Assembly: GCA_000438195.1 (NCBI GenBank)
Contig: FR903078.1
Location: forward strand, 9,845-73,844
Direction: 5' to 3'
Source: Mycoplasma sp. CAG:776
GTDB taxonomy: Bacteria; Bacillota_I; Bacilli_A; RF39; UBA660
DNA length: 64,000 nt
The position numbers and the translations under genes are program-made. The notes under the pieces were generated by a model. That model did no database searches. It was not told the DNA's origin and worked only from the letters and a program-made list of their open reading frames with translations. The stretch's first letter is position 1. The number at the start of each line of letters is the position of its first letter. This document shows, piece after piece, positions 1 to 64,000 of the stretch.

Positions 1-1009
1 AAGTACAAAGAATTTAATAGCAAGTGTTTTAGAGCAAAAATATACTGTTTTAAAAACACAAGGAAATTTGAATACAAATATTGGATTATCTTTAACTTTG
101 TTGGGTTATCAAAATGAAGAATGTATTGTTTTAGAGATGGGAATGAATACTTTTGGAGAAATAAGTACTCTTAGTAATATTGCAAAACCTACTATTGCAG
201 TTATAACGAACATTGGAACTAGTCATATTGGTAATTTAGGCAGTAGAGAAAATATTTTAAAAGCCAAATTAGAAATATTGGAAGGTTTAACAGGTCCTAT
301 TTTAGTAAATAATGATAATGATTTGCTTCATAAGTGGGGTACTAATAATCAAGAACGTGAAATTATTACTTTTGGTATTGCCGAAGAAAGTGATTATCAA
401 GCTACGGATATTCATTATTCTAAGAATGGTAGTAGTTTTTATTTAAAGAATCAAGAGTATCAAATTCCTGTTTATGGAAAAGCTTTTATATATAATAGTT
501 TGGTTGCTTATGCTATTGGCAAAATGTTAGATATAAATGATGAGGATATTCGTTATGCTTATCAAAAACAGAAATCTGAAGAACATAGAATGTGTAAAAT
601 TGAAGCATGTAACTTCTTAATTTTAGACGATACCTATAATTCTAGTTATGATTCTTTAGTTTTAGCTTTAGATGTTTTAAAAAGTTTTTCTGCACGTAAA
701 ATTGCTGTTCTTGGTGATATATTAGAATTGGGAGAATTTAGTGAGAAGATTCACCGAGATATTGGTGAATTAGTTTTAAATACGCATGTTGACTTATTAG
801 TAACAGTGGGAGAACTTTCAAAATATATCAATGAGGAAGCTATGAAGCTTGGGTTAAATATTGATAGTTGTTTTCATTTTGATAAAAATGAGGAAGCTAT
901 AGATTTTTTAAAAAATAATATTAAAGCAAAAGATGTTGTATTAGTGAAAGCTAGTCATGCCATGAATTTTGGTCAAATTGTTGATGAATTAAAGGTTTGG
1001 GAGTTTTAA
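1..1009 (+). CDS. murF: UDP-N-acetylmuramoyl-tripeptide--D-alanyl-D-alanine ligase (MurF), N-terminus cut by window edge
   Basis: The frame is open from base 2 (..KTQGNLNTNIGLSL). Motifs present: LEMGMN, ITNIGTSHIG, ILDDTYNSS. Followed by ddl as in many Bacillota. Confidence 0.85.
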   Translation, partial: STKNLIASVLEQKYTVLKTQGNLNTNIGLSLTLLGYQNEECIVLEMGMNTFGEISTLSNIAKPTIAVITNIGTSHIGNLGSRENILKAKLEILEGLTGPILVNNDNDLLHKWGTNNQEREIITFGIAEESDYQATDIHYSKNGSSFYLKNQEYQIPVYGKAFIYNSLVAYAIGKMLDINDEDIRYAYQKQKSEEHRMCKIEACNFLILDDTYNSSYDSLVLALDVLKSFSARKIAVLGDILELGEFSEKIHRDIGELVLNTHVDLLVTVGELSKYINEEAMKLGLNIDSCFHFDKNEEAIDFLKNNIKAKDVVLVKASHAMNFGQIVDELKVWEF

Positions 1010-1016
1010 ATTCAGA

Positions 1017-2057
1017 ATGAAGAGGATTGTGCCTATATTATTAGAATGGTATCAATTAAATAAAAGAATGCTACCTTGGAGAGAAACAAAAAATCCTTAT
1101 TTTATATGGATTTCAGAGATTATGTTACAACAGACAAGAATAGATGCTGTTATTCCTTATTATCATCGCTTTATTAAAAAGATGCCAGATGTTTCTAGTT
1201 TGGCTTCTATTCCCTTAGATGATCTTTTAAAATTGTGGGAAGGTTTGGGATATTATAGTCGAGCAAGAAATTTAAAAAAAGCAGCTCAAGTAATTATGGA
1301 AGAGTATCGAGGCATATTTCCTAATACTTATGAAAAAATTATTAAACTTCCTGGTATAGGGGAATATACGGCTTCGGCTATTGCTTCTATTTGCTTTGGC
1401 GAAGCTACGCCAACAGTTGACGGTAATGTTTTGAGAGTTTATACTAGATTTAAAAATGATAAAAGAAATATTGATTTACCTAAAACTAAAAAGGAAATTA
1501 GAAATGAACTTAGCAGAATAATGCCTTTAGAAACTGGAGATTTTAATGAAGCTTTAATGGAACTTGGAGAAAGTGTTTGCCTTCCAAAGGGTAAACCAAA
1601 ATGTGAAGATTGTCCTATTCGTGAGTTTTGCAAAGCATTTAAATATCAAACTTGGGATAAACTTCCTATAAGAATGGAAAAACGAAAGAAAAAAGAATTA
1701 TTTTTTACTATATTTTTGTTTTCTTATCAAAGATATTTTGCTATTTCCAGAAGAGATAAGGAAAAGCTATTACAGCATTTGTGGGAATTTCCTAATATTA
1801 GTGGTGATCTAACTTTGGAAGATATTAAAAAATATTTAGTTCAAAAAGATATTTCCTATATTTCTATAAAGAAAAGTATTGCAAATAAACATGTCTTTAC
1901 TCATCAAATTTGGTATATGCAAGCTTATTTAATCGAAGTTTCTAAAAAAATAGCAAACTTAGATTGGAAAACGTTAGAAGAAATAAATACAAACTATGCT
2001 ATTCCTACGGCTTTTCAACCATTTTTGAAAGAATTAAAAAGAAGAGAAAACGCATAA
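1017..2057 (+). CDS. mutY: A/G-specific adenine DNA glycosylase (MutY)
   Basis: HhH-GPD motif LPGIGEYTASAIASICFG. 4Fe-4S Cys cluster CLPKGKPKCEDCPIREFC. The extra C-terminal domain makes it longer than Nth. Confidence 0.85.
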   Translation: MKRIVPILLEWYQLNKRMLPWRETKNPYFIWISEIMLQQTRIDAVIPYYHRFIKKMPDVSSLASIPLDDLLKLWEGLGYYSRARNLKKAAQVIMEEYRGIFPNTYEKIIKLPGIGEYTASAIASICFGEATPTVDGNVLRVYTRFKNDKRNIDLPKTKKEIRNELSRIMPLETGDFNEALMELGESVCLPKGKPKCEDCPIREFCKAFKYQTWDKLPIRMEKRKKKELFFTIFLFSYQRYFAISRRDKEKLLQHLWEFPNISGDLTLEDIKKYLVQKDISYISIKKSIANKHVFTHQIWYMQAYLIEVSKKIANLDWKTLEEINTNYAIPTAFQPFLKELKRRENA

Positions 2058-2076
2058 ATTTTAATGGAGGTTATTT

Positions 2077-3114
2077 ATGAAATTAGCAGTATTATTTGGA
2101 GGCTCTTCTAATGAATATGAAGTTTCAATTGTATCAGCGTGTTCTATTATTAAAAATTTAGATCATCAAAAGTATGAGATTATGCCTATTTATTTGGATA
2201 AAAATAATCAATTTTGGCTTTGGGTAAAAGATATTAGTACTATTGGCCCTATGGAATTTGGTATTTTGCCTGAACAATTGGAATTAATTGAAGATCCTTT
2301 TCAATTCTTAAAAAATATGGACAGTGTTTTTCTTATGATTCATGGTAAAAATGGCGAGGATGGAACTTTGGCTAGCGTATTTGATTTTTTAGGAATTTCT
2401 TATGTTGGAAATAAACCTATGCCTAGCATGATTACAATGGATAAGATATATGCAAAAGATATTTTAGAACTAAATCATATTAGAACAGCAAAATATATAG
2501 CTTTTACTAAATACCTAGATTTTTATATCATGGAAGGAAAAAAGTATACTTTAGATCAAGTTTTAGATTGCCTTGAAACAAAAATGATTTTTCCATTATT
2601 TATTAAACCAGCGAATAGTGGTTCTTCTGTTGGAATTAGTAAGGCTAAGAATAGGGAAGAACTAGAACAAGCAATTAAAATAGCTTTAGATGTTGATACA
2701 AGGATTTTAGTGGAACAAGAAATCAAAGGCCGAGAACTAGAATGTGCTATTTTAGAATGTAAAGGGAAAATTCTAGCATCTACAGTTGGAGAAATTTTAG
2801 CAAGTGATGAGTTCTATAGTTATGATGCTAAATATAAAAATCAAGAAAGTAAAACGGTAATACCGGCTTTATTATCTTCTGATATTGCTAGACAAATAAA
2901 AGAGATTGCTATTCAAGCTTTTCAAATTTTAAATTTACGAGGATATAGTAGAGTAGATTTTTTCTTAGATGAAGAGGGAAATATTATTTTAAATGAAATT
3001 AACACTATTCCTGGTTTTACAGAAATTAGTATGTATCCTAAATTGTGGGAAGCAAGTGGAATTTCTTATACAACACTTTTAGATATTTTAGTAGAGGAAA
3101 GTTTAAAAAAATAA
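2077..3114 (+). CDS. ddl: D-alanine--D-alanine ligase
   Basis: ATP-grasp pattern: MKLAVLFGGSSNEYEVS, HGKNGEDGTLASVFDFLGISYVG, SRVDFFLDEEGNIILNEINTIPGFT. Confidence 0.9.
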   Translation: MKLAVLFGGSSNEYEVSIVSACSIIKNLDHQKYEIMPIYLDKNNQFWLWVKDISTIGPMEFGILPEQLELIEDPFQFLKNMDSVFLMIHGKNGEDGTLASVFDFLGISYVGNKPMPSMITMDKIYAKDILELNHIRTAKYIAFTKYLDFYIMEGKKYTLDQVLDCLETKMIFPLFIKPANSGSSVGISKAKNREELEQAIKIALDVDTRILVEQEIKGRELECAILECKGKILASTVGEILASDEFYSYDAKYKNQESKTVIPALLSSDIARQIKEIAIQAFQILNLRGYSRVDFFLDEEGNIILNEINTIPGFTEISMYPKLWEASGISYTTLLDILVEESLKK

Positions 3115-3141
3115 GCGTCGAATTTTGTCGAACGCTTTTTC
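3114..3141 (+). terminator. Intrinsic terminator after ddl
   Basis: AGCGTCGA / TCGAACGCT stem with one bulge, followed by TTTTT. Confidence 0.55.
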
Positions 3142-3176
3142 TTGTATTTTTCATTATTTCATATTAAAATAAAAGC

Positions 3177-3264
3177 GTAGTTCTGAGATGAAACCTACAC
3201 TCCTATAAAAATATAAAAAATGAAATTTTAGTTATTATTTAAATATTTCAGAACTACCTTTTTT
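3177..3264 (+). ncRNA. Candidate small antisense RNA (putative type I antitoxin)
   Basis: TTGTAT (3142-3147), 17-nt spacer, TAAAAT (3165-3170). The transcript would begin with GTAGTTCTGA (3177-3186) and end with TCAGAACTAC (3248-3257) followed by CC and six T. Its 3' end overlaps the stop codon of the convergent small ORF. Confidence 0.3.
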
Positions 3265-3361
3265 AACTATATATGGCATATGATATTACTGTTGCTGCAA
3301 CAGATGCAATCATGGCTATTAACATACACCAAGCAAAGATTTTTCTTGCTCTTTTACTCAT
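3263..3361 (-). CDS. 32-aa hydrophobic peptide (MSKRARKIFAWCMLIAMIASVAATVISYAIYS), candidate type I toxin-like membrane peptide
   Basis: Below the ORF-track size cut-off. ATG preceded by GGGGA about 10 nt upstream. Charged N-terminus followed by one TM helix. Confidence 0.4.
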   Translation of the reverse strand: MSKRARKIFAWCMLIAMIASVAATVISYAIYS

Positions 3362-3449
3362 AATATATATCCCCATTTCTTTTTATTGATTTCTTTATAT
3401 AATTTATCATATTTTTGCTTTTTTTTCAATATAATTTAATGGTGATATT

Positions 3450-4019
3450 ATGAATTTTATTAGGACAAGCTTAAAACTGGATAAAAAATATCTAAAAATC
3501 TTGTTAGCTTTTCTTTGTTTGGGCATTTTTGTAGGATTTATTTTTTATAAAAAGATTGATTCTACTTTTTTTATTGATGATATTCAAAATATAGTTACAA
3601 ATTTAGAAAGTGTGCATATTAATTTTTTCTTTCTTCATTTTATTGTTATATCTATTTTGATTGCTAGTTCTTTTATGATTTTTGGAGTTTTATTATTTCC
3701 AATTTACTTTTTATGGGAAATTATTTGTATTAGTTATTCTATTTTTATTTTTGGCGAAGTATTTGGTTTATCTGGTGTGTTTTTTGGAGTTTTTTATAAT
3801 TTACTTTTAAAAGGACTTTGGTTAATAGTACTTTATTTGGTTTTTAAGAATGTCTATTTTATTATTAAAAATAATATTATTCATAAAAAAGATGATTTTT
3901 CTTTTAAAAAACAGTATCAAATTGTTTTTATTAGTATTTTAATAATTTTAATTTATGATATTTTTATTTACTTTTTTGGGAATTCCATTTTATTAAAATT
4001 AACCTTTATTTTAACTTAA
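3450..4019 (+). CDS. Polytopic membrane protein, possibly SpoIIM/DUF95-like
   Basis: 189 aa with several TM segments. Size and topology resemble stage II sporulation protein M. No diagnostic motif seen. Confidence 0.35.
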   Translation: MNFIRTSLKLDKKYLKILLAFLCLGIFVGFIFYKKIDSTFFIDDIQNIVTNLESVHINFFFLHFIVISILIASSFMIFGVLLFPIYFLWEIICISYSIFIFGEVFGLSGVFFGVFYNLLLKGLWLIVLYLVFKNVYFIIKNNIIHKKDDFSFKKQYQIVFISILIILIYDIFIYFFGNSILLKLTFILT

Positions 4020-4064
4020 TTTACTAATTAGATAAGACATGGTATAATATTTTTGTGATGTATT

Positions 4065-5168
4065 ATGAAAAAAGTTATCGTGGGAATTAGTGGAGGAGTA
4101 GATTCAGCTGTAGCGGCTTTTCTTCTAAAAAAAGAAGGATATGAGGTAGAAGGACTTTTTATGCGAAATTGGGATGCTATGGTAAATAATGATTATCTTG
4201 GCAATCCTACTTTAGAAGAATCTATTTGTCCTCAAGAACAAGACTATAATGATGCGTTAGAAGCTTGCCGAATTATAGGTATACCTCTTCATAGAGTTGA
4301 TTTTATTAAAGAATATTGGGATTATGTATTTACTTACTTTTTAGAAGAGTTAAAAAAAGGAAGAACGCCTAATCCAGATTTATTATGTAATAAATTTATT
4401 AAATTTGATTTATTTAAAAAAGAGGCGAAGAGATTAGGGGCAGATTTAATTGCAACTGGTCATTATGCTAAAGTTATTGATGGTAAATTATATAGAGCTA
4501 AGGATTTAAATAAAGATCAGACTTATTTTTTAGCGGATATTACCAAAGAACAGTTAGAAGATGTTTTATTTCCTCTTGGAGATTATACAAAACCTGAGGT
4601 AAGAGAGATAGCTTTAAAAGCAAATCTTAATGTGGCTAAGAAAAAGGATTCTACGGGTATTTGCTTTATTGGAGAAAGACATTATCAAGATTTTATTAAA
4701 AATTATTTGAAGCCTAATCCTGGAAATATTGTAGATGTTGAGACTAAAAAGATTGTTGGAAGACATACGGGACTTATGAATTATACAATTGGACAGAGAA
4801 GAAATGTTGGTTTAAGTGGTGATGAAAAAAGACATTATGTTTGTGGTAAGAGTGTTAAAGATAATATTCTTTATGTTGCTTTTGGTGATAGTGAGTATTT
4901 ATATAGTGATGAATGTGTTTTGGATCAAGTTAATTTACTAGGTTCACTTCCTCAAACATTTAATGTTAAATTCCGTTATCGTGGAGAAGATGTACCTGTT
5001 CAAGTAATTAGTATTTCCGAACAAGAAATAAGACTAAAATATCCAACACTTGCTAAAGCAGTTACTCCTGGACAAGCGTGTGTATTTTATGATGGTGAAG
5101 AGTGTTTAGGTTGTGGTTTTATTGGAGATATTTATAAGAATGGAGAGAAGATTTGGTATTTATCTTAA
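4065..5168 (+). CDS. mnmA: tRNA-specific 2-thiouridylase MnmA
   Basis: PP-loop GISGGVDSAVAA, plus NPDLLCNKFIKF, GHYA and GICFIGE. Confidence 0.9.
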   Translation: MKKVIVGISGGVDSAVAAFLLKKEGYEVEGLFMRNWDAMVNNDYLGNPTLEESICPQEQDYNDALEACRIIGIPLHRVDFIKEYWDYVFTYFLEELKKGRTPNPDLLCNKFIKFDLFKKEAKRLGADLIATGHYAKVIDGKLYRAKDLNKDQTYFLADITKEQLEDVLFPLGDYTKPEVREIALKANLNVAKKKDSTGICFIGERHYQDFIKNYLKPNPGNIVDVETKKIVGRHTGLMNYTIGQRRNVGLSGDEKRHYVCGKSVKDNILYVAFGDSEYLYSDECVLDQVNLLGSLPQTFNVKFRYRGEDVPVQVISISEQEIRLKYPTLAKAVTPGQACVFYDGEECLGCGFIGDIYKNGEKIWYLS

Positions 5169-5245
5169 ATATTTGCTTAACTACTACTTGACATATAAGT
5201 GTTAAGTAATTTATAATTAAGGTGTAAAGTAAAAGGAGAATTGTT

Positions 5246-6022
5246 ATGAATAGTTTAAATGAATTATTACAGGAATTGGGTATATCTAAAGTTAGACTTG
5301 CAAAGTATTTAAATGTTTCAAGGCAAATGGTTTATAATTATTTAGAGTTAGAAGATTTAAATAAATGGCCTAAAGAGAAGAAAATTTTACTATTAAAACT
5401 TCTTGATATTGAGGATGGTACAGAAGGGGCTATTAGTAGCATTAAGATAACAACAGATTATTTAATGGCTGTAGAAAATAGACTTAATCAAGGCGTTAAA
5501 AATACTAGCGATATGGATAGTTATTTTGATATGAAAGGCTTGGATAAGAATTCTCAAACTTTGCTAGCTGATATTAATTATTTGTTAAAAGAAAAATTAT
5601 TAGATGAAAATAAAAAAGAAGAAAATTATCATGTAATTAGCTACTTATATCATATGTTACAATCAATGGATAATGTTCCGGAAATTAAATATATTCTTGG
5701 TTACATGTCTAAGACTACTGGTTTTATTAGCCCAGATGAATTTGCTTTTAATGAAGAAAAACAGTTTATATTTGAGGGAATATTATATTCTGCTTTGACT
5801 TTATATAACAACGGAGGAGCTAGCAGAAGTAAATTAAAAGAAAGTCATAAGCGTTTTGTACAAGAAATTGAACAAAAGAATGAAGAAAAACTTAGTCGTA
5901 CACAACAATTAAATACTATTAAAATTCAAGCTTTAAGAGAACTTGGCTATGATCAGATGACAGAGCAAAATGCTGCTGAAGTTCTAGAAAAAATAGCTGA
6001 AATAGAAACGAGAAAAGTATAG
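5246..6022 (+). CDS. HTH-domain protein of unknown function
   Basis: N-terminal HTH-like LGISKVRLAKYLNVSRQMVYNYL. RBS AAAGGAG upstream. Confidence 0.6.
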   Translation: MNSLNELLQELGISKVRLAKYLNVSRQMVYNYLELEDLNKWPKEKKILLLKLLDIEDGTEGAISSIKITTDYLMAVENRLNQGVKNTSDMDSYFDMKGLDKNSQTLLADINYLLKEKLLDENKKEENYHVISYLYHMLQSMDNVPEIKYILGYMSKTTGFISPDEFAFNEEKQFIFEGILYSALTLYNNGGASRSKLKESHKRFVQEIEQKNEEKLSRTQQLNTIKIQALRELGYDQMTEQNAAEVLEKIAEIETRKV

Positions 6023-6822
6023 TGAAAAAGAAAGTATTAGTAGTATTAGGAATTGTTGTAGTAATAATTGTTATATTTTTAGTAATATTTTTAGGTGATA
6101 AACCTTTAAAGTTAGATGATCCACAAGTTACTGAGCTATATTCTTATCTAGGTGAGGTTGATATTTATCATTGCGGTGGTTTAAATTCTTATACGGGTGA
6201 TGAAGTAAAGTATGATACTCTTTCTAGTAATAACAAGCTTTGTATGGCCTATTATAAGTTAGATGATAAGCAAATAAAATCTGATTCTCATGAAGTGACT
6301 ACTAAAAATGATAATGATATAAAAATATGTGAGATAGGTGAGGGGATTAGGCTTGCAGCAGAAGAAGGGGAGGACAGTTGTGGGTATCAAATCGTTTCTT
6401 CTACTGATTTAAAAAAAGCTTATTCTGCTATTTATGGAGAAGAATTACCAGATGATACATCGTTTTATATCAACGGTACAGAAGCTTGTTATCTTAATGG
6501 TGAAGAATATTATTGCGGGGAAGCAGAGACTTTTGTTTATTCTTTGACTCCTGAAGCTACGATTTATCGTTTAATGAATAAAGCTTCTGAAAAGTTGAAC
6601 GAGGATATTGTTATTACAGATTATTATTTGAGAATATCTGGTAACAAGTGTTATGGTTCAAATGATTCTGAAGATGAAATTTCAGCTTGTTCAGAAGCTT
6701 TAGAAAATAATAATGTAGAAATAAATGAAGAATTTGTACAAAAATATGGTACTCTTTATAAACACACTTTTAAGAAAAATAATGATGATAATTATTATTG
6801 GTATTCTAGTAATTTAAAATAG
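6022..6822 (+). CDS. Membrane-anchored Cys-rich extracytoplasmic protein, unknown function
   Basis: GTG start overlaps the upstream TAG by 1 nt. N-terminal TM VLVVLGIVVVIIVIFLVIFL. Multiple Cys in the ectodomain. Confidence 0.55.
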   Translation: MKKKVLVVLGIVVVIIVIFLVIFLGDKPLKLDDPQVTELYSYLGEVDIYHCGGLNSYTGDEVKYDTLSSNNKLCMAYYKLDDKQIKSDSHEVTTKNDNDIKICEIGEGIRLAAEEGEDSCGYQIVSSTDLKKAYSAIYGEELPDDTSFYINGTEACYLNGEEYYCGEAETFVYSLTPEATIYRLMNKASEKLNEDIVITDYYLRISGNKCYGSNDSEDEISACSEALENNNVEINEEFVQKYGTLYKHTFKKNNDDNYYWYSSNLK

Positions 6823-7267
6823 AACTTTATTAATTTAAGGTTCTTTTTTTATCTTAAAATAATTGATGAACGTTAATTTTTATGTTCTAACTTATAACCT
6901 TATTATATATTATAAATATGATATATATTACACGTATGCGTTTTAACCTTATTTTAAAATTAAATAAGGTTATTATTGTGCATTTATGCAATGTGATTTA
7001 TTAGTTAAATTTTTGAATATTATTGATTTGTGCGTCTAAATTCCATAAACTAAATTTGGTGGTTAATTTTTTATGAAAAATGATTGAGTTGATCAGAAAA
7101 TATAGTTATTATACTAGTTTTTAAGTTAATATTTTTTTAAAACTTTCTAGTTCGCTAAATATATATTATGTTAACTTTGTTCTCTGAAATATTTTTAAAT
7201 ATTTGAAAATTTTGAGATTTAATGTTAATATATATGTATATATGTCAAAAAGCTGAGGATTGGTTTT

Positions 7268-7873
7268 ATGAAATTATTATTAGCTATTTTCAATTTACTA
7301 TTGAGTGTAATTATAATTATTAATTTTATCTTTATCATGAAAGACTTTATTAAGAATTGGGCTTTGATTAATTCTAACAGTTGTAACTATGGGCCTTTAT
7401 CTTTGGAAGATCGTACTAAACTCTTTATATTTAAGTTGTTTTATGGAATTGTATTTGTGCTTTTTATTGCTTTTTTAATATTTTTTCTAGTCATCTATCA
7501 AAGTAAATTTTGGGGATTATTTTCTGTTTTATCATTTACATATATATTAATTAAAATTTTTAAAGATAAAGAGAACTCCCCTTCCCTTTTAAATAGATAT
7601 GCTCCTGAGATATTATTTTTGAGTTCTTTGTTATATTTTTTTGTTATTGATCCCGAAATCTTTCAGATATTTTTAAACTTTTTAAATATACAAGAACAAT
7701 GGTTAACACAAATGCTTTTGATATTATTTATTTGTATTATTCCCCTTTTAGGAATCTTTTCATTAATTATTAATCTTAATTTGTTTATTTCAAATATATT
7801 AATGATTTTTAACTCAGAGATAGAATGTTTTAATATAGAAAAGGTAGAATATTCCTTAAAACAGGAAAGATAA
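7268..7873 (+). CDS. Polytopic membrane protein, unknown function
   Basis: 201-aa ORF with several hydrophobic segments. RBS GAGGA upstream. Follows a 445-bp AT-rich spacer. Confidence 0.5.
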   Translation: MKLLLAIFNLLLSVIIIINFIFIMKDFIKNWALINSNSCNYGPLSLEDRTKLFIFKLFYGIVFVLFIAFLIFFLVIYQSKFWGLFSVLSFTYILIKIFKDKENSPSLLNRYAPEILFLSSLLYFFVIDPEIFQIFLNFLNIQEQWLTQMLLILFICIIPLLGIFSLIINLNLFISNILMIFNSEIECFNIEKVEYSLKQER

Positions 7874-7881
7874 AATTAACT

Positions 7882-8199
7882 TTGTTGGGTAAAATTGGCT
7901 ATTTTTTCAAGGTTCCTTTTATAACTTTGATTAACTTGTTTTATATTTTAAAAATTAAATTAATCAGAATATTAAAAATATTTTTAATGAGATTATCTAA
8001 ATATATTCAAAATAAACAAATATATAGTATTAAAAAGATGATTTATATATCTATTATATTTTCAATAAGTTTTTGCTATATATTTATAGTAATCTACAGT
8101 GATTTTTTTTATGATAAAACCATAATTATTTATGAATTTTTTGCCACAGTTATACTTATTCCAGTTGTTTATGATTTGATTACAAAATCAAAAAGCTAA
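7882..8199 (+). CDS. Small membrane protein, unknown function (TTG start)
   Basis: 105-aa hydrophobic ORF immediately downstream of the previous gene. Non-ATG start. Confidence 0.3.
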   Translation: MLGKIGYFFKVPFITLINLFYILKIKLIRILKIFLMRLSKYIQNKQIYSIKKMIYISIIFSISFCYIFIVIYSDFFYDKTIIIYEFFATVILIPVVYDLITKSKS

Positions 8200-8940
8200 A
8201 TAATTAAATAATATTAGAATACTTCCTATTATTAATCCAAAATATAAGTGTTTTTTTAGATTATATTGTTTTGCTTTAGGAAATATTACTTCAATAGCTA
8301 AAGTAATCATAATACCCGCTACTAAAAGAAGAATAATGCTAATTAGACTGTCAGTAATATATTTACTTAAAAAAATATATGCTATTAAGGCACCAATTGG
8401 TTCCGCGATTCCTGATAAGAATGTTTTAAAGATCGCATTCTTTTTTGATTTTGTTGCATAATAAATAGGTACAGCAATTGATATTCCTTCTGGTATATTA
8501 TGAAAAGCAATGGCAATTGCTAATTTAAAGCCTACTTCCATATCTTTGTATGATGTCATGAATGTCGCTATTCCTTCGGGAAAGTTATGTAATACTAAGG
8601 CTAGCATATTTAGTATTCCTAGTTTATATAAGTCATTTGATTGTTTAGTACTATTTATTAATTTATTTAAATATTTTATTAGAATTATCCCTAAGAAAAA
8701 GGCTAGGAGTGAAAAAATAATACCCTTTCCTATTCCATAATTTTTTAAAAGAATAAAGGTAGATTCTGGAATTAAATCAGTAATACTAATTCCAATCATG
8801 ATAGCTAGAGAAAATGCTAATGATGCTGTTATAAATTTGTTAATATTTTTTTCTTGGAATTTGAAAAAGATAACAAGTGATCCTAGCATTGTAGATAAAC
8901 CTGCGATGGTAGATATTAGTAAAGCACCAATAATTTCCAT
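8188..8940 (-). CDS. zupT: ZIP-family zinc transporter ZupT
   Basis: HNFPEGIATF and HNIPEGISIAVP motifs. About 8 TM segments. Confidence 0.85.
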   Translation of the reverse strand: MEIIGALLISTIAGLSTMLGSLVIFFKFQEKNINKFITASLAFSLAIMIGISITDLIPESTFILLKNYGIGKGIIFSLLAFFLGIILIKYLNKLINSTKQSNDLYKLGILNMLALVLHNFPEGIATFMTSYKDMEVGFKLAIAIAFHNIPEGISIAVPIYYATKSKKNAIFKTFLSGIAEPIGALIAYIFLSKYITDSLISIILLLVAGIMITLAIEVIFPKAKQYNLKKHLYFGLIIGSILILFNYLAF

Positions 8941-9009
8941 ATAATCACCATTAAATTATATGAATGTTTCCAAAGTTTTAACCCATAATAATAGTGGGAG
9001 GTAAAGAGA

Positions 9010-9138
9010 ATGAAAAATAATAGAGAAAACAAGAATTCTAGAAATAATAAGAATTGTAGAAATTCTAGAACTGAATCTAGAAGTTCTAGAAATGAAAAAA
9101 GCGAAAGAAGTTCTAAAGCTAATAGAGAATCTCGTTAA
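9010..9138 (+). CDS. 42-aa highly basic Arg/Ser/Asn-rich small protein (MKNNRENKNSRNNKNCRNSRTESRSSRNEKSERSSKANRESR)
   Basis: GGGAGG RBS 8 nt before the ATG and a hairpin terminator right after the stop. The opposite-strand 65-aa track ORF has no RBS and starts inside the terminator. Confidence 0.4.
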   Translation: MKNNRENKNSRNNKNCRNSRTESRSSRNEKSERSSKANRESR

Positions 9139-9144
9139 ATATAG

Positions 9145-9173
9145 AAAAGCCACGACTTAATGGTGGCTTTTTT
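9145..9173. terminator. Bidirectional hairpin shared by the small ORF (+) and xerD (-)
   Basis: AGCCAC (9148-9153) pairs with GTGGCT (9163-9168). TTTTT follows on the plus strand and TTTTC on the minus strand. The xerD stop codon lies in the loop. Confidence 0.6.
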
Positions 9174-10074
9174 CTTGCATAAAAGGATGTTTATTATATT
9201 CTTTTTCTAACTTTTCTGTTGATAGATGAGTATAGATTTGGGTGGTGGAAATATCGCTATGTCCTAATAATTCTTGGACTATTCTTAAATCTGCTCCATT
9301 ATTTAATAAATGGGTTGCAAAGGAATGTCTAAGAATGTGGGGACTTATTTGTTTTTTGATTCCTTTTTCTTGACATAATTTTTTGATATATTTAAAAAAT
9401 GCTTGTCTTGTTATTTTGGTATGTCTAGAACTAATAAATATATATTCACAAGTAGATGTCCCTAATAGTTCATTTCTGCCAAATTTTAAGTAGTTATTTA
9501 AAAATTCAATTGCTGTATCATTAATTGGAACTAATCTTTCTTTACTCCCCTTTCCCATTACTTTAATTAATTTGTCTTCTAAAAATAGATTACTGGTTGT
9601 TAAATTACATAACTCGCTTATTCGCATACCAGTAGCATATAAGACTTCTAACATTGCTTTATTTCGCTGATCATAAGCTGAACTAGTTCTAATATCTAAT
9701 AAATTATCTATTTCTTCTATTGTTAGATATTCGGGTAATTTTTTTTCTATTTTAGGCATCTTTATTCCTTCACAAGGATTTATTGTAATGACTTTTGCTT
9801 CAACTAAATATTTGTAGAAATTATTGATGGTTGTTAAATATCTAGCTTTGGTCTTGCTGGATTTATTTTGATTTCTTAAATATTCTTGAATATTTTCTTT
9901 GGTTAAATTTTTAAGGTTTTTCTTTGGATAATATTTAGCTAAAAGATAAAGGTCTGTAGCATAAGATTCTCTAGTATTTTTGCTTGTATTATATTCAGAA
10001 TTTAAATATTCATTCATGTATTTTTCTAATTCGGGATTATGATTAAATATTTCTATTAATTCATCTTTTTTCAT
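9157..10074 (-). CDS. xerD: Tyrosine site-specific recombinase, XerD/XerC family
   Basis: RHSFATHLLNNGADLRIVQELLGHSDISTTQIYTH. Start placed at MKKDELIEIF behind AGGTGA rather than the longer track ORF. Confidence 0.75.
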   Translation of the reverse strand: MKKDELIEIFNHNPELEKYMNEYLNSEYNTSKNTRESYATDLYLLAKYYPKKNLKNLTKENIQEYLRNQNKSSKTKARYLTTINNFYKYLVEAKVITINPCEGIKMPKIEKKLPEYLTIEEIDNLLDIRTSSAYDQRNKAMLEVLYATGMRISELCNLTTSNLFLEDKLIKVMGKGSKERLVPINDTAIEFLNNYLKFGRNELLGTSTCEYIFISSRHTKITRQAFFKYIKKLCQEKGIKKQISPHILRHSFATHLLNNGADLRIVQELLGHSDISTTQIYTHLSTEKLEKEYNKHPFMQEKSHH

Positions 10075-10201
10075 ATACTCACCTTTTTTATTATAGCATA
10101 AATTAAAAGCAATTGACATACATACAAATGTATTATATACTGAATATATATAATGTTTTCTTTTTTAAAATATGATATAATGATGAAAGAAAGGATATAT
10201 T

Positions 10202-11398
10202 ATGGAATTACTTGCAAATAAAATTCGACCTAAAACTTTGAGAGAAATTATAGGTCAAAAACATTTAGTTGGTGACGGTAAAGTTTTAACAAATTTAGTT
10301 TCCAATGGTAAAATATTTTCAATGATTTTATATGGAAAGCCTGGAATTGGCAAGACTAGTATTGCGAATGCTTTAATCAGTGAGTTACATATTCGTTCAA
10401 AATTTTTAAATGCTACTACTAATAATAAAGCAGATTTTGATATTGCAATTGAAGAAGCTAAAATGTATGGAGAAATGATTTTAGTTATAGATGAAATTCA
10501 TCGTATGAATAAAGATAAACAAGATATTTTACTTCCACATATTGAATCTGGTTTGATTATTTTAATTGGGCTTACTACTTCTAATCCTTATCATAAGATC
10601 AATCCGGCGATTAGAAGTAGATGTCAAATTTTTGAGTTAAAAGAACTGAATACAGAAGATATTATAGAAGGATTAGATAGAGCTATAGATAGTCTACCAG
10701 ATATTAAAATTGATCAAGATGCTTTAAAATATATTGCTATGCTTTCTTCTGGAGATTTTCGCTCTGCTTTAAATACTTTAGAAGTTACATATTATGCAAC
10801 AAAAGATCATAATATAACTATTGAAGAAATAAAAAAAATTAATAATAAACCTGTGTTCTTCCATGATAAAGATGAAGACGGTCATTATCAAGTGTTAAGT
10901 GCTTTTCAAAAGTCAATTCGGGGAAGTGATGTAGATGCTGCACTACATTATTTAGCAAGACTTATTGTTGCTGGAGATTTAGATAGCATTTATAGAAGGA
11001 TGAGTGTAATTGCTTATGAAGATATTGGACTTGCTAATCCAGCTATGGGACCCAAAGTAATGGCTGCTATTCATGCTGCAGAATTGGTAGGGCTTCCTGA
11101 GGCAAGAATTCCATTAGGACAAGTCGTAGCAGAACTTGCTTTATCTCCTAAAAGCAATAGTACGTATTTGGCAATTGATGCAGCAATAAATGATATTAAT
11201 AAAGGTATTTCGGGAGAAATTCCTAAGCATATTATTGAAGGTTCTCCTAATTATATTTATCCTCATAATTTTAAAAATGATTATGTAGTTCAAGAATATA
11301 TGCCTGATAAATTAAAAAATAAAAAGTATTATATAAAAAAGGATAATAAATATGAAGTAAATTTAAATAGAGTATATGATGAAATGAGGGATATTTGA
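10202..11398 (+). CDS. rarA: Replication-associated recombination protein A (RarA/MgsA AAA+ ATPase)
   Basis: Walker A GKPGIGKTS, Walker B VIDEIHRMNK, MgsA C-terminal AYEDIGLANP. Confidence 0.9.
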   Translation: MELLANKIRPKTLREIIGQKHLVGDGKVLTNLVSNGKIFSMILYGKPGIGKTSIANALISELHIRSKFLNATTNNKADFDIAIEEAKMYGEMILVIDEIHRMNKDKQDILLPHIESGLIILIGLTTSNPYHKINPAIRSRCQIFELKELNTEDIIEGLDRAIDSLPDIKIDQDALKYIAMLSSGDFRSALNTLEVTYYATKDHNITIEEIKKINNKPVFFHDKDEDGHYQVLSAFQKSIRGSDVDAALHYLARLIVAGDLDSIYRRMSVIAYEDIGLANPAMGPKVMAAIHAAELVGLPEARIPLGQVVAELALSPKSNSTYLAIDAAINDINKGISGEIPKHIIEGSPNYIYPHNFKNDYVVQEYMPDKLKNKKYYIKKDNKYEVNLNRVYDEMRDI

Positions 11399-12372
11399 TG
11401 AATATAAGTGTTATTGGAACAGGAATTTATGGAATAGCTTTAAGCTTAGATATGGTTAGTAATGGACATCATGTAAAGATGTGGACAGAAAACCAAGAAC
11501 TTGAGAAGCACTTCTTAGAAAAACATGATTTAAAACCTATTACAGATGTATTTATACCAGAAGCTATAGAAGTTACTTCGGATTTAAAAAAAGCTTTAGA
11601 AAGTACTGATTTTGTTGTTTTAGTAACATCTGCTAAATATACTAGACAAATGTGCAAACAAATAAAAAAATATTTTAATATTTTAACTCCTGTTTGTATT
11701 GCTAGTAAAGGAATTGAAAATGATACTTTTTCTTTTCTATCAGATATTGTTAGAACAGAACTTAGAGCAAAACATATTGCTATCATTTCTGGGCCTACTT
11801 TTGCAATTGATTTAATTAATCGAGAACCTGTTGCACTATCAGCGGCTGTTACAACTAATAAGGCTTTTCAAATTACTAGTTTAGCTTTTTGTAATGAAAG
11901 GCTAAAATTAAGGGAAAATAGAGATTTATATGGTACTCAGCTTTGTGGTAGTATTAAAAATGTAATTGCTATTGCTTCGGGTATTTTAGACGGTTTAGGT
12001 TATAGTGAATCTACTAGAGCATTTTTGATTACAGAATCTACTCACGATATTAAAGAATTATTAGCAGCTATGGAATGTAACCCTAAGACTATTATGTCAT
12101 TTGCGGGTATTGGTGATTTAATGCTTACAGCAAGTTCTCCTAAGAGCAGAAATTATCGTTATGGAAAACTGTTGGGTGAAAGAAAAACAGAAAAAGAGAT
12201 TGAAGAATATTTAAATAACAATACTACTGAAGGTTATTATACCCTTTTATCTATTAAAGGTTTAACTAAAAACAGAAAAATTAAAATGCCAATTATTAAT
12301 ATTATTTATGATATTGCTATTAATCATAAAGATCCAGAAATATTAGTTGATTTTCTTATTACAAAAGCATAA
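11395..12372 (+). CDS. gpsA: NAD(P)H-dependent glycerol-3-phosphate dehydrogenase
   Basis: N-terminal Rossmann ISVIGTGIYG, plus GSIKNVIAIASGI and SRNYRYG. Start overlaps the rarA stop by 4 nt. Confidence 0.88.
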   Translation: MMNISVIGTGIYGIALSLDMVSNGHHVKMWTENQELEKHFLEKHDLKPITDVFIPEAIEVTSDLKKALESTDFVVLVTSAKYTRQMCKQIKKYFNILTPVCIASKGIENDTFSFLSDIVRTELRAKHIAIISGPTFAIDLINREPVALSAAVTTNKAFQITSLAFCNERLKLRENRDLYGTQLCGSIKNVIAIASGILDGLGYSESTRAFLITESTHDIKELLAAMECNPKTIMSFAGIGDLMLTASSPKSRNYRYGKLLGERKTEKEIEEYLNNNTTEGYYTLLSIKGLTKNRKIKMPIINIIYDIAINHKDPEILVDFLITKA

Positions 12373-12390
12373 CAATAAAGTTATGCTTTT
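12363..12390 (+). terminator. Hairpin at the gpsA stop
   Basis: AAAAGCATAAC / GTTATGCTTTT perfect stem around an AATAAA loop. Confidence 0.5.
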
Positions 12391-12395
12391 AAATA

Positions 12396-12687
12396 GAATA
12401 AAAAACGAGTGAAGTTGTGTTCTATACTTCACTCTATTAATGTATTATACTTGTCTATGTGTAAGGGATTATCGTTAGTGCCATTTCCTGTTACTTTTAC
12501 ATCAGTCGACAGATTTATTACTGGATGTACACCGTGTGTGTTATGCGCGAGCCAATGGTTGAGGTTGCCACTCGGAATTTACAATGAACACGAAAGCAAG
12601 TGCACTATTATGGGAACGTCTTTTTATATACTTTGTGTAGAAGTATCATATTTCTGCTGATTATCTTTTAGGCAAAATAGATGAACC
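12396..12687 (-). ncRNA. GC-enriched structured region 3' of tcdA (unclassified RNA candidate or long structured 3' UTR)
   Basis: Local GC spike, e.g. GTACACCGTGTGTGTTATGCGCGAGCCAATGGTTGAGGTTGCCACTCGG. Bulged hairpin CGAG..CTCG. Minus-strand terminator GAGTGAAGT/ACTTCACTC followed by G and five T at 12396-12434. The only ORF here (12409-12660) has a GTG start inside that hairpin and no RBS. Confidence 0.25.
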
Positions 12688-13374
12688 TCAAGAATTATCT
12701 TGAGCTTTTATAATATCTAAAAATATATAGTTAGCTAAATAAATACCTGCAACAGAGGGAACAAAAATACATGATCCTATTATATTTTGGGTATTAATAG
12801 CATTTTCACTACTAAATACGACTGGAACTTTTAAACTTAAGTTTTCTTTTCTAGCAATGTTTCTTAACTTTTTGGCAAAAGGATCATTTTCGGTTTTATC
12901 TAAGGTAGTTATTTTTAAATATTCTGGATTAAGCTTTTTCCCTGTTCCTAAAGCACTAATTACTTTTATATGCTTGTTTTGGGCATATTTCATTAATTCT
13001 ATTTTTATTGGTATGTCATCACAGGCATCAATAATATAGTCATAATTTGTATTTATGTAAGTATTAAAATTTTCTTTCGTTAAATAAATATTATGAACTG
13101 TTAGATTTAAATTATCATTAATATCTATATATCTTTTTGTTGCTTCTTCTCCTTTTAATTTGCCTAAATTTTTATTATTGGTAATAATTTGCCTATTTAA
13201 ATTGGATTTATCAATCGTGTCACCATCGATTATTGTAATATTTTGAAATCCACTTCTTACTAAGCTTTCTAAAGCAAATCCCCCTACTCCACCGATTCCA
13301 ACTATTAATATATTTGTGTTTTGGATTTTTTTTAAGTTTTCTTTACCAATTAAAGAAATTAATCGTTCATACAT
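12688..13374 (-). CDS. tcdA: ThiF/MoeB-family adenylyltransferase, TcdA-like tRNA t6A dehydratase
   Basis: ILIVGIGGVGGFALESLVRSGF and DKSNLNRQI. Start placed at MYERLISL behind GGTGA and its own TGtTATAAT promoter. The longer track ORF runs through two hairpin terminators. Confidence 0.7.
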   Translation of the reverse strand: MYERLISLIGKENLKKIQNTNILIVGIGGVGGFALESLVRSGFQNITIIDGDTIDKSNLNRQIITNNKNLGKLKGEEATKRYIDINDNLNLTVHNIYLTKENFNTYINTNYDYIIDACDDIPIKIELMKYAQNKHIKVISALGTGKKLNPEYLKITTLDKTENDPFAKKLRNIARKENLSLKVPVVFSSENAINTQNIIGSCIFVPSVAGIYLANYIFLDIIKAQDNS

Positions 13375-13401
13375 ATTGATCACCAAAGTTATTATAACAA
13401 A

Positions 13402-13581
13402 TAAAAACCCAGATGGAAAGTCTATCTGGTGATAAAAAACCCGCTCTCGCGAGGTGGTAAGAAACATACATGCTTCTGGATTCTGGCTAATCAAGACCAG
13501 CCTTCAACTCCACATGTAATTATTCTCCCAAGGCTATCACATAGTCGGTTTTATGCTACAGATAAACTATATCCTCTAGGT
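13402..13581 (-). ncRNA. Candidate 6S-like RNA (about 180 nt)
   Basis: Extended -10 TGATATAAT (13596-13588, minus strand). The 5' segment CCTAGAGGATATAGTTTATCTG (13580-13559) pairs with the 3' segment CAGATAGACTTTCCATCTGGG (within 13431-13408). TAAAACC pairs with GGTTTTTTA further in. An ACCACC-plus-small-hairpin element (CTCGC GAGA GCGGG) lies on the 3' side. The position upstream of tcdA matches my recollection of bsrA next to yrvM in B. subtilis. Confidence 0.45.
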
Positions 13582-13644
13582 ATTTTTATTATATCACACT
13601 TTTATTAAAATATACATAAAAATTATTTACTTTACATATTTTTC

Positions 13645-13674
13645 TTGACTAATAGAAATTTATAGTGTTATAAT
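13645..13674 (+). promoter_or_regulatory. Near-consensus sigma-A type promoter with extended -10
   Basis: TTGACT (13645-13650), 18-nt spacer, TGtTATAAT (13666-13674). Confidence 0.6.
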
Positions 13675-13680
13675 CATTCT

Positions 13681-14316
13681 ACTTATTGTTCTTTGATAAT
13701 TAGATAAATGAACCATATGATAGACAAGAAGACAATCTTGTATGGGGATATCTTATGCTTATTATTTAATAGTGCGAACTTTTAAAGGATTGAGTTGGTT
13801 TAGTAGTAATACTAAACTAGGAATTACAAAGTAATAAAAAAGATATTAGCAATACTATTATAGGGTTATAAGGCACAGTCCTAATCGTAGTCATCATAAA
13901 CTTTCTTCGTAGAAAAGAAGAAGATTAACTTTAAAATTTATTAGAGTGGCATCTAAAGAATTTTAAAGAATGCCAATAAGCTATTTGCAGTTGACACATA
14001 GTGATATGTTATAAGATTAGAAACTGGTTAAAGTAGTGCAAATCTGCAAGAAAATAGATGGTTGTCGCGGTTCGATTCCGTAAAATATATGCTTTAATAT
14101 ATTCCTAAGTGCATGAAATTTGGAAGTGCAAGTCTTCTTTAGTGGTTGTAGGTAATTGAAGAATAGAGGTCGCTCCTCTATGAGGGCAATTACTGGCTAG
14201 TGGCTGAAAGAAAAAATAATTTTGTAATAGTTATTAATGTGAGAAACATCATTTATCTAATTATCAAAGGGCAATAGAAAAGATTAGACTTTATCGGTTT
14301 CTAATCTTCTTTTTTT
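13681..14316 (+). ncRNA. Large (about 635 nt) non-coding transcription unit, candidate large structured RNA of unknown class
   Basis: No ORF of 60 aa or more on either strand. Promoter directly upstream. 21-bp perfect long-range helix 13691-13711 / 14249-14269, extended to 13683/14277 by Watson-Crick pairs plus T-G pairs valid only on the plus strand. Internal hairpins GTTTAGTA-GTAA-TACTAAAC (13798-13817) and ATAGAGG-TCGCT-CCTCTAT (14163-14181). T-loop-like GGTTCGATTCC (14069-14079). Terminator AGATTAGA/TCTAATCT followed by a T-run (14281-14316). Confidence 0.55.
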
Positions 14317-16264
14317 ATCCAAATTTTGATATATCACCCATACCGCTCATGGGATCAAAATTTTCATTACTATTTTCATTGATTGGTGATGTAGGATTTA
14401 TTGTTTGGTCTTCTGTTTTTATATCTTTTTGTAACGTGCTTGTACTTGTTCCTTCTGTTACATAGTTATTCGCTATTCTTTCTTCTTTTGTTTGATATAT
14501 AGGAGAGTCTTGTTCTTGCCAACAACCTGAAACATTACAATTGGTTGAATATGGCATTGGATCTGGCATTTTTAGCTTACAAATCATTGGTATTTTGAAT
14601 GCTCCACCGAATGCTACACAATTACCAGGCTGTAATACTTTCATTTTTTCAATTACATCGGCACTAATATTAGGAAGCATTTCCTCAATGTATTTAATGT
14701 CTTTTGGGTGTGTCATTTTAAATATAAGAAAGTTGGAACATTGAGCAATTACTGTATCACTAATTTCTACTGGTCTTTGACTGATAATATCAAGTAATAC
14801 TCCATATTTACGACCTTCTTTGGCAATACGATCAAAAATATTATATCCGAGTAAGAAGGTATCACTATCTTGTTGAATATAACGATGGGCTTCTTCTAAG
14901 AAAAGATGGAATGGAATACTCGCTCTTTTTTTAAGACCTTTTGCATAATCAAATAATAATTTTGAAACAATTTTAACTATAACCTTGGCATAAGCATCAT
15001 CAATATCTTCTAAGTTGATATTTACTATTTGAGCTCGATTATTTTCTTTTCTTCCTAGTTCTTCTACAAAAGATTCAACACTTGTATATTTAGAACCATC
15101 AAAATAATTATTTACTTGTCCACCAATAATCGTGTTTAATCTTACTTGAAGAATCATCGCTTCATTATACATCGCCTGATTACCTTGAAAGCCTTCACTT
15201 ATTAAAGTGAACTCTAGGGCATTTGCTAAGTCTTTTAAGGTATAATATGCTTTTTCTGGTATTGGCATTGCTGTAATAGATTCATCAATATGTTTTAAAA
15301 TATATTCGGTAATTAATACTGATTCACCAAAATTACCATTTGAATCAATTTCAAAACATTCACTAAAGCTTCTTGTATAACCTAAACCAGGAATAACTGA
15401 ATCAAAGTTAAATTCTTTGGTGTGACATACTTCTATTACTTTGAATATTTCATTCTTTTTATAGCTAGTTGTTGAATTACTAAATAAAATGGCTATTAAA
15501 GCTTTGGCTATTAAATGATTTTTATATTTTGTAATTTCTTCACTATCGCTAGAGAATATTTTGGCATATTTAATACTACGTTCCAAAATTGGCAATTGAG
15601 AATGAGAATTAGCTTGTAATAAAAGAGCTATATCATCTAATGTAAGTAAATTTACAGGAATCTTTAATAAATAATCCGTTGGTTCAGTTGGGTTTGTGGT
15701 AATAAATTTATAGTTATAACTTGGATTAATTTTATTTAATGAACCAAAAGCATTTTTATATTCGCCATAAGCATCAAAGAAAAACATATTAGCGTTATAA
15801 GTTACCGTTTTTGGATTACTAAAAATATTTTGAATAATTCTTGATACACCACATGATTTACCAGAACCACTATTACCAAATATCGCTAAGTGATTTGAAA
15901 ATAAATCATTTATATCTGGGCATATTTGAAAACCTTTATATGTAGCACTTTCTCCTAATGTAAAGCTTTTATTACTTAATGTTCCCACTAATTCAAGTAA
16001 TTCTTCACTATTAATAATTCTTAAAGTACTAGATAATAAAGGTTTTCTTATTACACCATTTACATATCTAGAGCCAATATATTCTCCTAAGAATCTAATT
16101 TTGATTTCTTCATCATTTAATTCAATAACTTCACCTAATATTCTTTGATCCTTATCTTCAAATATTACATGAATGTTCATTAAATCAGCAGTAATTGTAT
16201 CTTTACTTTTGTTTTCTACATGTGCAATGTTATCACTAATATATAATATTTTGCCAAATATCAT
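14315..16264 (-). CDS. HerA-like (DUF87) P-loop ATPase
   Basis: Walker A FGNSGSGKSCGV, Walker B HLFLEEAHRYI, N-terminal barrel-like region typical of HerA/FtsK-clade ATPases, low-complexity C-terminal tail. Confidence 0.75.
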   Translation of the reverse strand: MIFGKILYISDNIAHVENKSKDTITADLMNIHVIFEDKDQRILGEVIELNDEEIKIRFLGEYIGSRYVNGVIRKPLLSSTLRIINSEELLELVGTLSNKSFTLGESATYKGFQICPDINDLFSNHLAIFGNSGSGKSCGVSRIIQNIFSNPKTVTYNANMFFFDAYGEYKNAFGSLNKINPSYNYKFITTNPTEPTDYLLKIPVNLLTLDDIALLLQANSHSQLPILERSIKYAKIFSSDSEEITKYKNHLIAKALIAILFSNSTTSYKKNEIFKVIEVCHTKEFNFDSVIPGLGYTRSFSECFEIDSNGNFGESVLITEYILKHIDESITAMPIPEKAYYTLKDLANALEFTLISEGFQGNQAMYNEAMILQVRLNTIIGGQVNNYFDGSKYTSVESFVEELGRKENNRAQIVNINLEDIDDAYAKVIVKIVSKLLFDYAKGLKKRASIPFHLFLEEAHRYIQQDSDTFLLGYNIFDRIAKEGRKYGVLLDIISQRPVEISDTVIAQCSNFLIFKMTHPKDIKYIEEMLPNISADVIEKMKVLQPGNCVAFGGAFKIPMICKLKMPDPMPYSTNCNVSGCWQEQDSPIYQTKEERIANNYVTEGTSTSTLQKDIKTEDQTINPTSPINENSNENFDPMSGMGDISKFG

Positions 16265-16363
16265 TCTAATCGACCTACCCTACTCTATGTAATTATAGCA
16301 TGACTGAATATAAAAAAAAAGAGTTTTTGGTAAAACTTTTCTTTTTGATTTTATTTTATTTTG

Positions 16364-17338
16364 TTATTTTCCACTCCATGTTTCATACCAATTTTTTAAC
16401 TTATTTAATCCACTACTAGCTAGATCTTTTAAAAATTCCCAAGTTAAGCCAAAACTTTCTTTTAAATCTTGAAATCCTTCTTTGGCACTTGTACATAAAT
16501 CGTCATGATTCTCACAAATATTACTTGTAATATCTAAATAAGTATTCACTATTAAATTTTTAATACTAGTATAAACTTTATTGGCACCATTACTTATCGT
16601 TTCTTTGTATCCTGGAAAAACATTATCTATTTTATCATCAATCCATAAAGCGGCTTTTAATACTTCTAATTTAGCTGAGGTAGTTAATTCATTAAAAGTG
16701 TGACCTGCTATTTTGCCATTATAAAATAGGAAATCAACAACCGTGATAAAGCCACTTTTTAAAGTATCTGTTATTCCTTTATCGGCATCGCTTTGAATGG
16801 TATTTACATATTCTAATACGGCTTCATCGGCAGATTTGCTAGTTACATTATTATTAGAATTGTTGTTAGTTGGCGTTTTGTTAGTATTATTATTGCTTGT
16901 ATGATTTTTATTTGGAGAATTATTGGTATTTGTTTTTCCGTTTGTTTCATTTAAATTGGTGTTCTTTCCTTGGTTGCCGTTTATAATATTTTCTGATGTA
17001 TTTGTAGTGTTATTTTCTTCTAATTCTTCTTCTGGTTTATTTTTTTTTATTAAAGTTTCTTTTATGGCAGATATTTCTTTAGGATTCGTAGAATCTTTTA
17101 GACTGCTTCTTTTGTAAGTAACAGTTATTTCATCTCCTATTTCATAAATATTGGAAATATTATTTATTATGTAGTCTTCATTTTCTGTTTCGATCATGAT
17201 ATAGCCATCACCACTTATTAATACTGTACCAGTTATATTTAATTCCTCATTTTCTTTTGTCAAAAAATAAATGGCAAGAGATGCTCCAATAAAAAGAATA
17301 ATTAGCAAGATGATTAGGATAGTTCTCTTTTTAATCAT
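16364..17338 (-). CDS. Membrane-anchored protein with Asn/Thr-rich linker, unknown function
   Basis: N-terminal TM ILIILLIILFIGASLAIYF, an N/T-rich low-complexity stretch of about 60 aa, and a C-terminal helical domain. Confidence 0.65.
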   Translation of the reverse strand: MIKKRTILIILLIILFIGASLAIYFLTKENEELNITGTVLISGDGYIMIETENEDYIINNISNIYEIGDEITVTYKRSSLKDSTNPKEISAIKETLIKKNKPEEELEENNTTNTSENIINGNQGKNTNLNETNGKTNTNNSPNKNHTSNNNTNKTPTNNNSNNNVTSKSADEAVLEYVNTIQSDADKGITDTLKSGFITVVDFLFYNGKIAGHTFNELTTSAKLEVLKAALWIDDKIDNVFPGYKETISNGANKVYTSIKNLIVNTYLDITSNICENHDDLCTSAKEGFQDLKESFGLTWEFLKDLASSGLNKLKNWYETWSGK

Positions 17339-17397
17339 TTTTTCTTCACTTCCTAATCATATTATACACAAAAAAAGGAGAAATGTAAAATCTCACC

Positions 17398-18828
17398 TTA
17401 TTTATTTAGTTTACTATTTAATATCTCTTTTGTTAAAACAGGGTTAGCTTTTCCTCTTGTATTTTTCATGACTTGACCTACAAAATAATCAAATAAATTA
17501 GTTTTGCCATTTTTATATTCTTCTATTTGACTTTGATTATGAGATAGAATTTCATCGATGATTTTTTCTAGTTCTTCTTTATTATTTATTTGCGTATTAT
17601 TCTTACTAATAAAATCTTTAATTTCTTTTTTATTTTCTATAACACTTAGAAATATCTCTTTTGCTTGTTTAGAACTAATTGTCCCTTTTTCTATCTCATC
17701 AATTAAATCTTTTAATCTTTTAGGAGTTAAATACAAATCTTTTACGTTTTGATTATTCTTATTTAAATATCCTAGAATTTGGGTAGTAATCCAATTAGAT
17801 GCACTTTTAGGATCAATATTTAATTTTAAACATTCTTCAAAATAGTCTGCTATCTCTTTATCTTTTACAAGAATTTCAGCATCATAATTAGATAATCCAT
17901 AGTGATTTATATACTCAAGTTTTCTTTCTAAGTGAAGTCTTGGAATACTAGATTCTATTTTTTCTAACCAATCTTGACTAATTTTATATTTAGGAATATT
18001 AGGCTCAACAAAGTATTTATAATCAATAGCATCTGCTTTACTACGCATACGAATTGTACTTTGAGTCTCCTCATCCCATCTTCTGGTTTCTTGTTCAACC
18101 TCACTATATTTTCCAGCTTCTTTTAATTCTGTTTGTCTTTTAATTTCATAATTGATGGTATCACGAACACCACTAAGAGAATTAACGTTTTTAACTTCTA
18201 CTTTGGTACCTAATTCTTTACTATCTTCATCAGCAATAGAAACGTTTACATCACAGCGAATTTGTCCCTTTTTGGTATCTGCTTCTGATACATCTAAATA
18301 GCGATAAATGCGAATGATATTTTCTAGAAATGTTACGGCTTCATCGGCACTATGAAAGCAGGGTTCTGTTACTAATTCTAATAGTGGAACGCCTGAACGA
18401 TTATAATCAATATTAGAAGTATCAAAAAAATGATCTAAACTAGCAGAATCTTCTTCTAAATGTACATCATGAATATAAATTGGTATTAGTTTATCATTAA
18501 CTTCTATTTCCATTTTACCGTTTGTTCCTACAGGATTTGCCATTTGGGTTATTTGATAACCTTTTGGTAAATCAGGATAGTAATAGTTTTTGCGATCAAA
18601 CACCATATATTCAGGTTGTTCACAATTAAGTGCTATACTTATTTTTAGGGCATCTTCGACACATTTTTTGTTTACTACTGGAAGTGTCCCAGGAAATGCC
18701 ATATCTAACGGTGCTATACTAGAATTTGGAGTTTCACTATAAGTGTTTTGAGCTTTAGAAAATACTTTAGAATTACTTTTTAATTCACAATGCATTTCTA
18801 ACCCAATCGTAGCTATTTGCTTTTTCAT
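17398..18828 (-). CDS. gatB: Asp/Glu-tRNA amidotransferase subunit B
   Basis: IGLEMHCEL and YYYPDLPKGYQITQ. C-terminal YqeY-like tail. Follows gatA with a 4-nt overlap. Confidence 0.92.
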   Translation of the reverse strand: MKKQIATIGLEMHCELKSNSKVFSKAQNTYSETPNSSIAPLDMAFPGTLPVVNKKCVEDALKISIALNCEQPEYMVFDRKNYYYPDLPKGYQITQMANPVGTNGKMEIEVNDKLIPIYIHDVHLEEDSASLDHFFDTSNIDYNRSGVPLLELVTEPCFHSADEAVTFLENIIRIYRYLDVSEADTKKGQIRCDVNVSIADEDSKELGTKVEVKNVNSLSGVRDTINYEIKRQTELKEAGKYSEVEQETRRWDEETQSTIRMRSKADAIDYKYFVEPNIPKYKISQDWLEKIESSIPRLHLERKLEYINHYGLSNYDAEILVKDKEIADYFEECLKLNIDPKSASNWITTQILGYLNKNNQNVKDLYLTPKRLKDLIDEIEKGTISSKQAKEIFLSVIENKKEIKDFISKNNTQINNKEELEKIIDEILSHNQSQIEEYKNGKTNLFDYFVGQVMKNTRGKANPVLTKEILNSKLNK

Positions 18829-20279
18829 TCTTGGATCTCCTTTGCTATTTGATTTTTGTAAGGCATTTTTCCTTCTAACGTGTACGCAATATTTAAAACA
18901 TTCGCATCATCATAACAATTTCCTGTAATATTAATTCCTACTGGCAAATTATTGATAAAGCCATTTGGAATGGTAATAGATGGGAAGCCTCCAAAATTGC
19001 CTATTTGTAAATGTTCTTCTAAAACACTAGTTGATGCATCCATAACATCTTTATCTTCCTCTAATTTTTTTGCTGGGCCGCTAGAAACTGGCAAGATTAA
19101 AGCATCGTATTCCTTAAATAGTTCTTTTATTTTATCAACAATTAAACGTCTTACACGTTGAGCATTTTTAAAGTATCGCTCTTGATTTTCTTTTTGTAAA
19201 ACGTATGAACCGATGACAAATCTTCTTTTAATTAATGGTGAAAAACCATTTGTACGATGTTCCCTTATCATTTCAAAGACGTTTTTCTTTTCACTTCTTG
19301 GTCCAAAAATAATTCCCGTTAAATTAGACATATTACTGGTTGCTTCGGCACATGAAATGACAACATATGTACTAGCAATTGCATTTAATAATGTTTGATC
19401 TATGCTTACTTCTTCTATTATGGCTCCTTCTTCTTTTAATAATTCTAAAGTGTTAAAGAAATTATTTAAATGCTCTTTAAGTTCGTTTGCTGGTTTTTCG
19501 TAATTATTTATATCACATATTTCTTTAATATAAAATAATTTCTTACCTTTGATATTACCTGTTAATGATTCTTGTAAGTGAATGTTACTTGAATCCCAAG
19601 TGGTCATATCGAATTCATCTATTCCTTTCATAATATCCGTTACTATTGCGGCATCTTCGACACTTCTAGTTAAAACACCACAATGGTCTAAGCTACTAGC
19701 AAAAGGAAATAAACCGTAACGAGAAAGCATGCCATAGGTTGGTTTATATCCAACAATTCCACAATAAGCTGCTGGTTTACGAATAGAATCGCCCGTATCA
19801 CTTCCTAAAGCAAAGGGATAGACACCAGCTGCTACCGCACAAGCAGATCCTGCTGATGAACCCGCACACATTCTTGTTTTATCCCAAGGATTTAGAACGG
19901 CTCCGGTATGACAAGTTGTACCAGTTCCTCCCATTCCAAATTCATCTAAAGCTGTCTTATTTACCATGATAGCTCCAGCATCTAATAATTTTTGAACTAC
20001 TGTTGCATTAAAAAAAGGAACATAATTTTTTAAAGTATTAGAAGAGCCAGTAGATAATACATCTTTGGTTGAATAATTATCTTTTACCCCAAAAGGAATA
20101 CCTGATACTAAACTTTCAGTTATTGCAGTTGGCTTAGCATCATTACATATCGTTACAAAAGCATTATATTTTTCTTTTACTTCATGAGATTTGCTTAAGG
20201 CTTCTCTTACCAACTCTTCGCTTGTTATTTTTTTATTTATTAATAAGTCATGTAATTCTTTAATACTTTTATTCATCAT
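18825..20279 (-). CDS. gatA: Asp/Glu-tRNA amidotransferase subunit A
   Basis: Amidase signature GSSAGSACAVAAG and GSDTGDSIRKPAAYCG. Start placed at MMNKSIKEL, one base after the gatC stop. Confidence 0.92.
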   Translation of the reverse strand: MMNKSIKELHDLLINKKITSEELVREALSKSHEVKEKYNAFVTICNDAKPTAITESLVSGIPFGVKDNYSTKDVLSTGSSNTLKNYVPFFNATVVQKLLDAGAIMVNKTALDEFGMGGTGTTCHTGAVLNPWDKTRMCAGSSAGSACAVAAGVYPFALGSDTGDSIRKPAAYCGIVGYKPTYGMLSRYGLFPFASSLDHCGVLTRSVEDAAIVTDIMKGIDEFDMTTWDSSNIHLQESLTGNIKGKKLFYIKEICDINNYEKPANELKEHLNNFFNTLELLKEEGAIIEEVSIDQTLLNAIASTYVVISCAEATSNMSNLTGIIFGPRSEKKNVFEMIREHRTNGFSPLIKRRFVIGSYVLQKENQERYFKNAQRVRRLIVDKIKELFKEYDALILPVSSGPAKKLEEDKDVMDASTSVLEEHLQIGNFGGFPSITIPNGFINNLPVGINITGNCYDDANVLNIAYTLEGKMPYKNQIAKEIQE

Positions 20280-20280
20280 G

Positions 20281-20577
20281 TTACTCCACCACCTTTGGAA
20301 CTTCAACTTCTCTTCCATCAGTTGCTCCAGCATTTCTTAAAGCTTCTTCAATAGGAATTGTTTTTTCATATACATCTTCCCTTAATTCACATGTAAAGTC
20401 ATATAGGGCATGAGTCATGGGCTCTATCTCAACAATATTAGGGATTTTATTAATTAAATCGATATTTTGATCAATTATTTCAAATTCATCTAATACTAAC
20501 TTTGTTTCTTCGTCTGTTAGGCCTATTAATAATTTTTCGGCATAATCATTAACCATTTCTTTTGTAAATTTCCTCAT
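20281..20577 (-). CDS. gatC: Asp/Glu-tRNA amidotransferase subunit C
   Basis: 98 aa immediately upstream of gatA, with the typical ..EPMTHAL.. and LREDV pattern. Confidence 0.85.
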   Translation of the reverse strand: MRKFTKEMVNDYAEKLLIGLTDEETKLVLDEFEIIDQNIDLINKIPNIVEIEPMTHALYDFTCELREDVYEKTIPIEEALRNAGATDGREVEVPKVVE

Positions 20578-20579
20578 TT

Positions 20580-21134
20580 TTATTCCTCTCTATTTATTTC
20601 TTTTAAAATTTCGTCTAATCTTTTTTCAAAGTCTTCAATTGTATAATTGTTATCAATGTAATAATCAGCATAGGCAATTGGTCCAGCTTTCGCAATATTT
20701 TCTATTTCAGATATATCTCTTTTTTCAGCTTTTTCTTTGCTAAATGGGCGAATAGGCCTTTTTTCTAGTCTTTCATATCTAATCTTTCTATCTACGATAA
20801 TTGCTATTGTATTTAATTGAGTATTAAATTTTTCTTTTAATATTTTTAATTCGTCCCATGAATAAAGTCCATCTAGTACAACATTATTTGATTTAGCTAA
20901 TTCTTCAATTTGGGGTAATAAAATAATTGCATAAGCGCCTATTCCAAGCTCACTTCTTAATTTTTCACGCATATATTTTTCATTTTCTGGTGTATCTTCT
21001 AAGTTTGCTTCTTTTAATTTAGCAAGAGTAACTCCACCAAAGTAGACTTTTTTATAACCTCTTTTTTCTAGTAAATCACAAGCTACCGATTTACCAGAAC
21101 CACACATACCTACTATTGCTATAATTTTATTCAT
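20580..21134 (-). CDS. P-loop nucleotide/nucleoside kinase-like protein (dephospho-CoA kinase-like fold)
   Basis: Walker A VGMCGSGKS at the N-terminus. Start placed at MNKIIAIVG behind GGAGGAAG. About 185 aa. Confidence 0.55.
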   Translation of the reverse strand: MNKIIAIVGMCGSGKSVACDLLEKRGYKKVYFGGVTLAKLKEANLEDTPENEKYMREKLRSELGIGAYAIILLPQIEELAKSNNVVLDGLYSWDELKILKEKFNTQLNTIAIIVDRKIRYERLEKRPIRPFSKEKAEKRDISEIENIAKAGPIAYADYYIDNNYTIEDFEKRLDEILKEINREE

Positions 21135-21144
21135 CGCTTCCTCC

Positions 21145-22509
21145 TTAAAAATCACAATTTTTTGGTGTTCTTGGATATGGAATTACATCTCTTATATTAT
21201 CTACACCTGTTAGATAAATTAATAATCTTTCAAATCCCATTCCAAAACCAGAATGAATACAACTGCCATATTTTCTTAAGTTTAAATACCAATCCATAGA
21301 ACTTGAATCAATTCTGAGCTCTTCCATTCTATTTACTAGTTTATCATAATCTTCTTCTCTTTGAGAGCCTCCCATTAATTCCCCTGCTCCTGGAACTTCT
21401 AAATCTACCGCAGCAACCGTTTTTCCGTCTTCATTTAATTTCATGTAAAAAGCTTTGATATCCTTTGGCCAATTTTTAATAAATACTGGGCCATCAAAAT
21501 ATTCAGTTATATATTTTTCGTGTTCTTTAGCAATATCTTCACCATATTCTGGATTAAACTCCCATTTTACATCAGCATTTTTTAATATTTTAATAGCTTC
21601 TTCATGATCGATACGGGTAAATTTGCTATTTACTAATTTTTCTAATTTCTCTTTTAAGCCTTTTTCTATGAATTGATCAAAAAATCTAATTTCTTCTTTC
21701 GCATTATCTAAAACATATCTAACAATATATTTTAGCATATCTTCCATGATATCCATGTTGCCTTCTAAATCACAAAAGGCGATTTCTGGTTCAATCATCC
21801 AAAATTCTGAAGCATGAGTTTTGGTATTAGAATTCTCGGCACGGAAGGTTGGACCAAAAGTATAAGTTTTTTTATAAGCCATAGCAAAAGTTTCGGCTTC
21901 TAATTGACCACTTACTGTTAAATTAGTCATTTTTCCAAAAAAATCTTTGCTATAATCCACTTTGCCATTTAGTTTTTCTATTGGAAGAGTTGTTACTTGA
22001 AACATTTCCCCTGCTCCTTCACAGTCACTAGCAGTAATTAAGGGAGCATGGAAATATACATATCCTCTTTCTTGAAAATATTTATGAATAGCGTAAGCAG
22101 CTATACTTCTTACACGGAATACTGCTTGAAAAAGATTAGTCCTTGGTCTTAAATAGGCAACTTCTCTTAAAAATTCTCTAGTGTGTCTTTTTGGTTGAAT
22201 TGGATAATCTTCTGGGCATGCTCCTAAGAGAGTAATTTTAGTTGCTTGCATTTCATAAGCTTGATTTCCCTTTGAAGGCACTATTTTTCCTTCAACCTCA
22301 ATTGCACTTCCAACTAATAATTTTTGGATTTCTTCAAAATTTGATAAATTCTCATCATAAACTACTTGTAAGTGTTCAAAAGTTGTGCCATCCGAAAAAT
22401 CAATAAAACCAAATGTTTTTTGATCTCTATGATTTCTAATCCATCCTTCTACTTTGATTTCTTTTCCTACACAGGACTCTATATCTTGCCATAAATCTCT
22501 TAAATCCAT
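21145..22509 (-). CDS. asnS: Asparagine--tRNA ligase
   Basis: Class IIb motifs FRAENSNTKTHASEFWMIEPE and GFGMGFERL. Confidence 0.9.
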   Translation of the reverse strand: MDLRDLWQDIESCVGKEIKVEGWIRNHRDQKTFGFIDFSDGTTFEHLQVVYDENLSNFEEIQKLLVGSAIEVEGKIVPSKGNQAYEMQATKITLLGACPEDYPIQPKRHTREFLREVAYLRPRTNLFQAVFRVRSIAAYAIHKYFQERGYVYFHAPLITASDCEGAGEMFQVTTLPIEKLNGKVDYSKDFFGKMTNLTVSGQLEAETFAMAYKKTYTFGPTFRAENSNTKTHASEFWMIEPEIAFCDLEGNMDIMEDMLKYIVRYVLDNAKEEIRFFDQFIEKGLKEKLEKLVNSKFTRIDHEEAIKILKNADVKWEFNPEYGEDIAKEHEKYITEYFDGPVFIKNWPKDIKAFYMKLNEDGKTVAAVDLEVPGAGELMGGSQREEDYDKLVNRMEELRIDSSSMDWYLNLRKYGSCIHSGFGMGFERLLIYLTGVDNIRDVIPYPRTPKNCDF

Positions 22510-22520
22510 TTATATTCTCC

Positions 22521-24254
22521 TTAATCTCTTATTTTAATATGTAATTCTTGTAATTGTCTTTCTTCTAATTCGTTTGGACTACCCATAAGTAAATCCATTC
22601 CACTTACATTTGGAGGAAAAACTTGAACTTCTCTTAAGTTTTCTTCTCCTGTTAAAAGCATAATCATGCGGTCAATTCCTGGTGCCATTCCTGCATGAGG
22701 AGGTGCTCCAAACGTGAAAGCAGTATATAATGAGCGAAATTTATTTTTAATTGTCTCTTCATCATATCCAGCAATATCGAATGCTTTTTTCATGATTTCA
22801 ATGTCATGATTTCTTACTGCTCCACTTGCCATTTCATAACCATTACAAACAAAATCATATTGATTTGCTACGATATCACCGGGATTTGTATTCATTAAAG
22901 ATTCTAAACCGCCTTTAGGCATGCTAAATGGATTATGCCCAAAATCCCATTTGTTATCTTCTTCGTTCCATTCGTACATTGGAAAATCATTAATGATGCA
23001 GAATTCAAAAATGTCGTTATTAATTAATGCTAATTCTTCGCCTAATTTTGTTCTTAAAATTCCGCTTAATTTATCAATATTCTTATTTCCGGCGATAATA
23101 AAGACAACATTTCCGCTTTCTAAATTTAAATCTTCCTTTAAAGTTGCGATTTCACTAGCACTCAAAAATTTTGTAATTGTCGATTTAAAATTTAAATCTT
23201 CTTCAACTTTTATATAAGCAAGTCCCTCTGCTCCTTTTTCTTTTATAAACTCTTCTAACTTTTTATACCAAGAGTTAGGTTTTTCTATTGTTTTTACCTT
23301 AATGGCTCTTATTTTTTTATTTTTGAAACCATTAAATTCTGTATTAGCAAAAATTTTAGTAATATCTTCAATAATTAAAGGATTTCTTAAATCTGGTTTA
23401 TCGGTTCCATATTTTAGCATTGCTTCCTTGTAAGGAATTCTCTTAAATGGATGAGAAGAAACTTTTTTATCACTAAATTTTGTAAATAAGTTATAAAATA
23501 CTGTTTCTCCCACTTCATAAACATCTTCTTCTGTTGCAAAACTCATTTCAAAATCTAATTGATAAAATTCTAAAGTCCGATCTGCTCGACAATCTTCATC
23601 ACGAAAACATGGGGCAATTTGAAAGTAACGATTAAAGCCTGATACCATTAATAATTGTTTATAAATTTGAGGAGCTTGAGGTAAAGCATAAAACTTTCCT
23701 TTATAATTTCTAGATGGTATAACAAAGTCTCTTGCTCCCTCAGGACTAGAAGCTGTAATAATTGGTGTAGTAATTTCCGTAAAATTCATCTGTTTCATAA
23801 TTGAACGAATTTCATCAATTACTTTTGTACGAAATAAAATTTTATCATGTACTAAAGGATTTCTTAAATCTAAATAACGATATCTTAATCTTGTTTCTTC
23901 ACTTGCTTCTTTACTTCTATTTATTTCAAAAGGCAGAATATTAGCGCATTTCCCTAAAATATTTATTTCTTTTAATAAAATTTCAATTTCTCCCGTTTTC
24001 ATATTCGGATTGATATCTTTTTCTCTTAAATTTACTGTTCCGGTAATACTAACTGTAGACTCTCTTGTGAGATCTTTTATTTTAGAGATATCTTCGCTTA
24101 TCACTTGAACAATTCCTGTTTCATCTCGAATTGTTAAAAATACAAGACTTCCTAAATTTCTTATGGAATTAACCCAACCAGCTATTTTAATTTCTTGCCC
24201 AACATCTTCTTTAGTAATTTCACCACAATAGCGGTTTCTATAAATATTCTCCAT
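22521..24254 (-). CDS. aspS: Aspartate--tRNA ligase
   Basis: FQIAPCFRDEDCRADRTLEFYQLDFE and GMAPGIDRM. Bacterial insertion domain present. Confidence 0.92.
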   Translation of the reverse strand: MENIYRNRYCGEITKEDVGQEIKIAGWVNSIRNLGSLVFLTIRDETGIVQVISEDISKIKDLTRESTVSITGTVNLREKDINPNMKTGEIEILLKEINILGKCANILPFEINRSKEASEETRLRYRYLDLRNPLVHDKILFRTKVIDEIRSIMKQMNFTEITTPIITASSPEGARDFVIPSRNYKGKFYALPQAPQIYKQLLMVSGFNRYFQIAPCFRDEDCRADRTLEFYQLDFEMSFATEEDVYEVGETVFYNLFTKFSDKKVSSHPFKRIPYKEAMLKYGTDKPDLRNPLIIEDITKIFANTEFNGFKNKKIRAIKVKTIEKPNSWYKKLEEFIKEKGAEGLAYIKVEEDLNFKSTITKFLSASEIATLKEDLNLESGNVVFIIAGNKNIDKLSGILRTKLGEELALINNDIFEFCIINDFPMYEWNEEDNKWDFGHNPFSMPKGGLESLMNTNPGDIVANQYDFVCNGYEMASGAVRNHDIEIMKKAFDIAGYDEETIKNKFRSLYTAFTFGAPPHAGMAPGIDRMIMLLTGEENLREVQVFPPNVSGMDLLMGSPNELEERQLQELHIKIRD

Positions 24255-24262
24255 ATTTCCTC

Positions 24263-25528
24263 CTATAAATTGCTAATAATATAATCTAATATTTCATTTT
24301 CATCTACTTTAGTTTCTTCTTTCGTTAAATTATCTTTAACAGTAATCATTCCTTTTTGCAAATCTTCACTATTTAAAATCACTAATAATCTAGCATTTAG
24401 TCGATCTGCTTGTTTAAATTGAGCTTTTAATCCACGATTTAAAGTATCCATTTCTGTTTTAATCTCACTCCAACGTAAATCTTGAACTAATCTTAAAGCT
24501 GTAATTTTTTCTTCTTCATTTATAGCCATAACATAAACATCAATCGTATTTTTAATTTCTTTTTCTTTATTTAATTCTTGTAAAACAATCATTAAACGAT
24601 CTACTCCACAAGCAAACCCTATTCCAGGAGTCTCGGGCCCTCCTAAATTTGATACTAAATTATTATAACGTCCTCCACCACATAAAGTAGAAGCATTTCC
24701 TAATTCATTTAAATCTGCTACTAATTCAAAAACAGTATGATTGTAATAGTCTAGTCCTCTTACAATGTTAGTATCTATTTCATAGTCTATATCTAAATAT
24801 TCTAAATATTCTAAAACTTTTTTAAATCTTATTCTACTCTCTTCATTTAAGTAATCCATAATAGAGGGTGCATTTTTTAAAATCTCACTATCTTTATCTA
24901 CTTTACAATCTAATATTCTTAAAGGATTTGTTTTGAACCTTTTTTGACAATCTTCACATAATTCATTTAAATGTGGTTCTAAATATTTGATAAGAGCAGA
25001 ACGGTAATTTTCACGCGACTTACTATCTCCGAGTGTATTAATTTTAACCGTAATATTATCTATCCCCATCTCTTCTAAAGTTCGGTAAGCAAGAGATATT
25101 ACCTCTGCATCTATAATCGCTGAATCACTTCCTAGTACTTCTACTCCGATTTGAGATAATTCTCTATATCTTCCTGCTTGTGGCCTTTCATAACGATACA
25201 TTGTTCCGCTATAATAAAGTTTAATTGGCTGATTTACTTCGCCATACATCTTATTCTCAATATAGCTTCTAACTACTCCGGCTGTTCCTTCTGGTCTTAG
25301 TGTTACATTTCTGTCTCCACGATCTTTAAAATCATAAGTCTCTTTGGAAACAATGTCTGTTGTTTCGCCAACTCCTCTATGAAATAGCTCACTTTCTTCA
25401 AAAATAGGTGTTCGAATATATTCATAATTGTAGTATTCACATACTGATGAAAATACACCATTAATATAGTTATAGAACTTAGCATTCTTACCATAAATAT
25501 CATAGGTTCCTTTTGGTTTTGTTATCAT
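24263..25528 (-). CDS. hisS: Histidine--tRNA ligase
   Basis: RYERPQAGRYRE and GGGRYNNL. Start placed at MITKPKGTYD behind AAGGAGGAG. The track's longer start lies inside the RBS. Confidence 0.92.
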   Translation of the reverse strand: MITKPKGTYDIYGKNAKFYNYINGVFSSVCEYYNYEYIRTPIFEESELFHRGVGETTDIVSKETYDFKDRGDRNVTLRPEGTAGVVRSYIENKMYGEVNQPIKLYYSGTMYRYERPQAGRYRELSQIGVEVLGSDSAIIDAEVISLAYRTLEEMGIDNITVKINTLGDSKSRENYRSALIKYLEPHLNELCEDCQKRFKTNPLRILDCKVDKDSEILKNAPSIMDYLNEESRIRFKKVLEYLEYLDIDYEIDTNIVRGLDYYNHTVFELVADLNELGNASTLCGGGRYNNLVSNLGGPETPGIGFACGVDRLMIVLQELNKEKEIKNTIDVYVMAINEEEKITALRLVQDLRWSEIKTEMDTLNRGLKAQFKQADRLNARLLVILNSEDLQKGMITVKDNLTKEETKVDENEILDYIISNL

Positions 25529-25547
25529 TTTTTTCTCCTCCTTAAAC

Positions 25548-25756
25548 AAAAAAACTTAGTATCATAAGGACGGATATCTCCGCGGTGCCACCTTATTTTA
25601 CTAAGTACTCTTGAACTTTTATCGCATTTATGCGTTTTCTAAATCTCTGAAAGCTGTCTTTCTAATTTATTTACTTAGGCATTTTCAGCATATTTAGCCC
25701 TCTCTTGAAAGTAAAACATAATTATACTTGGTCTTTCTTTAGAAAAATATTCTATG
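25548..25756 (-). promoter_or_regulatory. T-box leader of the hisS-aspS-asnS operon
   Basis: Minus strand carries AAGGTGGCACCGCGG (25594-25580), an AGAGAGGG AG-box, and terminator ACTTAGTAAAATAAGG / CCTTATGATACTAAGT followed by seven T. Promoter TTGACA, 17-nt spacer, TAAAAT upstream. Possible specifier GAC in ..TAGAAAGACAGC.. Confidence 0.8.
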
Positions 25757-25797
25757 TAAGTTATTTTATTATATTTTATTTATAGTGTCAAGTTCTT

Positions 25798-26427
25798 TTA
25801 ACGAAGAGACCTTGAAAAAACTAATTTATTGGCAAATAATTCTTCAAAATCTAATTCGTCTTTTAACATTTCTTCATAATTCATTAAATTTGCATTTTTA
25901 TTTTTGAAATGAGTTGCTGCTAAATATCCTTTACTTGCTTTTATTATCTCGAAAACTAATTTTCTAATTTTAGAAGCTAAAATATTTTGTAAAATCATAT
26001 TTTGAACTTCTTCTTTAACTTGTATTGATCTCTCATCTAATGGTAAACTTTCTAATAATTTAAAGATGTTTTTATGTAGATATCTTTCTAACTCTGTTTT
26101 CTCTACTAAGTCAATATTTTCGTTAAATAGAAAATTAATAATATTTCCTAGAGAATCAATTAATATTGTGTAGTCTTCAGCAAGTCTTACGCTCTTAAAT
26201 TTATTAAATGCTAAAAAATCTAATTCCAATTGGTTAAATAAAACCGAAGGATTATTCTCTTCTGATTCTGATTTCTGGATTTGCCAATTTTGTGCATATT
26301 TTCTTGCTAATTCTAAAAGAAAACCTTCGCCAATTCCTACATTTAGATATTTGTTATAAAATAACAATAACTCCTCTTCACAGCTCATATTTTTTTCTTG
26401 TCTCATAATGTCTCCATTTCTATTCAC
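25798..26427 (-). CDS. Hypothetical protein, possibly distantly related to the two upstream paralogs
   Basis: 209-aa ORF, same strand, 55 nt after the preceding gene. No recognisable motif. Confidence 0.5.
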   Translation of the reverse strand: MNRNGDIMRQEKNMSCEEELLLFYNKYLNVGIGEGFLLELARKYAQNWQIQKSESEENNPSVLFNQLELDFLAFNKFKSVRLAEDYTILIDSLGNIINFLFNENIDLVEKTELERYLHKNIFKLLESLPLDERSIQVKEEVQNMILQNILASKIRKLVFEIIKASKGYLAATHFKNKNANLMNYEEMLKDELDFEELFANKLVFSRSLR

Positions 26428-26482
26428 TTTTTTAGTGTGAGAATAATTGTATCAGAAAAAAATAAAAATGTAAAGATGTAAT

Positions 26483-27070
26483 TTATTTTCTGGTAATTGA
26501 CTCAACAAACGATAGAAGTGAAGAATTTTGAAACGTAATTAGATTGTGATAGGCAATTTGAAACATCCCTGCTCTGGTCAATCTTTCTTTGTCTGTATAT
26601 TTTGTTACTAGCAACTCTGCAGCATAAGAATATATCAAAGATTTTAAATATGTGATCTCTTTAAATCTTTCTAATTCTTCTTGAAATATTTTTGTTTTAC
26701 TTTTCTTTAAAATTTCTAAAACTTCTTCTAAAGGTAAAAGAGGTAAAAATAGTTTTTGGTGATTAATTACAACTTTTCTTGCCATTCCTTTTAGATCAAA
26801 AAGAATGTAAGAAGATTGATCAATATTAAAGGTATATTGTTCTTGATAATTTAAATAACATGCGCTTTTGTAATCTAAGCTTGAAATACTAGTTAGAGGC
26901 ATTATGGTTGAATTATAATTTCCACCTTTGATTACTTTCATAATTCTTCCTTTTGTAAAATATTTATAATAACTAGAAGCCAATAGATTTGCTAAAATAA
27001 TAAAGTATTCTTTTGTTTCTAATTTCTCACCATATTTTATTAATTCTTCTACTATTTTCCCTTTATTCAT
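26483..27070 (-). CDS. Hypothetical protein, paralog of 27067-27675
   Basis: N-terminus IVEELIKYGEKLETKEYFIILANLLASSYYKYF aligns with IKTILETYGEKLEEKDYFVNLSIHLANCYYKFF of the neighbour. 4-nt start/stop overlap. Confidence 0.6.
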   Translation of the reverse strand: MNKGKIVEELIKYGEKLETKEYFIILANLLASSYYKYFTKGRIMKVIKGGNYNSTIMPLTSISSLDYKSACYLNYQEQYTFNIDQSSYILFDLKGMARKVVINHQKLFLPLLPLEEVLEILKKSKTKIFQEELERFKEITYLKSLIYSYAAELLVTKYTDKERLTRAGMFQIAYHNLITFQNSSLLSFVESITRK

Positions 27071-27675
27071 TGTTTTCTTGCATTTTCCATTTCTACATTT
27101 AAATATAATCCTTTTATTCTTGGAAGACTTTTATTTAAGTTAATAATATGAAAATAAGCATTATGAAACATCCCAGTTCTTACAATGTCCATTTTACTTT
27201 TTTGCTTCAAATTTAAAAGAATGAGTGCAAAATGATATATGGCCGATAGTAATTCTAATTTTTCCATAATTTGATTTATAATATTCTTTTCTTTTATCAC
27301 TTGATATTGTTCTGCAATATTTAAAGCCTCTAAAACATTTAAATCATTTATTCTCATTGGATGAGAACGAATAATAAATTCATGAACTTGGCCGGTAGAA
27401 TCGCACACAATATGAGAGTTATCAGCTAATATCAATTCTATTATTTCATCTTGTCTTAAATAATTTTGATCTTTTTCATTAGGGAAAAAAGCTAAAATAT
27501 CTAACTTTGTTTTGCTAAGTGATATCCCCTCTTTATATAGTTCATCTATTTTTTTATTATTAAAAAATTTGTAATAGCAATTCGCTAAATGTATACTTAA
27601 ATTCACAAAATAATCTTTTTCTTCTAATTTTTCACCATATGTTTCTAAAATTGTTTTTATTTCTTCAAAATTCAT
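27067..27675 (-). CDS. Hypothetical protein, paralog of 26483-27070
   Basis: See the paralog alignment above. Starts 2 nt after the dtd stop. Confidence 0.6.
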   Translation of the reverse strand: MNFEEIKTILETYGEKLEEKDYFVNLSIHLANCYYKFFNNKKIDELYKEGISLSKTKLDILAFFPNEKDQNYLRQDEIIELILADNSHIVCDSTGQVHEFIIRSHPMRINDLNVLEALNIAEQYQVIKEKNIINQIMEKLELLSAIYHFALILLNLKQKSKMDIVRTGMFHNAYFHIINLNKSLPRIKGLYLNVEMENARKQ

Positions 27676-27677
27676 AA

Positions 27678-28115
27678 TTACTTACTTTCTAACATGATAG
27701 TTATTGGGCCATCATTAACAATATTTACTTGCATATCTGCGCCAAAAATTCCTGGTTTGGTTGTAATATATTTTCTTAATTCTTCATTAAATTTTTCGTA
27801 TAAAATAATTGCTTCTTTTCCATTTAATGCTTCAATATAAGAAGGTCTATTTCCCTTTTTGGTATTCGCATACAAAGTAAATTGACTTATAGAAAGTATT
27901 TCTCCTCCTGTTTCTAATATTGATTTATTCATAATTCCTTTTTCATCATCAAAAATTCTTAAATTTATGACTTTTTGAACCATTTTCTCGATATCTTTTA
28001 AAGTATCTCCTATAGTAAATCCTACTAATAAAACTAGCCCTTTATCAATATGGTTTACGGTTTTTCCATTTACTGAAACGCTACTTTGTTTGCTTCTTTG
28101 TACTAGAATTTTCAT
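27678..28115 (-). CDS. dtd: D-aminoacyl-tRNA deacylase
   Basis: SQFTLYANTKKGNRPSY and the ..NDGPITI.. C-terminal motif. Overlaps the relA stop by 1 nt. Confidence 0.9.
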   Translation of the reverse strand: MKILVQRSKQSSVSVNGKTVNHIDKGLVLLVGFTIGDTLKDIEKMVQKVINLRIFDDEKGIMNKSILETGGEILSISQFTLYANTKKGNRPSYIEALNGKEAIILYEKFNEELRKYITTKPGIFGADMQVNIVNDGPITIMLESK

Positions 28116-30268
28116 TATTTACTCCTATTTACCTTGCTAACAAATGATAGCATCTCTAAATCTAATACAATTCTTTCAACTTCCTCTTTGTTTTTAACTT
28201 TTAAAGTTACTTCATAAACATAACTATTTGCATATTCTTTTGTTTTAAAGGAATCTATATGTAAATTTCTTTTAGTAAAAGTGGCAATAATATCTGATAA
28301 GTAACTTTTATTATTATCTGTTTCAATAAATAAATCAGTTAAGTATGTTGATTCATTTTGATAATTCCATTTTACTTCAATCATTCTTTCAGTTTTATCC
28401 GTCATATTAGGGCAGTTCTTTTTGTGAACAGTAATTCCTTGACCTTTTGTGATAAAGCCGATGATTTCATCACCTTTTACAGGTTTACAGCACTTAGCAA
28501 TATTGACTAAAATATCTCCTATTCCAGCAACAATAATATCATTTTTATAATTTCCTTCTTGCTTAGAATGGTTTGCTACTTTTTCAATTAAAGCGTCTTC
28601 AACATTTGCTTTAATATCCGTTGTTAAACTGATTATAAAACCAGCAGTATATCTTAAACTACCAATTGATAAGTAAATATCTTCTAAATCTTTTAATTTT
28701 AAATCTTTTAATATTTTCTTTGTATTTTCTTCACTCATTGTTTCGCTAAAAGATAACTTCCTTTTACGTAGTTCTTTTTCTAAAATATCTTTCCCTTTTT
28801 CTACTAAAAAAGTTCTTTCTTGCTTACTAAAATAAGATTTAATTTTGTTTTTTGCTTGACTCGTTTTAACAAAGTTTAGCCAATCTTTATTTGGCGAACT
28901 ATTCGTATTGGTTTTTATTTTAACGATATCATTATTTTCTAATTCATGATTTAGAGGAACAATTGTATCATTTACAATAGCGCCAACCGTTTTATCACCT
29001 ACATCAGAATGAATACGATAAGCAAAATCTATAGGAGTTGCCCCTCTTGGAAGCTCCATTACATCTCCTTTGGGAGTAAAAACATAAATCATTTCTGCGA
29101 GCATATCACTTGTTACATCTTTGGCAAAAGCAAGATCATCTACTTCTTCATGCGTTTCAATTAAGTTACGAAACATTTCTAACTTTTGCTCCATTATATT
29201 TTGTACTTTTTTTGTACCGTGTTCTTTATACGACCAGTGTGATGCCATTCCTTTTTCAGCAAATTCATCCATTTCATAAGTTCTAAATTGAACTTCAAAT
29301 AAATGGCCATCTACTCCAAAAACGGTTGTATGCAAACTTTGGTACATGTTAGCTTTTGGCATAGCGATATAATCTTTAAAACGTTTAGGAATTGGTCTAT
29401 ATTTAGCATGAACAAGTCCTACAGCTAGATAGCAATCACTTACTGTTTCTAGTATTACTCTTAAAGCTAAAATATCATATATTTCATTCCATTTTTTGCC
29501 ATTCGATAATTTGTTATAGATACTGTGAACACTTTTTACTCGACCTTTTATTTTAAATTTTAAACCCTGTTCTGTTAAAATATTCGTTATGCTTTCTTGC
29601 ATCTCTTCCAAAGAATCACTTAATTCTTTTTGAGTTTCATTTAATTTTTCTAAAATATCATTATAAACATCTGGTTTCGTATAATATAAACATAAATTTT
29701 CTAATTCGCTTTTAATAGAATTAATTCCTAAACGGTGAGCGATAGGTATTAAGACAGCCATTGTTTCATATGCTTTTTGTTTTTGCTTTTTGGGATTAAC
29801 TGCATAATTAGTTCGCATATTATGTAACCTATCCGCTAGTTTTATAAATAACACACGAACATCCGTTGCTAATCCTACTAATACTTTTCTTAAATAGATT
29901 GCACTTGACTCAGAATCATCTACTAACTCTAATTTGTTAATTTTAGTAATAGAATCGACAATTGTTGCAACAGTATCTCCAAATTTTTCTTCTATTTCAT
30001 CTAAACCCGTTTCGCCATTATTCATCACTTCGTGTAATAATGCACCAATAATAGTAGTAGCATCGACATTCAAACTGTTTACTATTTTAGCAACATGTAA
30101 AGGATGGGTGATGAAATCTTCACCTGTTAGTCTCTTCATTCCTTTATGTTTTTCCAAAGCAAATTGATAAGCTTCTTTAATTTTTAATAATTCTTCTGTA
30201 TCTTTAATATTTTCTTTTATATTTTCATAAACACTTTCAAATGTAATCGTCTCTTCTTCCGCTTTCAT
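28115..30268 (-). CDS. relA: Bifunctional (p)ppGpp synthetase/hydrolase RelA/SpoT (Rel)
   Basis: HD domain HPLHVAKIV..., synthetase RVKSVHSIYNKL, and TGS and ACT-like C-terminal regions. 717 aa. Confidence 0.92.
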   Translation of the reverse strand: MKAEEETITFESVYENIKENIKDTEELLKIKEAYQFALEKHKGMKRLTGEDFITHPLHVAKIVNSLNVDATTIIGALLHEVMNNGETGLDEIEEKFGDTVATIVDSITKINKLELVDDSESSAIYLRKVLVGLATDVRVLFIKLADRLHNMRTNYAVNPKKQKQKAYETMAVLIPIAHRLGINSIKSELENLCLYYTKPDVYNDILEKLNETQKELSDSLEEMQESITNILTEQGLKFKIKGRVKSVHSIYNKLSNGKKWNEIYDILALRVILETVSDCYLAVGLVHAKYRPIPKRFKDYIAMPKANMYQSLHTTVFGVDGHLFEVQFRTYEMDEFAEKGMASHWSYKEHGTKKVQNIMEQKLEMFRNLIETHEEVDDLAFAKDVTSDMLAEMIYVFTPKGDVMELPRGATPIDFAYRIHSDVGDKTVGAIVNDTIVPLNHELENNDIVKIKTNTNSSPNKDWLNFVKTSQAKNKIKSYFSKQERTFLVEKGKDILEKELRKRKLSFSETMSEENTKKILKDLKLKDLEDIYLSIGSLRYTAGFIISLTTDIKANVEDALIEKVANHSKQEGNYKNDIIVAGIGDILVNIAKCCKPVKGDEIIGFITKGQGITVHKKNCPNMTDKTERMIEVKWNYQNESTYLTDLFIETDNNKSYLSDIIATFTKRNLHIDSFKTKEYANSYVYEVTLKVKNKEEVERIVLDLEMLSFVSKVNRSK

Positions 30269-30559
30269 TTATATCTCCTCTTGATTTGGTTTTCTTCTGT
30301 ATTTCTTTAATTCTTCTTTCACATAATGATCTAATTCCTGAACTTCAATGTTAAAAATATCATTTACCATGTCTCCTAGATCGAGGGCTTTTGAAGTAGT
30401 CCATTTATAATTTTTTAGATAGTTCCAAATATCTTCCTCTCCTATATAGGCCATTCCTTTTTTATGAATTTCCCTTGCTTTACTTCTTAAAGCTGGCAAA
30501 AGTCTTTCATAAAGTTCTGCGAGACTTTTAAATTTAATTTCGTTATTCAATTTTATCAC
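30269..30559 (-). CDS. Small post-transcriptional-regulator-like protein (ComN/YrzD-like)
   Basis: 96 aa, divergent from a SpoVB-like gene and next to relA, as for comN in B. subtilis. Assignment is mainly by size and synteny. Confidence 0.45.
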   Translation of the reverse strand: MIKLNNEIKFKSLAELYERLLPALRSKAREIHKKGMAYIGEEDIWNYLKNYKWTTSKALDLGDMVNDIFNIEVQELDHYVKEELKKYRRKPNQEEI

Positions 30560-30628
30560 CTACTAAATAAAATTTAATTTCATATATTTAATTATATACT
30601 AAATCATAAAATTTTAAAAGGGGGACAT

Positions 30629-31921
30629 ATGAAACAAAACAAATTTTTGAAAGCAACCTTTATTTTGATGATTGGTGGATTAATTACTAAAATACTAGGA
30701 TTTGGTATTCGCATTATTTATACAAGAATGGTTGGCAGTGATGCAATTAACTTATATTCCCTAGTTATGCCTACTTATTCTTTACTTCTTACTATTGCTA
30801 CTCTTTCTTTACCAATTGTTATTTCTAAGTTAATTAGCGAACATCGGACGCGAAGTATTAAAATATTATCTAGTGCAACTATAATCACAATGATTTTAAA
30901 TTCACTTGTAATTGCTCTTATTTATTTTACAAAAGATTTTATCGCTTCCACTCTTTTAAATGATGAAAGATGTAGTATTCTTTTAATGGCGATGGCTCTT
31001 ACTTTTCCTTTTGTATCTTTATCTAGTATTTTTAAAGGATATTTTTATGGTAAACAAAAAATGGTTCCTCATACCATTTCTAATATTATTGAGCAAATTG
31101 TCCGAGTATTTTTAATTTTTTTAGTTATTCCTTCTCTTGTTAATAAAGGTATTGTTTATTCAGTTATGGGACTAATACTTATTAGTATTGCCTCAGAACT
31201 CGCTTCTATTTTGACTTTTCTTTTCTTTCTGCCTAAAAAGTTTCAAATAAAAAAAGAAGATTTAAAACCAGATATGAAAACCACTAAAGAAATACTTAGT
31301 ATCTCTATTCCTACGGTTTCAGGAAGATTAGTGGGAAATATTGGTTTCTTTTTTGAGCCCATTCTTCTTACTAATATTCTTTTATTTGCAGGTTATTCTA
31401 TGGATTTTATTTTAAATGAATACGGCGCTTATAATGCTTACACTATTTCTTTACTTGCTATGCCTTCCTTTTTTATCGCCGCTATATCTTCTTCCTTGCT
31501 TCCTGAAATATCAAGGTTTTATTACCAAAAAAATATTAATATGGTAAAAAGAAGATTAAAGCAAGCTTTAATCCTATCTTTTATCGTAGGTATTATTTTT
31601 TCTTCTTTTATTTATCTTTTTAGAGAATCTTTATTATCTACTTTATATAATACCACTAAAGGAAGTGAATATATTGAAGTTTTGGCTCCTTTCTTTGTAT
31701 TATTTTATTTAGAAGGCCCTCTACAAAGCGTATTGCAAGCAATCGGAAAAGCAAAAACTACCATGTTTATTACTATGGTAGCGGTTATCGTTAAATTACT
31801 TTCTATGTCCTTATTATCATTATGTCATATTGGAATGTATTCTCTAGTCATAGCAGAAATTATAGATATTTTCATTGTGGTTATTCTATGCACTAAAAAT
31901 ATCAAGAAGGAATTGTATTAA
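30629..31921 (+). CDS. MOP-superfamily flippase, SpoVB/MurJ-like polysaccharide biosynthesis protein
   Basis: 430 aa, about 12 or more TM segments. N-terminus KATFILMIGGLITKILGFGIRIIYTRMVG is typical of the SpoVB/MurJ family. Confidence 0.7.
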   Translation: MKQNKFLKATFILMIGGLITKILGFGIRIIYTRMVGSDAINLYSLVMPTYSLLLTIATLSLPIVISKLISEHRTRSIKILSSATIITMILNSLVIALIYFTKDFIASTLLNDERCSILLMAMALTFPFVSLSSIFKGYFYGKQKMVPHTISNIIEQIVRVFLIFLVIPSLVNKGIVYSVMGLILISIASELASILTFLFFLPKKFQIKKEDLKPDMKTTKEILSISIPTVSGRLVGNIGFFFEPILLTNILLFAGYSMDFILNEYGAYNAYTISLLAMPSFFIAAISSSLLPEISRFYYQKNINMVKRRLKQALILSFIVGIIFSSFIYLFRESLLSTLYNTTKGSEYIEVLAPFFVLFYLEGPLQSVLQAIGKAKTTMFITMVAVIVKLLSMSLLSLCHIGMYSLVIAEIIDIFIVVILCTKNIKKELY

Positions 31922-31964
31922 TCATTTAAGTTTATTGTTCATTTACAAAATGTTTTGAAAAAAA

Positions 31965-33278
31965 TTAAATTTCATACGGTGTTGAAGATGTTCCATTTCC
32001 TGATTTTATAATAACATCCGCTGACAGATTAATTACTGGACGTACTCCAAATGCGGTACTTACAGCGTTATATGTACTTAGGACTCCATTTGAATGCACA
32101 TAGAATGGAGCTGCTCCACTAGCGTAATAACATGGTGTCATAGTCCAATAATCATTTTCCGCATATATATAATTACTTGTTGCGCTGATTCCTGTGCCGG
32201 TTATTGGTAATCCTGCCATAACTACTTCATCTGCTGTTATTAGTCCGATTGGATTTACTAAGGCTTTATTTCCTTTACTACTTGATGAGGTTGTATACAA
32301 ATCATTACTATTACTACACTTAAATGTTGGATTTACACTACTACTATTTTGTGCTAATCTTCCATATCCCGCATAATAGATTGTACTACTAGGCTCACTA
32401 CTCCATGAGTATCCACTTGCCATTTCTCGATCTCCACAGAATCCGGCTTCTGTACTTATCTTGTCTGCATAACTTGCTAAATTACTACTATACCAACTAT
32501 CTAATACATCTTTAATTGAACTATCTGTCGTATTTCCGTGCTGTTGATTGATTGTATACATATAACCCACATGCTCACTCCGGTTATAATCAGTATTAAA
32601 TGCACTCTCTTGAATCTGCGTTCCTATTCCAGTAACATTAGTGCTTGTTCCATTATAGATCATTCGGATACTTCCATCTCCATTAATCCTTATGATTCGC
32701 CAATAAAATCCTGCAAATTTTACCCAATTATCTGTTGGCGCTCCTGCAAAATAATAAGTATCGCCATCATTGTCTTTTGATTTATATATCGTTCCGGTTG
32801 TATCCCCTTCTACTTTACTAGATCGCATTAATGGTAAATTTCTCGTTTTAATTTCTTTACCTTCCATAATAGTACTTGTTAATAATATTTTTTGCTCATC
32901 AAAATATAAATAACATTTACTATTCTTTTGTAAACCAGAAAAAGTATGATAACCATCTATTGTTTTCAAAGTTATATTTGTTTCCTTATTTACATTGTCT
33001 AAGGTACAATAGCTTTTTTTTTCATTAATAATATATCCACTAGATGGCATCTCCTCTATTTCGCTATATTCCCCATTATTGTTTTCTTGATACATTGCAA
33101 TTACTTTAAAATCATAAGGCGTATAATTAATTGTTCCATTTACTAATGGTATAGACTCAGTAGTTCGATATTTGGCTCTCGTAAACGTAAGAATACACGC
33201 TCCAATAATTGATACTGTTGCTATTCCTACTATAATATTTCTTTTTAGATGACTTCTCTTTAAAATTTCAAATTTCAT
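31965..33278 (-). CDS. Membrane-anchored secreted protein, paralog family A (N-terminal module shared with 58739-59908)
   Basis: N-terminus MKFEILKRSHLKRNIIVGIATVSIIGACILTFTRAKYRTTESIPLVNGTINY is shared with the second locus. The C-terminus ends ..YWTMTP...FGVRPVINL, a pattern I recall as common in uncharacterised Bacillota surface proteins. Confidence 0.7.
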   Translation of the reverse strand: MKFEILKRSHLKRNIIVGIATVSIIGACILTFTRAKYRTTESIPLVNGTINYTPYDFKVIAMYQENNNGEYSEIEEMPSSGYIINEKKSYCTLDNVNKETNITLKTIDGYHTFSGLQKNSKCYLYFDEQKILLTSTIMEGKEIKTRNLPLMRSSKVEGDTTGTIYKSKDNDGDTYYFAGAPTDNWVKFAGFYWRIIRINGDGSIRMIYNGTSTNVTGIGTQIQESAFNTDYNRSEHVGYMYTINQQHGNTTDSSIKDVLDSWYSSNLASYADKISTEAGFCGDREMASGYSWSSEPSSTIYYAGYGRLAQNSSSVNPTFKCSNSNDLYTTSSSSKGNKALVNPIGLITADEVVMAGLPITGTGISATSNYIYAENDYWTMTPCYYASGAAPFYVHSNGVLSTYNAVSTAFGVRPVINLSADVIIKSGNGTSSTPYEI

Positions 33279-33430
33279 TGTTCATCTCTCCTTTATGAAG
33301 TATTACTTCATTGTCATTAGTATTGAAAATTTATACACTTATTCCGTGTATTATGTTTTTATTATACGCGTATTACGGATATAAGTCAATACGCTTTTGA
33401 CGAATATAGTAAAATGCTTTTGGTGATTGT

Positions 33431-33652
33431 ATGGAAAGATTAAGAGATATACGAGAAGATAGAGACTTAAAGCAAAAAGATATTGCTCAAATATTAAATG
33501 TTAGCCAACAAACTTACTCGAGATATGAAACTAACGAAATTAGTATAGATAAAGAAAGCCTTATTAAATTAGCTCAGTTTTATCATACAAGTGTTGATTA
33601 TTTGCTTGAATTAACTGATGAAAGAAACCCTTATCCACGAAAAAAGCCATAA
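33431..33652 (+). CDS. XRE-family HTH transcriptional regulator (73 aa)
   Basis: LKQKDIAQILNVSQQTYSRYETNE. Divergent from 31965-33278. Confidence 0.75.
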   Translation: MERLRDIREDRDLKQKDIAQILNVSQQTYSRYETNEISIDKESLIKLAQFYHTSVDYLLELTDERNPYPRKKP

Positions 33653-33691
33653 AATTATTTATGACTTTTTTATATAAAACAGATGTCTATA

Positions 33692-34231
33692 TTATTGTCT
33701 AATCTCATTATCATATTCTTTCTTTGCAAGCTTTACAATATTAGTGATAAAATCATTTTTTCCTTTTGTATATTTGGGTCTTTCATTTGCATATTTTAAA
33801 GCTAATTTTTCTTTTAATTCACAATATTCTTTAAGATATTTAGGATGTTCTAACAAATACTTTTTAAAATATACTTGATTATAATATGTATCACTTTTTG
33901 GTTCTACAAAATGAAGGTAATGACTTCTCGCTTCTTCTGAGCCTTTTGCAAAAAAATATCTATCTGAAACTCCATGTTGGCCTCTATTTTCATAATTATA
34001 TTTTTTTAATATTTCTTCAATTTCAGAAATTTCATTTAAACTATCGATGACAATTAGAATATCTATAATTGGTTTAGCTTTCAAACCTGGAATAGAAGTA
34101 CTACCAATATGATGAATTTCTTTAATTCTATTTTTTAAAACACGTCTTAACAATTCTTCTTCTTTCCTATATTCATTATCCCAATTAGAATCATAATCAA
34201 CTAATTCTACTATTCCTCTTTTCAATGCCAT
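33692..34231 (-). CDS. GrpB-family protein
   Basis: IHHIGSTSIPGLKAKPIIDI and the HYLHF pattern. Confidence 0.7.
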   Translation of the reverse strand: MALKRGIVELVDYDSNWDNEYRKEEELLRRVLKNRIKEIHHIGSTSIPGLKAKPIIDILIVIDSLNEISEIEEILKKYNYENRGQHGVSDRYFFAKGSEEARSHYLHFVEPKSDTYYNQVYFKKYLLEHPKYLKEYCELKEKLALKYANERPKYTKGKNDFITNIVKLAKKEYDNEIRQ

Positions 34232-34352
34232 TTTGAATTTTCTCCTTTTCTAGTAATATCACATTGCGTAATTAGAATTCTACTTTAAATTAAAAATAAT
34301 AAACCATATAGATTTAAAACAGTAAGCCTTTCTAAACAATAAAAGAACAATT

Positions 34353-35183
34353 TTATGACTTGTTATTTTTATACTTATATAATGCTGAAGGTCTATGTCC
34401 CTCACCTGTTTTTACATATGTTGTTTTTTCAACTTTATCAGCAATGATCCTTCTAAAAGCTGGATCTAATAATTTTTTATTTAGAATTACTTCATATACT
34501 TGTTGTAAATCACCTAAAGCAAAATATTCTGGCATCATATTAAATACAATATCCGTATAATTTACTTTATTCTTAAGCCTTTCGATTCCTGACCAAATTA
34601 CTAAAGGATGATCAAATGCTAAAGAATCATTTTCGAGGATTGTAAATTTATATCTATCTGTAGTTTGTTCTTTTAAAGTTTTTCCTATTCTAAATTTAAT
34701 AGTTTCATTTCCATTGTCTAATAGTACTAAAACGTCTTTTTCACTTTCAAAATAACTAACATTAAACCACGTAGCATTGGGATTTAACTTGTCTTTCAAC
34801 TTATTTTTATCAACAAGTGCCATATAAGAAGTTGATACAACTCGCATACGAGGGTCTCTATCTATACTGCCAAAAGTATATAATTGTTCTAAGTAAATAT
34901 TATGTAAATTTGTCTCTCTTTCTAAAATGCGTTTAGGACATTCTTCTAAATCTTCTTTGATGTCTAGAAAACCACCAGGAAGACACCATTTATTTTTGAA
35001 AGGATAATCTGCCCTTTTTACCAAAAGAATACTCATATATTTTTTGCTAGATTTACGGTAATTTTCTTCTTTTTCACTACTAACACTTAATAGGAGAATA
35101 TCTGTTGTTAATGATAATTTTTCAAATATACTAGAATCATAAGCTTTTAAAAATTCTTCTTCACTTTGATACACGTTAAACAC
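34353..35183 (-). CDS. Nudix-domain protein with C-terminal winged-helix-like extension (NrtR-like)
   Basis: Degenerate Nudix box GGFLDIKEDLEECPKRILERETN plus a C-terminal domain of about 90 aa. Sits next to nadK. Confidence 0.55.
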   Translation of the reverse strand: MFNVYQSEEEFLKAYDSSIFEKLSLTTDILLLSVSSEKEENYRKSSKKYMSILLVKRADYPFKNKWCLPGGFLDIKEDLEECPKRILERETNLHNIYLEQLYTFGSIDRDPRMRVVSTSYMALVDKNKLKDKLNPNATWFNVSYFESEKDVLVLLDNGNETIKFRIGKTLKEQTTDRYKFTILENDSLAFDHPLVIWSGIERLKNKVNYTDIVFNMMPEYFALGDLQQVYEVILNKKLLDPAFRRIIADKVEKTTYVKTGEGHRPSALYKYKNNKS

Positions 35184-35222
35184 CTCTTTTTTATTATAAA
35201 ATATTTTTCTTATTTTGAATAG

Positions 35223-36029
35223 TTATTTCCCTAATAATTTATTATTAATAGTTTTGATAAAATTAAAGTTATTCATTCGTAAACATTTTATTTTTTTATC
35301 TTCTATTTTTACATCTATTTTTAATACATTCTCCATTTTAAAATTTTCTCCATCCAATGTTATAAAAAGATTTTTAGTTTTAGTATTTGGAACATAAGAA
35401 ATTATTTTTTTCTCTGGTATAATAACGGAATTTGTAAGACTCTGGTATACCTTATTATTTAAAGGGGCTATGGGAGTAATTGATAAAGTATTTAAAGTAT
35501 TATATATGATACTTCCTCCATAACAAATGTTATAAGCCGTACTTCCTGTTGAAGAACTTATTAATATTCCATCACCAGTGTAGTTTTCTAATAATTCTCT
35601 ATCAACATAAATATAGGCATCCATAACTTTAAAGTTAAGATCGCGAATAACAATTTCGTTTAAAAAATTAAAGTGGAATGTTTTAGCTTCTGTTGTTACT
35701 GTTACATCAGCTATACTGATTTTTTCAATTTTAAAATCATTTTCACTTAATCTTTTAATAAAGTTAGGACACTCGCTTATATCAATTTCTTGTAAAAATC
35801 CCAACGTTCCAGCATTAATCCCCACATAATAGACGGAAACATTAAATTTGTTTTCATTTACCATCCTAAGAAACGAGCCATCTCCCCCTATTGATATTAA
35901 AAGTTCCTCTTGCTCTTCTACTATTTCAAATCCATAGTTTTTTAACTCATTTTCTATTCTTTTAGCTACCAAAATACTTTTTTCGTTATCATTTACAAAT
36001 AAACGAATCTTTTTTATTTTTCTATCCAT
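35223..36029 (-). CDS. nadK: NAD kinase
   Basis: GGDGSFLR and SSSTGSTAYN motifs. Confidence 0.88.
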   Translation of the reverse strand: MDRKIKKIRLFVNDNEKSILVAKRIENELKNYGFEIVEEQEELLISIGGDGSFLRMVNENKFNVSVYYVGINAGTLGFLQEIDISECPNFIKRLSENDFKIEKISIADVTVTTEAKTFHFNFLNEIVIRDLNFKVMDAYIYVDRELLENYTGDGILISSSTGSTAYNICYGGSIIYNTLNTLSITPIAPLNNKVYQSLTNSVIIPEKKIISYVPNTKTKNLFITLDGENFKMENVLKIDVKIEDKKIKCLRMNNFNFIKTINNKLLGK

Positions 36030-36120
36030 TTTATTTTCCCTTCTAATCGTTTTGTTATTAACATTATATTAATAAGTAGACTGTTTGTCAATAATAAAAA
36101 AACAATAGCAAAAACTATTG

Positions 36121-37293
36121 TTAATTTGTAATACTTGCCATTTCCCTTTTGGCTTTAATTGTTTTGTTTTCAATTGATACTCTTTCTACAACAAATAGCA
36201 TAATTACCACATTAATAGTAAAAGATCCACCGTAACTTAATAATGGTAACGGAACACCAGTTAAAGGAATTAAAGCTAGAATACCTAATAAGTTAATTAA
36301 AATATGAAATAAGAGATATAAAAAGACGCCATAAGCAAGAATACTTAGTCTTAAATTCTCAGCTTGTCTAGCTATAATTAAAATACGCCATAACATTACC
36401 ATGTAACCAACTATTAATAATACTCCTACTAATAATCCTAATTCTTCTACTATAATTGGAAAAATAAAATCCGTATGACTTTCAGGCAAATATAAATATT
36501 TTTGACTACTATTTCCTAATCCAACTCCAAATAATCCACCGTTATGAATGGCAATAAAGCCATTACATACTTGATATCCTGTATTTTCTGTGTATCTTTC
36601 ACATGGGTTGCGAAATTCAAAACGTTGTAACTGACGAGAATTTAGGATTTCAGTATTACTATAGAGTAATGCTAAAATGGCTACAACTAAACAAATGCCT
36701 CCTATTTTTAATACTTTTATAATATTTTGCTTAACAAAAGGAATACTTATAAATACAAAAAAGACGATTCCGCATATAATTAAGGCTGTTCCAAAGTCTG
36801 GCTGCATAGCAATCAAAACCGCTATGATTAAACATATTGCTACTGGAAATAAAAAAGCATATATATTATTATTTTTTCTTTTTTCTAATCTACTATAAGC
36901 GACTGCTAAAAAAACAATAATAACTGACTTAGCAAATTCACTTGGTTGCAAAGCAAAAGGACCCAAATCATACCAACTTCGAGCATTATTGGTTAATTGT
37001 CCATAAATTAATAATCCTAATAAAGCGACAATAATCCCTATAATGGCAAAAGGAGCTATATATTTATATTTACTTGTTGGGAAACGTATGACTATTAAAA
37101 ATCCAATGATAAATGCCCCAATTAAAAAGATTGCTTGTCTTAAAAAAAAGTGATATTGAGGAACATTGTATCTTAAAACAGTAGATACACTTGATGAGGA
37201 AAAAATCATAATTAGTCCAACAATACTATATATAATCATTAAAATTAAGAGCCATATGTCCATTTTACTAAATAGTTTCTTCACTAATAACAC
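36121..37293 (-). CDS. SEDS-family peptidoglycan glycosyltransferase (FtsW/RodA/SpoVE)
   Basis: QPSEFAK, ESHTDFIFPIIVEELG, PLTGVPLPLLSYGGS. Confidence 0.88.
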   Translation of the reverse strand: MLLVKKLFSKMDIWLLILMIIYSIVGLIMIFSSSSVSTVLRYNVPQYHFFLRQAIFLIGAFIIGFLIVIRFPTSKYKYIAPFAIIGIIVALLGLLIYGQLTNNARSWYDLGPFALQPSEFAKSVIIVFLAVAYSRLEKRKNNNIYAFLFPVAICLIIAVLIAMQPDFGTALIICGIVFFVFISIPFVKQNIIKVLKIGGICLVVAILALLYSNTEILNSRQLQRFEFRNPCERYTENTGYQVCNGFIAIHNGGLFGVGLGNSSQKYLYLPESHTDFIFPIIVEELGLLVGVLLIVGYMVMLWRILIIARQAENLRLSILAYGVFLYLLFHILINLLGILALIPLTGVPLPLLSYGGSFTINVVIMLFVVERVSIENKTIKAKREMASITN

Positions 37294-37415
37294 CCTATAT
37301 ATAGTTTATCATATTCCCTATCTATTTTAAAGAAATTTTAAAAATTATAAATTTTTAATGTCAAAATGATGCCTAAATGAGTAAACTATAATAGATACAT
37401 AAAGGAGGTATAAAT

Positions 37416-37598
37416 ATGTATTATTATGGAAATAATGGCTACTATGGCGGTGGCTATGGTGGATACCAACCTTGTTGTAATACAGGATATGCTGGATATA
37501 CAAGTGGCTATGGTATAGGAGCCGCTATATGGATTGTCTTATTTATTTTACTTGTTATTATCATTGGCGCTGGATGGAGCTGGGGTAATAACAACTAG
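37416..37598 (+). CDS. Gly/Tyr-rich tiny membrane protein, YjcZ-like sporulation protein family
   Basis: MYYYGNNGYYGGGYGGY... followed by one TM AAIWIVLFILLVIIIGAGW. RBS AAAGGAGG upstream. Confidence 0.6.
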   Translation: MYYYGNNGYYGGGYGGYQPCCNTGYAGYTSGYGIGAAIWIVLFILLVIIIGAGWSWGNNN

Positions 37599-37678
37599 GA
37601 AGATGCTTCTTCCTTTTTTTATTTTACAAATTTTAAAATTTATGATAAAATAAAGCCACTTAAGGGGTGTATAGTTTT

Positions 37679-38230
37679 ATGAAATTACCAAATATTAAAA
37701 TTTTAGATGAAGTAGATAAACGTTTAAGAGAAGTTAGCAAGGAAGTGACTTTTCCTTTATCTAAAGAAGATAAAAAAAATGTGGAAGATATGATTACTTA
37801 TTTAACGATGAGTCAAATTGAGGAATATGCTCAAAAATATGATTTAAGAGCTGGTATGGGTCTTGCCTATATTCAAATTGGTATTCCTAAAAGAATATTT
37901 GTTATCGTGGAAGAATTAGAAGATGAGACCTTTAAAAATTATATTATTATTAATCCTAGAATTGTTAGTCATAGTGAAGAGATGATCTATGTTGGTGAAG
38001 GTGAAGGTTGCTTAAGTATTAATCGCGATGTCGAAGGTATTGTGCCTAGATATGCTAGAATCACAGTTGAAGCTCAAGATTTAGATGGGAATACATTCCA
38101 AATTCGCGTTAGAGAAGATATTGCAATTGCTTTTCAACACGAAATTGATCATTTAAATGGAATTCTATTTATTGATAAAATCGATCCTAAAAATCCTTTT
38201 AAAGATGCTCAAAAATATCGTGAAATTTAA
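37679..38230 (+). CDS. def: Peptide deformylase
   Basis: GMGLAYIQIG, EGCLS, QHEIDHLNG. ATG at 37679 preferred over the GTG at 37667. Confidence 0.88.
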   Translation: MKLPNIKILDEVDKRLREVSKEVTFPLSKEDKKNVEDMITYLTMSQIEEYAQKYDLRAGMGLAYIQIGIPKRIFVIVEELEDETFKNYIIINPRIVSHSEEMIYVGEGEGCLSINRDVEGIVPRYARITVEAQDLDGNTFQIRVREDIAIAFQHEIDHLNGILFIDKIDPKNPFKDAQKYREI

Positions 38231-38257
38231 AAAAGAATAGTGATAGCTATTCCTTTT

Positions 38258-41203
38258 TTATGCATTTTCTTCTAAATTAACACTAACAATTTTACTTACT
38301 CCTGACTCTTGCATCGTTATACCATATAAAATATCTGCATATTCCATCGTTCTTTTCTTATGAGTGATTAATATAAATTGACTTTGATTTTTTCTTTCTT
38401 GTAAATACTTGCCAAAAGTATCTACATTTGCCTCATCTAACGCTGCCTCTACCTCATCTAATATGCAAAATGGACTTGGTTTTACATTCAATATCGCAAA
38501 TAAAACTGCAATTGCCGTCAGTGTTTTTTCTCCTCCAGATAAAAGTCCAATAGAATTTAGTTTCTTTCCGGGAGGTTCTGCTTCTATTTCAATCCCTGTA
38601 TTTAGTAAATCATCAGGATTTGTTAATTTAAGAGTTCCCCTTCCACCTTTAAATAAAGCTCGAAAAACATGATTAAATTCTTTACTGATGGCATCAAAAG
38701 TTGTTTTAAATTTTTCAACCATAATTTTATCCATTTCAGTAATAATATTATTTAATTCGGAACTAGAATCTTCTAAGTCTTTACTTTGTTTTAATAAAAA
38801 TTCATATCTTTCATTTACTCTTTCATATTCGCTTATTGCTCCTGTATTTACTTCACCTAAACTGCTAATTTCTTTTTTTAAAGTATCTACTTTACTTCTG
38901 GCAACATCTTCACTCATATCTAATTCATAATTACTACAAGCATATTCATATGTAATAGAGTAACTCTCTGATAAATTTAATAATAAATTATCTAGTTTAA
39001 CATCATATTTTCCAAGCATTACTTCTTTTTCTTTTAAAGCATTTTGAACACGATTATATTCAGAATTTGCTTTATGATTTTTAGTTTCTATCTCATTTAT
39101 TTGTAAGGTTAAATCAGATTTTTGTTTCTTTAATTTATTTAGTTCTTCATTTATAATATCTTTTTTACTAGCAACTAAACTTGCTTCCTCTAAGATACTT
39201 ACTAATTTTTGATCCAATTTATTGGTGCCAATTTCTTCATTTCCTTTTATCTCAAGTTCTTTCTTGGCTAAATTATCTTCAATTGTACGAACTTTGTTAG
39301 TTCTAGCATTTAAAATTTCATTTAAATTTATTAAGTTTTTTGATAAATCATTATTTTTTTGCTCTAAATTATTAAAGTTTTCATTAAATTCTTTATATTC
39401 ATTATTTAGATTATTTAGTTCTATTTTAGTTAACTCTAATTTCTCTTCTAACTCACTTAATTTTAATTTATCGTTAAAACTATTATTAGCATTTTTAGCT
39501 GATCCTCCGGTTATAGAACCACCTACATATAATACTTCTCCTTCTAAAGAAACTATTTTGTAGCGATAATCTAATGTTTTTCCTACTTTATTTAAAGTGT
39601 CTATATCTTTTACAACTATAACATTTCCTAATTGATTTTTTATGATATTATCATATTCTGGATCATATGAAACTAAGTTGCTAGCTATATCTATTAAACC
39701 AGGTATATCTTTTATTTTAGTTAAATCACTAGTGGGAATTTCTCTTGCTTTAATAATGTTTAAAGGAAAGAATGTAGCTCTTCCTAAATGATTTTCTTTT
39801 AAAAAATTAATGCACTCTTTACTAGCAGCTTCATCATCTACTACTAGGAAACTAGTTGCTCCACCTAAAGAAGTAGTAATTGCTAATTCATACATATTTT
39901 CGGTTTCAATTAAATTTCCTATTATGTTATGTACTCCTCTAAGACGCATATTATTTAAAACACTTCTAACAGCATTTGGTAGTTTGGAATTATTGCTTAT
40001 ATTTTCTTTTAAAATTTCAATTTTATTTTCCAATACTAGTATTTCTTTGGAATAATCATTAATTTTAGAAGTTAAATTATTTTTTTTCACTTTTTCCATA
40101 ATTAAATCATTATCTATTTTATCTTTTTCAATAGATTTTTCTTTAATATCGGAAATAATATCATCTAATTTAGATTTTTCAGTTGCTAATTCTTTTTTTA
40201 AAGATAACTCTTCTTCTTTTAGTTTGATCATGGCTTCTTCTAAATTATTTTTGCTAGCATTATACTTTTTACGTTCCATCGTAACTAATTTTTCAGCTTC
40301 TAAACTAGCTAGATTTTCAGTTAAATCTAGAAATTCATTATTTTTCCTAGTTATTTCTTCTTCTAGTTTTAGATTATCTAATTTTAATTTTTCTAACTTA
40401 GACGTTTCTTCTACTCCGCTAGTAGTCATTTTAGCTAATTCTTTTTCTAAATTCTCTACTTCAATTTTAATTTTTTTATAATCAATATTAATTGTTCCGA
40501 TGTCATTTGCTATTAAAGCAATTTCAATATTCTTTAATTCTTCTTTTAAATTTAAATATTTTTTTGCTATTTCACTTTGCTTTTTTAAAGGTTTGACACT
40601 TTTTTCTAATTCTTCAATTACTAATTTTATTTTAGAAATGTTTTCTTTTGTTTTTTCTAATTTCTTTAAACTTATTTCTTTTCTTTTTTTATACTTTAAA
40701 ACACCAGCAGCATCTTCAAAAATTGTGCGTCTAGCCTCTGGTTTACTACTGATAATATCGGCAACGCTTCCTTGAGAAATAATATTAAAAGAATCATTAC
40801 CAGCTCCTGTATCTAAAAATAAATCAGTAATATCTTTTAATCTTACTTTACTATTATTTAAATAATACTCATTTTCTCCTGTATTATAAATGACTCTTTT
40901 TACTTCTATTTCTCCAAAATCACTATTTAAATAACGATCAGAATTATCAAATACTAACGATACATAAGCACGGTTATGCGGAGCTCTAGTTTTAGAACCA
41001 GAAAAAATGCAATCACTCATGGTATCTGTTCCTCTAAGAGACTTTACTGATTGTTCACCTAATACCCATCGGACAGCATCCACAATATTACTTTTACCAG
41101 AACCATTAGGGCCTACTATGGCTGTTATTCCCTTTTTTATTTCTAAATCTATTTTATCTGCAAAAGATTTAAAACCATATGCTCGAATATTTTTTAAATG
41201 CAT
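38258..41203 (-). CDS. smc: Chromosome partition protein SMC (981 aa)
   Basis: N-terminal FKSF..GPNGSGKSN, hinge ..LGGATSFLVVDD..GRATFFPLN, C-terminal LSGGEKTLTAIAVLFAI and ILDEVEAALD. Confidence 0.92.
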   Translation of the reverse strand: MHLKNIRAYGFKSFADKIDLEIKKGITAIVGPNGSGKSNIVDAVRWVLGEQSVKSLRGTDTMSDCIFSGSKTRAPHNRAYVSLVFDNSDRYLNSDFGEIEVKRVIYNTGENEYYLNNSKVRLKDITDLFLDTGAGNDSFNIISQGSVADIISSKPEARRTIFEDAAGVLKYKKRKEISLKKLEKTKENISKIKLVIEELEKSVKPLKKQSEIAKKYLNLKEELKNIEIALIANDIGTINIDYKKIKIEVENLEKELAKMTTSGVEETSKLEKLKLDNLKLEEEITRKNNEFLDLTENLASLEAEKLVTMERKKYNASKNNLEEAMIKLKEEELSLKKELATEKSKLDDIISDIKEKSIEKDKIDNDLIMEKVKKNNLTSKINDYSKEILVLENKIEILKENISNNSKLPNAVRSVLNNMRLRGVHNIIGNLIETENMYELAITTSLGGATSFLVVDDEAASKECINFLKENHLGRATFFPLNIIKAREIPTSDLTKIKDIPGLIDIASNLVSYDPEYDNIIKNQLGNVIVVKDIDTLNKVGKTLDYRYKIVSLEGEVLYVGGSITGGSAKNANNSFNDKLKLSELEEKLELTKIELNNLNNEYKEFNENFNNLEQKNNDLSKNLINLNEILNARTNKVRTIEDNLAKKELEIKGNEEIGTNKLDQKLVSILEEASLVASKKDIINEELNKLKKQKSDLTLQINEIETKNHKANSEYNRVQNALKEKEVMLGKYDVKLDNLLLNLSESYSITYEYACSNYELDMSEDVARSKVDTLKKEISSLGEVNTGAISEYERVNERYEFLLKQSKDLEDSSSELNNIITEMDKIMVEKFKTTFDAISKEFNHVFRALFKGGRGTLKLTNPDDLLNTGIEIEAEPPGKKLNSIGLLSGGEKTLTAIAVLFAILNVKPSPFCILDEVEAALDEANVDTFGKYLQERKNQSQFILITHKKRTMEYADILYGITMQESGVSKIVSVNLEENA

Positions 41204-41216
41204 GTTTTCACCCTAC

Positions 41217-41876
41217 TTACTTTGCTTCCTTTTTTAAAGCGTCGTATGCCGCATTTTGCTCCGCTTCTTTTTTGCTTTTTCCTTGGCCTTTCCCATATAC
41301 AATTCCATCAATTACTACTTCAAAAACAAAGGTTTTATCGTGTGATGGACCTGTTTCACTTATTAAACGATATTCTAATGACTTTTTATCTGTTTGAACC
41401 ATTTCTTGTAGTCTAGATTTATAATCTCCTAAAAAAACATGATGTTCTAATACATATGGGCTTAGTACTTCTAATGCATACTTTCTTGCTACTTCAAAAC
41501 CTTGATCTAAATAAATTGCTCCTAATACTGATTCAAAAGTGTCCGCAATAATCGTATCATTGATATTTCTTATTTGACCATTTCCTACTTTAATATGTTT
41601 ATCAATCCCTACATCTTTTGCATACTGTGCTAAAGCTTCTTCACATACAAAACTAGCTCTAATTTTAGATAATTCCCCTTCTTGATAAGTGTATTTTTTA
41701 TAGAAATATTCACTTGTTATTAATTGTAAAACAGCATCACCTAAAAATTCTAATCGTTCATAGTTTTCTCCTCCATGTTCATTAGAATAACTACTATGAG
41801 TTAAAGCTATTTTAAGTAAATTTTCATTTGATAATTTAATATTATATTTAGCTAAAAAATTCATTTTATCACTCAC
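41217..41876 (-). CDS. rnc: Ribonuclease III
   Basis: ERLEFLGDAVL catalytic motif and the C-terminal dsRBD GKGQGKSKKEAEQNAA. Confidence 0.92.
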   Translation of the reverse strand: MSDKMNFLAKYNIKLSNENLLKIALTHSSYSNEHGGENYERLEFLGDAVLQLITSEYFYKKYTYQEGELSKIRASFVCEEALAQYAKDVGIDKHIKVGNGQIRNINDTIIADTFESVLGAIYLDQGFEVARKYALEVLSPYVLEHHVFLGDYKSRLQEMVQTDKKSLEYRLISETGPSHDKTFVFEVVIDGIVYGKGQGKSKKEAEQNAAYDALKKEAK

Positions 41877-41938
41877 TTTTTATTGTTTCTTTTTCATTAT
41901 AACAAAAACTCTATAAAAAATAAACACGCTTGTGTTTA

Positions 41939-42307
41939 TTAAATCCATTTTGATATATATATTTTTCTTGTTTGCTCAAATTCTACTCTATGAAATATCT
42001 CTATGATATTTTCCACAATTGTTCTAATAATATCTCCACAACTTCTTTTTACTCTTACTTTAACTAATTCTTGTTTTAATGTCTTTCTAAATAAATAATC
42101 ATCAATATATCTTCCCATTATTTTATCAATTTCGATAACATTTTCGATTTCTTCCTCTTGAGTTAAATCAATATTAAAAATGTAATCCTTATATATTTTT
42201 ACTAATTGTAAAGATAAAGTATCTCCTTCTAAAAAATCTGTATTAGTAATTCGTTCAAAATTTTTACAATAATTTAAAACTAATTTATTATTCTTCAATT
42301 TAATCAT
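41939..42307 (-). CDS. Hypothetical protein (122 aa)
   Basis: ORF only. No motif recognised. Confidence 0.45.
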   Translation of the reverse strand: MIKLKNNKLVLNYCKNFERITNTDFLEGDTLSLQLVKIYKDYIFNIDLTQEEEIENVIEIDKIMGRYIDDYLFRKTLKQELVKVRVKRSCGDIIRTIVENIIEIFHRVEFEQTRKIYISKWI

Positions 42308-42399
42308 CCTTTACTATTTACTTTACAATTCCATATTACAATGAAAAAATAAATTTGTCAAATAAAAAAAACTTCGTTATAATATTATTAGGTGATCAT

Positions 42400-43362
42400 A
42401 TGAAAAAAACGAAGTTGAAGCTTAAGAAAAATGTTTGGATTGCTTTAGGGGCTATAGGAGTATTTATTCTAGCTATTTTTATTGGGGTTCACATTTATCA
42501 AGATGCTCAATATAAAAAAACGAATGAATATAAATTGTTAGAAGCAGGATATAAAGAAGATGATATAAAGCTTTTAGAGCAAAAATTAAGTGCAGATGAA
42601 ATAACTGATATTGCTGAAAAAGAAAAAGATGATTTCTTAATGGGAGTTTTGAAAGATGAATATTTCATTAAAAATAATTTAGATCGTTACATGAATTATC
42701 ATCAAAAAAATGAAGGAAAAACCGTTCGACAAGTTGTAGCTTTTGTTAATACGAATAATGATTACGAATATTATACTCATGATATTGATACAGATACTGA
42801 ACAAGATTATTTGATGCTAGTTAACAAATATTATCATTTAGATCCTTCTTATGAACCTAACGATTTAGTTACAATTAGTAATAAATACTATTATGGTGAA
42901 GGACATAAAATTCGTAAAGTTGCTTATGATGCTTTTGTTGATATGTGGAATCAAGCAAATCAAGCTGGTATTTACTTAATTATTAATTCTAGTTATCGTA
43001 CTTATAAAGAACAACAAGAAGTTTATGATAGTTATAAAGATTCACAAGGTACGACTTACGCCGATTCAATCGCTGCTCGTCCTGGTTATTCAGAACATCA
43101 AACTGGTTTATCATTAGATATTTTTAGTAAAGAAAATACTACTACTTCTAATTTTAAAGATTCCCCTGCTCATATATGGCTTACAGAAAATGCTTATAAG
43201 TATGGATTTATTGAACGCTATCAAAAAGATACAGAAGATATTACTGGTTTTGCAGAAGAAGCTTGGCATTGGCGCTATGTTGGAGTAGAAGCTGCTACAT
43301 ATATTTATGAACACAACATTACTTTTGATGAGTATTATGCTTACTTTATTCTTAACAAGTAA
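42400..43362 (+). CDS. VanY/M15B-family D-alanyl-D-alanine carboxypeptidase, membrane-anchored
   Basis: SSYRTYKEQ, SEHQTGLSLD, EAWHWRYVG. Start placed at MKKTKLKL behind AGGTGA. Confidence 0.75.
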   Translation: MKKTKLKLKKNVWIALGAIGVFILAIFIGVHIYQDAQYKKTNEYKLLEAGYKEDDIKLLEQKLSADEITDIAEKEKDDFLMGVLKDEYFIKNNLDRYMNYHQKNEGKTVRQVVAFVNTNNDYEYYTHDIDTDTEQDYLMLVNKYYHLDPSYEPNDLVTISNKYYYGEGHKIRKVAYDAFVDMWNQANQAGIYLIINSSYRTYKEQQEVYDSYKDSQGTTYADSIAARPGYSEHQTGLSLDIFSKENTTTSNFKDSPAHIWLTENAYKYGFIERYQKDTEDITGFAEEAWHWRYVGVEAATYIYEHNITFDEYYAYFILNK

Positions 43363-43373
43363 GCTTTTTTAAT

Positions 43374-43965
43374 ATGTAATTCAGCAGAATTGCCACAACT
43401 AGAAGTCGTAGAATAAATCTACCCGTTATATGGGCATGACTAGAAAAAGCAATAATGAAATTGTTCATATCATACTGTGTCTGCACCCAAATATAGAAGA
43501 AAGGCAATATATGGTAAATTAAGAGGAAAAATAGGAAAATATTTGAGGCAATTATGTGAATATACAGGAGTAGAAAAGAAGCAAATACTTGTATAGATCA
43601 TATTTATATTTTGATAAAAATTCCGCCTAAAATAAATGTATCATCTTTTATGAGATATTTAAAGGGTAAAAGTTTATTGATAATATTTGATAATTATGCA
43701 AATTTAAAATATAAATATAGAAACAGACATTTTGGGGTAAAAGAGATACTATATAAGTACAGCGGGACTGAATAAATCTACAATTAAGAAATAGATACAA
43801 GAGTAAGAAATAGAAAACAGAATGCAAGATTCAAAAAAGTTTGAAGGAATATAAGAACCTATTTATGGGTAAGCAATAAATTCAAAGGCAATTGGCAGAT
43901 TAAAAAAAACACCATATGGTGGCAGCCAGTAGTTGGCCTTATAAGCCTTTGAGAAAATCCACTTC
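43374..43965 (+). mobile_element. Decayed IS200/IS605-family element (tnpA pseudogene with left-end structure)
   Basis: The broken frames read ..SYHTVSAPKYRRKAIYGKLRGKIGKYLRQLCEYTGVE.. then ..YYISTAGLNKSTIKK.., interrupted by multiple stops and frameshifts. This matches the Y1 transposase pattern HIVF.PKYRRK..YG. Confidence 0.65.
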
Positions 43966-43974
43966 TTTTTGAAC

Positions 43975-44862
43975 TAGTCAAGTAAAAGTAGACAGTAAAA
44001 AAACGCTCTATTAAAACCCTGATTCAATTTTATATTGAATTGGGGTTTTATATTTTAATGCATAAGATGGTCTTTCGTTATTGTAATAATAGATGTATTC
44101 TTCTATAAGTTTAGGAATATCGTTGCTTTCTTTTAAATGAAAATCAATAAATAATTCTTCTTTAATCCAACCATTTAAAGACTCGTTAACAGGATTATCT
44201 GTTGGTGTACCCGCTCCGACTCATTGAGCGTTGTATGTTATAATTTTTTATGAGCTTATTATAGCTCTGTGATGAATAAACTGAGCCTTGATCGGTATGC
44301 AACGTAATCAAATCCTCAGTTTGTTCTTTTTTTATACGCTCTAATACTTGATTTAAACCGTCATAATATGAAGTAACAGAGCCCTTCCTTGAAGCTAGAC
44401 CATATCCAACTATTTCTTTATTCCAAGCATCAAAATATAATGTTAATTCATAATATATTCCTTTAACTCTAAAGGCTGTCATATCAGATATTATTATCTC
44501 AAATGGCCTAGTTAAATATTTCCAACCATTCCATACTAAGTTGTTAAATTTTAGTTTTTCTTCGTTAGTTTTTCCTTTCTTTAATCCTAATCCTTTATTT
44601 TCTCCTTTTGATTTCCCTGTGTTGGATTTTAATCCATCTATACCTGATTCTTCATATTTAATCAGTTAAAGTTCTAGTAGAAATATTATATTTTCTACAA
44701 ATTTCATTTCTTCCCAAATTCCCTAAATAAAATTCTTTTAAAATTTTTTCTTTTTCTTCTGGTGTTCTCATATTATTTTTACTCATATTTTATCCTCCTA
44801 TAATCATTGTAGCATAGAAAAAAGTAGACTAGAGTGTTTTTCTCTTTGCCTACTTTTATCAT
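43975..44862 (-). mobile_element. Truncated IS3-family element (orfA HTH remnant plus frameshifted DDE integrase core)
   Basis: HTDQGSVYSS in ORF 44195-44482. After a frameshift, ..DNPVNESLNGWIKEE...YYYNNERPSYALKYKTPIQYKIESGF ends at 44011. An MSKNNMRTPEEKEKILKEF remnant starts at 44786. Imperfect terminal inverted repeats TAAAAGTAGACAGTAAAAAAACGCTCTA / TAAAAGTAGGCAAAGAGAAAAACACTCTA. Confidence 0.7.
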
Positions 44863-44873
44863 ATCACTTCAAT

Positions 44874-45176
44874 TTAGGAGTGGATTTTTAATGCAATTTT
44901 ATTTAAAATTTTTAATTTAGCATAATATCTACCGATTAAAAAAATGATCGAAACGATGAATAAAGGAATAGCGACAAGTAAATTAGATAAAAGATCTTCT
45001 TTTTGGATTAAAGAGTAAATAATTAAAAAAATACTAAATAGAAACCCAATAATACTATAAATAACTAATCTAACAAGTCTTTTTTGAAACTCGCTATCAG
45101 CATAATCTTTTTTATATTTTTCAAGAATTTTTTTCTTCTCTTCTTTTCCTAATTGATTGTAATAATAACGTTGCAT
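44874..45176 (-). CDS. Small two-TM membrane protein
   Basis: 100-aa ORF with a basic N-terminus and two hydrophobic helices. Confidence 0.45.
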   Translation of the reverse strand: MQRYYYNQLGKEEKKKILEKYKKDYADSEFQKRLVRLVIYSIIGFLFSIFLIIYSLIQKEDLLSNLLVAIPLFIVSIIFLIGRYYAKLKILNKIALKIHS

Positions 45177-45261
45177 AAAATCACCTCTAAAAATATTTTA
45201 ACATATAATTTATCAAATGAAAATAATTTACATAAAATAGTTTTGCTGTTATAATGAAAGA

Positions 45262-45918
45262 GTGATAAAAATGAGATTACAGAAAGAAAAAATTAAAATA
45301 TCAGAAATAATTTGGCTATTTGTCATAGGATGCCTCGTTGGTTTTGTTTTAGAAACGATTTGGCATTTTCTAAAAAACGGAGTTTGGATTAATAAGCAAG
45401 GCCTTTTATATGGTCCGTTTAAACCAATATACGGGTTTGGACTTATATTTATAGTTTTGATTATGAATAATTATCGTGAAAAAAAATTTTGGCAGAAATT
45501 TATCATTGGAATAATACTAGGAAGTGCTTTTGAATATTTTGGAAGTTTATTTCAAGAATATGTTTTTGGTACATCTACATGGAATTATTCTAATTTTAAT
45601 TTAAATATTGGTGGGCGAATTTATTTGCCTTATTGCTTTGCGTGGGGAATTATAGCTGTTTTTTGTGTAGATTTTGTTTACCCGTTTTTAAAGAAAATAT
45701 TAAATAAGATAAACCCATGCTTTTATAAAATAATAACTGTAGGTGTCGGAATTTTTATGATAATTAATATTTCTCTAACAGCCCTAGCTTCAATTAGATA
45801 TTCTGATCGTGCTAATAAGGAAAATACGGATAGTGCAGTATTTAAAGTAATAGATAGTCTTTATCCCGATGAATATATGCAAATTAAGTTTCCTAAAATG
45901 AAGATAATTAAAAGCTAA
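45262..45918 (+). CDS. Polytopic membrane protein, same family as 60318-61058
   Basis: VGFVLETIWHFLKNGVWINKQGLLYGPFKPIYGFG aligns with IGYLIEVFWCYLGSKKFVNRGFLCGPVIPIYGLG of the other copy. Confidence 0.6.
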   Translation: MIKMRLQKEKIKISEIIWLFVIGCLVGFVLETIWHFLKNGVWINKQGLLYGPFKPIYGFGLIFIVLIMNNYREKKFWQKFIIGIILGSAFEYFGSLFQEYVFGTSTWNYSNFNLNIGGRIYLPYCFAWGIIAVFCVDFVYPFLKKILNKINPCFYKIITVGVGIFMIINISLTALASIRYSDRANKENTDSAVFKVIDSLYPDEYMQIKFPKMKIIKS

Positions 45919-45974
45919 AAATAGTATATTTTAAATTTTTGTGATAAAAAAGTGAAAAAAATATAAAATTAGTA

Positions 45975-46002
45975 TTGCATATTATAAAATTTATGATATA
46001 AT
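45975..46002 (+). promoter_or_regulatory. Promoter of the tRNA cluster
   Basis: TTGCAT, 16-nt spacer, TGaTATAAT (extended -10), about 20 nt before the first tRNA. Confidence 0.55.
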
Positions 46003-46021
46003 TAAATAGCATTTGATTGAT

Positions 46022-46097
46022 GTCTCCTTAGCTCAGCTGGTAGAGCAACTGACTCTTAATCAGTGGGTCTAGGGTTCGAATCCCTAAGGGGACACCA
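46022..46097 (+). tRNA. tRNA-Lys (anticodon CTT)
   Basis: Acceptor GTCTCCT/AGGGGAC, D-loop AGCTCAGCTGGTAGAGC, anticodon loop CT-CTT-AA, T-arm GGTTCGAATCC, encoded CCA. Confidence 0.95.
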
Positions 46098-46120
46098 TTA
46101 ATTTATTTGCTGATAAAGAT

Positions 46121-46197
<77 letters not shown>

Positions 46198-46204
46198 TTT
46201 TTTT

Positions 46205-46281
46205 GGCCAGTTGGTGAAGCGGCTTAACACACTGCCCTTTCACGGCAGCATTCACGGGTTCGAATCCCGTACTGGTCACCA
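46205..46281 (+). tRNA. tRNA-Glu (anticodon TTC)
   Basis: Acceptor GGCCAGT/ACTGGTC, anticodon stem CTGCC/GGCAG with loop CT-TTC-AC, T-arm GGTTCGAATCC, encoded CCA. Confidence 0.93.
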
Positions 46282-46295
46282 TAAATTGTTAAAGA

Positions 46296-46317
46296 AGCTC
46301 ACGTTTGTGGGCTTTTA
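46296..46317 (+). terminator. Intrinsic terminator after the tRNA cluster
   Basis: AGCTCAC GTTT GTGGGCT followed by TTT. Confidence 0.6.
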
Positions 46318-46545
46318 TAATGAAATAAATTTAAAATAATTATTGCTATAAAATCTAAGAAAATTAAAAAAAGAAATTAAATCATCAATATATTAAAGAA
46401 AGATACCATATATCTATTATTAGAATTTACAAATGATAGTAGAAGATTCTTAAAGACAAGAATAAAAAAATCCAATATTAAATCTTTTGACAATTAATAA
46501 TAAAAAGCCGCAATAATTTTATTGCGGTTCTTAAGTAACTTAATT

Positions 46546-47079
46546 TTATGTAAAAAAATCTTTTAAATCTTTAATATCAGGAGCTTTTTCTAACTCATTT
46601 ATTTCTTGTAAATCAAAACTTAATTGGTAACGCTTTTCTTCATTATTTCCTGGATCAACAGTATATATATATAAGTAATGATTATCATGTCCATAAACTT
46701 TTTTTATCCAATGAATTGGTTTTACAGGTTCTAAATTTAAACTTGTATCTAAATTGTATCCATAAAATGAACCAGTTAAATCATATATATATAAATAGTT
46801 TTTTACCCAAAGTGGCTTAAAAAATGAACCCAGAACATCTAAACAGAATTCTTTCTCATATTTATTGTTTAGCAAATCTTTATATACGCAATAACGTTCT
46901 TCTTCAATTAGATTATTTTCAGTTGAAATAACATAATTTTGATAAGCAGATATTATATTTTCCTTAATAGTTGTATAATTTAATTCATTTTTGCTTTTGT
47001 TATTAAATACCTTAAATCCAAACAGTATTAATACTATGATAAGAATTAATACTAATGTAATAATAACTATCTTCTTCAT
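46546..47079 (-). CDS. Membrane-anchored hypothetical protein
   Basis: N-terminal TM IVIITLVLILIIVLILFGF. 177 aa. Confidence 0.55.
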   Translation of the reverse strand: MKKIVIITLVLILIIVLILFGFKVFNNKSKNELNYTTIKENIISAYQNYVISTENNLIEEERYCVYKDLLNNKYEKEFCLDVLGSFFKPLWVKNYLYIYDLTGSFYGYNLDTSLNLEPVKPIHWIKKVYGHDNHYLYIYTVDPGNNEEKRYQLSFDLQEINELEKAPDIKDLKDFFT

Positions 47080-47320
47080 ATTTCAATCATTCCTTTTAAA
47101 AAACAAACATTTGAATATAAAATTATTTTTATATTCGTGTATTATATAAAATTTATTAAATATATATTTAAGCATATTATATCACTGGGATTCTAAAAAG
47201 TAAAATTTAATAAGTATCATTATCTAGGTTGTTAAGTGAAAACACAAAATGATATGAACAAATTCCGTTTTGTATGAGATAATGTACTATATTCATTATT
47301 TTTTGCTGAACGCTATTATT

Positions 47321-47397
47321 TTTTCTAGTCATGCCCGGCATAGCGAGGGTAGATTTATTCTACGACTTATGGTCGTGGCACTTCTGTTGAGTTACAT
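47321..47397 (-). repeat. Solo copy of the IS200-like left-end sequence
   Basis: The reverse complement ATGTAACTCAACAGAAGTGCCACGACCATAAGTCGTAGAATAAATCTACCCTCGCTATGCCGGGCATGACTAGAAAA aligns with 43374-43447 with a few substitutions. No transposase is adjacent. Confidence 0.6.
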
Positions 47398-47415
47398 AAT
47401 AAAAAAACTGATTTT

Positions 47416-47712
47416 TCAGTTTTTTATTTGGCTTAAAATTTCTTCTATTTCTTCTTTGCTTCTAAAACCTACTACTTTTTGCTTTAGTTTCCCTTCTTTA
47501 AAAAAACAAATAGTTGGGATGCTCATCACTCCATATGTAGTTGCTAAATCTTGATGATTATCTACATTGATTTTTAAAATATTTTCATTCATAGTTTCTA
47601 ATACTGTTCCAAGCATTTTACAAGGGCCACACCAATCAGCATAGAAGTCAACTATCCAAGTATCTTTTTTTATTATATCATTTAAATTCTCTTTTTCTAA
47701 ATATTTAATCAT
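47416..47712 (-). CDS. trxA: Thioredoxin
   Basis: WCGPC active site. Start placed at MIKYLEK behind AGGAGG. Confidence 0.88.
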   Translation of the reverse strand: MIKYLEKENLNDIIKKDTWIVDFYADWCGPCKMLGTVLETMNENILKINVDNHQDLATTYGVMSIPTICFFKEGKLKQKVVGFRSKEEIEEILSQIKN

Positions 47713-48430
47713 TTTTTCCTCCTTCAAATGTATTTAATATTTCTTCTGCTCCATTAAAATCAAGCTTATTACTTTCAATTAATTTTCTCGTTGTTTCTGG
47801 TGTAATTACATGATATTTTAACATAATACTTAAAATTTCTCCATTATAAGCATCTTTATTTTTTGTATCTTCATATTTTTCTTGTAAATCACTAATTTCT
47901 AATATGGCATCATATGTTTCATTTACCATTGAACCAATTAATGGGGTTTTATCAAGAATACTCATAGCAATAGTGCTTTCTTTTATCCAAGTATGACTAA
48001 CATTAAATTGAAGCAAGACAAATAGAATGATAAAATTAAATACGACTGCTTCTAAAAATCCTAATACTGCTCCAATAATTTTAGAAGGTATGCCTAAAAT
48101 AATAGTCATTGTTAAAAATTTTTCGAGAATGCCTGTTAGCTTTAAAATTAATGATAAAATACTATACAAGATTACAAATACTAGAACATAAGCTAAACTT
48201 TCATATAGCAAAATATTTAATGTTACTAATCCTTGCCAACTTCCACTAAAATCAAAGAATGGCACAAAATTATATAATAAGTCAGCAACTGGATTTTTTA
48301 AATAGTATGCAATTACTACAACTGCTATAGTACCTACTAGTCCTACTAGACTTCTTATCGCTCCTTTCTTAAATCCTAATACTGCTCCTAAAAGCAAAAA
48401 CAATATTACAACTGCATCAACAATTGTCAT
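47705..48430 (-). CDS. cvpA: CvpA-family membrane protein
   Basis: N-terminus MTIVDAVVILFLLLGAVLGFKKGAIRSLVGLVG is typical of CvpA. 4 or more TM segments. Divergent from rnhC as in Bacillus. Confidence 0.7.
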   Translation of the reverse strand: MTIVDAVVILFLLLGAVLGFKKGAIRSLVGLVGTIAVVVIAYYLKNPVADLLYNFVPFFDFSGSWQGLVTLNILLYESLAYVLVFVILYSILSLILKLTGILEKFLTMTIILGIPSKIIGAVLGFLEAVVFNFIILFVLLQFNVSHTWIKESTIAMSILDKTPLIGSMVNETYDAILEISDLQEKYEDTKNKDAYNGEILSIMLKYHVITPETTRKLIESNKLDFNGAEEILNTFEGGKND

Positions 48431-48513
48431 TTTATCAACTCCTTATTATCATTATATACTAAACTTTTTGAAAAATAAAGCAATATATGATATTATAGAA
48501 TTATGAGGTGTAA

Positions 48514-49446
48514 ATGATGACAATAGTTTTTAAAATAAGCGATAATATTAAACCCTTAATGCTTGAATTTTATAAGGATCGGATTCTTCCTACTAAGCCT
48601 CCTTATTCTGTATTTCAAGTGAAAGAATTCGACTGTGTCATTACTCTATATGAGTCAGGCAAGGTTATGTTTCAAGGTATTGGTGCAGATATAGAAGCTA
48701 GTTATTGGATAGAAGAAGAAAGAATTAAGAATGGCCGTATTATTAATCCTGACGGCAGTGAGAAAAAAAATACCCCTGAAAAAAGAATTTTATTTAATGA
48801 GAGTACTATTGGTTCTGATGAAGTTGGCACTGGCGACTTTTTTGGACCTATTGTAGTTACTGCTACTTATGTTTCCAAAGAAAATATTTCTTTTTTGATT
48901 GATCTGGGAGTTCGAGATTCGAAAAAAATTACAGATGACAAAATCAAAAAAATCGCTCCGGCTATTATAAAGAAAATACCCTATTCTACTTATATTTTAA
49001 CTAATACTTCTTATAATAAAAATTGGAGTGAAGATCTAAATATGAATAAGATAAAAGCAATTTTACATAATAAAGTTCTAGTAAATATGAAAAACAAAGA
49101 TTACTCATATGAAAAAATAGTAGTTGATCAATTTGTTTATCCTGCTAAATATTATGAGCATATTAAAGATGCTAAAGAAAAAGTAACAAATATTACTTTT
49201 ACAACAAAAGCAGAAGATAAATGCTTGTCTGTTGCAGCCGCATCTATAATCTCTAGGTATATTTTCTTAGGAGAAATGGAAAAATTAAGTCAAAATTTAA
49301 ATATAGTTATTCCTAAAGGTGCTGGTCCAAATGTAGATGCAGTTGGTATTGATATTGTAAAAAAATATGGTTTTGATAAATTATATGATATCGCCAAAAT
49401 GAATTTTAAAAATAAAGAGAAAATAAAAAATGGTTTAAAATTATAG
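48514..49446 (+). CDS. rnhC: Ribonuclease HIII
   Basis: N-terminal substrate-binding domain followed by the catalytic GSDEVGTGDFFGP and SIISRY pattern. Confidence 0.85.
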   Translation: MMTIVFKISDNIKPLMLEFYKDRILPTKPPYSVFQVKEFDCVITLYESGKVMFQGIGADIEASYWIEEERIKNGRIINPDGSEKKNTPEKRILFNESTIGSDEVGTGDFFGPIVVTATYVSKENISFLIDLGVRDSKKITDDKIKKIAPAIIKKIPYSTYILTNTSYNKNWSEDLNMNKIKAILHNKVLVNMKNKDYSYEKIVVDQFVYPAKYYEHIKDAKEKVTNITFTTKAEDKCLSVAAASIISRYIFLGEMEKLSQNLNIVIPKGAGPNVDAVGIDIVKKYGFDKLYDIAKMNFKNKEKIKNGLKL

Positions 49447-49454
49447 CCATTTTT

Positions 49455-50396
49455 TTATGAACAAATATCTAATATTAACAATTCCAAAGCATAGTATTTG
49501 TCTAGTTTTCCACTTTTAATTTTTAAATCTAATTCTTCTAATTTAACTAACCATTCTTCTAATTCTTTTATTTTATAAGGGAAAGCTTTTTTTAAATATT
49601 TTTCTAATTGCCAATCCATTAACTTTAATTCATTTAATATTTCATATTCTCTTTTATTTTGCTCTAATAATTTTTTAATATTTAGCATAATTCGAATATC
49701 TCTTGCTACTAAAGTTAACAAAATTGTAGGTTCTACTTTCATTATCTTTAAATCTTGTAATAAATTTAAACTTTGTTCTAAATTTCCTTCTACTAAAGCA
49801 TCAACAAATAAAAAATTATTAGTATTAATTGATCTAGAAACAATTTTTTCTACATCTTCTTTTTTTACATAACATGGTTTGTTATAATACAAAATAATTT
49901 TTTGAACTTCTCCCATTACTAAATCATAATTATTTAAGCTATTAGCAACTATGTATTTTACTGTTTCTTTATCAATTCTATATTGATGTTCTTGAAAATA
50001 CTTTTCTATTTTATTTTCTATTTCATAGAATTTTAAATTCGGAAGTAAAATGACTTCAAATTTTTCTTTGATTAATTTAGTTATTTTTTTTCTCATATCT
50101 ATTTTTTCATTACAAATAAAAATGAGACTAGTTAAAGGATTAGGATTTTCTAAATAATTTATTAAAAGTTCTAATTCTTTTTCGCTTATTTTGCCACTAC
50201 CAAAAAAATTAGCATTTCTTACAATAATAAATTTTTCTTCGCCAAACATAGAGAAATACCCTGCTTCTAGTAAAATATCTTCTACGCTATTTATATTCAT
50301 ATCAAAAGAAGTAACATTTTTATTATCTTTTATAATATTATTAATTTTTTCATTTATTAATAAAATACTTTCGCCATTCACTAACACTATTTTCAT
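49455..50396 (-). CDS. holA: DNA polymerase III delta subunit
   Basis: About 313 aa and adjacent to comEC as in Bacillus. N-terminal ..FGEEKFIIVRNANFF.. is typical of HolA. Confidence 0.7.
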   Translation of the reverse strand: MKIVLVNGESILLINEKINNIIKDNKNVTSFDMNINSVEDILLEAGYFSMFGEEKFIIVRNANFFGSGKISEKELELLINYLENPNPLTSLIFICNEKIDMRKKITKLIKEKFEVILLPNLKFYEIENKIEKYFQEHQYRIDKETVKYIVANSLNNYDLVMGEVQKIILYYNKPCYVKKEDVEKIVSRSINTNNFLFVDALVEGNLEQSLNLLQDLKIMKVEPTILLTLVARDIRIMLNIKKLLEQNKREYEILNELKLMDWQLEKYLKKAFPYKIKELEEWLVKLEELDLKIKSGKLDKYYALELLILDICS

Positions 50397-50442
50397 ATTT
50401 ACCACTTTTTAATTATAACATTAAATTTCTAAAATATATAGC

Positions 50443-52512
50443 TTAAGGTGGAAAAAAGTTCACTTTTTTTATTTTATCTTTAATTGTATAAACAATTGTT
50501 CCTTTGTCTTGAGTATTAAAATACGAAATATTAAGTTCTTGCAAAGTTTCAATAGTTTCTGGTGCTGGATGATTATAGCGATTATTTCTACCTGATGAGA
50601 TAATAGCATACTGGGGATTATATTTTGCAAGAAAAGATTTATCACTACTAGTTTTAGAACCGTGATGACCTATTTTTAATATATCTAAAGAAAAATCATA
50701 CTGTTCTATTATTCTTCTTTCAACGCTCTTAGGAACATCTCCCATCATTAATATTTTTACTTGATCAATTTTAAAATATAATACTAATGAACTTTCATTC
50801 TCATCTTCATTCACCATTTCATTTAAATTTATCATCTTTAATTTAGAAAAATTATTTTGATTTATTTTAGATAATATGGCTTGTTCTAGATCATTTGTTT
50901 TATTATTATTTAACCAAATATTCTTGACTTTTACTTTTTCGATTATTTTAGTGGCATAGCCTAAATGATCCATATCACCATGTGTTCCTACTAATAAGTC
51001 TAATTTAGTAATGCCTATACTTTTTAAAAAAGTAATTATGTTATTTGCATTATCAAAGTTTTTATTTCTTTTTTCCCACTCTTCTCTTTCATAACTAATT
51101 GTTCCTCCTGTATCAATCATTATTGCATACCTTAAATTATTCCCTACAATTACCGCACTATCCCCTTGTCCTACATCTAAAAAATAAACATATGAATTAC
51201 CGTCTAAATAGGGTTGGACTTTATAAATAAGGGTTAAGATAATTAAAAAAACTACATGTTTTAAGTGATACTTATAAATTAAGTATATTATTATATAATA
51301 GATAAAAATATATAACATATTTATTTTGGGAACTGTTAAATTTATGGCAAATATATTTAAGAAACTACTTAATTCTTCTAACATATGAATCCCCCAGCTT
51401 AATAATGGTGATAAAAAAGGCAAGATAAATGTTAAAAGGGTTAATGGAAAAAGAATTGTTGTAACCAAAGGTACAATAATAACGTTATTGAAGATCGTCA
51501 AAAGATTAATTTCATAAAAATTATATATTGTGATAGGAAAACTAAAAATAAATGCTATTGCACTTATTTTTAATAATTGAATTAGATAATTTCCGGTTAT
51601 TTTATTACTAAACAAAATTAAGCCAAAAGACGTTGTAAAAGAATATATAAATCCTAAATTGTAAAGATAAAAAGGATTTATTATTATTAATAACAAAAAT
51701 AATAAATATAACACATTTATTGTTTTTAGGTTTAACTTACTTTTTTTATTGATTAGTAAAAATATAAATAAAAGTCCTCCTCGTAAAACTGATGGTGTAA
51801 ATCCTACTAAAAACATATAAAATATTAAAAATAATATAATTAAAATATTCCCTATTAATTCTTTTATGTGAATTTTTTTAAATAATTTATTTAAAAATAA
51901 TGCTATAAAGCCAATATGCATTCCAGAAACAGCAAATAAATGTGTAGTTCCATTTTTTTGATAATCTTCATAAACATCACTATCAATATAATCACTTTCA
52001 CCCAAAACTAGTGCATGTAAATAAGCACTTGATTCCCCTGTTTTGCTTATTTTTCTTATAAAATTTGTTTTAATTTGATTTAGTAAATCTGTTTTATTAG
52101 ATAATATTATTTTATTAGCGTTAAAAATTATATATATTTTATTATTGTATAAATATTCTTTATAATTAAAAGTATTAGGAATGGTATTATTATATGGTGT
52201 AGTTATTTCTCCTTTCAAAATAACTTCTGATCCTAATAAAATATTTTCTTCTAAATATTCTTTTTCTTCTAATGTATCTATATAATAATTTACTTTTACT
52301 TTTTCCTTAGCCTTAATAAACATAGTTAATTTATTTCCATCAATTGTATATGACATAATCGTTCCTGTTATACTTTTAGTATTTTTATCAATTTTACTTT
52401 CATAACTAATTAATTTTGTAAATATTACAACATACAAAATTATGAATAATAAACTTAGAATTATAAACTTTTTAGATTGTAATATAATTCTTAATCTTTG
52501 CGAAGATGACAT
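50443..52512 (-). CDS. comEC: DNA internalization competence protein ComEC/Rec2
   Basis: Competence domain THLFAVSGMHIG, many TM segments, C-terminal metallo-beta-lactamase VGTHGDMDHLG. Confidence 0.88.
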   Translation of the reverse strand: MSSSQRLRIILQSKKFIILSLLFIILYVVIFTKLISYESKIDKNTKSITGTIMSYTIDGNKLTMFIKAKEKVKVNYYIDTLEEKEYLEENILLGSEVILKGEITTPYNNTIPNTFNYKEYLYNNKIYIIFNANKIILSNKTDLLNQIKTNFIRKISKTGESSAYLHALVLGESDYIDSDVYEDYQKNGTTHLFAVSGMHIGFIALFLNKLFKKIHIKELIGNILIILFLIFYMFLVGFTPSVLRGGLLFIFLLINKKSKLNLKTINVLYLLFLLLIIINPFYLYNLGFIYSFTTSFGLILFSNKITGNYLIQLLKISAIAFIFSFPITIYNFYEINLLTIFNNVIIVPLVTTILFPLTLLTFILPFLSPLLSWGIHMLEELSSFLNIFAINLTVPKINMLYIFIYYIIIYLIYKYHLKHVVFLIILTLIYKVQPYLDGNSYVYFLDVGQGDSAVIVGNNLRYAIMIDTGGTISYEREEWEKRNKNFDNANNIITFLKSIGITKLDLLVGTHGDMDHLGYATKIIEKVKVKNIWLNNNKTNDLEQAILSKINQNNFSKLKMINLNEMVNEDENESSLVLYFKIDQVKILMMGDVPKSVERRIIEQYDFSLDILKIGHHGSKTSSDKSFLAKYNPQYAIISSGRNNRYNHPAPETIETLQELNISYFNTQDKGTIVYTIKDKIKKVNFFPP

Positions 52513-53191
52513 CGCCTATTCCTTTTACATTTCCGATTTCTTCAATACTTTTAAAGTTACCATTTTTATTACGATAATCTATAATTGCTTCGGCTTTTAC
52601 TTCACCAATTCCGTTTAAAGACATTAATTCAGTTTTACTTGCTGTATTAATGTTAATAATTTGTGTAGTTAAATCATCTTCATTCGTGATTTCGGCATTA
52701 TTTTCTCCTGGAATTATAATACTCTCTTTTTTTTCTACACAATCTTTAATGCTATAGCTTGAACTATTGCAGCTCTTTGAAGTAGTACTACTACTTTTTT
52801 TAGTCTCATTTGATTTCAATTCTTTTGTAGTATAAATGTATATTACCATTTCGTCGCTTACTTTTTTGCTTAAATTAATACTTTCTTGATCGGCATCTTC
52901 ATTAAATCCTCCTGCAAGTGTAATCACGTCACTAACAATAGCACCTTCTTCTACTTCATAGACTCCAGGTGTTTTGATAGCACCTTTTATATCTATATGA
53001 ATTTTTTTAGCTTTTTCCTCCTTTCTTTCTTCTTTAGAAGTATTGGCAACAAAGTTATCATTTTGAATTATTTCTGTGCTATTTTTTTCATAAAAAATTC
53101 CATAACAAGAAATGCCAATACAAATGCATATCAGAATTCCAAAAATAATTTCTCTTAAATATTTTTTTAAATAAAAAATAATATCTGGCAT
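52472..53191 (-). CDS. comEA: Competence protein ComEA (SLBB plus helix-hairpin-helix DNA receptor)
   Basis: GAIKTPGVYEVEEGAIVSDVI and INTASKTELMSLNGIGEVKAEAIIDYR. Start placed at MPDIIFYL behind AGGAGG. Confidence 0.82.
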   Translation of the reverse strand: MPDIIFYLKKYLREIIFGILICICIGISCYGIFYEKNSTEIIQNDNFVANTSKEERKEEKAKKIHIDIKGAIKTPGVYEVEEGAIVSDVITLAGGFNEDADQESINLSKKVSDEMVIYIYTTKELKSNETKKSSSTTSKSCNSSSYSIKDCVEKKESIIIPGENNAEITNEDDLTTQIININTASKTELMSLNGIGEVKAEAIIDYRNKNGNFKSIEEIGNVKGIGDVIFAKIKNYITI

Positions 53192-53326
53192 TCTTTTCCT
53201 CCTTTCTGTTATCATTGTAACAGAGGATGGAAAAGAATGCAAAAGGCCAAATAGCTATCATTCATAAATGAAATTATATAAATTGTTAAGGGAATTTAGT
53301 TAGTTTGATATTTTAAATTAATATAA

Positions 53327-53737
53327 TTAGTATTTTTTCCTTTTTTTAAACAAAATTATAAAAAAGAAAAGAATGATTAAAAAACACACCCCTGCTATAG
53401 TCGGAGCAACATATGCTGGTACTGTTTCATCTTTATTTAGTTCTAATGATTCTAAGTATTTGATGTTGTCCTCTTTTAAAGTGGTTTTTGTACTATAAAC
53501 TTCTAAATAATAACTCATACTTTCTTCATCATTATAAACTGTAATTACTATCTCATTTTGATCGTCATTTATTTGGTTATTAAATATAGATATTTGATCA
53601 TTTTCTTCTATTTCATATTCTATTTCTAACTTCTCTACGCTACTATCTGTATGAACTGTATATCTAGTATTTAAAGGGTCAAACTTTACAGATAGTTCTC
53701 CATTCAATATCGTTAATCTCTTTAACATAGACTCCAC
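53327..53737 (-). CDS. Small protein with a cadherin-like beta-sandwich-type N-terminal domain and a C-terminal TM anchor
   Basis: LTILNGELSVKFDPLNTRYTV pattern. C-terminal APTIAGVCFLIILFFFIILF followed by KKRKK. Confidence 0.5.
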   Translation of the reverse strand: MESMLKRLTILNGELSVKFDPLNTRYTVHTDSSVEKLEIEYEIEENDQISIFNNQINDDQNEIVITVYNDEESMSYYLEVYSTKTTLKEDNIKYLESLELNKDETVPAYVAPTIAGVCFLIILFFFIILFKKRKKY

Positions 53738-53777
53738 CTAATTTTAGTTTAAACAAAAAAAGAAAGATTATTCTTTC

Positions 53778-54869
53778 TTAAATCAATTTTATTAAAATCT
53801 CATTCATAACATATAATTTTTTAGGATTAATATAGACATATCCATTTTTATAAATAAGATCTCCACTTTTAATTAAAGGCTTTATCGGAAATATATTTTG
53901 CATATTTTCTTCAAACTTATTAAAGAAATGCTCTAAATTAATTCCTTCAAGCTTTCTAAAACCTAAAATTAATTCATTTTCCATATTATCTACTTTACTC
54001 ATTAACGATTTACTACTCACAAAATGGCCTTTTAAATATTCCGTTAAACTTTTCGTATTTTCATACCGAATTGCTTCAACAAATCCGCTTGCTCCAACAC
54101 CAAAGCCATAATATTCTTCATTATTCCAATAAGTTAAATTATGCTTGGATTCATATTCTTTTTTAGCAAAATTAGATACTTCATAATGATGAAAGCCTTT
54201 CTTTTTTAAAGTTTTACAAATAATTTCATAAAGTTTTAAGTCTCTTTCCTCTTCAATTGGCTTTACCTTATTTAACCCTACTAATGTATTTTTTTCAATC
54301 ATTAAGCTATAGGTACTGATATGTTCGGGCTTTAATTTTAAAAATCTTTTTAAATCTTTTTTTAAGACTTTTGGGGTTTCATCAGGAATAGCATACATTA
54401 AATCTATATTAATATTAAGAAAGCCAATATTTCGAAGCATTTCTATTTTTCTTTTGGCTTCTTTAAAATTACTTTCTCTATTCATAAATTTTAATTTTTC
54501 TAAATTAAAAGATTCTATTCCAATACTTAAACGATTTACACCTTGATTATGTAAAAATGCAAATTTTTCTTCTTCTAAATCATTCAAATTACATTCGAAA
54601 GTAAATTCGATATTTTTTGATTTATGAAATTTTGACAATATTTTAAATAATTGCTCTAATTCTTCTGTATTTAAACTGCTTGGTGTTCCTCCTCCAATAT
54701 AAAGAGTGCTTATCTCTTCGCCCATATATGAATTTTCTATCTCTTCTTCTAGTCTTTTTAAGTAAGGACTTACCCAATCTTTGTTATAAACCACTTTACA
54801 AAAATCACAATAAGAGCAGATGCTATTGCAAAAAGGAATATGAATATATACTGATTTTATTTTTTTCAT
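53778..54869 (-). CDS. hemW: Radical SAM heme chaperone HemW (HemN-like)
   Basis: IHIPFCNSICSYCDFC cluster motif, plus LYIGGGTPS and the C-terminal HemN_C region. Confidence 0.85.
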   Translation of the reverse strand: MKKIKSVYIHIPFCNSICSYCDFCKVVYNKDWVSPYLKRLEEEIENSYMGEEISTLYIGGGTPSSLNTEELEQLFKILSKFHKSKNIEFTFECNLNDLEEEKFAFLHNQGVNRLSIGIESFNLEKLKFMNRESNFKEAKRKIEMLRNIGFLNINIDLMYAIPDETPKVLKKDLKRFLKLKPEHISTYSLMIEKNTLVGLNKVKPIEEERDLKLYEIICKTLKKKGFHHYEVSNFAKKEYESKHNLTYWNNEEYYGFGVGASGFVEAIRYENTKSLTEYLKGHFVSSKSLMSKVDNMENELILGFRKLEGINLEHFFNKFEENMQNIFPIKPLIKSGDLIYKNGYVYINPKKLYVMNEILIKLI

Positions 54870-55978
54870 TTTCTACCTCTTATGTGACAATCTTCAAGAT
54901 ATTCTTTATATGATTCTATTCTCTTTTTTAAAGTTTCATCTTCTATTTTAGAAAGTAAATACACTACTTTATTCAAACTAATATTTAAAATTTCGGCTAT
55001 TTCAAATAAAGATAAACCATATTTTAATAATAATTTACAGATTGTGTGAATTTCTTCTGTTTGATATTTATCTTTTCCTGCTAATTCAGTTAAATTACTA
55101 CTTGTAATTTTTGAATAAAATATTTCCTCTCTTTTCTTATCCTTTTTCAACTTTATTTTATAGAAAAAATATAAATTCATACGAGCTATAAATTCTGCAT
55201 ACTCTTTTTCTTTAGAAGTAAATCCAGCAGTTTCATAAAATAAGAATTTGAGTGAATCTCTTAAAAAATTATGCTCATGATTCAGATATTCGATTAAAGT
55301 ATTTTCGTCTGTTTCTAATATTTTACTCATAACTTGCAAAGGAATGCGAAATTCTAACATAAAATATATTAAAAATTTGGGCTTGAAGCTTTTGATATTC
55401 ATTTTGGGAAAATGTATGCTAGCTAATATTTCGGCGATGTTACCATTTTGAAATAAATCTGTTAACATTAAATTTAATTTATCATAATATAATGGTGATA
55501 CAGTACGAATATTATTAACTTTTTCTTCTTTTAATTTATTCATATCATAATGTAAGGTATTACGATTTAAGTCTAATTCTGCTGCAATCTGATTAATACT
55601 CAATCCATTTTCATGCCCTCTTTGGAAACATTTTAAATTTTCTATACATATTAGAGGTTTCTTTTGTCCTGCATGTCCACCAATTGCTTTATTGGCATTA
55701 AAAAGATCTTCTAAACCTCTTGCTAAAGTTTCATTATATAAACCGTTTTCTGGATTTCTTATTTCAGACATATATTTTTTCAAAGTACGAATATTAAAGT
55801 TGGTAGATTCAGAAAAAGATTTTAAAGTGATTTTATTTTCAATTAAATAACTTGCGATATACCAAGCTGTGACTCTTCGAATATCCAAAATGGTTATTTG
55901 ATAAAGCTCTGCTATTTTATATATACTAGTTCCGCTTATTACTTTAGTAGCTATTGTAATTTCTTTTTCACTTAACAT
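54866..55978 (-). CDS. Multi-HTH protein of unknown function
   Basis: At least three HTH-like segments: SIYKIAELYQITILDIRRV, GLSINQIAAELDLNRNTLHYDMNKL, GLSLFEIAEILNISLNKVVYLLSKI. Overlaps the lepA stop by 1 nt and the hemW start by 4 nt. Confidence 0.6.
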   Translation of the reverse strand: MLSEKEITIATKVISGTSIYKIAELYQITILDIRRVTAWYIASYLIENKITLKSFSESTNFNIRTLKKYMSEIRNPENGLYNETLARGLEDLFNANKAIGGHAGQKKPLICIENLKCFQRGHENGLSINQIAAELDLNRNTLHYDMNKLKEEKVNNIRTVSPLYYDKLNLMLTDLFQNGNIAEILASIHFPKMNIKSFKPKFLIYFMLEFRIPLQVMSKILETDENTLIEYLNHEHNFLRDSLKFLFYETAGFTSKEKEYAEFIARMNLYFFYKIKLKKDKKREEIFYSKITSSNLTELAGKDKYQTEEIHTICKLLLKYGLSLFEIAEILNISLNKVVYLLSKIEDETLKKRIESYKEYLEDCHIRGRK

Positions 55979-57777
55979 TATTCATCCTCCCCGCTTAAAA
56001 CGGCTAAAAAGGCTTCTTGTGGTACTTCTACCGATCCAACCATTTTCATCCTTTTCTTGCCTTCTTTTTGATGCTCTAATAATTTTCTTTTTCTTGATAC
56101 ATCTCCACCATAACATTTAGCTAAAACATTTTTTCGCATTGCACTTATCGTTTCTCTTGCTATGACTTTTGAACCAACACTTGCTTGAATTGGTAATTCA
56201 AACATTTGACGGGGAATTAATTCTTTTAATTTTTTTACAATTTTTCTTCCACGATCATAAGCAAAATCTTTATGAACAATTACACTTAAAGCATCTACTG
56301 CTTTACCGTTTAATAAAATATCCATTTTTACTAAATTTGATTCTTCATATCCACATATTTCATAATCAAAAGATGCATATCCTTTGGTATAGCTTTTTAA
56401 TTTGTCGAAAAAGTCATAAACAATTTCAGATAGAGGTATATTATAATGAATATTTACTCTTGTCTCATCAATATACTCCATTGTTTTATAAATTCCTCTT
56501 TTATCTTGACACAATTCCATAATCGCCCCAATATATTCGCTAGGTACGATAATATTTGTATAAATAAAAGGCTCTTTAATCCAAGATATAGAAGCACGAT
56601 CAGGCATTTTATTTGGAGAATCAATCTTGATTATTTCTCCACTATTTAACTTTATTTCATAGATTACACTAGGACTTGTGGCAATAATATTAATACCAAA
56701 TTCCCTTTCGATACGAGTCATGATAACATCCATGTGTAATAAACCTAAAAATCCGGTTCGAAAACCAAAGCCTAAAGCATCTGAAGTTTCCGCTTCAAAA
56801 CTTAAAGCAGCATCATTTAGTTTTAATTTATTTAAAGCTTCTCTTAAATCGCCAAAACGATTTGGTTCTACTGGAAATAATCCCGAATAAACCATAGGTT
56901 TCATGGGTTGATAACCCTTTATAGGGGTATTTGCCGGATCAGAAAAAAGAGTGATGGTATCCCCTACTTGAACTTTGGAAATGTCTTTAATACTGGCACA
57001 GACATAGCCAACTTCGCCAACCGTTAATTTATCTTTTTTTACTTCTTTAGGAGTAGATACCCCTAATTCAACAATTTCAAAATCAGAATTGCTTTGCATA
57101 AGTTTAATATGATCTTTTACTTTTAGTTCTCCATCTACCATTTTTACTAAAGCTATTACACCACGATAAGCATCATAGCGACTATCAAAAATTAAAGCTC
57201 TTGTCTTACTATTTTCCTCTATCTTAGGAGCTGGTATCCTTTTTATTATTTCTTCAATTAATGAAGGTATTCCTTCTCCTGTTTTACCACTGCATAAAAC
57301 GATCTCATTTTCATTAAAACCAAATACTCTTTTTAATTCCTCTGTTACTTTAGGAATATTAGCATTTGGTAAATCAATTTTATTAATTACAGGAATAATT
57401 GTTAAATCGTTTTGCATGGCTAAATATAGATTAGCTATCGTTTGGGCTTCTATTCCTTGAGCAGCATCGACAACTAAAATCGCTCCTTCACAGGCAGCAA
57501 GACTACGAGAAACTTCATAAGAAAAATCGACATGACCTGGGGTATCAATTAAATTTAATATGTATTCTTCTCCATTATAATTAGTATGAAGTTCAACAGC
57601 ATTTAATTTAATCGTTATGCCTCGTTCACGTTCTAAGTCCATACTATCTAATATCTGGTCTTTCATTTCTCTTTTGTCAATCGCATGAGTATACTCTAAA
57701 ATACGATCCGCTAAAGTACTTTTCCCGTGATCTATATGAGCTATAATTGAAAAATTACGTATGTTTTCTTTTTTCAT
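55978..57777 (-). CDS. lepA: Elongation factor 4 (LepA)
   Basis: [23 protein letters not shown], and the LepA C-terminal domain. Start placed at [11 protein letters not shown]. Confidence 0.93.
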
Positions 57778-57834
57778 ATTTAACACCAATAATATTATAT
57801 CTTAAAATAGGAAAAGAGAAAAGAAAAACTTGTC

Positions 57835-58734
57835 TTAATAATTTTTTAATATATTTTGAAAATATTTTATTATATTACTTTCTTCTTTAGTAAATTTTAT
57901 TTGGATTATTATCTCAATATTTTTATAATAGTAAATGTATTTTTGAAAGAAACATTTACAGTTTTTTAAAAAGCATTCCTTAGTGTTTAATTCGGCTTTT
58001 TGATAATATTTTATATAGGCTTGACTTAATCCCAACAATATTAGGGCTAATCTATTATTAAAATATTGATTTTTTCTTGGATTTTTTAAAGAATAATAAA
58101 CATAATTTATTGATTTAAAAAAATATTTATAATCATATCCTTTATCTATAGAATATTTATTAGTTATTGAATTTTTATTTCTTCTGCAATATTTATATAT
58201 CACTTCTTTAATACTTTTCGTTTTCTCTTTAGAAGACAAGCAGTAAGCCTTCATAATAAATGCTACATCTTCTTCTATTGGATAATTTGGGACTTTTATT
58301 TTATTTTTTAAAATAAATTTTCTATTTAATAATTTTGCAACCATGTGTCCTTCGTGTATTAAAACTTTATTATTTATTAGTTCTTTACCTGCTACTATAT
58401 CATAATTATTTTGGAGCATTTCATTTAATAATAGTTCTAAAGCTTTGTTATTTATTAATATATCGTCAGCATCCATGAAAAAGAGATAAGGATTTTCAGT
58501 CTTTTTTATTCCATATTGTTTAGCATATCCTTGGCCTTTGTTTTTAGGTAATTTTATAAGTTGAATATTAAGTGCTAAAGTATACTTTTTTAAAATATCG
58601 TCATATTTTTCTTTACTTCCATCATCTACAATTGTTACATAAATTAAATTTGATATTGTCTGCTTTTTTATTGAATCTAATGCCCTATTTAAAAATTTTC
58701 TTGCTTCATAAACTGGTATTATAATATCTATCAT
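57835..58734 (-). CDS. Family 2 glycosyltransferase
   Basis: IIIPVYEARKFLNRALDSIKKQT, VDDGS, DADD. The ATG at 58734 lies 4 nt after the upstream stop, but the longer track start at 58761 cannot be excluded. Confidence 0.75.
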   Translation of the reverse strand: MIDIIIPVYEARKFLNRALDSIKKQTISNLIYVTIVDDGSKEKYDDILKKYTLALNIQLIKLPKNKGQGYAKQYGIKKTENPYLFFMDADDILINNKALELLLNEMLQNNYDIVAGKELINNKVLIHEGHMVAKLLNRKFILKNKIKVPNYPIEEDVAFIMKAYCLSSKEKTKSIKEVIYKYCRRNKNSITNKYSIDKGYDYKYFFKSINYVYYSLKNPRKNQYFNNRLALILLGLSQAYIKYYQKAELNTKECFLKNCKCFFQKYIYYYKNIEIIIQIKFTKEESNIIKYFQNILKNY

Positions 58735-58738
58735 TTGC

Positions 58739-59908
58739 TTACATTGCTGTGCTAAAAGCAATATCTTCTTTTCCTATCCAATTCATACTAATGGTTAATG
58801 TCATCAAATAAGTCATAATTTTTAAATCTGACACGAAGCAATTATTTTTGTCTTCCAAATAAATATTAAATAGCTCAATTTCTTCTTTGTAATATTCTCT
58901 TTTTACATCTATAATTTCATAAGTTTTTCCATCTAAACCTAATAAAGTATAGCCTTTTTTTAGTTCTTTTGCCATCATGTAACCGATTTCATTAGTATAA
59001 AAGCTATGTCCTTCTGAGCAACGAATCACTTCATTATTTTGTAATTTAATTGCGTATATTTCGTGACTTTTTGTAATTTCTATTTTTTTAATTTGACTAT
59101 AACAATATTTTTTATTTATATCATCATATGTATATAAATACTCACCAACTTTTAGATCTTTTACTTTCTTTTTTAATTTTTTCTTTTTCTTTTTATCATA
59201 TGTTAAAAGTTCCATTTCTTCAGTAAAACAATAAAAATAGTAATAGTAAGTTGCTTCTTTTCCAGTAATTTGATATTCATTTTGCGTAGTCCCTAATTTA
59301 GTTGGATCTCCTGATACATATCTATCGCAAGTATCTGTACTGCAAAAACTTATAGCACATCCTTGATAATCACGATTTTTTACTATGGCTCCTACTGGAA
59401 GATTAATATTATTTGTACTATATGGTAAAGCTTGCCAAGTCTGTTTATTGTCTGTACTATAAACAAAGTTACAGTTTTTAGCACTATCTTGATATCCTCC
59501 GTAATAAACTATACCTTTTAGTTTATCAAAATATAGATAACATTTGCTATTCTTCTTTAAATTAGCAATAACATGTTCTCCACTTATTAAAGTGTATAAC
59601 TTAGCACTAGTGTCTTTATTTATGTTATCTACTGTACAATAGCTTTTTTCTTCGTTTATTTTGTAATTACCTGAGGGCATACTGTCTACACTTTCATATT
59701 CCCCATTTTCGTTTTGTTGATACATTCCAATCATTTTAAAATCGTACGGCAAGTAATTAATGGTTCCGTTTACTAATGGAATACTCTGTGTTGTTCGATA
59801 CTTTGCTCTTGTAAAATTTAATATTACTGCACTAATTACCGCTACTGTCAAAACTCCTATCACAATTTTTCTTTTAAAATGGCTTCTTTTTAATATTTCA
59901 AATTTCAT
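58739..59908 (-). CDS. Membrane-anchored secreted protein, paralog family A, with C-terminal Hint/BIL-like domain
   Basis: The N-terminal 130 aa or so align with 31965-33278. The C-terminal part reads CFTEEMELL..VGEYLYTYD..IRCSEGHSFYT..AKELKKGYTLLG..ELFNIYLEDKNNCFVSD. Confidence 0.7.
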   Translation of the reverse strand: MKFEILKRSHFKRKIVIGVLTVAVISAVILNFTRAKYRTTQSIPLVNGTINYLPYDFKMIGMYQQNENGEYESVDSMPSGNYKINEEKSYCTVDNINKDTSAKLYTLISGEHVIANLKKNSKCYLYFDKLKGIVYYGGYQDSAKNCNFVYSTDNKQTWQALPYSTNNINLPVGAIVKNRDYQGCAISFCSTDTCDRYVSGDPTKLGTTQNEYQITGKEATYYYYFYCFTEEMELLTYDKKKKKKLKKKVKDLKVGEYLYTYDDINKKYCYSQIKKIEITKSHEIYAIKLQNNEVIRCSEGHSFYTNEIGYMMAKELKKGYTLLGLDGKTYEIIDVKREYYKEEIELFNIYLEDKNNCFVSDLKIMTYLMTLTISMNWIGKEDIAFSTAM

Positions 59909-60090
59909 AAGTTACTCTCCTTTTTGCTGTGAAGCATTCCTTCATTTACTTCAATAAATAAATATTTATAATGGTAGACAATAGCTACCTTATATTGAAT
60001 ATAATTTATCACACTCAAAGGAAGTTGTCAACTGCCTTTATGATAATTTTAAGTTTTTTTATAGTAACCTTGATTAAGGAGGTATAACTT

Positions 60091-60312
60091 ATGATGCGAC
60101 TATTGGCTAATAACTATGAGCCACATGAAACTTTTAAAATATTAAGAGAATGGACTGGACTAACGCAAGAAGAACTTGCTAAAGAATTAAATAGAAGAAG
60201 TCGTCATGGTATTAAAGAAATTGAAACTGGTAATGCTAGGTTTTATTATGAGACTATTTTAGAAATATGTAAAAAACATAATATAAAAATTGTATTTGAA
60301 AAGGATAACTAA
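60091..60312 (+). CDS. Small HTH regulator (73 aa)
   Basis: GLTQEELAKELNRRSRHGIKEIETG. RBS AAGGAGG. Divergent from 58739-59908. Confidence 0.7.
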   Translation: MMRLLANNYEPHETFKILREWTGLTQEELAKELNRRSRHGIKEIETGNARFYYETILEICKKHNIKIVFEKDN

Positions 60313-60317
60313 TTGTG

Positions 60318-61058
60318 CTAGCTATCCTTTTTCTTTTTTTTCATTTCTTTTAATTTTACTTTACTTTCTTCACGATATTTTTTCATCATTTCAAAAACAT
60401 TATTGTTGAGATTTGGAAATGCTTTTAAAAGTCTATTTGGGAATGCTTTAAATCCGGCTATACTCTCTTTTAATCTTTTTTCAAAGATGATTGGAATCAT
60501 AGCAATTTTTTCATTTTTTAATTCTTCTACTATAATAATTCGATTTCTTAAATTGTAAGCAATAATCACCGAATACACTACATCTAAAACAAATACAATT
60601 GTAAAAATTATTGCTAAAATCATCCAAATTTTAAAATTAAATAAACTAAATAGAAAATAAAATCCTGGTGTTACTACATATATGATTAATAAAGATAATA
60701 TTCCAAAAGCGAAAGAATTCTGTAAGCAAATTCGTCCATTAATATTATATTTTTTATCACTATAATCCCACCATTTATTATGAAATATTTTTTCTAAAAT
60801 GAAAGATGTAAAATATTCTAAGGCACTCGTAATAATTACACCAAAAACAAATACTACAACTGGATCTTCATAATATCTAAGCAAGCAAAATAAAATTAAT
60901 AGTGCTCCTAGCCCATAAATGGGAATTACTGGTCCACATAAAAAACCACGATTTACAAATTTCTTAGATCCTAGGTAACACCAAAATACTTCAATTAAAT
61001 ATCCAATAAAGGAACTTAAATAAAAAATTAAACTGCCATATACTAATATTTCTTTCAT
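60318..61058 (-). CDS. Polytopic membrane protein, same family as 45262-45918
   Basis: Start placed at MKEILVYGSL behind GAGGTAA. See the paralog alignment at 45262-45918. Confidence 0.6.
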   Translation of the reverse strand: MKEILVYGSLIFYLSSFIGYLIEVFWCYLGSKKFVNRGFLCGPVIPIYGLGALLILFCLLRYYEDPVVVFVFGVIITSALEYFTSFILEKIFHNKWWDYSDKKYNINGRICLQNSFAFGILSLLIIYVVTPGFYFLFSLFNFKIWMILAIIFTIVFVLDVVYSVIIAYNLRNRIIIVEELKNEKIAMIPIIFEKRLKESIAGFKAFPNRLLKAFPNLNNNVFEMMKKYREESKVKLKEMKKKKKDS

Positions 61059-61166
61059 AATTACCTCTTTTTTATTATAACACTTAACATAATAGAAAAC
61101 TACCTTTTTGTTCATAAATTGCAATTATACTCATATAATCTAGTAAGTTTAGAAAGGATAAATTTT

Positions 61167-61661
61167 ATGATTAATAAACAAAATTTATGGTTTTTAACCC
61201 TATTTTCTTTAATTATGGTTCTTAGTATTTATTATCTTACGATGTCTAATGATACTTTATCTACTCTTAATGTAAATAGCGATATATCTAAAGGGACAGA
61301 TGTAGTAATTAGTGAAGAGAATGATACTTTAGTTGCCTTAAAAGTGCAAGATGAGGAGGAATTACTTCAAAGAATGGAAGAATTACAAAATATTTTATTA
61401 AGTGATGTTGCCACTTTACAAGAGAAAAATGATGCCTATGAAGAGTTGCAAACATTAAATAAAACAGAAAGCGAAAAAGAAGTAATTGTTAAGCTTATTA
61501 AAGACCAATATAAATTAGATTCAGTTGTTAAAATCGAAGATTCTACAATTACGATTACTATTGCTAGTACGAAACATGATGCTACACTTGCTAATAATAT
61601 TATTAGAAGTGTTCAAGAACTTTATGATTCTGATAAATATATTACCGTTAAATTTGGTTAA
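61167..61661 (+). CDS. spoIIIAH: SpoIIIAH-like stage III sporulation protein
   Basis: KQNLWFLTLFSLIMVLSIYYL and ITITIASTKHDATLANNIIRSVQ resemble B. subtilis SpoIIIAH (KQTVWLLTMLSLVVVLSVYY ... INITVKSDKHSKSKATAIIDLV), quoted from memory. Confidence 0.65.
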   Translation: MINKQNLWFLTLFSLIMVLSIYYLTMSNDTLSTLNVNSDISKGTDVVISEENDTLVALKVQDEEELLQRMEELQNILLSDVATLQEKNDAYEELQTLNKTESEKEVIVKLIKDQYKLDSVVKIEDSTITITIASTKHDATLANNIIRSVQELYDSDKYITVKFG

Positions 61662-61740
61662 TTAGGCATTCTATTTAACCTTTTTTTAGGAATCGTCATA
61701 AAATACAATAGAAACATAATAGAAATGAGTGATTATTCCT

Positions 61741-61947
61741 ATGAAAAGAAGTATATTAACTAATCGCGAAAAAGAAATATTTGAATTGCTAGTATTAAAT
61801 AAAACAACAAAAGAAATTGCGGATATATTAAAAATTAGTGAAAAAACTGTCAGAAATCATGTATCTAATACCATTCAAAAACTAGGAGTCAAAGGACGAG
61901 CTGGAGCACTAGTTGAATTAGTTAAGTTAGGCGAAATAAAAATATAA
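61741..61947 (+). CDS. gerE: LuxR-type sporulation regulator GerE
   Basis: LTNREKEIFELLVLNKTTKEIADILKISEKTVRNHVSNTIQKLGVKGRAGALVELVKLGE closely parallels B. subtilis GerE. Single-domain size. Confidence 0.85.
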   Translation: MKRSILTNREKEIFELLVLNKTTKEIADILKISEKTVRNHVSNTIQKLGVKGRAGALVELVKLGEIKI

Positions 61948-62018
61948 TTTAATCTCCTTCGGGAGATTTTTTAGTACTTAAATTTCTTCTTTTTACGTAT
62001 ATATTTATTGGTGATATT

Positions 62019-62963
62019 ATGCTTAAAAAATCAGCTTTAAGAAGAATCATGGTTTCTACTTTAGCTCTTGTTATCGCGGGAGTTTTATATTTCTTTCCTA
62101 ATAATGAAGAAAATATACCTCTTGTACAAAATATTGAATATGTAAGTGCGAATGAAACTCCTATTTATTTACTCAATCCTGACCTATATGTTGTACGAAC
62201 TAACATGGCAACTCAAAATACAGATTCCTTACAATTAATTAAAGAACTGGTAGAAGGATTAACCATTGGAAATGATAAAAAAGAATATATTTCTGAACAT
62301 TTTTCCCAAATTATTCCTAAAAATACCAAAATAATAGATATTTCTTTAGAAAATGGTTTATTAAAACTTAACTTTTCTAAAGAGTTGCTCAATGTTTCCA
62401 AAGATTTAGAAGAAAAAATGATTGAAGCAATTGTTTACACTCTAACAGAAGTTAAAGGAGTCGACGAAATCATGATCTTTGTCGAAGGTTCTAAATTAGA
62501 AATGCTTCCTCAATCAAATGTCAAACTTCCTAATACTTTAGATAGAGGATACGGAATTAACAAAGTTTATGATATTACAAGCATTAAAGATTTAACTAAA
62601 ACAACAGTTTACTATATTGGAGAATTTGATGATTTTATTTATTATGTTCCTGTAACTAAAATCTCTAACGAACAAGAACAAAATAAAATTGAAATTATTA
62701 TTGATGAATTAAAGTCTAGTCCTATTTATGAGACGAATCTTATGAGTTATCTTGCTAGTAGTGTGGAGTTAGAAAACTATGAAGAATTAGAAAATCAAAT
62801 TACTCTTAGTTTTAACAATGCCATATTTGATGATTTTGATGAAAAAAATATATTAGAAGAAGTAAAATATTCTATTTCTCTTTCTATTCAAGATACATTA
62901 AATGTAGATGAAGTTATTTTTAAGGTTGATGATGAAATTATAGAAACTTTTAAAGAAAAATAA
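62019..62963 (+). CDS. gerM: GerM-like protein (two GerMN-type domains)
   Basis: N-terminal anchor, ..LIKELVEGLT..IPKNTKIIDISLENGLLKLNFSKE.., and EAIVYTLTEVKGVDEIMIFVEG. Confidence 0.55.
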   Translation: MLKKSALRRIMVSTLALVIAGVLYFFPNNEENIPLVQNIEYVSANETPIYLLNPDLYVVRTNMATQNTDSLQLIKELVEGLTIGNDKKEYISEHFSQIIPKNTKIIDISLENGLLKLNFSKELLNVSKDLEEKMIEAIVYTLTEVKGVDEIMIFVEGSKLEMLPQSNVKLPNTLDRGYGINKVYDITSIKDLTKTTVYYIGEFDDFIYYVPVTKISNEQEQNKIEIIIDELKSSPIYETNLMSYLASSVELENYEELENQITLSFNNAIFDDFDEKNILEEVKYSISLSIQDTLNVDEVIFKVDDEIIETFKEK

Positions 62964-63019
62964 AAGCATACACTTTTTCGTGTATGCTTTTATTTTATTA
63001 TTTCAATTGTCTAAATTTT

Positions 63020-64000
63020 TTAATTTTGAAATTGAGAATTATATAATTCAGCATATGCTCCATTTTTAGCCAACAACTCTTCATGTGTTCCTTGTTCAAC
63101 CACATTTCCTTCTTTCATTACTAAAATTTTATCGGCATTTTTAATTGTTGACAAACGATGGGCAATGATAAATGACGTTCTTCCTTCTGTTAGCTTATCC
63201 ATAGCTTGTTGAACTAATTCTTCTGTACGAGTATCTACACTACTGGTTGCTTCATCTAAAATCAAGAACGGAGCATCTTTGATCATTCCTCTTGCAATTG
63301 TTAATAATTGTTTTTGGCCTGCTGATATGCTTTCAGAATCATTGATTTCATAATTTAGACCTCCAGGTAACGATTTTACAAAGTGATAAACTCCTACTGT
63401 TTTTAAAGCATTTATTACTTCTTCATCGCTTACATTTTCTTTATTATAAATGATATTTTCTTTAATTGTTCCATTAAATAGCCATGTATCTTGAAGGACC
63501 ATGATAAATAAATCATGAATATTTTCTCTACTTAATTCGGTGGTTTTTACTCCATCAATTAAAATTTCGCCAGCATTTATGTCATAAAATTTCATTAAAA
63601 GATTTACTAATGTTGTTTTTCCAGCTCCCGTTGGACCAACAATAGCCACCTTTTCACCAGATTTTACATCTAACGAAAAATCTTTGATAATAATTTTGTC
63701 TTTATTATAACCAAACTTTACATGATCAAAAGTAATATTTCCTTTTACTTTTTCTCTTTCTAAAACTGATTTTGTTGTTTCTTTTGGCATTTCTTCACTT
63801 TCTAAGAATTCAAATACCCTTTCACTGGCAGCAATGGTACTTTGCATACTCGTAATTCCCTGAGCAATTTGAGTAAGTGGACTTGTAAATAGTCTTACAT
63901 AAATCATAAAAGCTACAATTACACCAAAAGTAATATGTCCATTGATTGCTAATATGGCACCAACAATACAAACTGCTACATAGCCAAAATTACCAATAAA
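63020..64000 (-). CDS. ABC exporter, fused permease/ATPase (C-terminal part; N-terminus beyond the window)
   Basis: Walker A GPTGAGKTT, signature LSAGQKQLL, Walker B LILDEATSSVD. The frame stays open to the window edge with TM-like sequence. Confidence 0.85.
   Translation of the reverse strand, partial: FIGNFGYVAVCIVGAILAINGHITFGVIVAFMIYVRLFTSPLTQIAQGITSMQSTIAASERVFEFLESEEMPKETTKSVLEREKVKGNITFDHVKFGYNKDKIIIKDFSLDVKSGEKVAIVGPTGAGKTTLVNLLMKFYDINAGEILIDGVKTTELSRENIHDLFIMVLQDTWLFNGTIKENIIYNKENVSDEEVINALKTVGVYHFVKSLPGGLNYEINDSESISAGQKQLLTIARGMIKDAPFLILDEATSSVDTRTEELVQQAMDKLTEGRTSFIIAHRLSTIKNADKILVMKEGNVVEQGTHEELLAKNGAYAELYNSQFQN

Follow-up and report, generated by a model that had tools for sequence, protein, structure and literature searches.

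The interval 13645-14316 of the window (the whole 64-kb stretch of DNA that was analysed) is, with a probability that we put at about 95%, a stand-alone chromosomal gene for a ROOL RNA (RF03087) in low-GC Bacilli related to Candidatus Caccenecus. ROOL stands for Rumen-Originating, Ornate, Large; it has been a curated Rfam family since 2017 and its cage structure was solved in 2025. An earlier note, made from the raw sequence, had proposed that the interval holds a dedicated plus-strand gene for a large structured RNA in the size range of ROOL or OLE, without assigning it to a class. This was borne out by a match to RF03087 over the helix-enclosed segment, well above the gathering score; the family is already known, and the unit is thus a real large structured RNA gene and not a new kind of RNA. 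The discovery value is small, as a routine cmscan annotates the locus. The locus is of modest value as a clean natural example: one chromosomal ROOL copy that has a promoter and a terminator to itself and stands apart from both tRNA arrays and phage genes. The case also illustrates that a reading of raw sequence can correctly spot a large structured RNA, including its strand, its boundaries and one pseudoknot.

Relation to the ROOL family and to other large RNAs

The features of the unit are collected in Table 1. The check with Rfam models that the earlier note had proposed was run and recovered ROOL at 178.8 bits (gathering score 99.1, E 2e-38; a 63.6-bit composition-bias correction is included in the score), covering model positions 1-574 of 574 without truncation. 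RF03087 was the sole Rfam family found on the plus strand at E up to 1, and the Rfam scan returned one ROOL copy in the 64-kb window. The same gene in strain- and species-level relatives scored 168-181 bits. The model contains 159 base pairs, of which 148 are realised in the window (137 canonical and 11 non-canonical) and 11 are not. The length of 580 nt compares with a family mean of 581 nt (PMC5737381). Upper-case consensus positions of the model are occupied by the core motifs GGUCGCUCC (14168-14176), GUGGCUGAA (14200-14208) and AAUGCCAAUAAG (13969-13980), and the AAGUAG and GAAA junction residues align to such positions as well.

Table 1. Positions of the ROOL gene, its signals and its structural elements in the window
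Feature	Position	Strand	Basis or detail
Sigma-70-type promoter, extended -10	13645..13674	+	TTGACT (13645-13650), 18-nt spacer, TG-n-TATAAT ending at 13674
Closing helix P1, 5' arm	13683..13711	+	complementary to 14249..14277
ROOL RNA (RF03087), 580 nt	13689..14268	+	full-length covariance-model match
GNRA-capped hairpin GUUUAGUA-GUAA-UACUAAAC	13798..13817	+	RF03087 alignment, model positions 109-134
Hairpin loop GUGGCA (13946-13951) and downstream strand AUGCCA (13970-13975)	13946..13975	+	complementary; family-wide loop-strand contact (kissing or pseudoknot)
Pseudoknot 5' strand UUGCAG	13985..13990	+	pairs with CUGCAA (14044-14049), 5' flank of the linker
Variable linker (the family's large hairpin loop)	14042..14108	+	model loop positions ~353-407
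T-arm-like GCGG-UUCGAUU-CCGU	~14066-14083	+	in linker, clade-specific
Hairpin AUAGAGG-UCGCU-CCUCUAU with conserved family motif GGUCGCUCC	14163..14181	+	RF03087 alignment; G-C to A-U compensatory change
Closing helix P1, 3' arm	14249..14277	+	complementary to 13683..13711
Intrinsic terminator, 8-9 bp stem, 11-nt loop, T-run	14281..14316	+	sequence, folding, conservation
Neighbour genes rarA, gpsA, tcdA, 6S RNA, herA-like, gatCAB	around the ROOL unit

The window copy shares with the ROOLs the full-length model match, the size, a long P1, the multistem architecture, the GNRA-capped hairpin, the motifs GGUCGCUCC, GUGGCUGAA and AAUGCCAAUAA, two covarying contacts, a large variable linker at the family position, the lack of an associated protein gene and a host among the Bacillota. 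It differs in its P1, which is extended to 29 bp, and in its setting outside a tRNA array or prophage, where it forms a promoter-to-terminator unit between housekeeping genes, divergent from 6S RNA. Compared with the phage copies that were sampled it scores about half (179 vs 300-395 bits) and is AT-rich (30% vs 40-48% GC), and no blastn-level similarity to phage ROOL copies was found.

Two other ornate RNAs were considered. OLE resembles the unit in size (~600 nt), ornate fold and Bacillota host. It forms dimers, occurs in anaerobes that are extremophiles, and goes with the ole-associated protein genes (oapA and others). The region gave no OLE match in Rfam at E up to 1 and no oap-like genes were present among the neighbours. 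GOLLD, from bacteria and phages, is likewise large and ornate and builds cages of RNA alone, into which a variable linker projects; its sequence and secondary structure are distinct, it is larger (700-830 nt) and assembles into 10-14-mers, and the region gave no GOLLD match in Rfam even at E up to 1.

Transcription signals, fold and conservation

The near-consensus promoter described in the earlier note (TTGACT, 18-nt spacer, TG and TATAAT) is present and agrees with the consensus at 11 of 12 positions; no other promoter-like site in 13200-14500 is as good. Promoter-like sites as a class are no more frequent in this AT-rich region than in shuffles (7 found, 7.0 expected), and it is because the -35 and -10 hexamers are invariant across four species while the spacer varies in sequence and length that the promoter was taken as functional. 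Transcription is predicted from the sequence to start near A13681. The terminator, which had been placed directly after the closing helix, was also recovered: it consists of AGATTAGA (14281-14288), the 11-nt loop, TCTAATCT (14300-14307) and TCTTTTTTT up to 14316, and its stem is invariant in the other species, with a variable loop. Its stability is modest on the plus strand (-7.0 to -7.6 kcal/mol, z -1.1) and higher on the minus strand (-9.0 kcal/mol, z -2.6), where it is followed by UUUUCUAUU; it probably works in both directions and is then common to the ROOL gene and the herA-like gene. With fewer than 3 G-C pairs in its stem it escaped the consensus scan. Together the two signals predict a plus-strand transcript of ~636 nt (13681-14316).

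The closing helix proved to be as described, with 29 pairs of which three are T-G. The arms 13684-13711 and 14249-14276 (28 nt) are 93% complementary, and addition of 13683/14277 brings P1 to 26 Watson-Crick and 3 T-G pairs (13683, 13689, 13690), against 16-17 bp in the family model. The 21-mer of the arm occurs twice in the 64-kb window, at both arms only, with 0.03 matches expected by chance. Among species P1 shows one compensatory change (U-A to C-G) besides changes of G-U to A-U. The plus-strand assignment, which the earlier note had argued from the T-G pairs, was upheld: 137 of the 148 model pairs are canonical on the plus strand against 127 if the minus strand is taken, and other species have T-A in place of the outer-helix T-G pairs. 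The 636-nt plus strand folds at -166.2 kcal/mol (z -6.7 vs shuffles) and the minus strand at -128.0 kcal/mol. An RNA read from the minus strand was rejected on the strand of the model, the G-U pairs, this energy difference and the orientation of promoter and terminator.

The internal elements that had been pointed out, i.e. the GNRA hairpin, ATAGAGG/CCTCTAT, ATTTGCAG (13983-13990), CTGCAA (14044-14049) and GGTTCGATTCC (14069-14079), all lie at the places given for them. The GNRA hairpin is the counterpart of the conserved GUGA-capped 11-bp hairpin of the family and shows a compensatory G-C to A-U change. The alternative pairing of ATTTGCAG with CTGCAA corresponds to a conserved ROOL pseudoknot. 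Three conserved pseudoknot or tertiary pairings have been described for ROOL (Weinberg 2017, PMC5737381). Two contacts are intact in the window and covary between the window clade and the phage ROOLs: i) GUGGCA/AUGCCA, with the variants UGGCA/UGCCA (window and L050), UGAGA/UCUCA (L051 and L057) and UGGU/ACCA (L071); and ii) UUGCAG/CUGCAA, with the variants UUGCC/GGCAA (L051 and L050) and UCACG/CGUGA (L071). The third family pseudoknot, which connects the 3' flank of the linker to an internal loop, is a covarying 5-bp pairing in the phage ROOLs and is represented in the window by a weak 4-bp UCCU/AGGG match. The correspondence of these pairings to the published pseudoknot numbers is our inference. 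Some of the conserved ROOL pairings were later shown to be kissing loops between subunits.

The ROOL gene was found in the same position in three other lineages of uncultured gut Bacilli, and the cassette of ~670 nt is present in the window and in L012, L020, L026 and L081. The RNA is ~91-93% identical across species and the TcdA protein 67-70%, and variable positions make up 11% of the RNA, 41% of the promoter/leader and 56% of the 3' flank. By this sequence comparison purifying selection acts more strongly on the ROOL RNA than on the protein genes that flank it. When the alignment was scored against the model pairs, 91.6% of the cells were paired, against 38-44% in slid controls, and compensatory double changes, which within the clade derive from just three independent lineages, were seen in 6 pairs (0-2 in the controls), spread over six helices.

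Further copies were sought with two motif patterns. The first, GTGGCA..AATGCCAATAAG..TTGA, gave 29 matches in genome contigs; three of the 6 that were scanned with Rfam were ROOL (L012, L020 and L026), and most of the other matches, for instance those in the Campylobacter concisus group, look like chance when judged by taxon. It gave no match in viral contigs, because the phage ROOLs carry covarying versions of the motif. The second pattern, GGTCGCTCC..AGTGGCTGAA, recovered 44 viral contigs, and 17 of the 20 that were scanned with Rfam were ROOL.

Genomic setting and alternative readings

The host, a relative of Candidatus Caccenecus, belongs to the low-GC Bacilli of the gut and is uncultured. 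The ROOL gene and the 6S RNA gene lie back to back and are divergently transcribed, and the herA-like gene is convergent with ROOL, its stop codon (14315-14317) being overlapped by the T-run of the terminator. Next to the herA-like gene lies unk324, encoding a protein of 324 aa. When the flanking ORFs were checked one by one, only housekeeping genes were found in the ~14 kb around the ROOL gene, with a single recombinase beyond rarA and no phage structural genes. tRNA genes were absent from 13300-14500 (ARAGORN) and from within 30 kb of the gene, the nearest lying at 46022-46278. Blastn of the unit against phage and plasmid collections gave no DNA match, and there is therefore no evidence of a known mobile carrier.

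Such a setting is not the typical one for a ROOL (tRNA neighbours and/or a prophage), which is frequent and not obligatory. The original description of the family by Weinberg et al. in 2017 included non-prophage sites (PMC5737381), and chromosomal copies, such as that of E. faecalis, are documented (PMC12990946), so that a stand-alone chromosomal context falls within the known range of ROOL. A prophage remnant, or a recent acquisition from a phage that no longer functions in the host, would fit the typical location of ROOLs in tRNA arrays of phages and prophages (viral contigs; PMC12286853), the presence and absence among close relatives that gain or loss would produce, and the non-essentiality of ROOL in L. 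salivarius (PMC12286853). The housekeeping surroundings and the distance to the nearest tRNA speak against it, as does the GC content, which is like that of the host-like flanks and unlike that of phage ROOLs. Moreover, across three lineages conservation is far higher in the RNA than in the flanks, and promoter and terminator are intact and conserved, which argues for ongoing selection and not decay; we therefore hold this reading to be very unlikely.

The adjacency of the herA-like gene suggests another reading, in which ROOL acts jointly with the HerA-like ATPase and the adjacent 324-aa protein, perhaps as part of a HerA-type module for defence or translocation or as its regulator. The ROOL unit adjoins the 3' end of the herA-like gene, the two apparently have the bidirectional terminator in common, the HerA-like protein strongly matches anti-phage HerA profiles, and every relative that bears ROOL keeps the order ROOL, herA, unk324 and has an unusually conserved HerA (89-90% identity). 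Against this, the order gatB, herA, tcdA, gpsA, rarA is kept over a range of HerA identities from 57% to 90%, mostly without ROOL, and among 43 metagenome loci that were examined from the HerA side ROOL was found in the closest clade only. Two close relatives keep the flanking genes, including herA-tcdA, without ROOL: L082 (HerA 88% identity) has a 288-nt spacer with 6S only, and L080 (HerA 90% identity) has a different insert. At the 44 ROOL-candidate viral loci no homologue of HerA, unk324 or TcdA was detected by tblastn, and no protein partner has been reported for any ROOL (PMC12286853). HerA as a partner of ROOL in general is effectively refuted by the ROOL-less herA-tcdA relatives and the HerA-less viral loci, and we hold the reading as a whole to be very unlikely, a link confined to this clade being a conjecture. 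The ~950-nt spacer of L080 was itself considered as the site of a second unknown RNA, which was rejected as it contains a frameshifted GNAT-like ORF and the 6S gene.

Less probable still is a MITE, a non-autonomous mobile element that would have the 21-28 nt arms as its terminal inverted repeats and the interior as cargo instead of a functional RNA. The discrete cassette, absent from L082 and L080 with the same flanks, would agree with it, but both arms are internal to the cassette, whose promoter precedes the first arm and whose terminator follows the second, and no inverted repeat is formed by the cassette ends (CTTGACT... and ...TCTTTTTTTAT). Set against the empty site of L082, to which homology stops ~2 nt upstream of the -35 hexamer, the junctions show low-complexity T-runs only, without terminal inverted repeats or a convincing target-site duplication. 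The arm sequence and ROOL do not recur elsewhere in the 64-kb window, the phage and plasmid collections hold no DNA match, and the arms form the P1 of a family that keeps this helix with entirely different sequences, the changes within the clade being compensatory or from G-U to A-U. Features of a MITE and codon-like conservation had been named in the earlier note as grounds against its reading, and neither was found. The chance that the unit encodes one or more small proteins, with its conservation reflecting coding constraint, is practically nil: the longest ORF in 13645-14314 is one of 30 aa (13742-13834, plus strand) and none reaches 60 aa, in line with the earlier note, a 3-nt periodicity is absent from the 66 variable positions (24/19/23), the substitutions in helices are compensatory with 15 of the 19 variable pairs canonical in all sequences, and the covariance-model match covers the whole unit.

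Proposed role and the linker

For the ROOL gene we propose that the sigma-70-type promoter would drive synthesis of the predicted ~636-nt RNA up to the terminator, and that this transcript would fold as a 580-nt ROOL closed by the 29-bp P1, with at least two of the three pseudoknot or kissing contacts of the family. Folding would proceed without a protein partner, to judge from the solved ROOLs (env-120, E. faecalis, Firmicutes CAG:227 and L. salivarius). ROOLs self-assemble into hollow RNA cages, as seen in the cryo-EM structures of Kretsch et al. 2025 (PMC12286853) and in those of Ling et al. and Wang et al., summarised in PMC12990946 and PMC12515178; deposited ROOL structures are PDB 9MDS, 9J3T and 9J6Y, and about 20 mM Mg2+ was used for the E. 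faecalis and env-120 ROOLs. By homology the window RNA may likewise assemble into a dihedral hollow cage ~28 nm across, held together by kissing loops and A-minor contacts, and homology alone suggests that it would be a hexamer or an octamer. In the ROOL of L. salivarius a shortened apical stem goes along with hexamers in place of octamers. Our working guess is that the cage serves as an abundant, dispensable RNA scaffold or container tied to tRNA and translation biology or to phage-host conflict, because the family usually sits in phage tRNA arrays. In the lineage of the window ROOL would have been domesticated as an independent host gene, divergent from 6S RNA; strong purifying selection together with presence and absence among close relatives is the mark of a host function that is useful yet can be dispensed with.

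In the solved structures the linker is disordered and points into the cage, and by homology the linker of the window RNA would also lie inside. It aligns to RF03087 with low posterior probability and differs from those of phage ROOLs in length and sequence. Within the clade its 5' half is near-invariant and its 3' half is variable, with an indel. It contains the T-arm-like GCGG-UUCGAUU-CCGU, which is confined to the window clade and absent from the phage ROOLs examined. Of the T-loop-like GGTTCGATTCC that the earlier note had singled out the sequence stands, whereas the structure does not: it lies in the variable linker, without independent support from ARAGORN or folding. The element is not the predicted local minimum-energy fold and has no thermodynamic support. 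An embedded tRNA was rejected, as ARAGORN found none and Rfam gave no tRNA match at E up to 1.

We consider it an unlikely conjecture that the Caccenecus-like clade, having domesticated a ROOL with its own promoter back to back with 6S, has also fixed in the inward-pointing linker a near-perfect mimic of a tRNA T-arm (with a G53-C61-type closing pair and a UUCGAUU loop). If functional, the element might bind a factor that recognises T-arms (TruB, TrmA or a tRNA-binding protein) or dock a tRNA elbow, and would be the first sequence-specific clue to what a ROOL cage contains or recruits. It would then parallel the whole tRNA that some GOLLDs embed in their inward linker (PMC12990946), of which it is loosely reminiscent. 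The sole substitution in the element within the clade is a C to U change in the L026/L081 lineage, by which a C-A mismatch becomes a U-A pair.

A full-length ROOL RNA with its own promoter and terminator

The whole window was scanned against Rfam 15 at gathering thresholds, and the spacer between tcdA and the HerA-like gene was found to contain a member of ROOL (RF03087), a family of large structured RNAs: the match (178.8 bits, gathering score 99.1, E 2e-38) is complete over the model (positions 1-574 of 574), and a looser scan of 13300-14400 (E up to 1) recovered no family except ROOL on the plus strand. An earlier note, made from the sequence alone, had proposed a large structured RNA of unnamed class, to be compared with Rfam models; the comparison supports that interpretation and the class is ROOL. 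The family description already covers copies outside prophages and chromosomal copies (PMC5737381; PMC12990946), which makes this locus, though divergent and neatly packaged, an ordinary representative of a known family.

Features of the ROOL locus and its surroundings (window positions)
Feature	Position	Strand	Remarks
Possible gene, 83-aa ORF (orf83)	12409-12660	+	between gpsA and tcdA; no match in Pfam, NCBIfam or PADLOC
6S/SsrS RNA (RF00013)	13402-13585	-	50.6 bits, gathering score 46.4
Promoter	13645-13674		TTGACT, 18-nt spacer, TATAAT with upstream TG (TGtTATAAT); promoter scan
ROOL RNA (RF03087)	13689-14268	+
T-arm-like element	14069-14079		GGTTCGATTCC, in the linker; with flanks near-canonical T-arm GCGG-UUCGAUU-CCGU
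Terminator hairpin	14281-14307		AGATTAGA/TCTAATCT, T-run to 14316
HerA-like ATPase (DUF87)	14315-16264	-	anti-phage HerA profile, PADLOC PDLC04102, 358 bits
unk324, 324-aa protein	16364-17338	-	faint C-terminal PDC-S02 similarity only; no Pfam or NCBIfam match
Three tRNA genes	46022-46278	+	only tRNAs of the window, ~32 kb from ROOL

The promoter-to-terminator unit described in the earlier note was recovered, and so was its lack of coding content: the ORFs listed for 13300-14700 include none of at least 60 aa on either strand within 13645-14314, where the longest has 30 aa. With 11 of 12 positions matched, the promoter is the top-scoring site of the region, in which promoter-like sites are no commoner than in shuffles (7 found versus 7.0 expected). 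The terminator hairpin is AT-rich, of only modest stability, and was missed by a consensus terminator scan. Among relatives, changes in the promoter spare both hexamers and fall in the spacer, and those in the terminator spare the stem and fall in the loop. Read directly from the sequence, the two signals predict a plus-strand transcript of ~636 nt.

An inverted-repeat search returned the arms of the closing helix P1 (13684-13711 and 14249-14276; 28 nt, 93% complementary), which with 13683/14277 added form 29 pairs, 26 Watson-Crick and three T-G, exactly as the earlier note had it; the internal elements it listed were likewise all located. The GNRA hairpin, the ATAGAGG/CCTCTAT hairpin and the closing helix each correspond to a helix of the ROOL model, whose consensus structure, projected onto the window, is realised for 148 of 159 pairs. 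Canonical among these are 137 on the plus strand (12 of them G-U) versus 127 on the minus strand, and the outer T-G pairs of P1 are T-A in other species, which is consistent with a plus-strand RNA and bears out the argument that had been drawn from those pairs. The minimum free energy of the predicted 636-nt transcript is -166.2 kcal/mol (z -6.7; complement -128.0 kcal/mol), and its structure reproduces P1 and many model helices. Sequence and comparison support the ROOL fold with P1 lengthened to 29 bp.

Conservation of the fold and its tertiary contacts

Many gut-metagenome contigs with the same locus encode an identical HerA-like protein, and ROOL is present in every one of these that was examined. 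A core-motif scan covering one genome per species showed that three further MAGs of uncultured Bacilli also carry the RNA (Candidatus Caccenecus avistercoris, Bacilli HGM10802 and another Bacilli bin), and a metagenome contig, L081, carries a copy identical to one of theirs; the order tcdA, ROOL, herA-like, unk324 is common to all. RNA identity between lineages is 91-93%, that of the TcdA protein only 67-70%, and variable positions make up 11% of the RNA versus 41% of the promoter/leader and 56% of the 3' flank. On the model structure 91.6% of the alignment cells are paired, versus 38-44% in controls with the pairing partners slid by one to three columns; six pairs, each in a different helix, carry compensatory double changes (0-2 pairs in the controls), and 15 of the 19 variable pairs are canonical in every sequence. 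Codon-like conservation, the alternative raised in the earlier note, was not seen, the variable positions being spread without 3-nt periodicity (24, 19, 23). The comparison, which comprises only three independent lineages in the clade, supports purifying selection on the ROOL fold.

Model-anchored alignments show family-wide covariation of two tertiary pairings, both intact in the window: a hairpin loop with a downstream strand (UGGCA/UGCCA in the window and in L050; UGAGA/UCUCA in L051 and L057; UGGU/ACCA in L071), and a junction strand with the 5' flank of the linker, the variable hairpin loop (UUGCAG/CUGCAA in the window; UUGCC/GGCAA in L051 and L050; UCACG/CGUGA in L071). The latter contact is the alternative ATTTGCAG/CTGCAA pairing picked out in the earlier note. 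A third pairing, between the 3' flank of the linker and an internal loop, comprises 5 bp and covaries in phage ROOLs; the window has only a 4-bp UCCU/AGGG match.

The HerA-like neighbour and the variable spacer

The flanking genes are rarA/mgsA, gpsA, the ThiF-family gene tcdA, the HerA-like ATPase gene, unk324 and gatB. The ~14 kb around ROOL contain no phage genes, and the nearest tRNA is more than 30 kb away. Immediately upstream of tcdA comes the 6S RNA, whose gene and ROOL are divergently transcribed (~95 nt between predicted starts); the adjacency of 6S to tcdA recurs at the distant syntenic loci L086 (62 bits), L113 and L120. The long version of the tcdA ORF, with a TTG start (12688-13494), extends into the 6S gene, which makes the ATG at 13374 the more probable tcdA start. 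One metagenome contig (L033, 9562-13950 versus window 10202-12660) departs from the window beyond tcdA, although its ROOL, HerA and TcdA are near-identical: where the window has orf83, gpsA, rarA and the recombinase, L033 encodes an HTH regulator, an unknown protein of 584 aa, a T2SS-F-like protein and a prepilin peptidase. The difference is a rearrangement at strain level that breaks at the tcdA 3' end.

Because the HerA-like protein strongly matches anti-phage HerA profiles, a functional link with ROOL was considered. However, none of the viral ROOL loci recovered encodes a homologue of HerA, unk324 or TcdA, and among 43 metagenome loci with HerA relatives at 42-90% identity, in which the order gatB, herA, tcdA, gpsA, rarA is widely conserved, only those of the closest clade contain ROOL. 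The HerA-like gene behaves as a core syntenic gene between gatCAB and 6S/tcdA (lineages at 57-90% identity); unk324 was found by tblastn in the closest clade only, and the gap between gatB and herA in L083 and L113 could not accommodate it. As ROOL is confined, among these loci, to the closest clade and is absent from the other relatives' spacers, its adjacency to HerA is not a functional association.

The herA-tcdA spacer is a variable slot, which in the window's clade holds ROOL and 6S. It comprises 288 nt with the herA terminator and 6S only in L082 (5936-6223; 88% HerA identity), and in L080 (3782-4733; 90% HerA identity) 6S plus an ORF for a GNAT-like acetyltransferase, frameshifted, which takes the place of ROOL. 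Among more distant relatives it holds 6S alone (L113, L120 and L086) or, in L087-type lineages (L087, 5825-7837), two unknown ORFs (319 and 340 aa). Alignment of filled and empty sites delimits a cassette of ~13645-14317, promoter through terminator, whose ends have no terminal inverted repeats, the junctions showing T-runs only. Together with the covariation of P1 and the single copy in the window, where the 21-mer arm has no further occurrence in the 64 kb (0.03 chance matches expected), this rules out a MITE, the mobile-element reading that the earlier note had raised against its own.

Phage ROOLs, the linker and the cage

With a second motif, 44 viral contigs were recovered, and 17 of the 20 scanned contain ROOL (266-395 bits). 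Several of these ROOLs lie within tRNA arrays and overlap a tRNA gene at either end; in L046 (1158-1858), L057 (1140-1920), L051 (210-834) and L066 (6140-6765) the ends share a few nucleotides with flanking tRNA genes on one or both sides. The overlap suggests that phage ROOLs are co-transcribed with the tRNAs and released by tRNA-processing enzymes, whereas the window ROOL has its own promoter and terminator. The window ROOL has no blastn-level similarity to the viral copies and a lower GC content (30% versus 40-48%), and is therefore a divergent family member. In L078 a RAGATH-21 RNA (RF03097, 92 bits; 2224-2299) lies ~500 nt upstream of the phage ROOL.

The T-loop-like motif of the earlier note is present in the linker, in its conserved 5' half (the 3' half is variable, with an indel), and is restricted to the window's clade; neither ARAGORN nor Rfam calls a tRNA there, and the local minimum-energy fold differs from a T-arm and is no better than shuffles. 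The element has a single substitution, a C-to-U change in the lineage of L026 and L081 that would convert a C-A mismatch to a U-A pair. Some members of another RNA class, GOLLD, carry a tRNA in an inward-facing linker (PMC12990946), a loose analogy; with three lineages too few to judge, the element is a low-probability lead.

ROOL structures have been solved for RNAs of E. faecalis, Firmicutes CAG:227, L. salivarius and a rumen metagenome; these RNAs self-assemble protein-free into dihedral octamers or hexamers ~28 nm across, with the variable linker disordered within the cage (PMC12286853; PMC12990946; PMC12515178). By homology, the window ROOL would form such a cage, with its linker (14042-14108) inside. 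In L. salivarius, ROOL matches 16S rRNA in abundance but is non-essential (PMC12286853), and the presence/absence polymorphism among the relatives of the window fits a dispensable function.
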